A stretch of DNA of 27,443 bases, taken from UHGV virus genome UHGV-1837213. One strand, 5' to 3'. Positions within the stretch are counted from its first letter, which is position 1; the number at the start of each line of letters is the position of its first letter. Made by a program: the position numbers and the translations under genes. Below the pieces are notes generated by a model. The model had not been told where the DNA came from. It worked only from the letters and a program-made list of their open reading frames with translations, and searched no databases. Below are positions 1 through 27,443 of this stretch, one piece after another. Source of the DNA: a virus.

Positions 1-65
1 CTTTCCAGAACCATACGAATCGCCCGCTGACGGACTTCGGGGGAAAAACGAGTATTTTTAGTCAT
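1..65 (-). CDS. IS3-family transposase OrfA, N-terminal fragment (truncated by window edge)
   Basis: ATG at 65-63 followed by an open frame to the window edge; N-terminal peptide as above. Confidence 0.65.
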   Translation of the reverse strand, partial: MTKNTRFSPEVRQRAIRMVLE

Positions 66-119
66 CCTGTTTACCTCTTTCTCAGGGAGTTTAGTCTCCA
101 GGATTTCCGGGGCGGTTCA
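1..119 (-). mobile_element. Partial IS3-family insertion sequence (IS629/IS1203-like), left terminus and start of orfA; element continues beyond the left window edge
   Basis: Minus-strand translation from the ATG at 65-63 gives MTKNTRFSPEVRQRAIRMVLE, which I recognise as the N-terminus of IS3-family OrfA (IS629/IS1203 group). The reverse complement of 111-119 is TGAACCGCC, consistent with an IS3-family terminus beginning with TG. No comparison to a reference was possible. Confidence 0.7.
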
Positions 120-3100
120 CATAAGCTGATCGGCTTTGTCCAGAGCCTTCTGGTATCCGGCTGCCAGTTTCTGTTGCGCTGCCTGTTCCTTCTTGGCCGC
201 ACGCTGCGAGGCGTTAGCTGATCGTTGGGCTGCTTTCTCGGCGGCTGCGGCATCCTGTTCACGAGCTTTAGTCAGTGCAGCAATGGCTGCGGCACGCTCT
301 TCATCGCTCATTTTCTCCAGAGAGCTGGCGCTGGATGCTTTCTGCAAATTAAGCTGCGTCTTGAGTTGTTTAGGCCCAATAATCGGCTTACCTTCGAAGT
401 CCATCATCGGAGTGCCGTCAGGCAAAGTACGTTGATAAGTCGCAGAATCCATCTGGTTTCGCATATATTGCGCCAGCGCCTTCTGAGCAGCTTTATCAGT
501 TGTACCTAACCCAAGAACAGTCCCCTGGTTTGACATTACGCCCTTACCAGTTTTGGCCGCGTTATCTCTCTCGAACTCTGCCTGAGTCAGCTCCTGAGCA
601 ACGGCTTCCAAATGCTCCTGATAACCACGAATACTGCCTTGCAGTTTCTGGATCTGCTCGGTATTTCCATCCTTTTTGGCTTTTTCAAGCTGATCATTAA
701 GAGTCGCAATTTGCTTCTCGGTCGCATTCTTACGAGAAGAAAGTGAATCAACCAGTTTTTGCGCAGGCTCCAGATAGCTTTTGTTTACCGTTTCACGTAA
801 CGGTGCCAATAGCTTGTTCTTTTCGTCATCTGAAAGTGAACCGTCATCATTGATTTTCTGGATCTTATCCAGAGCCTCTTGCCGGGCTTTCACGAATGTT
901 GCCGCGAAAATCTGGTTTTCCGCTCGAATTTTCTCAATCTGAGATTCGGCAGCCTCTTTAGCCAAACGCTTTGCTACAGCGCCGTCACCAAGAGCTATCG
1001 TGCCGGTTATCTTTTGATACTCCTCCTGATTTTTTTTCAGGCGTGCTTCGATGTCAGCCTTCGACTCTTTGTGAGTAATAACACCGGCAGAGTTAGATAC
1101 GTAATTAACACCCTCACCAGTTTTTAATGCTCGTTGATCAGCAAGAATCTGCTTTTCGAGCTTTTCTGCGCGGTCGGCCATTTGTGCACGTTTGGCCGCT
1201 GTCATCGCTTCTGGTATTTTCCTAATCTCGTCAACGACCTTTGAAGTTTCGCTGCGGAGCATGGTCATGTACGTGATTAGGCCAGCAACAGCTACAGTGG
1301 CAACTGTAAATGCTGCCCCTATAGGGTTTGCTGCAATGAACGCCGTTAATCCAGCAAAAGCGCCTTTAAGCCCCGTAATCGCCCCACGGATGGCGAAAAT
1401 AAGAGAGGGGATCGGAGCCAGCCCCATACGTGCCGCACGATTGAATCGAGTTACTGCTGTAGCGCCGAGGTTAAATGGAGTCTGTATGGCGGTCGCCATC
1501 GTGGCAAAGGTGCTAACCATCTGGCTCCCAGCGCCAACTACCCCCATGATCCCTGCTCGCATCAGTTTGAACGCAACCATCGCGGCCACGACCTTACCGA
1601 GATTAATTACCAGCTCTTGGTTCTTTGCTAACCATTGAGCAAGCTGACGCAACCCATCGATTGCCGTTGTTAACCCCGAACCTAAAGAATTGGCAAACGA
1701 AATCCCTTCGGCGCTATTCATGATTGAAGCCAGTTCTTTCATCCCCTTCGATAGAGAATCCAGATATCCGGCCTGACCAACCCGATCAGCAAATAACGTG
1801 AATGACGTCTGAAGTTGCGCCAGCGCACCTGTGTAGGTTTGCATCATGTCTTTCGCTGCGTTCTCATTCTCCGCACGCAGACCAACAAACATCAGAGACA
1901 ACGCCTGTTTTGCCTCAACCGTACCGCTGGCAACGGCTTTAGTCAGTTCCCCCATAGTGATGCCTGCGGCGTCTGCCATTGCCTGCATCGCGTTAGGAAC
2001 GGCTTCACCTAATTGCTGACGTAGCTCTTCCATTGACACAACGCCCTTACCGGACATCTGCTGAACGGCCACAGCCGCACGTTTCAACAGCTCACTATCA
2101 CCACCAAAACGAGCAACGGAGTCCACCAGCGCCTTCAGAGAACCATCGGTTGGATCTAAGCCAGCAGAACGAAACTTCACGAAGGAGTCTGTTAACGCCT
2201 GCATCGCGAACGGCGCATTTTGAGCCATGTCTACGATGTACTTCATATCATCAGCGGCAGCCTGGCCCGGGTTGGACTTCTCCTTATTCAACCCTCGAAG
2301 CATCACCCGCATACGTTCCATTTCGGCCGCAGCTTCAACAATAGGCTTCTGCCACCCAAACATGATGTCAGTAACCGTTCTGGCTGCATCTCCGATCTCG
2401 CCAAGCAGGAAAATGTTGCCACGCAGGCCAGAGAACATACCTCCTTCGTTACTTTTACCGCTATGGCCAGAAGCGCCGCTACGCCGCCCGCTACCACCAT
2501 CACCACTTCCAGATGTACGAACGCGTACCGGCTTGCTAATCAGTTGCTGACGTCCGATAACTTCGTCCATCTGCTCACGAACCTTTTTCAGTCCCTCGGC
2601 AGCCTGACTCGTTGTGACACCCCAATTACTGAGTCGCTTCGTCGTGGTATTAAGGCGCGTATTCATGCCACTCACGGACGCAGAGGCTTCTTTGACCTCC
2701 GTACCAAAGCGGCTTGCGCTTTTGCTTGCATAGGTCGCCCAATCAGAGAAATCATTTAGCTCTGATTGCACTTTACGTAATGACGCGGTGAGTTTATCTA
2801 CTGAAGAAGTTGTCGTATCGACGCGCTCAATCAGGGCTTTAAGACCAGAATTGAGGCTGGTGATGTTGCCACGCATTTTACGCGTAGCATCTGAAGCAAG
2901 CTCAAAACAGGCAGCTACATCCTGTAGTTTATCTGCCGTAGAATCGAGCTTGCTTTCCAGAACGCCAATGATACGGGCGACCGAACCCAAAGAGCGTTCA
3001 AAGGTTTGGATTTTTTGAGCAGGCTTTGTTACCTGCTCACCAAATCGAGTAAGCAGTTTCCCCGCACGATCGATTGACGCTGTAAACTGTTTGTCTTCCA

Positions 3101-3152
3101 GCGACAGGATAAACTCTACGTTTTGTGACATTCCCTTGTCATCCTCTGCCAA
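117..3152 (-). CDS. Tail tape measure protein, about 1011 aa; 3-prime end coincides with the IS terminus and may be truncated
   Basis: Very long ORF rich in Ala/Gln/Lys/Glu with coiled-coil character and a central hydrophobic Gly/Ala-rich segment. It sits directly downstream of the tail chaperone pair and major tail gene. Its stop codon TGA (119-117) is formed by the first bases of the IS end. An alternative start at 3131 (MSQNV, GAGGA upstream) is possible. Confidence 0.85.
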   Translation of the reverse strand: MAEDDKGMSQNVEFILSLEDKQFTASIDRAGKLLTRFGEQVTKPAQKIQTFERSLGSVARIIGVLESKLDSTADKLQDVAACFELASDATRKMRGNITSLNSGLKALIERVDTTTSSVDKLTASLRKVQSELNDFSDWATYASKSASRFGTEVKEASASVSGMNTRLNTTTKRLSNWGVTTSQAAEGLKKVREQMDEVIGRQQLISKPVRVRTSGSGDGGSGRRSGASGHSGKSNEGGMFSGLRGNIFLLGEIGDAARTVTDIMFGWQKPIVEAAAEMERMRVMLRGLNKEKSNPGQAAADDMKYIVDMAQNAPFAMQALTDSFVKFRSAGLDPTDGSLKALVDSVARFGGDSELLKRAAVAVQQMSGKGVVSMEELRQQLGEAVPNAMQAMADAAGITMGELTKAVASGTVEAKQALSLMFVGLRAENENAAKDMMQTYTGALAQLQTSFTLFADRVGQAGYLDSLSKGMKELASIMNSAEGISFANSLGSGLTTAIDGLRQLAQWLAKNQELVINLGKVVAAMVAFKLMRAGIMGVVGAGSQMVSTFATMATAIQTPFNLGATAVTRFNRAARMGLAPIPSLIFAIRGAITGLKGAFAGLTAFIAANPIGAAFTVATVAVAGLITYMTMLRSETSKVVDEIRKIPEAMTAAKRAQMADRAEKLEKQILADQRALKTGEGVNYVSNSAGVITHKESKADIEARLKKNQEEYQKITGTIALGDGAVAKRLAKEAAESQIEKIRAENQIFAATFVKARQEALDKIQKINDDGSLSDDEKNKLLAPLRETVNKSYLEPAQKLVDSLSSRKNATEKQIATLNDQLEKAKKDGNTEQIQKLQGSIRGYQEHLEAVAQELTQAEFERDNAAKTGKGVMSNQGTVLGLGTTDKAAQKALAQYMRNQMDSATYQRTLPDGTPMMDFEGKPIIGPKQLKTQLNLQKASSASSLEKMSDEERAAAIAALTKAREQDAAAAEKAAQRSANASQRAAKKEQAAQQKLAAGYQKALDKADQLM

Positions 3153-3525
3153 ATATTTGCATCAGTTGCTCTTTGGCGTCAGGGTCTGCCTTATCCTGGC
3201 TTGGATCGTAGACTTTATCTGTTACGACTGGTCTTCCAATCCTGAGTTGCAAACCCTCCATGAACGCCTTCACAGCCTCGCCATCCGCCTGGGACGCACG
3301 AGCGACTTGTAAGTTGCGGACATCCTCTTCCGCACGCAGACGGTCTATATTGCGACTGAGCATCCAGAACATCGTGAGAGGAACGTTCAGTAGCTCTAAT
3401 GGCGACACGGCGTAGTGAGCAACTACACGACTGAAATAGAATCCGAGATCTATTGAGACGGTCCTTGTCCCGGATTCATCGCGGGAAATTACTTTGCCCC
3501 TTCGCCAGCCGCTTTTTCGTTTTCT
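3139..3525 (-). CDS. Tail assembly chaperone frameshift extension (T-like part of a G/GT pair)
   Basis: This frame is open from 3525 to the stop at 3139. It is in the -1 frame relative to the upstream chaperone ORF and overlaps its last 11 codons. The overlap contains an A-rich slippery stretch (GAAAAAG). No good independent start or RBS was found. Confidence 0.5.
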   Translation of the reverse strand, partial: RKRKSGWRRGKVISRDESGTRTVSIDLGFYFSRVVAHYAVSPLELLNVPLTMFWMLSRNIDRLRAEEDVRNLQVARASQADGEAVKAFMEGLQLRIGRPVVTDKVYDPSQDKADPDAKEQLMQIFGRG

Positions 3526-3806
3526 TCATCAATCACTTCCATAGCGAAGGTGAAGATCTGCTGGAGTTGCGGAACAGTCAGTTTTTCAAGAACTTCGTCA
3601 GGTACTGAAGGGATAACCTTACGAACCAGATCTGCATAAGCTGTCACTTGCTCAACAGGAGACATGTTCATGAGATCTTTACCTTCCATCTGCTTGATGG
3701 AAACGAACAGACCTACCGTCATTTCAACGATGGGATATTCCTGACCGCCAAATTTGATGCTTTTCTTCGGAGGCAGAATGGAATCGAGATCGAGTAATTT
3801 GGTCAT
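3489..3806 (-). CDS. Tail assembly chaperone (gpG-like), 105 aa
   Basis: Small acidic ORF between the major tail protein and tape measure genes, with a downstream overlapping -1 frame ORF. The position is conserved in siphoviruses. Confidence 0.65.
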   Translation of the reverse strand: MTKLLDLDSILPPKKSIKFGGQEYPIVEMTVGLFVSIKQMEGKDLMNMSPVEQVTAYADLVRKVIPSVPDEVLEKLTVPQLQQIFTFAMEVIDEENEKAAGEGAK

Positions 3807-3815
3807 TGGTTAAAA

Positions 3816-3842
3816 TCCTTTTAAAAGAGAGGCCCATCCTGA
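3816..3842 (-). terminator. Hairpin with T-rich tail between the major tail and chaperone genes (probable attenuator)
   Basis: Inverted repeat AGAGGC...GCCTCT followed on the minus strand by CTTTTAAAAGG. Confidence 0.4.
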
Positions 3843-3861
3843 GCCTCTGCTTAATTACTGA

Positions 3862-4608
3862 TTAATCTGCGGGGTTAATCGTTACTGACTTAGTTGCCTT
3901 CTTACCACCGCTATTGCTGGTGAAGGAGATATTTGTAGAACCCTGCGCCACACCACGTACCAGACCCGTTTGATCTACCGTGGCCTTTTCCTGGTCTTCG
4001 GATTCCCAAACACCGGTTTTGTCTGCGGCATCAGCTGGAGTGATTTCGGCTGTCAGTTGCACAGTTTCTCCAGCTTTTACGGTTGGAGATTCCGGTGAGA
4101 TCGACACAGTTTTTACCGGTTTAGGACCGCTCATTTTGCCCAGAACGCCTTCATCATCCGGGTATGCGCTGAACTGAACAGAGAACACACGAACATCATC
4201 AGACTGGTAGGTCATAGTGAAGTTGCCCGCGGTTGCCGCTTTCGGGATGGTCAACACATAGTCGGTGGTGTCCTGCGGAGTCAGAACCAGCTCCTTCGCC
4301 ACATCAATCAGGTTAACGCCCTGTGCAGATGTGATCGTGACAGAGTTGTCATCTTCGCTCAGAGTAGAACCAGGCATCAGGTCAACCATGTTTTGGAGTA
4401 CAGACTCAGCCAGAGGCGCGGTGATGGTAATGTTGCGCCCCTGAACTAATTCGGAAATTACGGTCTGCCCCAACTGATCGACGGTGACTTTCAGCGTTTC
4501 AGTGGCTACTTCAACCTGAACACCACCTTTGGTGTAACCCAAATCCACACCACCAAACGACACCTTACAGGCACCAAGTTTGATGTTTTTTACATGGGTA
4601 TTAGACAT
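3862..4608 (-). CDS. Major tail protein with C-terminal Ig-like (Big_2-type) domain
   Basis: ORF track 3862..4644; the internal ATG at 4608 (MSNTHVKN) has a strong AAGGAG RBS. The C-terminal region (TVKAGETVQLTAEITPADAADKTGVWESEDQEKATVDQTGLVRGVAQGSTNISF) looks like a bacterial Ig-like group 2 domain. It is followed by a hairpin terminator/attenuator. Confidence 0.8.
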   Translation of the reverse strand: MSNTHVKNIKLGACKVSFGGVDLGYTKGGVQVEVATETLKVTVDQLGQTVISELVQGRNITITAPLAESVLQNMVDLMPGSTLSEDDNSVTITSAQGVNLIDVAKELVLTPQDTTDYVLTIPKAATAGNFTMTYQSDDVRVFSVQFSAYPDDEGVLGKMSGPKPVKTVSISPESPTVKAGETVQLTAEITPADAADKTGVWESEDQEKATVDQTGLVRGVAQGSTNISFTSNSGGKKATKSVTINPAD

Positions 4609-4682
4609 TGATGGAAAACTCCTTTTTCCGTTAATTCTACGCATTCATTGCGCTAATAGTAAGTATATACTTACTAATTGAG

Positions 4683-5066
4683 TTAATTCAATAAATAGCC
4701 AGCAAATTCAACAGGAATGCCTGCTTCTATTAATGCCCCATCATTTTTGGGATAAATGATTGGCATCGCCATCGGTCGTACAAGTCGAAAATAAACACCA
4801 CCAGATTCCGTTTCCTCTACTGGAAACATCTCAATGATTTTATTGGCTTTCTCAACCGTCGTAGTAATTGACGAACCACGCACAATTATTGTGAATGATT
4901 CGTGGTAAAAGCCCTGTAGCTCATGATCGATGCTGATACCGGTATTTGGGTTAATAAGCAGGACGCCAGATTTCACATTGGCAGGCAAGTAGTGACAGAA
5001 AATGTCAGTCCCGACCGTGCCAATCTTTGCCTTCTGCATCAAACTTGCAAACGCTTCAATAAACAC
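4683..5066 (-). CDS. Hypothetical tail/neck-associated protein (ORF track 4683..5189; start probably GTG at 5066)
   Basis: The long ORF overlaps the upstream gene by more than 120 nt. A GTG at 5066 lies just after the upstream stop and is preceded by GAGAGG. Confidence 0.5.
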   Translation of the reverse strand: MFIEAFASLMQKAKIGTVGTDIFCHYLPANVKSGVLLINPNTGISIDHELQGFYHESFTIIVRGSSITTTVEKANKIIEMFPVEETESGGVYFRLVRPMAMPIIYPKNDGALIEAGIPVEFAGYLLN

Positions 5067-5067
5067 A

Positions 5068-5541
5068 TTAACCTCTCGTAAATCCGGCTTTTCTGGCAGC
5101 CTCAAGAATCGCTTCTGAGAACTGCTTCTCGCTAATTTCCACCGCTCTTTCCAGAAAGTGTGGCCCAACACGGGGTTTAACACCGGCAATTGGTGGGTTT
5201 GTCACGTTCTTCATTCGAGAAAGATAACCGAGTCGGTATTTACCCAGCTCCATGTACTTAGCATAGTCACCGACTTCTACGCCCGGATGCCCCTGACGTG
5301 GTTTTGCTCCAGACACAGAAAGCTCAATGCGCAGCCCTGAATAACCTTCTTTAATCACCCTGGCAAAGATGGCTGTCTCCAGAGATCCGGTTTCCAGCGG
5401 GGCCATTGCACGGCTGAGACGCTCAACCAAACGCGCCAGCTTTTCCATGTCCCGAATAAGATATCGCTTAAATGCTTTCTGGCTGTTATTGAGTCTATTC
5501 CCCGCACGTTTGAACTGATGCGCATCATATTTCAGACCCAT
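5068..5541 (-). CDS. Hypothetical head-tail joining/neck protein, 157 aa
   Basis: ORF in the late operon between the head and tail genes; its start overlaps the upstream gene end. Basic protein. Confidence 0.55.
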   Translation of the reverse strand: MGLKYDAHQFKRAGNRLNNSQKAFKRYLIRDMEKLARLVERLSRAMAPLETGSLETAIFARVIKEGYSGLRIELSVSGAKPRQGHPGVEVGDYAKYMELGKYRLGYLSRMKNVTNPPIAGVKPRVGPHFLERAVEISEKQFSEAILEAARKAGFTRG

Positions 5542-5876
5542 ATATTCGCCCCCACTTCAAGATGCCCAGGTCTTCCTCGTAGCCCCCAGCGGCGATGAAC
5601 ACTGGACACCTTTAATTTTTGACCTTCAAGGATCAGCACATCATCAAGTTGTACAGCCGCTTCTAAAGGGACAACTAACACAGCATCAAACAGCTCCAGA
5701 CTCGCCTTACCACGACTACCAGAGCTATCAGCACGAACTGACGATTTCTCATTACTCTGTTCGAACTTAACCACGCCGACATTCGTCTTCCTGACGAATT
5801 GTAATTGCGCCTCGCCGTATACGTTCTTTGCGCCAAAGCGGTAGATCGCAATTTCTGTTTGCCATGAAATATTCAT
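5532..5876 (-). CDS. Hypothetical head-tail connector protein (ORF track 5532..5972; start probably ATG at 5876)
   Basis: The internal ATG at 5876 is preceded by GGAGAG at good spacing. The longer version would overlap the upstream gene. Confidence 0.55.
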   Translation of the reverse strand: MNISWQTEIAIYRFGAKNVYGEAQLQFVRKTNVGVVKFEQSNEKSSVRADSSGSRGKASLELFDAVLVVPLEAAVQLDDVLILEGQKLKVSSVHRRWGLRGRPGHLEVGANIWV

Positions 5877-5955
5877 GCTCTCTCCCTGTTGTTGTCGGTC
5901 GCTCTCATTACTGGCCAAAAACCCTTTCGACCAAAAGTAAATAATGCGACTGGCG

Positions 5956-6789
5956 TTACGCACGGCGAACAATCATACGGTTGTTGATGTAACTGACCAG
6001 CAAGCGCCAGGTACTACGAGCCACATGCACGTTTGCAGCTTTACCGGTACGGTACATGTTGGTTGTTTCACCGATGGACTCTGACAAAATGCCATCCTCT
6101 CGTGCTGCGGCTACATCATTGCCATTTGCGATCTCACACGCTTCGTTGACAACGGCAAGCATCAACGCTTCTTTGAAGTAGTCAGGGAACTCTTCAAACT
6201 TCTCCTGCGTCATCTTTTCCCAATCGACTAAATCATGCCGGTACGCTCCATCTGCTCCCCACGGAATGTCATACACATTCAGCATATTTTGAGGGCGATC
6301 GTATCGGTCAAAGTCGATACGTAGAATTTTGCGGATTGAGAACGGTAAAGTTTTAATTCGTCTGGTAGCCTCAATGAGACGCTTGCGCATTAAGCCTTCA
6401 CCATCCGACAGCAAAGTGTCCCCATTCAGCATATCGATCGCCTGCATTTGAGCATCAGCGACAGTTGCAAACGACTGTTCTGGTATCGACAGTTCAAAAC
6501 TATTCAGCAGAACATACATTTGCCGCTCTTCATGCGTCAGACCCGATGCAACAGCCTTCACAATGACGTACCGCAGATCTCGCTCTTTCTCAGAGAGCTG
6601 GTTATATTCAGCCGACACGACAACCGGAATCGACATTTGACCGCTGGTAATTTCTAGCGGCTCGCCATCAACGAGAATAGCCCCGGTGCTGTCCTTTACT
6701 GTGTAGGTAGCAGATTCGATATCCAGCACGTTGAAGGCAAATGAAAGGGAAACAGCTTCACCGCTACGATACGAGTCGATCTGCGCCAT
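5956..6789 (-). CDS. Hypothetical structural protein, 277 aa
   Basis: Long ORF in the late operon, translationally coupled to the neighbouring genes. Confidence 0.6.
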   Translation of the reverse strand: MAQIDSYRSGEAVSLSFAFNVLDIESATYTVKDSTGAILVDGEPLEITSGQMSIPVVVSAEYNQLSEKERDLRYVIVKAVASGLTHEERQMYVLLNSFELSIPEQSFATVADAQMQAIDMLNGDTLLSDGEGLMRKRLIEATRRIKTLPFSIRKILRIDFDRYDRPQNMLNVYDIPWGADGAYRHDLVDWEKMTQEKFEEFPDYFKEALMLAVVNEACEIANGNDVAAAREDGILSESIGETTNMYRTGKAANVHVARSTWRLLVSYINNRMIVRRA

Positions 6790-7223
6790 TACTCACCGCC
6801 TTGTGCTTTCAGGATGCCTTCAATCATCTCGACAATTCCTTTCGCTTTGACACCAACCTGATTACCAATCACACGTAGACCGGCAATGCCTTCATTGTCT
6901 GCAATTGACTCCAACTCTTCTCGTGTGAAAGTCTGGATCTGTTTGGCCGGTTCATCTGGTGTCCCACGTTTCATTGGCACAATGTCAGGTGCTGCTGGCT
7001 CGGTAATCAGGTCTGCGGTCAACTCGCCACGATCACTGTATGCGGCAGACGGAGAAACATTTTTGCCCTCGACTGTTGATGCTCGCATTGAGGCACAAAT
7101 CCTTTGCTGATCGATAAAAGGCAACTCCGCTACGGACACCCCGTTCTCGAACTGAACGCCGCACAACATTCCCGAATAACCGGAAAATTGCGGTTCTAAT
7201 AAAACAATTTTTGCTGGTTTCAT
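6789..7223 (-). CDS. Hypothetical structural protein, 144 aa
   Basis: ORF in the late operon; its stop overlaps the start of the downstream gene. Confidence 0.55.
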   Translation of the reverse strand: MKPAKIVLLEPQFSGYSGMLCGVQFENGVSVAELPFIDQQRICASMRASTVEGKNVSPSAAYSDRGELTADLITEPAAPDIVPMKRGTPDEPAKQIQTFTREELESIADNEGIAGLRVIGNQVGVKAKGIVEMIEGILKAQGGE

Positions 7224-7267
7224 AACGCATTCTCTCTACATGGGCGGCTTTCGCCGCCCAATATTGA

Positions 7268-8188
7268 TTATTCCTGTGCAGCAGTGACTTCTACGGTCGC
7301 TGTCGCTTTGTGGCTACCATCTTGGGTAGTAACCTCGATTGTGGCAGTACCAGCCGCAACACCAGTTACAACACCGGTTTCGCTGTCAACCGTTGCAAAC
7401 TCGGTATTTTTAGATTCCCAGGTAACGGTTTTATTTGTGGCTCCTGCCGGCTCGACATTTGCTGTCAGCTGAACAGTTTTGTTTGCCTCAACGGTTGTGC
7501 TATTTGGGTCGATTTCGACGCCGGTAACAGCCACAACAGGCGCAGTTACTTCCACCGTTGCAGTTGCCTTTTTGCTACCATCTTGGGAAACGATCTCAAT
7601 CGTCGCAGTGCCAACTTCTACACCAGTTACGTTCCCGCTCTGGTCTACCGTTGCCTTATCTTCATTTTTGGAAGACCAGGTAACAGCCTTATTCGTCGCA
7701 TTTGACGGCTGAACATTCGCTTTCAGACTGACTGATTTTCCTTTCTCAACAGAGGTTGAGTCTGGCGTTACCGTTACGGATTGAACGGCTACCGGATTTA
7801 CGGTGACTTCCACTGAAGCGGAAAGCTGGGTTTCCTGATCAGTTGCAGTAATTTTTACTTTGCCTGGGGCTACGCCAGTTACTAATCCAGTGCCGTTAAC
7901 GATTGCAATTTGGTCATTGGCTGACTTCCAGGTGAATGAACTGGCACTCTTACCCATACTAATACCTGCACTAAGTTGAACAGTTTTCCCAACCAAAACT
8001 GACGGTGAAGCCGGGGTTATGTTTACGGATTGGGAGAGGGGAACCGCCTGCAAACAAGCAGATAGCTGACTTTGTTGCCGCTCGGTTAAAGGTTCATCGG
8101 AGATAGAATTGGTAAATCCGGCACGGCACATATGCCCCGTAAAATCCGAAAATGCCTCTTCCGTAATCTTCATCTTTTGTTCTGGCAT
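7268..8188 (-). CDS. Ig-like (Big_2-type) repeat protein, probable head decoration or accessory surface protein
   Basis: Three tandem Ig-like repeats in the protein (each ending ...ATATVEVTA). GGAG RBS. Located immediately after the major capsid gene and a terminator hairpin. Confidence 0.75.
   Translation of the reverse strand: MPEQKMKITEEAFSDFTGHMCRAGFTNSISDEPLTERQQSQLSACLQAVPLSQSVNITPASPSVLVGKTVQLSAGISMGKSASSFTWKSANDQIAIVNGTGLVTGVAPGKVKITATDQETQLSASVEVTVNPVAVQSVTVTPDSTSVEKGKSVSLKANVQPSNATNKAVTWSSKNEDKATVDQSGNVTGVEVGTATIEIVSQDGSKKATATVEVTAPVVAVTGVEIDPNSTTVEANKTVQLTANVEPAGATNKTVTWESKNTEFATVDSETGVVTGVAAGTATIEVTTQDGSHKATATVEVTAAQE
7290..8020 (-). repeat. Intragenic tandem DNA repeats (about 270 bp each) encoding the Ig-like domains
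   Basis: Repeated nucleotide blocks are visible, e.g. ...ctaccatcttggg...gcagtaccag/gccaacttctacaccagttac..., matching the repeated protein domains. Confidence 0.6.
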
Positions 8189-8202
8189 TTCTCGCTCCTA
8201 CA

Positions 8203-8232
8203 AAAAGGGTGGGCGTATAGCCCACCCTTTAA
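8203..8232 (-). terminator. Rho-independent terminator/attenuator downstream of the major capsid gene
   Basis: GC-rich stem AAGGGTGGGC/GCCCACCCTT followed on the minus strand by TTTTTGTAGG. Confidence 0.6.
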
Positions 8233-8261
8233 CATAGATAACTGCTTATCTACTACACTGA

Positions 8262-9137
8262 TTAAATTTTTACATTGGTCAGTGCAGCGATAGCCTTATC
8301 GTGCTTATTCGCCAGAGAGCAGTACCACTTCACACGGGTACGTACTGCGTCTTTGTTCTGTACAGTACCAATGTTTTCAACAACGATACCTGCGTTGTCG
8401 CCGCCATACAGACCAGTAACGCCGTTCTCTTCTGACAGATGCAGGCAGTAGATGCTTGCTTTGCCAGAATCGGTCGGGATGAAGTCGTTGATAATGAACG
8501 GAACGCCGTTATGACACAGCATCGGACGACCGAAGTTCTCCATCATGATTTCAGACGGGCCTACGTTTACTGTACGCAGCAGCGCACGGTAAGCACGCAG
8601 GTGCTCTGAACGCATCATGATGCAGTCAGCACCAAGATCTTTCACCGCATCGACCAGTTCGTCGAACATGGAGAAAGTCATAGATGCACCTGCGATGTCG
8701 ATCTTCTGATCTTCATGCATCAGGCGTGGAATGCCGTCGAACGCTTTGCTGTTAGAGCTTGAGTCGCCCAAAATCAGGTTGCGACGGAACGCACGAGCCA
8801 GACCTTTAACTTTCTGGCGAACCTGAATTGCCAGTTGGTTATTAGTGTCTGACATGGTGGTTGCCAGGAATTTATCAACGTCTACGTCACCAGCCAGAAT
8901 ACGCAGTTTCGCTACATGTTCTGTGAAGGTTGCTGCACCTTCAGTGATGGTGTCGTTTACATCAATAAACGTGGCTTCGCTCAGAGTAGCCTCACGGTTG
9001 TACAGATATGCCTTTGAAGTAATTTTCATAAAAGGCAGGATGGCGAACAGGTCATCGCGATCGATAATAGTTTCGATCACACCCTGCTCAAGTTCGTTGT
9101 TAGACAGCTTTTCAGCTTCATCACGCAGTAATGGCAT
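8262..9137 (-). CDS. Major capsid protein, 291 aa
   Basis: Position after the scaffold gene and before the terminator and decoration gene; RBS AAGGGA; size and composition typical. Confidence 0.75.
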   Translation of the reverse strand: MPLLRDEAEKLSNNELEQGVIETIIDRDDLFAILPFMKITSKAYLYNREATLSEATFIDVNDTITEGAATFTEHVAKLRILAGDVDVDKFLATTMSDTNNQLAIQVRQKVKGLARAFRRNLILGDSSSNSKAFDGIPRLMHEDQKIDIAGASMTFSMFDELVDAVKDLGADCIMMRSEHLRAYRALLRTVNVGPSEIMMENFGRPMLCHNGVPFIINDFIPTDSGKASIYCLHLSEENGVTGLYGGDNAGIVVENIGTVQNKDAVRTRVKWYCSLANKHDKAIAALTNVKI

Positions 9138-9162
9138 CTATCAATTCCCTTTGATTTAGATG

Positions 9163-10050
9163 TTACTTAAGTCCAATTTTCCCCAGACCGGAGGCCAACT
9201 TATCCATAGTCGACTTGTTCTTCGGTCGGGATATTGTGTAGGTCGATTTGGAATGTGAGCCTACACCCTGCTTGGCTTCGCTACGCATCAATGCGTCAGC
9301 TTCCGGATCTGCCCGCACAATGCGTTCAATCGCGGATTCAAACGGCAACGGCTTACCTTCACCGTCAACCAGAACAGCTCGTTCTTTATGACCTGCCGGT
9401 TTGTCATAACCCACTACGCTACCGTCTTCACCCACTTCAAAATGAGAACCGTAGATCACGCGGGCTTTTGCCGGGGTCATCAGAACTTTGTCACGTAGGA
9501 AGAGAGAGTTACTGAAGGAAGCGCCCACGGTCATCTCGACTAATTGAGATTTCAGTGATGCGTTTTCACTTTCCAGTGCTGTATAACGTTCGTCACGCTG
9601 TGCCAGCTCTGCCTGGTGTGCTTCGATCATCTGTTTTTTAACAGCATCGAACTCACCACGACGCTCCAGTTCAGCTTGCTCCGCCTCACGACGTGCATTT
9701 TCTGCGGCCTGTTCAGCTTCTAAAAGCTGGCGAGCACGCGCCGGGTCGATATCACCGTACTGAGCAAGCTGATCGGCCAATGTGCGCTCTTTCTCTTTGC
9801 GCTTCATGTTCTCCTTCAGCAGTTCAGCACCAGCTTTCTTGGTTTTACGAAGTTCGGCCAGTAACTCTTCCTGAGTCATGCCAGCGTATTCGTCATCGCC
9901 CTTCGGCTGCTCTTTTTGTTCACCCTGTTTGTCAGGATCTTGTGTGCTCTGCTCATTATCAGCAGCTACACCGCCAGCGCCTCCACGCTCATGCGCTTCA
10001 GCGACATCCATCAGACCACGACGGGCCAAAAGCATTTGCCACAGATTCAT
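9163..10050 (-). CDS. Capsid scaffolding protein, 295 aa
   Basis: Highly charged, helical, coiled-coil-like sequence (AELERRGEFDAVKKQMIEAHQAELAQRDERY) between the portal and major capsid genes. Confidence 0.7.
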   Translation of the reverse strand: MNLWQMLLARRGLMDVAEAHERGGAGGVAADNEQSTQDPDKQGEQKEQPKGDDEYAGMTQEELLAELRKTKKAGAELLKENMKRKEKERTLADQLAQYGDIDPARARQLLEAEQAAENARREAEQAELERRGEFDAVKKQMIEAHQAELAQRDERYTALESENASLKSQLVEMTVGASFSNSLFLRDKVLMTPAKARVIYGSHFEVGEDGSVVGYDKPAGHKERAVLVDGEGKPLPFESAIERIVRADPEADALMRSEAKQGVGSHSKSTYTISRPKNKSTMDKLASGLGKIGLK

Positions 10051-10071
10051 AAAAATTCCTTTTGTTACTTA

Positions 10072-11646
10072 TCACTCGTTCTCTTGAGTAGATGAGTCCC
10101 CATTCCCTCGGGGTTGATCTTGCCCGCTTTCTTGGGCTGCACCACGATCATAAGTAAGTACTGACTTATTTTCAAGGGTATTTAGATCATTTTTTGGCGG
10201 AAAATTCAAGAGATCTTTATCAAATTCCTTTTTCATCGCCTCAGTAATGTTCGGGAAAATCTTCTCAATAAGCATTTCCATCTGGTGACGACGTACAGAG
10301 TCCGGTGCCTGAAGTAATGACAGTTTCTCGGCAACAGAAAATTCATCAGTAAGGCCACGAATATCGAAACTTTCTGGATACGCAATTAAAGAGTGGTCTT
10401 CGTCCAGATCTACCCCCATCCATTTCGCAACCAGTAGCATGATTTGGCGTTCAGCCCTTTCCAGACGCTCTGCTTTTGTGACAAGCAAGCTATTTACACG
10501 CTGGAAGTCATACATTTTTGCGGCACCAGATGAATTATCGATTCCCTGTGCGTTGTCCTGCTTCGTTCGCTCACCAGCTACACCAACTGAATGGTAGATT
10601 TCGTTAATCACCGTCTTAATCGTAGTGATGATCATCTGAGCTTGTTTCGGGTCTGGTGACAGATAAAACGGCTGGTTTCCACCTTCAGAATCGTAGGTGA
10701 AGACTCGCTTTGTGCCCATTTCAAGCACTTTAGTGTGGTTTTCATCACCAGGTAAAAGCGACTGTACCGGTATAGCCAACTGGCTAAATGTCTGATCCTG
10801 AATAATGGCATCAAGGTTTGACAGATAGTTTGCAACCGCACGATCAAGATAAGCGATATCATCGATCAACGATGGGCTGAAATACGGTGATTCACTTTCT
10901 CCAATACAATCAACAGGAAACACAGGAACTACGCCGAGATTATGCTCACCGCTATCCTCTAAAATAACTTTTGCCTGACGGCGACCTGCTCCACCAGCGC
11001 CCTTCTTCACTTCCTCACGGAACAGATACCACTCGTTTTGTGTCCACAGACGATAACGTTGGTATTCCTGACCTGTAGAAGTAAAAGGATCTGCGTCATC
11101 ACGAGCGACTTCCACAATTAACGCCCACAACATATTCCCGTCGTCGTCCCATGCCACATCCAGCATTTGCTGAGGTGAAATCCAGTAGGCGTAGGCGCGA
11201 GCATCTTTCTTTTTCTCGTCAGCTACTGACTCAACATCACCACTCATCGTGCTATCGACAACAACCCATATGCGACCGTAAATAGACGACTGCAAATCAA
11301 TGGCGGCCATAAATGAGTCAATAGAGGCATTCTGGCGAGTCGCACGTTTCCAGAAATTGCGGATCTGCTCTGGTGCCTCTTCGATATTTCTATGAATGTC
11401 TTCTTTAAAGAGATATTTGTTGATGAGGTTTACCACCTCACGAGTGTGGTTGAAGCGATAGGCACGCTCAACACGCTCCTTAAACTCCTGATCTCCCTCT
11501 TTAAAGTAACGAAAGATATTGTCTGTAAACCAACCACGCCCGCCAGCGTAAGTGCTGGCGAGGAAGTCCCAATGTTCTTTTTTCTTTTCGTATTCCGGGT
11601 GGCGTCGCGCCACCAGATCCTTAATTTGTTTGTCGTTCAATTCCAT
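10072..11646 (-). CDS. Portal protein, 524 aa
   Basis: Large ORF immediately downstream of the large terminase, with an acidic C-terminal tail; conserved position. Confidence 0.8.
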   Translation of the reverse strand: MELNDKQIKDLVARRHPEYEKKKEHWDFLASTYAGGRGWFTDNIFRYFKEGDQEFKERVERAYRFNHTREVVNLINKYLFKEDIHRNIEEAPEQIRNFWKRATRQNASIDSFMAAIDLQSSIYGRIWVVVDSTMSGDVESVADEKKKDARAYAYWISPQQMLDVAWDDDGNMLWALIVEVARDDADPFTSTGQEYQRYRLWTQNEWYLFREEVKKGAGGAGRRQAKVILEDSGEHNLGVVPVFPVDCIGESESPYFSPSLIDDIAYLDRAVANYLSNLDAIIQDQTFSQLAIPVQSLLPGDENHTKVLEMGTKRVFTYDSEGGNQPFYLSPDPKQAQMIITTIKTVINEIYHSVGVAGERTKQDNAQGIDNSSGAAKMYDFQRVNSLLVTKAERLERAERQIMLLVAKWMGVDLDEDHSLIAYPESFDIRGLTDEFSVAEKLSLLQAPDSVRRHQMEMLIEKIFPNITEAMKKEFDKDLLNFPPKNDLNTLENKSVLTYDRGAAQESGQDQPRGNGDSSTQENE

Positions 11647-11672
11647 TTGAATAACCTTAGATAATTACTTAC

Positions 11673-12929
11673 CTATCGAGAACCACCAAGAATAACACGG
11701 TTTTTGACTGGATACCTACGATGTACTGGATAGCCCAATGCGTCTGCACTATGCTCAATGCCACCTGTCTTATCCATATCTCGTGTTCCAGGCTTGTAGA
11801 TGACTTTTTCCAGTGAATCAATCAAATGCTTGCACTTCGGATCGATATACAGCCGGATATCTCCAGATGCGGACATCAGCATTCGGTTAACAGCATTAAC
11901 ACGATCCGCAATTGGCGGGTGCTTTTTCGAATAATCGACACGTAAGAATCCCTTCTCTTTGAATATGTCTACGTCAGACTCCCCACGAGCATGTTGGCGA
12001 TAAGCACCTGCCGGATCTGGAAATACCGTTACCTGTGATTTCCAGCGCCAGAAGCGTCTCTCAAGCTCATCACAAACTTCTGCCGTGTTAGAGGAAAAGA
12101 GCACCAATTCATCAATTGCCCATAGCTCACCATTTGGCTGAGGTTGCAAAATTACGGAAGACATCGGGTCAATGTTGAAGTCCTGCCCTACCCATATAGG
12201 CAACCGAGGGTTGAACTGAAGCGGTTTTACATGCACGTTACGATCGAACGGGTAGTAAACGCGCCCGGACATGTTCTCAAAGCTCGCCAGGTACTCCTGA
12301 GCGAACGATTTCGGGTCCATATCGTTCTTAGCAGCTTCAATTTCCGCCGTAGGCACAAACGGAGAATCGGCAGTTACAAACTGCCAGCTCTTCCACTGTC
12401 CCTTTCTTTGCAGCTCTACGTTCTGGCCTATAGTCCACAGTTTGTGAAATTCCGAGAAGCCTTTTGGCGTACCAATGATCAGTGCACCGCCGCGTGTCGA
12501 TGAAAGAGTAGGTCGTAACACCTTGTACCAGGTGTCAGCCTTCATATCCTGAAATTCATCAAGCACTACAAAATGCAACGCTACGCCGCGCAGAGTGTCA
12601 GGCTTATCAGCACCTTTGAGGGCGATCTCCGAACCGTTCTTCAACACGATTGTCATCGTGGTGTCGTTCTTTTTCCTAACCCACTTACGAGGCAGAACTT
12701 CCTGTAGATCGTCCCACAAAATCTGGCGAGCCATCTGGTAAGTAGGAGCGACATACCAGACCCTTTGCTTTTTTTCCTTTGCCGCCGCACGAATAATAGT
12801 GGAGATCGACAACCGGGATTTTCCCCAGCGTCGACCAGCACAAACAACTTTAAATCGATGCGGAGACTGGAAGACTTTCATCTGTCCAGAATGCAGTTGC
12901 ACAAGACTGAGCGAGGACGGGATTGCCAT
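11673..12929 (-). CDS. Terminase large subunit, 418 aa
   Basis: N-terminal P-loop-like motif VVCAGRRWGKS; its start overlaps the small terminase stop (TGATG); followed by the portal gene. Confidence 0.85.
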   Translation of the reverse strand: MAIPSSLSLVQLHSGQMKVFQSPHRFKVVCAGRRWGKSRLSISTIIRAAAKEKKQRVWYVAPTYQMARQILWDDLQEVLPRKWVRKKNDTTMTIVLKNGSEIALKGADKPDTLRGVALHFVVLDEFQDMKADTWYKVLRPTLSSTRGGALIIGTPKGFSEFHKLWTIGQNVELQRKGQWKSWQFVTADSPFVPTAEIEAAKNDMDPKSFAQEYLASFENMSGRVYYPFDRNVHVKPLQFNPRLPIWVGQDFNIDPMSSVILQPQPNGELWAIDELVLFSSNTAEVCDELERRFWRWKSQVTVFPDPAGAYRQHARGESDVDIFKEKGFLRVDYSKKHPPIADRVNAVNRMLMSASGDIRLYIDPKCKHLIDSLEKVIYKPGTRDMDKTGGIEHSADALGYPVHRRYPVKNRVILGGSR

Positions 12930-13561
12930 TATTCGTCCTCCCCTTCACTTCCATCATCTGTCGCATCAAATTCGCTTAGAGCTTCTTCTTCCAACGTCTC
13001 AAGCAATTCGTCATCGATGATTTCAGGCTCGTCGTCTTCCTGACGTAATTTCGCCACCTGGGAAGGCGTAAGCTCACCAAATACCAGGTTCGGAATTTCT
13101 TCCTCGTCATTTTCCGCATGATCCATGCCCAATGCTTTGGACGAAACTTCAAAGCATTTTGCAAGGGTATTACTGGCTCTCTGTAAGCTCTTGAGAGAAT
13201 CCTCAATCGCCCCTAAAGGCTTACCCTCACGTTTGGCCGTAGTGACTTCGACCATCACCATCTGCCCCAACGCATACGCCCAGCCGTCATAACGTGTACG
13301 ACGTTCTTCTATCTTTTCCGCACGGGCTTTAGCGCGAAGCTCTGCGTCAGATTTAAGAGACTCACGAACCATCTTCCCAACAGAGTCCGCGCCTTTCTCT
13401 AATCCTCGCTTTTTGAAATGTCTGGAGAGTGTTTCACGACGAATGCCGTACTCTTCCTCCAGCTTTGAGAGTGTATATTCGCCTGACGTCCATTTGGCTT
13501 CAGCTTCGGCCCACTCCGCTGGTGTCAGGCGAGTTTTTACCTCGTCTTTTTCGACCGTCAT
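12929..13561 (-). CDS. Terminase small subunit (DNA-binding), 210 aa
   Basis: HTH-like N-terminal region and strongly acidic C-terminus; translationally coupled to the large terminase. Confidence 0.7.
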   Translation of the reverse strand: MTVEKDEVKTRLTPAEWAEAEAKWTSGEYTLSKLEEEYGIRRETLSRHFKKRGLEKGADSVGKMVRESLKSDAELRAKARAEKIEERRTRYDGWAYALGQMVMVEVTTAKREGKPLGAIEDSLKSLQRASNTLAKCFEVSSKALGMDHAENDEEEIPNLVFGELTPSQVAKLRQEDDEPEIIDDELLETLEEEALSEFDATDDGSEGEDE

Positions 13562-13631
13562 AGATCCCTCTAAAACACACAGAGCGCGTCCATGCGCTCT
13601 AAAACAACTTGTTTACTGCATCTGCTAACCA

Positions 13632-13662
13632 ACTTGTTTTCTGGGGTGTTTAATTAGGTCTG
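13632..13662 (-). promoter_or_regulatory. Copy of the conserved promoter/leader element upstream of the small terminase gene
   Basis: Minus-sense CCTAATTAAACACCCCAGAAAACAAGTTGGTT, similar to the elements upstream of the small acidic genes. Confidence 0.45.
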
Positions 13663-13673
13663 GCATGTCTTAC

Positions 13674-13736
13674 GAAGCCTGCTTCCGTATATATTTAATA
13701 AGTTACTTATTATTTATATATACAGAAGCAGGTCTT
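13674..13736. promoter_or_regulatory. Large nested inverted repeat upstream of the terminase genes
   Basis: Arms of about 18 bp (GCCTGCTTCCGTATATAT / ATATATACAGAAGCAGGT) flank a central palindrome ATAAGTTACTTAT. Confidence 0.5.
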
Positions 13737-13756
13737 TAAATAAGCTCCCAGACCGA

Positions 13757-14023
13757 TTACATCACCAGTAACTTCGCTTTGGCTCGACCTAAAGTAGTTA
13801 ACCCAAGAGTTCGGCGGTGATAGCGATTGTCACTGCGTTGGCGCGTATGCCCTTTCTCCACCAGCCCCTTTTTTATCAGAGCGCGAATTGAGAACTGGAT
13901 ACTTTGCTTGGTTGTCTTGTACGGCAAAACTTCAAGCAATTCGTCCAGGTCAAGTAGATGACCTCGCTCATAACCGAGATTGAGCGTTTTGATGATGTCC
14001 TTTTGTTTATCGGTTAACGTCAT
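13757..14023 (-). CDS. Small basic protein, possible winged-helix DNA-binding protein, 88 aa
   Basis: Last gene of the coupled operon. Basic C-terminus with HTH-like segment KQSIQFSIRALIKKGLVEKG. Confidence 0.5.
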   Translation of the reverse strand: MTLTDKQKDIIKTLNLGYERGHLLDLDELLEVLPYKTTKQSIQFSIRALIKKGLVEKGHTRQRSDNRYHRRTLGLTTLGRAKAKLLVM

Positions 14024-14032
14024 GGCAAATCC

Positions 14033-14923
14033 TTATGCCGGTAAAGCAATTTCTAACGGTTTATCCAAAGGTTGTTTGTCGAATGCCAGCAGTGGCAGCG
14101 TGTCAGGCAGTCGACGACCAAAGTCAGGGTTTCGATACACACCATACAACGGAGACGTAAAGCTCAGGTTGTGAATGTCCTTGAGCAGCTTCACAATGCT
14201 GGCCTCGTCCACCAGACTGTCGGCAATGTCCTGAATCGTCGTGCCACGATTCCGCCCAGCTTTTGCCAGGGAACTGTTCTTGTGGTAGTCCGCCACCAGA
14301 TCACGCAGTGCACGGCGACGACGAGACTCGCTCATAGCGAACAACTCTTTGACGATCGCCTCGTTATCACCCGGGTCGGAGCGGAAATGGCGCTGGAACA
14401 CACGCAGTGCACTTTCATAGCTCTTCGGTCGCTCAGGGCGGATGAACTTAAACCCTGCTTTCATGGCGAAGGGATTGTATTTGCTCATCGATGACTGGAT
14501 CTCAATGATTGGCCGGTCATGCATCCTGCTAACCAGGTTAATCATTCGATAAGAGACGCCTACGCCACGATACTGAGTATCCACAACTGAGCGACTGATC
14601 ACCGCAAAGTTGTTATTCACGTACCGGCCCCAGTACTGGTTAGCCACGGTGGTATTGGTGGTTGGTTTCAACTTAGGAAACATGCGATGGCGAGGTGCCA
14701 GCAGAAGTTTCGGGTAAGCCATAACCACGACGCCCACCAGACGGTCATCAAGTTCGCAGCGATAGTAAGTTGGCGCGAAAGGTTTGCCGTCTGTTTTGTA
14801 GTGAAGCGACTTAAGAGCGTGCCAGTCCTCTACAGTTCCCTTTGTGACAGTCATTCGCTCCAGAAAGTCCAGATGACGCGGAAACTCTTCAGGGCGGTAG
14901 CGTTTGATGATGATATCTGCCAT
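14033..14923 (-). CDS. GNAT-like acyltransferase-fold protein (ORF track 14033..14932; ATG at 14923)
   Basis: Motif VDTQYRGVGVSYRMIN resembles GNAT motif A (Q/R-x-x-G-x-G/A) preceded by a hydrophobic strand VVVMAY. Start coupled to the upstream stop, with AGGTGA RBS. Fold assignment is by eye only. Confidence 0.55.
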   Translation of the reverse strand: MADIIIKRYRPEEFPRHLDFLERMTVTKGTVEDWHALKSLHYKTDGKPFAPTYYRCELDDRLVGVVVMAYPKLLLAPRHRMFPKLKPTTNTTVANQYWGRYVNNNFAVISRSVVDTQYRGVGVSYRMINLVSRMHDRPIIEIQSSMSKYNPFAMKAGFKFIRPERPKSYESALRVFQRHFRSDPGDNEAIVKELFAMSESRRRRALRDLVADYHKNSSLAKAGRNRGTTIQDIADSLVDEASIVKLLKDIHNLSFTSPLYGVYRNPDFGRRLPDTLPLLAFDKQPLDKPLEIALPA

Positions 14924-14928
14924 GTCGA

Positions 14929-15183
14929 TCACCTGCGCTCGATATTGGCATTGATGAAATCCAGGCGAAGAGACTCCATCGCCCCTACCATGACATACGG
15001 GCGCCCGCCGTTATGCCAGCAATCAAGAACACTACCGTCGTTGTTGATCATCAACAGCGCCAGGCTCTGGCTTTTTCCTTCTCTGGCGTGCTGAAGTGCT
15101 TCTTCCAGCAGGCGGATGACTTCCACGTTGTTGTTATCAGTCTCTTTCGATGGCTTCAGCTCTACGATCTTCAAATCAGGCAT
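14929..15183 (-). CDS. Hypothetical small protein, 84 aa
   Basis: ORF overlapping both neighbours within the operon. Confidence 0.5.
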   Translation of the reverse strand: MPDLKIVELKPSKETDNNNVEVIRLLEEALQHAREGKSQSLALLMINNDGSVLDCWHNGGRPYVMVGAMESLRLDFINANIERR

Positions 15184-15814
15184 ATTCCACCTTCACGCGT
15201 TCTTTGTAGTGCTTGGTGATCTGCATATCCGGGCGCAGCGCGTTCTTCAGGTCTTCGTGAGTCGTCGCCACCATTACCGTCGCACCAACCTTTCGAGCGG
15301 CACGCTGGAGGTTAGACGCCACAACCTGAGCGGTTACACGGTCTAGAACAGCGCCGAACTCGTCAGCAGCCCATACTTTAGCGCCTGACTCAATCAGTTT
15401 GGCAATCTTGAGACGATATTTCTGGCCGTCTGACATTTCAGAAGGCTTGCGAACAAACAGATATGCATCGTTCAGACCAGCCATAGATAACAACCCAAGC
15501 GCATCACTGGTCGTTTTGCCCAACTGATCGATGACGTTAACCTCATTATCGAAGGTAAAATCATCGATGGAGGCTACAGACAGCCCTTCATCCTTCATCT
15601 GTCGTTGCAACTCGCGCAGCACAACGGATTTGCCGGAACCGGATTGGCCGGTGATGTACACCACATCGCCCTGCTTCACTTCCAGCTCCAGATTGTCGTA
15701 AAGCGTCCACTCTTTTTCGTCCAGGCCAAGCCCGAACGACTCAGCGATTTCCAACGTGCGCGTGGTTTTATTTACGCGTGTCTGAAACGATACGTTGATG
15801 ATGTATTTGCTCAT
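15176..15814 (-). CDS. Soluble ABC-type ATPase, 212 aa
   Basis: Walker A GQSGSGKS, signature-like SDGQKYRL, Walker B VWAADEF, H-loop TTHED. No transmembrane domain. Start overlaps the upstream stop (ATGA). Confidence 0.8.
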   Translation of the reverse strand: MSKYIINVSFQTRVNKTTRTLEIAESFGLGLDEKEWTLYDNLELEVKQGDVVYITGQSGSGKSVVLRELQRQMKDEGLSVASIDDFTFDNEVNVIDQLGKTTSDALGLLSMAGLNDAYLFVRKPSEMSDGQKYRLKIAKLIESGAKVWAADEFGAVLDRVTAQVVASNLQRAARKVGATVMVATTHEDLKNALRPDMQITKHYKERVKVEYA

Positions 15815-16479
15815 GCAGCCATCTCCCCGGAAGAGATCTTCTCCGCATATGCCACAAATGCGTCTACCCCGCTTTCTCCCGTCATTTCTTCCATATGGGC
15901 AAGCAAATCACCAACAACAATGGCAGAGCCAGCAGGGAGCGTTTTAAAGCCCAATACGTCGACAACACGTACTTCTTCCGCTGCAACTTCACGACTGATC
16001 TCGGTGTGTTCATCCTTCTGTCGTTTAGTTTCTTCGCCAAGATCGATAACTAGCGAGTCGGTGTCCATTTCTTCTGTCATACTGCCAACGAGAACATTCA
16101 ACTCACGCTCTTCGAAGCCGAAAACCTCGATATCGTCCAGAACAAGCGACTCAAGCTCTTTCTGTAGCTTAATTGCATCGTAATCAATGCTGGCAAGTCG
16201 GTTATCTTCAAGGCGCTTTGCACGTACCTCGTCATCACTCAGATCATCACGAACAATAACCGGTACGCGCTCAAGTCCAGCAAAAATTGCAGCCTCACGG
16301 CGGCCGTGGCCAGTAATAATTACGTCGTTCTTATCGACCGTAATTGGCTGGTCAAATCCGCGCTTTTTAATGGCTGCGGCCAGATCTCTGATCTGCTGTT
16401 CATCATGCTTTTTGGCATTCATCTCATAGGGAATAAGATCTGCCGGGTCGCGATATACGATTTCAAACTTTTTGGTCAT
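15811..16479 (-). CDS. ParB-like nuclease domain protein, paralog 2 (ORF track 15811..16512; ATG at 16479)
   Basis: ParB/sulfiredoxin-type motif ITGHGRREAA; acidic C-terminal half. The start overlaps the upstream stop (TAATG) and is preceded by an AAGGAG RBS. Confidence 0.75.
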   Translation of the reverse strand: MTKKFEIVYRDPADLIPYEMNAKKHDEQQIRDLAAAIKKRGFDQPITVDKNDVIITGHGRREAAIFAGLERVPVIVRDDLSDDEVRAKRLEDNRLASIDYDAIKLQKELESLVLDDIEVFGFEERELNVLVGSMTEEMDTDSLVIDLGEETKRQKDEHTEISREVAAEEVRVVDVLGFKTLPAGSAIVVGDLLAHMEEMTGESGVDAFVAYAEKISSGEMAA

Positions 16480-17159
16480 TACATACGCTCCTTGTAGTAG
16501 TCGACCAGCCACACCAGAGCCTCACCAGCGTTCTCCATTTCATTACCGGTGTTAATAGCCTGCTCTTTGATGATGTTTTTTATGGTTTCTGCAACACGAT
16601 CTGACGCATCGAAAGTTACTTTGAAGCGCATGGTCTGATGTTCCGCACCCACACGTTCGGTTTTCTCTCGTTTGTCGGTATCGACAGGCTCATCACTACC
16701 ACGAGACAACGCCTCCAGTGCTTCAAGGTCGATTGCCGCCTCTTTTGCTAAAACCATCGAGATTTCGTCGTCATACGGAGCGATTTCAGACAGTTGATAG
16801 TCAAGTTCTGACTGAATTTCTTCAATGAAGCGTTGCAATGCGATTTGGTCGTCTTCACCGTATCGCTCGTTGTCCACCAGTGACATCTGTTTAGCTACGA
16901 CATCGCTAATTTTGCCCACAGAAAGCACCGGAACCGTTGAAATTCCTTGCTCAATAGCAGCACGCCAGCGATGTTCACCGCCGAGGATTTCAAAAAATCC
17001 ATCTTCAAGTTCACGAGCCAAAATTGGCTTAAAAAAGCCCAATTTTTCGATAGAACCTTTCAGTTTTTCAAAATTCTGCGCACCAACCGAATTGGTGTTC
17101 CAGGTATTCGGGCGAAGGTTGGCAACATCAACCTGCAAAATCGTGATTTTTACATCCAT
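16479..17159 (-). CDS. ParB-like nuclease domain protein, paralog 1 (ORF track 16479..17177)
   Basis: Motifs LRPNTWNTN and ILGGEHRWRAA are typical of ParB N-terminal domains. First gene of the operon, divergent from the helicase gene. Confidence 0.75.
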   Translation of the reverse strand: MDVKITILQVDVANLRPNTWNTNSVGAQNFEKLKGSIEKLGFFKPILARELEDGFFEILGGEHRWRAAIEQGISTVPVLSVGKISDVVAKQMSLVDNERYGEDDQIALQRFIEEIQSELDYQLSEIAPYDDEISMVLAKEAAIDLEALEALSRGSDEPVDTDKREKTERVGAEHQTMRFKVTFDASDRVAETIKNIIKEQAINTGNEMENAGEALVWLVDYYKERM

Positions 17160-17177
17160 TTTATTGCTACAATCCAC

Positions 17178-17195
17178 TAAGTAATCACTTACTTA
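17178..17195. promoter_or_regulatory. Palindrome TAAGTAATCACTTACTTA in the divergent promoter region
   Basis: Inverted repeat AAGTAA-TCAC-TTACTT lies just upstream of a perfect TATAAT (about 17197-17202) for the plus-strand helicase gene. Similar TAAGTA/TACTTA palindromes recur elsewhere. Confidence 0.45.
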
Positions 17196-17241
17196 TTATA
17201 ATAGCCAAATAACATACAAAAGGCACTAAGGAAAGAGGTTT

Positions 17242-18801
17242 ATGACTGTTCGGATTGTATCTAACGCAGTAAATGCGCTTATTTCTGGCGCAGATGACAA
17301 GGTAAAGCAACTGGTGCAGCAAATGTTGAGCTACGAAGTCGAGACTGGCGACTGGAAGGGCACAAGCACGATGTTCAACTGGAGTAAAAACTCGTTCCCT
17401 GCTGGCTTTGCCAAGCCTGTAGCGGCGAACTTGAACAAGGCGGGCATCAAATGTGTTCATATCCGCAAACACAAAGCCCCGGCGCTTGGTAAACCAAATC
17501 CGGCGGTTAACCCATTCCCATACAATCCTGATTATGCGTATCAGGATCAGACTGTGGAAACACTGGTTCGAGAGGGAATGATGATTGCGCAGATCGCTAC
17601 TGGTGGCGGGAAATCTAACGTTGCCTGCAAAGCAGCTGCACGTATCGGTCGAATGACATTATTTTTAACAACCCGCTCTGTTCTGATGTTTCAAATGGCC
17701 GAAAACTTCCAGAGATCCATCGACTACCGCGCCGAAAATGGCGAACCGTGGTTAAAGGGCCAAAAGGTTGGAGTCATTGGCTCGGGTGAGTTCCAGGTAT
17801 CACGACATATCAACGTCGCTACAGTTCAAACTCTGGCAAGTTTCCTTGAAGAACCACCACGCGATGCAACACCAGATAAAAAGAGCTACCACCTCAAACG
17901 TCGGGAGCTAGTGAAACGCTTCCTTTCAAGTGTGTCTCTGCTTATTCTGGAAGAAGCGCATGAGTCTTCAGGCTCTAATTTCTATGACATTGCCAGATTA
18001 TGTGTGAACGCAGACTATCGTCTGGCGCTTACAGCCACGCCGTTCATGAAGGATTCGACGGAAGCCAACATGCGCCTGATGGCGGTGGCCGGGCGAATTG
18101 AAATTAAAGTCACAGAAAAGTATCTGATTGATCGAGGCATTCTGGCAAAGCCGTACTTCCTTTATCATAAAGTTGCCTACAAGCCAGACGAGGCCAGAAT
18201 CAAGGCCGAACTTGCCAACAAACACCTCAATTTTAGAGTTGGTATGAGCACCGCCTACCAAAAGGCTTATCAGTTGGGGATCGTGTATAATTTGGGACGT
18301 AACGAGGCCATAGTGCGCGAGGCATTGCTTTATAAGCAACATTCACTCAACTGCATGACTCTGGTTCGTCTTAAACGCCACGGGCAAATCCTGATGGAGA
18401 TGATGAAGGAGTCAGGTCTTAAAGTTGATTTCATCTATGGGGAATCTAACCAGACGACAAGGCAAGCAAAGCTGAATAGTTTAGCGTCTGGTGAAATAGA
18501 TGTTTTAATAGGCTCGACTATTCTGGATGTTGGTGTTGATGTGCCAAGCGTTGGTGCGGTCATTCTTGCTGGTGGTGGGAAAGCAGAAGTTGAAATGAGA
18601 CAGCGTGTCGGTCGTGGCTTACGAGCCAAAAAAAATCAGGCAAACGTGTGTTTTATCACTGATTTCATTGACATTAGCAACAAATACCTGTTGTCTCACT
18701 CTTATGAGCGAAAACACATCATCGACACCACACCTGGCTTTGCAGAAGGTGTATTGCCTATTGATGGAGCATTCGATTTTGGAGTTCTGAAACGAGATTA
18801 G
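17242..18801 (+). CDS. Superfamily 2 (DEAD/DEAH-box-like) helicase, 519 aa
   Basis: Motif I ATGGGKS, motif II LILEEAHES, motif III LALTATPF, motif VI QRVGRGLR. RBS AAGGAAAGAGG. N-terminal domain of about 110 aa of unknown function. Confidence 0.85.
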   Translation: MTVRIVSNAVNALISGADDKVKQLVQQMLSYEVETGDWKGTSTMFNWSKNSFPAGFAKPVAANLNKAGIKCVHIRKHKAPALGKPNPAVNPFPYNPDYAYQDQTVETLVREGMMIAQIATGGGKSNVACKAAARIGRMTLFLTTRSVLMFQMAENFQRSIDYRAENGEPWLKGQKVGVIGSGEFQVSRHINVATVQTLASFLEEPPRDATPDKKSYHLKRRELVKRFLSSVSLLILEEAHESSGSNFYDIARLCVNADYRLALTATPFMKDSTEANMRLMAVAGRIEIKVTEKYLIDRGILAKPYFLYHKVAYKPDEARIKAELANKHLNFRVGMSTAYQKAYQLGIVYNLGRNEAIVREALLYKQHSLNCMTLVRLKRHGQILMEMMKESGLKVDFIYGESNQTTRQAKLNSLASGEIDVLIGSTILDVGVDVPSVGAVILAGGGKAEVEMRQRVGRGLRAKKNQANVCFITDFIDISNKYLLSHSYERKHIIDTTPGFAEGVLPIDGAFDFGVLKRD

Positions 18802-18803
18802 TT

Positions 18804-19082
18804 ATGAGTGAAAAGAAAACAACTTACTGTCAGGTAGCATTGTCTGATAAGGCCAATGACAAACTTGGAAAGTTTCAAGTGAAACTAAAAGAAAAAAATA
18901 TCAAAATGTCTAAGGCTGAAGTCATAAATACCATTCTGGAACAATTGACAATGGCCGACTTTGACAAGGTTATATCTTCTGTCGGGGCTTCCGCTAAGAC
19001 TCGTGAGAAAATCATGCGTATCTATGAGAACTCTAATATGACAAAGGAAGATCTCGAAACGCTATTAAGCAGATTAAAATAA
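18804..19082 (+). CDS. Hypothetical small protein, 92 aa
   Basis: ORF starting 2 nt after the helicase stop; Lys-rich. Confidence 0.55.
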   Translation: MSEKKTTYCQVALSDKANDKLGKFQVKLKEKNIKMSKAEVINTILEQLTMADFDKVISSVGASAKTREKIMRIYENSNMTKEDLETLLSRLK

Positions 19083-19108
19083 TCACGCTATCAATTAGGG
19101 AGACAAAG

Positions 19109-19573
19109 ATGAAGTCTCCCATACTGTTCACTTTCTGTTCTAAAACTATCATGAAATACTCGCTTCTCCCTCTACTAACGTTACCAGTGTTGATGCTTAC
19201 CGCGTGCCAATCACGCCCAATATCAATCCATGACGCCAAACCAGCACCGCAGGCCAAAGTGTTCAAGTATCAAAGCGCAGCGCCAGCTACGTTGGTGGTA
19301 ATGAGAGACACAGGTTTTGTAGGAGCTGGATGTGATGCTTCCATTTTCATCAACGGCGAAACTGTCGCAAAACTGGCTACAGGCGAAAAAGCGACTTTCC
19401 ATTTAAATGCCGGAGAATTAATTGTGGGTGCATCTCTTGAAGGTGCAGGTTTATGTGCTCTAAACCCCGCTCGTCAAGAGCGAGAAACGACTCTGAAGAA
19501 TGGAGACACAAAAGCGTTCAGGGTGTTCACCAGCAATTCTGGTGACATCGACATTCTGCCAACAACTCTGTGA
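19109..19573 (+). CDS. Putative lipoprotein, 154 aa
   Basis: AGGGAG RBS. Signal peptide with lipobox-like LTAC (Cys as predicted lipidation site). An alternative start at 19151 (MKYSLLPLLTLPVLMLTAC) would give a canonical short lipoprotein signal. Confidence 0.65.
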   Translation: MKSPILFTFCSKTIMKYSLLPLLTLPVLMLTACQSRPISIHDAKPAPQAKVFKYQSAAPATLVVMRDTGFVGAGCDASIFINGETVAKLATGEKATFHLNAGELIVGASLEGAGLCALNPARQERETTLKNGDTKAFRVFTSNSGDIDILPTTL

Positions 19574-19577
19574 TGAC

Positions 19578-20102
19578 ATGACAACCAAAGATATTACCTA
19601 CGGTATCCAAGCTGAACTCTGGCCGCGAGATTACACTAACGTTGAAAAACTACTGATGTTCTGGCGCAGAGAACAAATTCCTGTAAGGGTCACTCTCGAA
19701 GATGGCCAGGCGTTTTGCATGTACGTTTATGGCCTCATGCCATCTCGTAACAAAGTTGACCTTTGCCCAGCCCCTTTTGACAAAGAAAATCGTATAAGGC
19801 TCCCACTTGAACGCATTAGTACAATTGAATCAGGTGTGGTTGACAGTATCGCTCACGATTTCAAAGGTCGACTAACAGTTCACCCTGATTATGTCGATAA
19901 TCGGCCATCACGCCGCGATTTTTTTGCAATTTGCAACCAAGCCTACAAAGCAAACAAATCTATAAGGGTGTACATGGCGGATGGCCGTGAAATTGAGGGG
20001 GTGTCAGCAGGCGCAGATGCTTGTCAGGTTACACTACGTGTCGAGAACGGTAGAAAAATAGTTGTTTTGTTCGATTGGGTTGAACGAATTTTGCCTTTTT
20101 GA
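19578..20102 (+). CDS. Hypothetical protein (ORF track 19500..20102; start probably ATG at 19578)
   Basis: The longer ORF overlaps the lipoprotein gene by 74 nt. The ATG at 19578 follows the lipoprotein stop. Confidence 0.5.
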   Translation: MTTKDITYGIQAELWPRDYTNVEKLLMFWRREQIPVRVTLEDGQAFCMYVYGLMPSRNKVDLCPAPFDKENRIRLPLERISTIESGVVDSIAHDFKGRLTVHPDYVDNRPSRRDFFAICNQAYKANKSIRVYMADGREIEGVSAGADACQVTLRVENGRKIVVLFDWVERILPF

Positions 20103-20105
20103 GTT

Positions 20106-20414
20106 ATGAAATCGATATTGTTACCACCATTATTTTTACTTTGCTCAGTTGCGGCAAATGCAATGGACTATAAGCCTGTCATTCAGTCGCTGATGAATGA
20201 CGTGTGCTCAACGTCTCAGAATGTATCAGTTTGCATGTATCAATTTTCGGCAGCCGTAAAAGCAGGAAAAGCGATAGGTGAGAATGTGGAACTGTGTAAG
20301 AAAGTGGCAAATGAAGAACGGGCAATGTTGGATTGCGAATCTAGCGAGTCATCGGCACAGTTCGTTGATGCGCTATTTGACACCAATCGTAAGGCTGTAG
20401 AGTCTGTTCAATAA
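20106..20414 (+). CDS. Small secreted (probably periplasmic) Cys-containing protein, 102 aa
   Basis: N-terminal signal peptide MKSILLPPLFLLCSVAANA; followed by a strong terminator. Confidence 0.6.
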   Translation: MKSILLPPLFLLCSVAANAMDYKPVIQSLMNDVCSTSQNVSVCMYQFSAAVKAGKAIGENVELCKKVANEERAMLDCESSESSAQFVDALFDTNRKAVESVQ

Positions 20415-20425
20415 ATCTATAAGGT

Positions 20426-20456
20426 TAATAACCGGCTAAGTCCGGTTATTATTTTT
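20426..20456 (+). terminator. Rho-independent terminator
   Basis: Stem TAATAACCGG/CCGGTTATTA with loop CTAAGT, then TTTTT. Confidence 0.7.
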
Positions 20457-20604
20457 CACATCACTTCTTTATATCTATAAATAAAATAATCTAAATATAT
20501 ATAAGGTCGAAAGCCGGAATCGATTATTTATTTAGGGAACACCTTCGACGATCTCGCTTTTATTTCTAGGACTTTCATCCCTGCAAAAAATTTTAAAAAA
20601 ACAC

Positions 20605-20632
20605 TTGCAATCTTTTTTCGCGTATCGATAAT
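20605..20632 (+). promoter_or_regulatory. Sigma70-type promoter for the AT-rich cassette
   Basis: TTGCAA, 16-nt spacer, GATAAT, preceded by an A/T tract; located about 65 nt upstream of the ATG at 20698. Confidence 0.55.
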
Positions 20633-20697
20633 TGAACTCGTCGAAAGCGAAGACGCTAACGACAATAAATTTTAAATTTACATAAGGAAAAATTATC

Positions 20698-21348
20698 ATG
20701 GCTAACATTATCATTTCTAAAAAATCCATCATTGAAGCTGCTTCCATTGTATCCGATGAACTGCGCGAAAAAGCAGATCTGGCAACTCAAACATATAACG
20801 AACATTATAAAAATGGTACGCACACTAAAGCAGACAAAGCAAATATGCAAGCTGCGACCACTAAACTTGCTTACTTCATCAACAACGTCGTAAACGCAGT
20901 AGAAGACGAAAAATTATGCTCTGTTTTCTACTATGCGATTAAAGCAAGCAAACAAGCGCCAGAAGTATTTTTTCGTGATGCAATGACTAATAGTTATTCT
21001 CTGGAAAAACTGGTTTATCTGGTTAAATCAATTAAATCTGGTAAATGCGTTTATTCCATCGCTGATATGTCTGGATCTCGTGTATTCGCTTTAATCGATA
21101 TGATTAACGACGAGATCGACACGTTCACCAATGGCGCTGTTTTCGATTTAATGAATGAAGCTAAAAAAGCGTGTGAAATTAAATTGGACGCTGGCTATAC
21201 TCAAGCCAACCAGTTGATCAATCTTTGCGAACGTCTTGGACTTGTTGAAAAAGTCAAAGGAGCTGGGAGTGCGAAAGCTGGTACTCAGCAATATCGCTTC
21301 ATTAAAAATGATTTCTACAATTATTTAGCTGATGCTTTCAAAGCGTAA
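20698..21348 (+). CDS. Hypothetical protein, 216 aa, in low-GC cassette
   Basis: AAGGAAAAA RBS. Codon usage is AT-rich with third-position A/T preference, distinct from the flanking genes. Confidence 0.7.
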   Translation: MANIIISKKSIIEAASIVSDELREKADLATQTYNEHYKNGTHTKADKANMQAATTKLAYFINNVVNAVEDEKLCSVFYYAIKASKQAPEVFFRDAMTNSYSLEKLVYLVKSIKSGKCVYSIADMSGSRVFALIDMINDEIDTFTNGAVFDLMNEAKKACEIKLDAGYTQANQLINLCERLGLVEKVKGAGSAKAGTQQYRFIKNDFYNYLADAFKA

Positions 21349-21360
21349 TTAATGGAATCA

Positions 21361-21379
21361 AGCGCCCACTATGGGCGCT
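21361..21379 (+). repeat. 19-bp hairpin AGCGCCCACTATGGGCGCT (copy 1, intergenic)
   Basis: Perfect 8-bp stem with 3-nt loop. An identical copy at about 21857-21875 forms the cassette terminator. Confidence 0.6.
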
Positions 21380-21396
21380 TTAAAGGAGCTTTGAAA

Positions 21397-21600
21397 ATGG
21401 TCAGCTATGACAAGATCCGCGCGGAATATCGCGCAAAGTATCGCGCTTATAAACTAGAATTAATCGATGATTTAATCGCGCAACGCGACCAATTAAATTT
21501 TACGTTTTCTGATTTGCTTAACAGCAAGCGAGATTGCAAGCGCAAACGTGAATACTTACGTTTAAGCGCATTAATCGGAAAACTTCAAAATTCTATTTAA
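21397..21600 (+). CDS. Hypothetical small basic protein (ORF track 21352..21600; start probably ATG at 21397)
   Basis: The ATG at 21397 is preceded by AAAGGAG. The longer ORF would read through the hairpin. Confidence 0.5.
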   Translation: MVSYDKIRAEYRAKYRAYKLELIDDLIAQRDQLNFTFSDLLNSKRDCKRKREYLRLSALIGKLQNSI

Positions 21601-21620
21601 TTTTTTTAAGGAGCTTAATC

Positions 21621-21851
21621 ATGTTTGTTCTTATCGCTGGCGTTAACGTCCATAACGAATATTATGTTAATCGCATCGCTGGGATCGCTGGTTACGCTGG
21701 GCGCGCAGTCGAGTTTATCGATGAAACAACGCGTAAAATTGATTTATTGAGCGACCAGGAGCGAAAAAAAGCAGACGTGAACGACGCTGATATATTTTTA
21801 ATGTTAAAAGCGTTTGTAGAAATGGGATTTAAAATCAGTTTACACAAATAA
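21621..21851 (+). CDS. Hypothetical small protein, 76 aa
   Basis: Strong TAAGGAG RBS; followed immediately by a terminator. Confidence 0.6.
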   Translation: MFVLIAGVNVHNEYYVNRIAGIAGYAGRAVEFIDETTRKIDLLSDQERKKADVNDADIFLMLKAFVEMGFKISLHK

Positions 21852-21856
21852 AATCG

Positions 21857-21884
21857 AGCGCCCACTATGGGCGCTTTTTTCGTT
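21857..21884 (+). terminator. Rho-independent terminator (hairpin copy 2 plus T-run)
   Basis: AGCGCCCACTATGGGCGCT followed by TTTTTTCGTTT. Confidence 0.75.
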
Positions 21885-21901
21885 TCCAATACTTCCACAA
21901 T

Positions 21902-21930
21902 AACGCGCCATTGATGGCGCGTTTTTTATT
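21902..21930 (+). terminator. Second tandem terminator hairpin
   Basis: Stem AACGCGCCAT/ATGGCGCGTT followed by TTTTTTATT. Confidence 0.6.
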
Positions 21931-22342
21931 GTCTTTAACTCACTCCAACAACATAAAAATAAGCGCCAAAATAACGCCATAAACGCGCTTTTATATCCTT
22001 ACCAGTACATACCCATTACTTAACACATTAACGCGCTTAAAACGCGTTATATTGCGCTATAGCGTATGGTTAATCATTGGCTTTTAGTCTTGCTATGTGA
22101 TCCGCGTTTATTTGTCGGCGCGGATCGGCATTTTGTTTTGTTCCGTATCCGCTCGCGTATTATGTGCGCGTGATTTTTCACATAATCACACCACTTAATC
22201 ACGTATGTGATTATGCTACGAAAGAAATCTGGATGTCTCAGGCGACGAAAGTCATCATAATTTTCCCCGCTCGCCTGTCCGACAACCGCTGGTTGGATTC
22301 CACCAGCTTCCCGATGTTTTTTTCTACATAAAGGCGAATGCA

Positions 22343-22456
22343 GCCGTTTCCCGAAAAAATCCTGGCCGTTTCCCGTCGGCTCATGAATACGTTCCTCGCC
22401 GTTTCTGAAAATTTCCCTGCGGCAGCTGGTGGCTATAGAGAAAGGGCCGTTTCTGG
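22343..22456 (+). repeat. Iteron-like direct repeats (4 copies of GCCGTTTC(C/T)(C/T)G)
   Basis: Copies start near 22343, 22365, 22398 and 22446, all in the same orientation. Confidence 0.6.
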
Positions 22457-22468
22457 CCCTCTTCTCAG

Positions 22469-22951
22469 TTACACGCCATCAAGGATGTGGATGCGGTTGC
22501 TTGCGTATACATTCAGCATAAAGTTAGCGCAAAACAGTTTCCATGTATCAACGCCAGCGGTATACGTAATGTTTTTGCATTTAATCGCATTGTTGGCGAT
22601 CCGCATCCCCTGCGATACTGCTTCATCGTCGGAAAATTTGAACGACGATTGAGTTTTAATCCAGACAGAAATCTGCGTAGCGAACTCAATCAGCTTGGAC
22701 TGGCAGAATCGCCCGGAGCGCACCGGAAAGACGAACGTTCCGAATCCAGAATTTACCACATATGCTTTCTCAAATACCCGCGAGTAACGACGATTGCCAA
22801 TGATGTCGCGTGCAATAATGCATTTTTCTTGTGCTGACAGTTCTACCGTCTCATTGTCGCGCCATGCACCAAGTACTCGTTTTTCAATGTCAGAGAACGT
22901 TACAGCGATATTGCCATGTGCGGGTGCGTTTACAGTAGCGATAAAATTCAT
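22469..22951 (-). CDS. Hypothetical protein, 160 aa
   Basis: AAGGA RBS 8 nt upstream of the ATG; preceded by the conserved promoter/leader element. Confidence 0.6.
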   Translation of the reverse strand: MNFIATVNAPAHGNIAVTFSDIEKRVLGAWRDNETVELSAQEKCIIARDIIGNRRYSRVFEKAYVVNSGFGTFVFPVRSGRFCQSKLIEFATQISVWIKTQSSFKFSDDEAVSQGMRIANNAIKCKNITYTAGVDTWKLFCANFMLNVYASNRIHILDGV

Positions 22952-22972
22952 GATTAATTCCTTATCGTAAAT

Positions 22973-23005
22973 AACAAATTGTTTTCTTGTTGGTGTTAAT
23001 TATCG
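22973..23005 (-). promoter_or_regulatory. Conserved promoter/leader element, copy A
   Basis: Minus-sense CGATAATTAACACCAACAAGAAAACAATTTGTT with a -10-like GATAAT, and TTGACG about 15-16 nt upstream. Confidence 0.55.
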
Positions 23006-23124
23006 TTGTACGAATAAGGCGTCAAAGTGGAAAGTTGCGGTAGCCGGACGGGAACAGGTGGGTTTGTCGGTTGCCTGGAGGTAAGAGGTTGGTGTTTTTA
23101 GCCTGCGGGAAACAGGATGGTCAT

Positions 23125-23152
23125 TTAAGGCCACCAGCATTGGTGGCCTTAA
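23125..23152 (-). terminator. Hairpin terminator containing a Chi octamer (minus orientation)
   Basis: TTAAGGCCACCA-GCAT-TGGTGGCCTTAA, 3 nt after the stop of the 93-aa gene; contains CCACCAGC. Confidence 0.5.
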
Positions 23153-23155
23153 TCT

Positions 23156-23437
23156 TTAGTGGAGCAGACCGATGTCGATGGTATCCCCTGAATCATCCAC
23201 ACGGATCATCAGCATGGCAAAGGCGTTTAGTGGATAGCTTGCGTGCCATTCAGGGAAGCGGTCATCTCGCATGAAGTCGGCAATGTCGTAAACGCATCCC
23301 TCAAAGTGGAAGAATCGCGTGCTTACCTGCTCGTCATAATCCACATGATCCATTTCTTGCTGTTCTGTTTCCGGCAAGTCCAGCCATGATTCAAGAAATA
23401 CATTTTGTGCTTTAGGGGTAATGGTGAAATCAGTCAT
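23156..23437 (-). CDS. Small strongly acidic protein, 93 aa (ORF track 23156..23569; ATG at 23437)
   Basis: The conserved element lies inside the longer ORF. The ATG at 23437 is preceded by TGAGGA. About 19 Asp/Glu against 5 Lys/Arg. Confidence 0.6.
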   Translation of the reverse strand: MTDFTITPKAQNVFLESWLDLPETEQQEMDHVDYDEQVSTRFFHFEGCVYDIADFMRDDRFPEWHASYPLNAFAMLMIRVDDSGDTIDIGLLH

Positions 23438-23457
23438 GAGCATATCCTCACTGCGTA

Positions 23458-23489
23458 AACATGTTGTTTTCTTGTTGGTGTAATTATCG
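23458..23489 (-). promoter_or_regulatory. Conserved promoter/leader element, copy B
   Basis: Minus-sense CGATAATTACACCAACAAGAAAACAACATGTT. Confidence 0.55.
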
Positions 23490-23595
23490 CAGTGTAGATA
23501 AGGCATAAAAGAAGTTAATACAGGCTGAATACACAAGAAAGGTTCTGGAAGTTGATAGCCAGGTTTCAAACTAACCTTCGGTTATTAAAAGTCAT

Positions 23596-23623
23596 TTAAG
23601 ACCACCAATGCTGGTGGCCTTAA
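23596..23623 (-). terminator. Hairpin terminator containing a Chi octamer (plus orientation)
   Basis: TTAAGACCACCA-ATGC-TGGTGGCCTTAA. Same stem as the 23125 copy but with the loop inverted; contains GCTGGTGG. Confidence 0.5.
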
Positions 23624-23626
23624 TAA

Positions 23627-23770
23627 TTATCGCCCGATTACGCTAAGGATCTTTTCCTCAACTGATTTGTTGTTGCGACTAAACTGCCTTGCGTATCTGA
23701 TGACAGAAGAGGCGTTTTGCTTTCTGACCATCTCGGCTCTTTCCTTCAGGCGTTTCTTGAAATCGCCCAT
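23627..23770 (-). CDS. Possible small basic protein, 47 aa (below the ORF-track size cutoff)
   Basis: ATG 2 nt after the stop of the 124-aa gene. Peptide MGDFKKRLKERAEMVRKQNASSVIRYARQFSRNNKSVEEKILSVIGR. Stop immediately before the hairpin at 23596. Weak RBS. Confidence 0.3.
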   Translation of the reverse strand: MGDFKKRLKERAEMVRKQNASSVIRYARQFSRNNKSVEEKILSVIGR

Positions 23771-23772
23771 AT

Positions 23773-24147
23773 TTACCACCAGGCGCAGAAGGTCAGTCTG
23801 TTATTGTGAAAGTCGTGGTTCTTAATCAGATCTTCCACAAGCTCTTTCAACTCCCCCACATCATGCCAGTAACCTTCATCGTACTCCTGACTGCCGAAGA
23901 AAAAACCTTCCCGGGTAGGCAAGTACTCTTCGCAATTACTTTCGTTTATGTGCATCAAATGAGCCTTCAGAAAACAAATGTCATTCATCGTTAATTCTAA
24001 AAGCTCACAATTTTCGACTTCACCTACGTTGCGCTCCATCCACCCAACGAGCGCATTGAACTTACGGAAGTAAGCAACCTGCTTTCTGGATGCCTCGTTA
24101 TTCAGATCGTTTTTAGGCTGTGTCTCGATATAGATATCAAGTCCCAT
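23773..24147 (-). CDS. Small strongly acidic protein, 124 aa (ORF track 23773..24189; ATG at 24147)
   Basis: AAGGAA RBS 7 nt upstream of the ATG at 24147; acidic composition. Confidence 0.6.
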   Translation of the reverse strand: MGLDIYIETQPKNDLNNEASRKQVAYFRKFNALVGWMERNVGEVENCELLELTMNDICFLKAHLMHINESNCEEYLPTREGFFFGSQEYDEGYWHDVGELKELVEDLIKNHDFHNNRLTFCAWW

Positions 24148-24204
24148 GATGGTTTCCTTATTAAGTTGCTTCAGTGAAATCATTTTCACAAATCAGATAA
24201 GGCA

Positions 24205-24225
24205 GAAAACAAATTGTTATCTGGC
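24205..24225. promoter_or_regulatory. Degenerate or inverted copy of the conserved element core (copy C)
   Basis: AGAAAACAAATTGTTATCTGG, containing the palindrome AACAA-A-TTGTT. Confidence 0.35.
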
Positions 24226-24231
24226 TTAATA

Positions 24232-24256
24232 AAATGGCGCGGTTTACGCGCCATTT
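24232..24256 (-). terminator. Rho-independent terminator after the 131-aa gene
   Basis: Stem AAATGGCGCG/CGCGCCATTT followed on the minus strand by TTTTATT. Confidence 0.6.
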
Positions 24257-24264
24257 AAAGAGGA

Positions 24265-24660
24265 TTAAGCGAATACGCTTTCAGGGATTAAGGTGTCGGC
24301 AGGAATGCCAGAGGTAATGCGCAGGCCGTACTGACCAATCCAGGTAGTGTTGGTATTCAGGTTGGAGGCGAATACGGTGTTAACCATATTCATCATGGTT
24401 TCAAACACCTCTTCATCAACCTGGCGGAAGTAGCTCTCGATTTTCAGCAGCAGCGGGTCAGTTGCATCGAGAATGGACTGGTATTGAGTCGCGTACTCGC
24501 CGTCGGAGTCATCACCTTTACGCACGATCGTACTGGCCTGTACTTCGGCGCCAGTTTCGGTGTTGTACGTAACAACGGTGATTTTTGCCACATTCTTACC
24601 TTCGGCGGTTTCAGAGGCATAGTAAACATCAACTGTCAGTTTTTCGCGTTTAATGGTCAT
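24265..24660 (-). CDS. Hypothetical acidic protein, 131 aa (ORF track 24265..24726; ATG at 24660)
   Basis: GGAGA RBS upstream of the ATG at 24660. A sigma70-like promoter TTGTAA-17-TAGAAT overlaps the palindrome GTAAGTATGTACTTAC (about 24704-24719). Confidence 0.6.
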   Translation of the reverse strand: MTIKREKLTVDVYYASETAEGKNVAKITVVTYNTETGAEVQASTIVRKGDDSDGEYATQYQSILDATDPLLLKIESYFRQVDEEVFETMMNMVNTVFASNLNTNTTWIGQYGLRITSGIPADTLIPESVFA

Positions 24661-24723
24661 TTCACTCTCCGTAGTGTATTGGTTATTTTTATATTCTATG
24701 ATCGTAAGTATGTACTTACAATA

Positions 24724-24752
24724 CAAAAAAGCCCCGTAAGGATGGCGGGGCT
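24724..24752 (-). terminator. Rho-independent terminator after the 103-aa gene
   Basis: Stem AGCCCCG/CGGGGCT followed on the minus strand by TTTTTTGTAT. Confidence 0.7.
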
Positions 24753-24786
24753 GTCGTACTGTCGACTAATTACCACTTGCACATTA

Positions 24787-25098
24787 TCAGGCTATTGCCA
24801 TCACTGATGCTCTCTGAATCTCTTGCTGGGCCACGCGGTTAACTTCCATCAAGGCCAGTTCGAGCTGATGTTCCGGCCACATTCTTTGAAATGCCACCCA
24901 GCCTTTTCCACGCTGGCGACGAACATTCATTACATAACGAGTAAAGGTGTTTTTATCGAAAGACACCGCTGTTTCACGGAACAGACGAATAGAGGTTCCA
25001 TTGGCAACGATGTCCAGCAAAGTTAATTGAGCAACCAGCGCAGGCTTCTCTTTTCTCTTCTGGTCTTTGTCCAGACCAAGAACCAATGATTTTTTCAT
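24787..25098 (-). CDS. Small basic protein, 103 aa (ORF track 24787..25128; ATG at 25098)
   Basis: GGAG RBS 5 nt upstream of the ATG at 25098. Basic composition, possibly nucleic-acid binding. Confidence 0.55.
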   Translation of the reverse strand: MKKSLVLGLDKDQKRKEKPALVAQLTLLDIVANGTSIRLFRETAVSFDKNTFTRYVMNVRRQRGKGWVAFQRMWPEHQLELALMEVNRVAQQEIQRASVMAIA

Positions 25099-25110
25099 CA
25101 CAACTCCGTA

Positions 25111-25144
25111 AACAACTTGTTTTCTCAATGGCGTAAATAATACC
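25111..25144 (-). promoter_or_regulatory. Conserved promoter/leader element, copy D
   Basis: Minus-sense TGGTATTATTTACGCCATTGAGAAAACAAGTTGTT; extended -10-like TGGTATTAT with TTGTAG upstream. Confidence 0.5.
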
Positions 25145-25224
25145 AGTAAGAAAACGGCTACAAAGCATAATGATCAGGTGCATGATCGATATGCAGGTTC
25201 TTCCCTGCGGCTATAGAGAAATTA

Positions 25225-25241
25225 AGCCAGCAATGCTGGCT
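25225..25241 (-). terminator. Hairpin terminator after the 109-aa gene
   Basis: Stem AGCCAGC/GCTGGCT followed on the minus strand by TAATTTCTCT. Confidence 0.45.
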
Positions 25242-25251
25242 TTGGTTGGGA

Positions 25252-25581
25252 TTACGCGAATACCTCAAGAAACTCCTGAACGTCCCAATGCTGGACGAGG
25301 TGAAGATAGACCTTAGAAATCACGTCATTTTCGCTATCGCATGTGAAGTAGTACTTCTGGCTGCGGTTGTATGTGTCCACACAAAATTCGCTCATATCCA
25401 TAAAGTCAGCATCTTCACCCATGTCGCAAATCATCAAAGCAGGTGCATCATCACGAGTCATCAGCTCAAGCACCCACCGCGAATTGATCAGAGTGGAAGA
25501 CCAACCTTCCAGCTCATAGAACTGGTCAAACTCTTTTTGAGTCAATTTCTTGATTTGGTTGATGTCGATATGTGCAAACAT
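25252..25581 (-). CDS. Small strongly acidic protein, 109 aa (ORF track 25252..25602; ATG at 25581)
   Basis: AAGGA RBS 7 nt upstream of the ATG at 25581. About 21 Asp/Glu against 8 Lys/Arg. Shares an RDD...ADFM-like segment with the 93-aa protein. Confidence 0.6.
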   Translation of the reverse strand: MFAHIDINQIKKLTQKEFDQFYELEGWSSTLINSRWVLELMTRDDAPALMICDMGEDADFMDMSEFCVDTYNRSQKYYFTCDSENDVISKVYLHLVQHWDVQEFLEVFA

Positions 25582-25594
25582 AAAGCAATCCTTA

Positions 25595-25626
25595 AACAAC
25601 ATGTTTTCTTGATGGTGTTATTATCG
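25595..25626 (-). promoter_or_regulatory. Conserved promoter/leader element, copy E
   Basis: Minus-sense CGATAATAACACCATCAAGAAAACATGTTGTT. Confidence 0.55.
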
Positions 25627-25944
25627 CAATAACGCACAGGCGAAAAAGGATTTTATTCCGGTGAATGTGGTTTTGGCAGTGAGTTTTCAGGTTCAGTACC
25701 GAGAACACTTTTTACATTATTCTGATTTAGTGGCCGAAGGTGGCTGGTGGGCAGAATAATCATCTCCCCGAAAACCTACTGAAATCGATTGTGACCCGTT
25801 GGCTGTCTGGCACAATTACGCTGTAGCTGGGCATTCAGAGGGAATCCAGCGGTAAGTAAGTTCGCCTGCACGTGAGCGCCTCTCTTCTTCCCGCACATTA
25901 CAGGTGGGTAGCCGCAACTCTCCCTCACGCTATACCGGTACGCC

Positions 25945-26076
25945 GCCGTTCCTGAACCGGCATCGAGCCTTTTCCCGAAACCCACACAGGCAACTCGACC
26001 GTTTCCCTGAAAACCTCCAGCCGTTCCCCGAAGGCAACCCAGCCGTTTCTGTAGCGGGATGCAACCTTTTCCCTGT
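25945..26076 (+). repeat. Iteron-like direct repeats (6 copies) with about 22-bp periodicity
   Basis: Copies of (G)CCGTT(T)CC(C)GAA-like sequence starting near 25945, 25967, 25997, 26020, 26042 and 26065. Confidence 0.6.
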
Positions 26077-26130
26077 ATGGACCGAAGGCTGACCGTAGGG
26101 GTGTTACGGGGGATAAAATCAGGAGTTGAA

Positions 26131-26161
26131 TAAATACGAAAAAGGAGGCGACACCCCTCCT
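26131..26161 (-). terminator. Putative terminator at the end of the skewed ORF-free region
   Basis: Minus-sense AGGAGG-GGTGTCG-CCTCCT followed by TTTTTCGTATTT. Confidence 0.45.
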
Positions 26162-26990
26162 TCCCTCCCCACTTATACATACCTGGCTTCTTCGCTATAC
26201 ATGTTGTGTTTTATCTGTCTCAACCTCTCTATAGGCGTTAATGCTCACTCCTTCCAGAATGTTCTATACGGCGACTATTTCTGTTGGTGAATTGGGCGTG
26301 TTGTTCTCTCTGTCGGTGTAAATGGTTTCGTTCGTTTTGCGGTGGTTCTTCTATGGGGTGTTCTCGTCGTTTTGGTGATTGTTCTTCTCCGTGTATGGAG
26401 TAATGGCAGGTGGGCGATTGCTTTCGTTATTGTGTTTGAGTTGTTTGTCTGGAGTGTGTGAAAGGCTTTTGTAGTTATTCGTGTATTGGGTAATGGCGTT
26501 TCCCGTGATTGTTATGTTTCGTGTCTTTTGGGATTGAGAGAAACCTTGCGGTTACAGGCTTCGTTGGGGTTTCAGCGGTTCAGGTGTTTCTTCGCTGTTT
26601 GGGTAATGGCGTGTCGTGGGTATCGCGCGTATGAATGTTTTCGGATTGCCTGTGAAAGTTAGGTTGGTTGTCCGGTAGCCTGGGGAGAAGAGGTGGGTCT
26701 TTTCGGTAGCCTGCCATAAAGAGGTTGGTTGTTTTGGGGAATGGCATGTGTGTTATTTAGTTGTTTTGTTATGCCTGAAAATAAGTTGTTTATATGGTTG
26801 TGTAACGCAACGGGAACGATTTTGAGCGTGTGTTTTTGTTGGTAGTGTGTTGGGTCGTCTGTGGTGAAAATTGGACGCTGTGGCGCTGTCTGCTGCGTAG
26901 AATTACGGGTATAAGCAGTGATGTGTGAAAACGTCAATTTTTTAGACCAAATCGGATGAAAGCGTTGATGTTTCGTTGATCTGTTATTCA
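26162..26990 (-). ncRNA. Candidate long untranslated transcript or structural DNA element; ORF-free with extreme strand skew (G+T rich on plus, C+A rich on minus)
   Basis: No convincing ORF on either strand. One sampled 60-nt stretch was about three quarters G+T. Bounded by a copy of the conserved element (about 26991-27011) and a terminator-like hairpin. Internal short repeats such as GGGTAATGGCG and CGGTAGCCTG. Transcription is inferred, not shown. Confidence 0.3.
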
Positions 26991-27011
26991 GTTGTTTTCT
27001 TGATTGTATAA
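26991..27011 (-). promoter_or_regulatory. Conserved promoter/leader element, copy G
   Basis: Minus-sense TTATACAATCAAGAAAACAAC at the upstream edge of the skewed region. Confidence 0.4.
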
Positions 27012-27143
27012 ACAACTATAACTTATTGATATTTAAGGATGTGATTGCGGGTATGGAAGGGGAGTAGTGGCGATCAACGGATTCTTATAGAAAAGAATCA
27101 AATTGTGACCGCCATTATCAACGGTTTGAATCTGTTTGCAGAT

Positions 27144-27443
27144 TTACCAGTTCCAGCACTCAAGCCCTTCAACGACCGGCGCACCACAATCAAAATGTAC
27201 AGAGTCAAAGCCTACATCAAGTACTTTCTGAATGTTAGCAATCGCGCCTTCGGATATACCATATCGACGCAAGTCGTCTTTCCAGACATCATCCTGTAAC
27301 CCGGCGTGGACAATACAACCGCCGTCAATTTGCGAAACCCAATCCAGCTCATTGCTTGCGATCATGAATCGGCGAGCATCTTCCTCTGATGTATGAGATG
27401 AGCTGATCAATGCCACCTGGTAGGCTTGGGTAATGTTCAACAT
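27144..27443 (-). CDS. Hypothetical acidic protein, 99 aa; start codon at the last bases of the window
   Basis: ORF with ATG at 27443-27441; its upstream region is outside the window, so the start cannot be verified. Confidence 0.45.
   Translation of the reverse strand: MLNITQAYQVALISSSHTSEEDARRFMIASNELDWVSQIDGGCIVHAGLQDDVWKDDLRRYGISEGAIANIQKVLDVGFDSVHFDCGAPVVEGLECWNW

Follow-up and report, generated by a model that had tools for sequence, protein, structure and literature searches.

Rho-dependent terminators and their rut sites, such as lambda tR1 or the attenuators in long 5' leaders (e.g., those of rho, mgtA and corA), load Rho onto at least 70–80 nt of untranslated and unstructured RNA which contains more C than G and many YC dimers. 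Transcription also serves replication, at the transcript-primed or transcription-activated origins of T4 (oriF and oriG), ColE1 (RNA II) and lambda (ori, with its iterons). Other RNAs act as protein sponges, namely CsrB and RsmZ for CsrA and CrcZ for Hfq, and in the phage-plasmid P1 the operators of the C1 repressor are dispersed over the genome. Here we compare these systems with a block of extreme base composition in an SSU5-like phage-plasmid, which we tentatively read as a barrier to transcription.

The window, by which we mean the whole 27,443-nt stretch of DNA analysed, is an SSU5-like phage-plasmid. Its positions 26162–26990 have a plus-strand composition of A 0.165, C 0.150, G 0.298 and T 0.387, hence a G+T content of 0.685 (68.5%). 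The strong G+T skew described in an earlier, sequence-only reading of this DNA is borne out both by 200-nt sliding windows (G+T 0.66–0.77 across 26201–27000 vs ~0.43–0.62 elsewhere in 21–27 kb) and by comparison with the whole genome of phage Cyrano (108,379 bp), which is 97% identical to window positions 25900–27443. The homologous 700-nt window of Cyrano has a sense-strand G+T of 0.28 against a genome mean of 0.499 (sd 0.028); at 7.8 SD off the mean it is the sole extreme outlier of the 108-kb genome, the next most extreme window being at 0.411. The polarity of the block is that of the flanking minus-strand genes and of the genome-wide promoter/operator element, and we describe it in the minus sense, in which A makes up 39% of the RNA and C 30%. 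A C/A-rich, G/U-poor, ORF-free body occupies 26179–26907 (minus strand), and base periodicity gives no more than weak signals (lags 12 and 24). The window has an excess of true Chi sites; none lies within the block, and a Chi cluster was rejected as its identity.

The sequence-only reading saw no credible ORF here, and this is supported by the comparison of 12 diverged lineages, in which no ORF is conserved across the block and no Pfam match was found. The only ORF of at least 60 aa wholly inside it (26659–27015, minus strand, TTG start) would encode a Q/T/N/P/H-rich product of 118 aa, has no Pfam match, and other lineages keep neither its frame nor its position. The same reading had allowed that the region might turn out to be a degraded remnant of a known gene; no protein remnant was detected by tblastn or Pfam, the neighbouring small proteins giving no consistent match to the 12 block lineages (lowest E 0.018), and we reject a pseudogene or decayed gene. 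A known RNA family is likewise rejected: the Rfam 15 covariance models gave no match in the window at gathering thresholds, and a permissive search of 25550–27200 returned a single match with an E-value of 1.9. No tRNA or tmRNA was found by a dedicated search, and a full-text literature search found no description of the region.

Comparison with related elements, which the sequence-only reading had proposed as a check, showed the block to be strongly conserved. Among SSU5-type phage-plasmids of gut bacteria it turned up hundreds of times: 839 plasmid records carry it, as do 12 phage records and 49 IMG/VR contigs, and all related phages have it; a search with p111 homologues for more distant relatives showed the family to be confined to the SSU5-type phage-plasmid group. 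Across 60 loci, sense-strand A+C is 0.62–0.72 and the orientation is always the same. Length, position and composition of the block are kept across all lineages, including the most divergent one, L066, in which a flanking protein is only 51% identical: a block of ~900 nt with an A+C of 0.60–0.69 is found at the same place, with no blastn similarity in its body. On the other hand, the defective Yersinia pestis plasmid pFra/pMT1 is stably maintained with the block deleted. Of ~800 body columns, 380 are at least 90% conserved, and A+C is 0.724 at conserved columns vs 0.609 at variable ones. Since mutation bias would be expected to produce the opposite pattern, we reject it as the source of the skew, and the difference argues for selection on the composition of the block. 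Close relatives differ mainly by transitions (Ts/Tv ~1.6), a substitution spectrum which by itself is uninformative on mutation bias. Between lineages, inter-motif lengths differ mostly in steps of ~11–12 nt or multiples thereof, a hint of helical phasing of DNA sites. The locus is a rare case in which the base composition of one strand, rather than its sequence, is the conserved trait over ~700 nt.

As a result of its C/A-rich, G/U-poor composition, RNA from the block is predicted to be almost without secondary structure for ~700 nt. In 150-nt segments of the minus sense, C is 0.27–0.39 and G 0.09–0.19; the C/G ratio is 2.1–3.8 in ten of 11 segments (~650 nt), which include the highest values of the window, and 1.4 in the 3'-most one. 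The density of YC dimers is 12.9–16.5 per 100 nt vs 9.9 ± 1.7 elsewhere, and the minimum free energy (MFE) is -4.4 to -21.9 kcal/mol per 150 nt vs -37.4 ± 8.5 for the window, the block yielding the weakest-folding and highest-C/G stretch of the whole 27 kb. For the 771-nt sense RNA, the MFE is -122.9 kcal/mol (-0.16 kcal/mol per nt, z -1.1). There are no conserved hairpins in the body, and a structured RNA was rejected because neither strand shows excess folding and only a weak consensus structure emerges, to which covariation makes no net contribution. The predicted minus-sense RNA thus has what characterises a rut region, namely more C than G with many YC dimers, no stable structure and no translation, and the proposed likeness to an extended Rho-loading substrate is strengthened, in that no other part of the window comes as close to the compositional and structural requirements as the predicted RNA. 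The block may also resemble rut sites in lying downstream of genes whose transcripts end without a predicted hairpin-T terminator. It differs from them in being about ten times longer, in carrying its own promoter-like element, invariant repeated motifs and complementary flanks, and in having more A than C.

At its 5' end in the minus sense, the block is headed by a copy (26986–27011, minus strand) of a recurrent promoter-proximal or operator element, of which six copies lie in 21.5–27.4 kb. The full element, AAGAAAACAAnTTGTTT, directly follows the -10 in at least 13 Cyrano promoters, including those of terS, parA and the helicase gene; unlike these promoter copies, the one at 26986–27011 is not followed by an ORF, and it has the core AAGAAAACAA with only half of the palindrome, as in most lineages. 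In that at least 13 transcription units begin with AAGAAAACAAnTTGTTT, one of them heading the block, the arrangement recalls the C1 operators of P1. The likeness is one of context only; the sequences are unrelated, and in most lineages the block carries a half palindrome. Immediately inside it, RNAalifold predicts a conserved inverted repeat, GAAA-(A/G)UCAAC ... (A/G)UUGAC-GUUUU (26928–26974, minus strand), whose arms are 95% paired across 25 sequences; one position is C-G in 17, U-A in three and other in five. L066 has a counterpart, GUCAAA/UUUGAC, and in the lineage of the window the repeat has two mismatches and pairs better on the opposite strand. Its 3' arm is at the same time the -35-like TTGACG (26932–26937). 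Next comes CTTATACC (26908–26915, minus strand), with CTTATA invariant in all lineages, which can be read as a weak -10, 17–18 nt after TTGACG and without T at -7, and which is complementary to (T)GTATAAG at the 3' end of the block (26172–26179, minus strand). According to the pairing analysis, this pair is 90% paired over ten positions; one position is C-G in 16 sequences, U-A in six and U-G in three, and is never unpaired. Covariation in the 5' repeat and in the end-pairing segments comes down to one or two events. An invertible segment between these 8–10-bp inverted repeats was rejected: a chimeric query for the inverted junction had no full-length match in any of 203 E. coli/Shigella plasmids, so the complementary pair does not mark an invertible switch, and the 60 loci agree in orientation. 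Beyond the 3' segment lies a G-rich hairpin followed by a T-run (26139–26165, minus strand), which resembles an intrinsic terminator and is well formed only in the window/Cyrano lineage; in other lineages, GGGGGAU can pair with AUCCCCC instead. Of the bracketing by a promoter element and a terminator described by the sequence-only reading, both parts are present, and the hairpin-T is convincing in the window's own lineage only. Lineage comparison further reveals a conserved segment, CGTATTTATTCAAC...TTTTATCCCCCGTAAC (26101–26138, minus strand), between the block and the iterons described below; in one locus, L012, a foreign element is inserted directly after CCCCCGTAAC.

Several repeated motifs lie within the body. 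A second operator-like copy (26760–26805, minus strand) consists of the palindrome AACAAnTTGTT, perfect in most lineages, followed by a AAGAAAACAA-like sequence; in L066, a full operator palindrome is found inside the block at a different position. Three tandem 30–31-nt repeats, here called D2 (26645–26729, minus strand), have the sense sequence ACCNACCTC-N7-CAGGCTACCG, of which CAGGCTACCG is invariant across lineages. The unit GTAGCCTG-N7-GAGGTNGGT occurs three times there and three times at 23040–23121, vs 0.2 expected, and the latter triple lies directly upstream of the promoter of gene 22951–22469. This is the second motif of the sequence-only reading; its recurrence near 23040–23100 is real, and its copies in the block number three and not two. 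The other motif of that reading is real as well; GGGTAATGGCG does not recur near 23040, where D2 alone is repeated. Counts of GTAATGGC were three in 26400–26610 and five in the window vs 0.67 expected. Repeat counts identified three longer GCCATTAC units, ACGCCATTACyCmATAyrCGGAGAAGAAC (26588–26615, 26475–26502 and 26385–26412, minus strand), with a degenerate fourth at 26737–26748; most full-length lineages have three to five such units at conserved positions, and the Cyrano block holds four copies of GCCATTMCYC, the rest of that genome only one, on the opposite strand. On the plus strand, CGGTAGCCTG of D2 resembles GGCGGTAGnnTG of the RfaH ops element. We take this as a coincidence, because minus-sense transcription would use that strand as its template and the second half of D2, though just as well conserved, matches nothing in ops.

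Downstream of the block, six direct repeats or iterons of the sense sequence C(A/G)GGGAAA(A/C)GG (25946–26075, minus strand) are spaced by 22, 22, 22, 31 and 22 nt. They fall inside an ORF (25776–26180) that is annotated in Cyrano and left unannotated in the RefSeq plasmid records examined, and whole repeats have been lost in some lineages. No conserved RNA structure was found in the iteron region (-9.6 kcal/mol for 337 columns). Four further repeats form a second array at 22344–22457, and the same D2 and iteron arrays flank a second unit of equal length (778 vs 784 bp).

Expression in lysogens can be judged from the gene-level counts in the S1 table of an RNA-seq study of LF82(Cyrano) (PMC9928086). 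In that table, CYRAN_102 stands at 57 normalised units and reaches log2 9.2, and CYRAN_103, which covers the first 357 nt of the block, is at the floor (log2 2.3–4.3) in all ten samples. The fall from one to the other is more than 10-fold, a difference between gene-level counts to which RNA decay could also contribute, and no hairpin-T terminator is predicted between the two. By these counts, the block is silent in lysogens and upstream transcripts are lost at its edge. The block lies between a variable upstream cargo region and a downstream iteron array with small early genes. In several lineages the gene immediately upstream points away from it, and therefore insulation from read-through cannot be its sole role.

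By the established requirements, the predicted RNA of the block is a near-maximal substrate for Rho, which leads us to read the locus as a Rho-dependent transcription barrier. Our preference, held tentatively and with limited confidence, is for an untranslated minus-strand transcription unit that has been selected to load Rho. The sequence would be under selection for an RNA, and a non-template DNA strand, rich in C/A and poor in G/U. If the block is transcribed during the lytic cycle, RNA polymerase arriving from upstream genes, or starting at the operator-bearing promoter of the block itself, would be released inside it unless this is prevented, and the selected function would be insulation or gating; a factor modulating the barrier might, speculatively, bind the conserved internal motifs. 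Several observations speak against such a barrier. Loading of Rho takes ~80 nt and the block extends over ~700 nt, and the promoter hexamers are weak or ambiguous, TTGACG being an arm of the inverted repeat. The preponderance of A over C in the RNA, the ~11–12-nt steps between motifs and the upstream genes that point away in several lineages count against it too. Neither invariant motifs at fixed positions nor complementary flanks with compensatory changes, nor a promoter of its own, are needed for Rho loading. Because a plain Rho-loading site has no use for the conserved motifs, the complementary flanks or the iteron array, a DNA element and a long non-coding RNA have to be weighed as well.

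A possible but rather doubtful explanation is that the block forms part of a cis-acting DNA element, either a lytic replication origin or another nucleoprotein hub. The ~1.5-kb gene-free region at 25603–27143 would then assemble proteins on D2, the GCCATTAC units, the operator palindromes and the six 22-bp-phased iterons; a transcript made across the block would prime initiation, or its synthesis would activate it, as at T4 oriF/oriG or in ColE1, and one strand would be kept free of hairpins for the loading of a helicase or SSB. In common with the T4, ColE1 and lambda origins, the locus has a promoter-like element, then non-coding DNA and phased iterons, and the direct repeats adjoin a conserved, moderately A+T-rich segment. 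The loss of whole repeats in some lineages, the unstructured RNA of the iteron region, the ~11–12-nt steps between motifs and the second D2/iteron-bracketed unit of the same length are all consistent with sites on DNA. Moreover, the phage encodes T4-type UvsW, UvsY, gp32-like SSB and RNase H together with RecA, a helicase and a primase, which would suit R-loop or D-loop initiation, and the replication of pFra/pMT1 as a plasmid after loss of the block fits an origin used in the lytic cycle. Unlike the known origins, however, the block has no A+T-rich unwinding element of its own (GC ~0.45–0.47), no DnaA boxes (TTWTNCACA is absent from 25600–27150) and no adjacent initiator gene, and no genome-wide skew switches at it. 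A plasmid origin or incompatibility locus was rejected, as the RepA iterons (CTCTCTATAGTGGATA) lie 33 kb from here and bear no relation to those beside the block, and pMT1 lacks the block. The predicted RNA is C-rich rather than G-rich, a GC skew opposite to that of known R-loop-prone regions, it is not folded as RNA II is, and Rho would be expected to remove it. Nor does an origin give a clear reason for a 700-bp keto/amino skew which survives complete turnover of the sequence.

Somewhat more doubtful still is a trans-acting long non-coding RNA of ~0.85 kb with paired ends and a single-stranded C/A-rich body that displays repeated motifs, made on induction and titrating a factor that binds single-stranded RNA (host Rho, another host protein or an FljA-like RNA-binding repressor). 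Such an RNA would account jointly for most features of the architecture: a promoter-proximal element without an ORF, the 5' repeat, the complementary ends, the 3' hairpin, and an unstructured body whose motifs are set in spacers of varying sequence and constant C/A-richness. It would also agree with silence in lysogens and with loss from the defective pMT1, and a homologue of FljA (PF03614, E 2.5e-84) is encoded 6 kb from the block and conserved in non-flagellated Klebsiella and in plasmids of Yersinia pestis. Against it, covariation amounts to so few events, and the 5' repeat of the window's own lineage pairs better on the other strand. Like CsrB, RsmZ and CrcZ, the predicted RNA has repeated short motifs in accessible surroundings and may be closed by pairing of its ends; unlike those RNAs, it would be much longer and is without an Rfam match, GGA-in-loop hairpins or (ARN)n enrichment. 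GGA is scarce in the block; GGA-containing repeats do lie downstream, outside it. Coverage by (ARN)4 is at the level of dinucleotide shuffles in four of five lineages, and an Hfq-type sponge was rejected for lack of enrichment. The E. coli fliC 5'UTR, a known kind of FljA target, shares ACCCAATAC and a UCAACG/UUGACG pair with the block, but its local alignment score equals that of shuffled controls (p = 0.52), and a target or decoy of the FljA-like protein was rejected on this ground. Furthermore, Rho would be expected to terminate such an RNA before full length, and pMT1 retains the FljA-like gene despite having lost the block. The specific version in which the induction-made ~0.85-kb RNA, with its paired ends and naked C/A-rich body, acts in trans as a decoy for host Rho or another host or phage factor binding single-stranded RNA, e.g., the FljA-like repressor, appears improbable to us. 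Least credible by far is neutral or decaying DNA, its skew arising from local mutation bias (deamination of an often single-stranded strand) or from a decayed gene or repeat array. The Ts/Tv among close relatives is as expected for weakly constrained DNA, and parts of the body have diverged past recognition. However, length, position and composition are kept in all lineages, the body retains its 380 conserved columns with the stronger skew, and searches revealed no remnant of a protein; with promoters of this polarity, transcription-linked deamination should moreover have left the sense strand enriched in G+T, whereas it is poor in them.

What the locus would mean for phage biology differs among these readings. 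As a Rho-dependent barrier, it would keep transcription that leaves a cargo hot spot from reaching the lytic genes of a phage-plasmid; as an origin, it would identify the lytic origin of the SSU5-type family. A decoy RNA would prepare the cell for lytic growth by bringing about read-through transcription or de-repressed translation; it would do as an RNA what Rho inhibitors such as P4 Psu do as proteins, and would be a host-takeover RNA of a new kind. Clinical E. coli, Klebsiella, Enterobacter and Salmonella commonly carry SSU5-type phage-plasmids, whose cargo genes, including defence-type ones, lie immediately beside the block. In most database records, the block is either unannotated or has been given spurious ORFs.

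The window belongs to an SSU5-type phage-plasmid: an E. coli plasmid (CP091393.1) is 100% identical to it over the 951 bases queried, and the related phages Cyrano, PhiR41_1 and CMS-2020a are 94-97% identical across 25900-27443. Nearly all Cyrano genes run one way, corresponding to the window's minus strand. The region studied here, an ORF-free block at about 26162-26990, lies between a variable accessory gene group and a cluster of small uncharacterised genes, each with its own promoter and many followed by a terminator. Beyond this cluster come a divergent group (including a UvsW helicase and an FljA-like protein), ParB-like genes and the terminase.

The strand skew claimed by the sequence-only reading was confirmed both by direct counts and genome-wide. 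The plus strand of 26162-26990 is 68.5% G+T (66-77% per 200-nt window across 26201-27000), and in the whole Cyrano genome the homologous 700-nt window has a sense-strand G+T of 0.28 versus 0.499 ± 0.028, a single extreme value at 7.8 SD (next window, 0.411). The claim that no credible ORF is present also stands: ORF frames and positions vary by lineage, no ORF of the block region matches any Pfam family, and the RefSeq pipeline leaves 1.4-1.9 kb without annotation at the block in the related plasmids examined. The 118-aa TTG frame annotated in some phage records (CYRAN_103) arises because the sense strand is T-poor.

The block is present in 839 plasmid records (hosts: Klebsiella, Escherichia, Enterobacter, Salmonella, Citrobacter, Cronobacter and Shigella), 12 phage records and 49 IMG/VR contigs. 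Mutual identity between lineages is just 47-93%, and A+C on the strand after the conserved 5' motif was 0.62-0.72 in all 60 loci read. In L066, the most divergent lineage reached, the flanking protein p111 is 51% identical and the syntenic place holds a block of about 900 nt (A+C 0.60-0.69) followed by a G-rich stretch; its body shows no similarity by blastn (word 7, E 1e-3). Read by eye, it is built from the same components: an operator palindrome, two TCAACG-like words, TTGACA followed after 17 nt by TTATACCC, three CAGGCA about 30 nt apart, TGCCAT units with CGGAGAAGA, a G/A-rich segment and GGGAAACGG repeats. Within the body, A+C is 0.724 in columns at least 90% conserved and 0.609 in those less than 70% conserved. 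Mutation bias would be expected to leave the freest sites most skewed; the opposite is seen, so these alignment columns indicate that the base composition is under selection.

On the minus strand, the block opens with a copy of the promoter-proximal element AAGAAAACAAnTTGTTT (27011-26986), which the sequence-only reading had rightly placed at its edge and which no ORF follows. A conserved inverted repeat (26974-26928), whose 3' arm is a -35-like TTGACG, shows 95% pairing across 25 sequences; one position is C-G, U-A or, in L066, A-U, and the window's own lineage has two mismatches. CTTATACC at 26915-26908 is complementary to 26179-26172, 730 nt downstream, with 90% pairing over 10 positions; one position is C-G in 16 cases, U-A in 6, U-G in 3 and unpaired in none, support that is modest because few independent events lie beneath it. 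The C/A-rich body carries a second operator-like palindrome (about 26796), three 30-31-nt tandem D2 repeats (26729-26645) and three GCCATTAC units at conserved positions (three to five in most full-length lineages), so the repeated short motifs reported earlier are real and non-random. A G-rich 3' segment and a hairpin follow; the terminator-like hairpin reported earlier is indeed present at 26165-26139, the T-run occurring only in the window's lineage. Next come a conserved 35-nt segment and six C(A/G)GGGAAA(A/C)GG repeats (iterons) spaced by 22 or 31 nt, a region with no conserved RNA structure.

Clusters of D2 and the iteron motif occur at only one other place in the 27-kb window, where they flank the p111 gene (22951-22469) together with its promoter. 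That unit measures 778 bp, versus 784 bp at the block, and what lies inside the two is unrelated. The plus strand of D2 (26645-26729 and 23040-23121) reads (T/C)CGGTAGCCTG, matching 8 of the 10 specified bases of RfaH ops GGCGGTAGnnTG, and its minus strand, CCACCUCUU, is similar to the 3' end of 16S rRNA; coincidence may account for both likenesses. The two iteron arrays (25946-26075, six copies; 22344-22457, four) are phased at 22 or 31-33 nt and unrelated to RepA iterons, and most of these 11-nt copies contain GGA, which would be CsrA-site-like in RNA. A 134-aa ORF over the first array (CYRAN_104; 25776-26180, minus) is probably spurious.

In the Cyrano genome, rebuilt from loci L001 and L061-L063, AAGAAAACAAnTTGTTT is found immediately past the -10 in at least 13 promoters, 15-45 nt before start codons, including those of terS, parA, a helicase, RNR (RNR-beta) and small early genes. 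The element has a palindromic core, is spread over the genome and always follows the gene's orientation, with window copies at 22973, 23458, 25111, 25595, 26780 and 26986. It resembles the operator of a regulator acting across the genome, comparable to C1 of P1.

Rho loads on untranslated, unstructured RNA of 70-80 nt in which C exceeds G. Minus-sense block RNA folds at -122.9 kcal/mol over 771 nt, not better than shuffles, and plus-sense RNA folds worse than its own shuffles. Among 150-nt windows of the whole 27 kb, the seven with the highest C/G ratios all lie in the block, as do seven of the eight that fold most weakly; YC dimers are also enriched in its minus-sense RNA. By these computed properties, any minus-sense transcript should be an excellent Rho substrate. 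In ten transcriptome samples of LF82, a Cyrano lysogen, CYRAN_103 (the first 357 nt of the block) was at floor level in all ten, and CYRAN_102, just upstream on the same strand, was 11-fold to more than 80-fold higher (PMC9928086). No hairpin-T terminator was predicted between them, where only an A/U-rich 7-bp hairpin with no T-run lies. The drop at the block edge fits factor-dependent termination or rapid decay, plus lysogenic repression of the block's putative promoter.

Our best, if tentative, reading is that the block is a Rho-loading barrier. This would account for its defining trait, a selected, structure-free, untranslated strand with C above G, and would also cover its polarity, its neighbourhood of cargo genes and the fall in transcripts. 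Left unexplained by this reading are the invariant motifs, the complementary flanks, and the block's own promoter-like element and length. The repeat arrays and iterons would be explained if the block were instead a DNA hub or lytic origin, a possibility to which we give less weight. Such a role may also explain the spacing of the motifs, which changes from lineage to lineage by about 11-12 nt at a time (78 vs 99-102; 135 vs 147; 61/72/93/104 nt). It agrees, too, with pFra/pMT1, a defective Yersinia pestis plasmid, which has kept the neighbouring genes (the FljA-like gene, p111 and the adjacent small gene among them) but lost the block, beside a copy of IS1541; the block is therefore dispensable for plasmid maintenance. 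A hub or origin leaves the skew unaccounted for, and an A+T-rich element, DnaA boxes and a neighbouring initiator are all absent here.

A trans-acting RNA platform would cover most features, but two specific partners checked by sequence gave nothing, and we consider it rather unlikely. That the block has no function seems very improbable, and the remaining probability falls to something not considered. The Rho-loading barrier is thus preferred, since it explains the defining trait, for which an origin offers no reason, and the RNA platform found no partner match. The block matches no Rfam family, and neither the annotations of the records examined nor the literature searched describe it. If the Rho reading is true, this would be an unusually long and elaborate Rho-dependent termination region; under one of its rivals, the block would be either the lytic origin used by a phage-plasmid family that is widespread in the clinic, or a phage RNA of a new type.

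The region is a hot spot for insertions and rearrangements (L012, L047, L021 and L065). The genes on its upstream side (right flank of the block; L004, L005, L008, L009, L011, L001, L066 and L067) include DUF5983 with MetRS, DUF4145, DUF262 (a type IV restriction-like family), a coiled-coil protein and 400-aa hypotheticals; they differ between lineages and lie in either orientation, so the block borders a hot spot of cargo and defence genes. In L012 (about 2040-2050, minus strand), a foreign segment starting TGTCAACGCCAAGAT is inserted immediately after CCCCCGTAAC and has three GTCCGCT-containing repeats, transposon-end-like in appearance; L047 carries the same sequence elsewhere, on the downstream side of the iterons. 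In L021 the block is broken up by an IS3-family transposase, and IS1541 marks the pFra deletion. The E. coli Chi octamer GCTGGTGG occurs nine times in 27 kb, on both strands, versus 0.65 expected. Two copies (23131-23138, minus; 23610-23617, plus) lie within bidirectional terminator hairpin stems (23125-23152 and 23596-23623), and one, at 25743 in a non-coding stretch, is kept in several lineages. Two more Chi sites fall in an 870-nt gene-free zone between convergent genes (21600-22469), which also contains the iteron array of four copies and, on both strands, several terminator-like hairpins.

FljA is a post-transcriptional repressor of phase-1 flagellin. Its 200-aa homologue here (19500-20102, plus; PF03614, E 2.5e-84) is a conserved gene of the phage-plasmid family, with a weak, sub-threshold Hfq-like match at residues 146-188 and no relative with a solved structure. 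Plasmids of non-flagellated Klebsiella (341 records) and of Yersinia (62 records) encode homologues about 65-80% identical to it, the figure being about 78% for the two Y. pestis records listed. The protein therefore probably works within the phage-plasmid and not as a regulator of host fliC.
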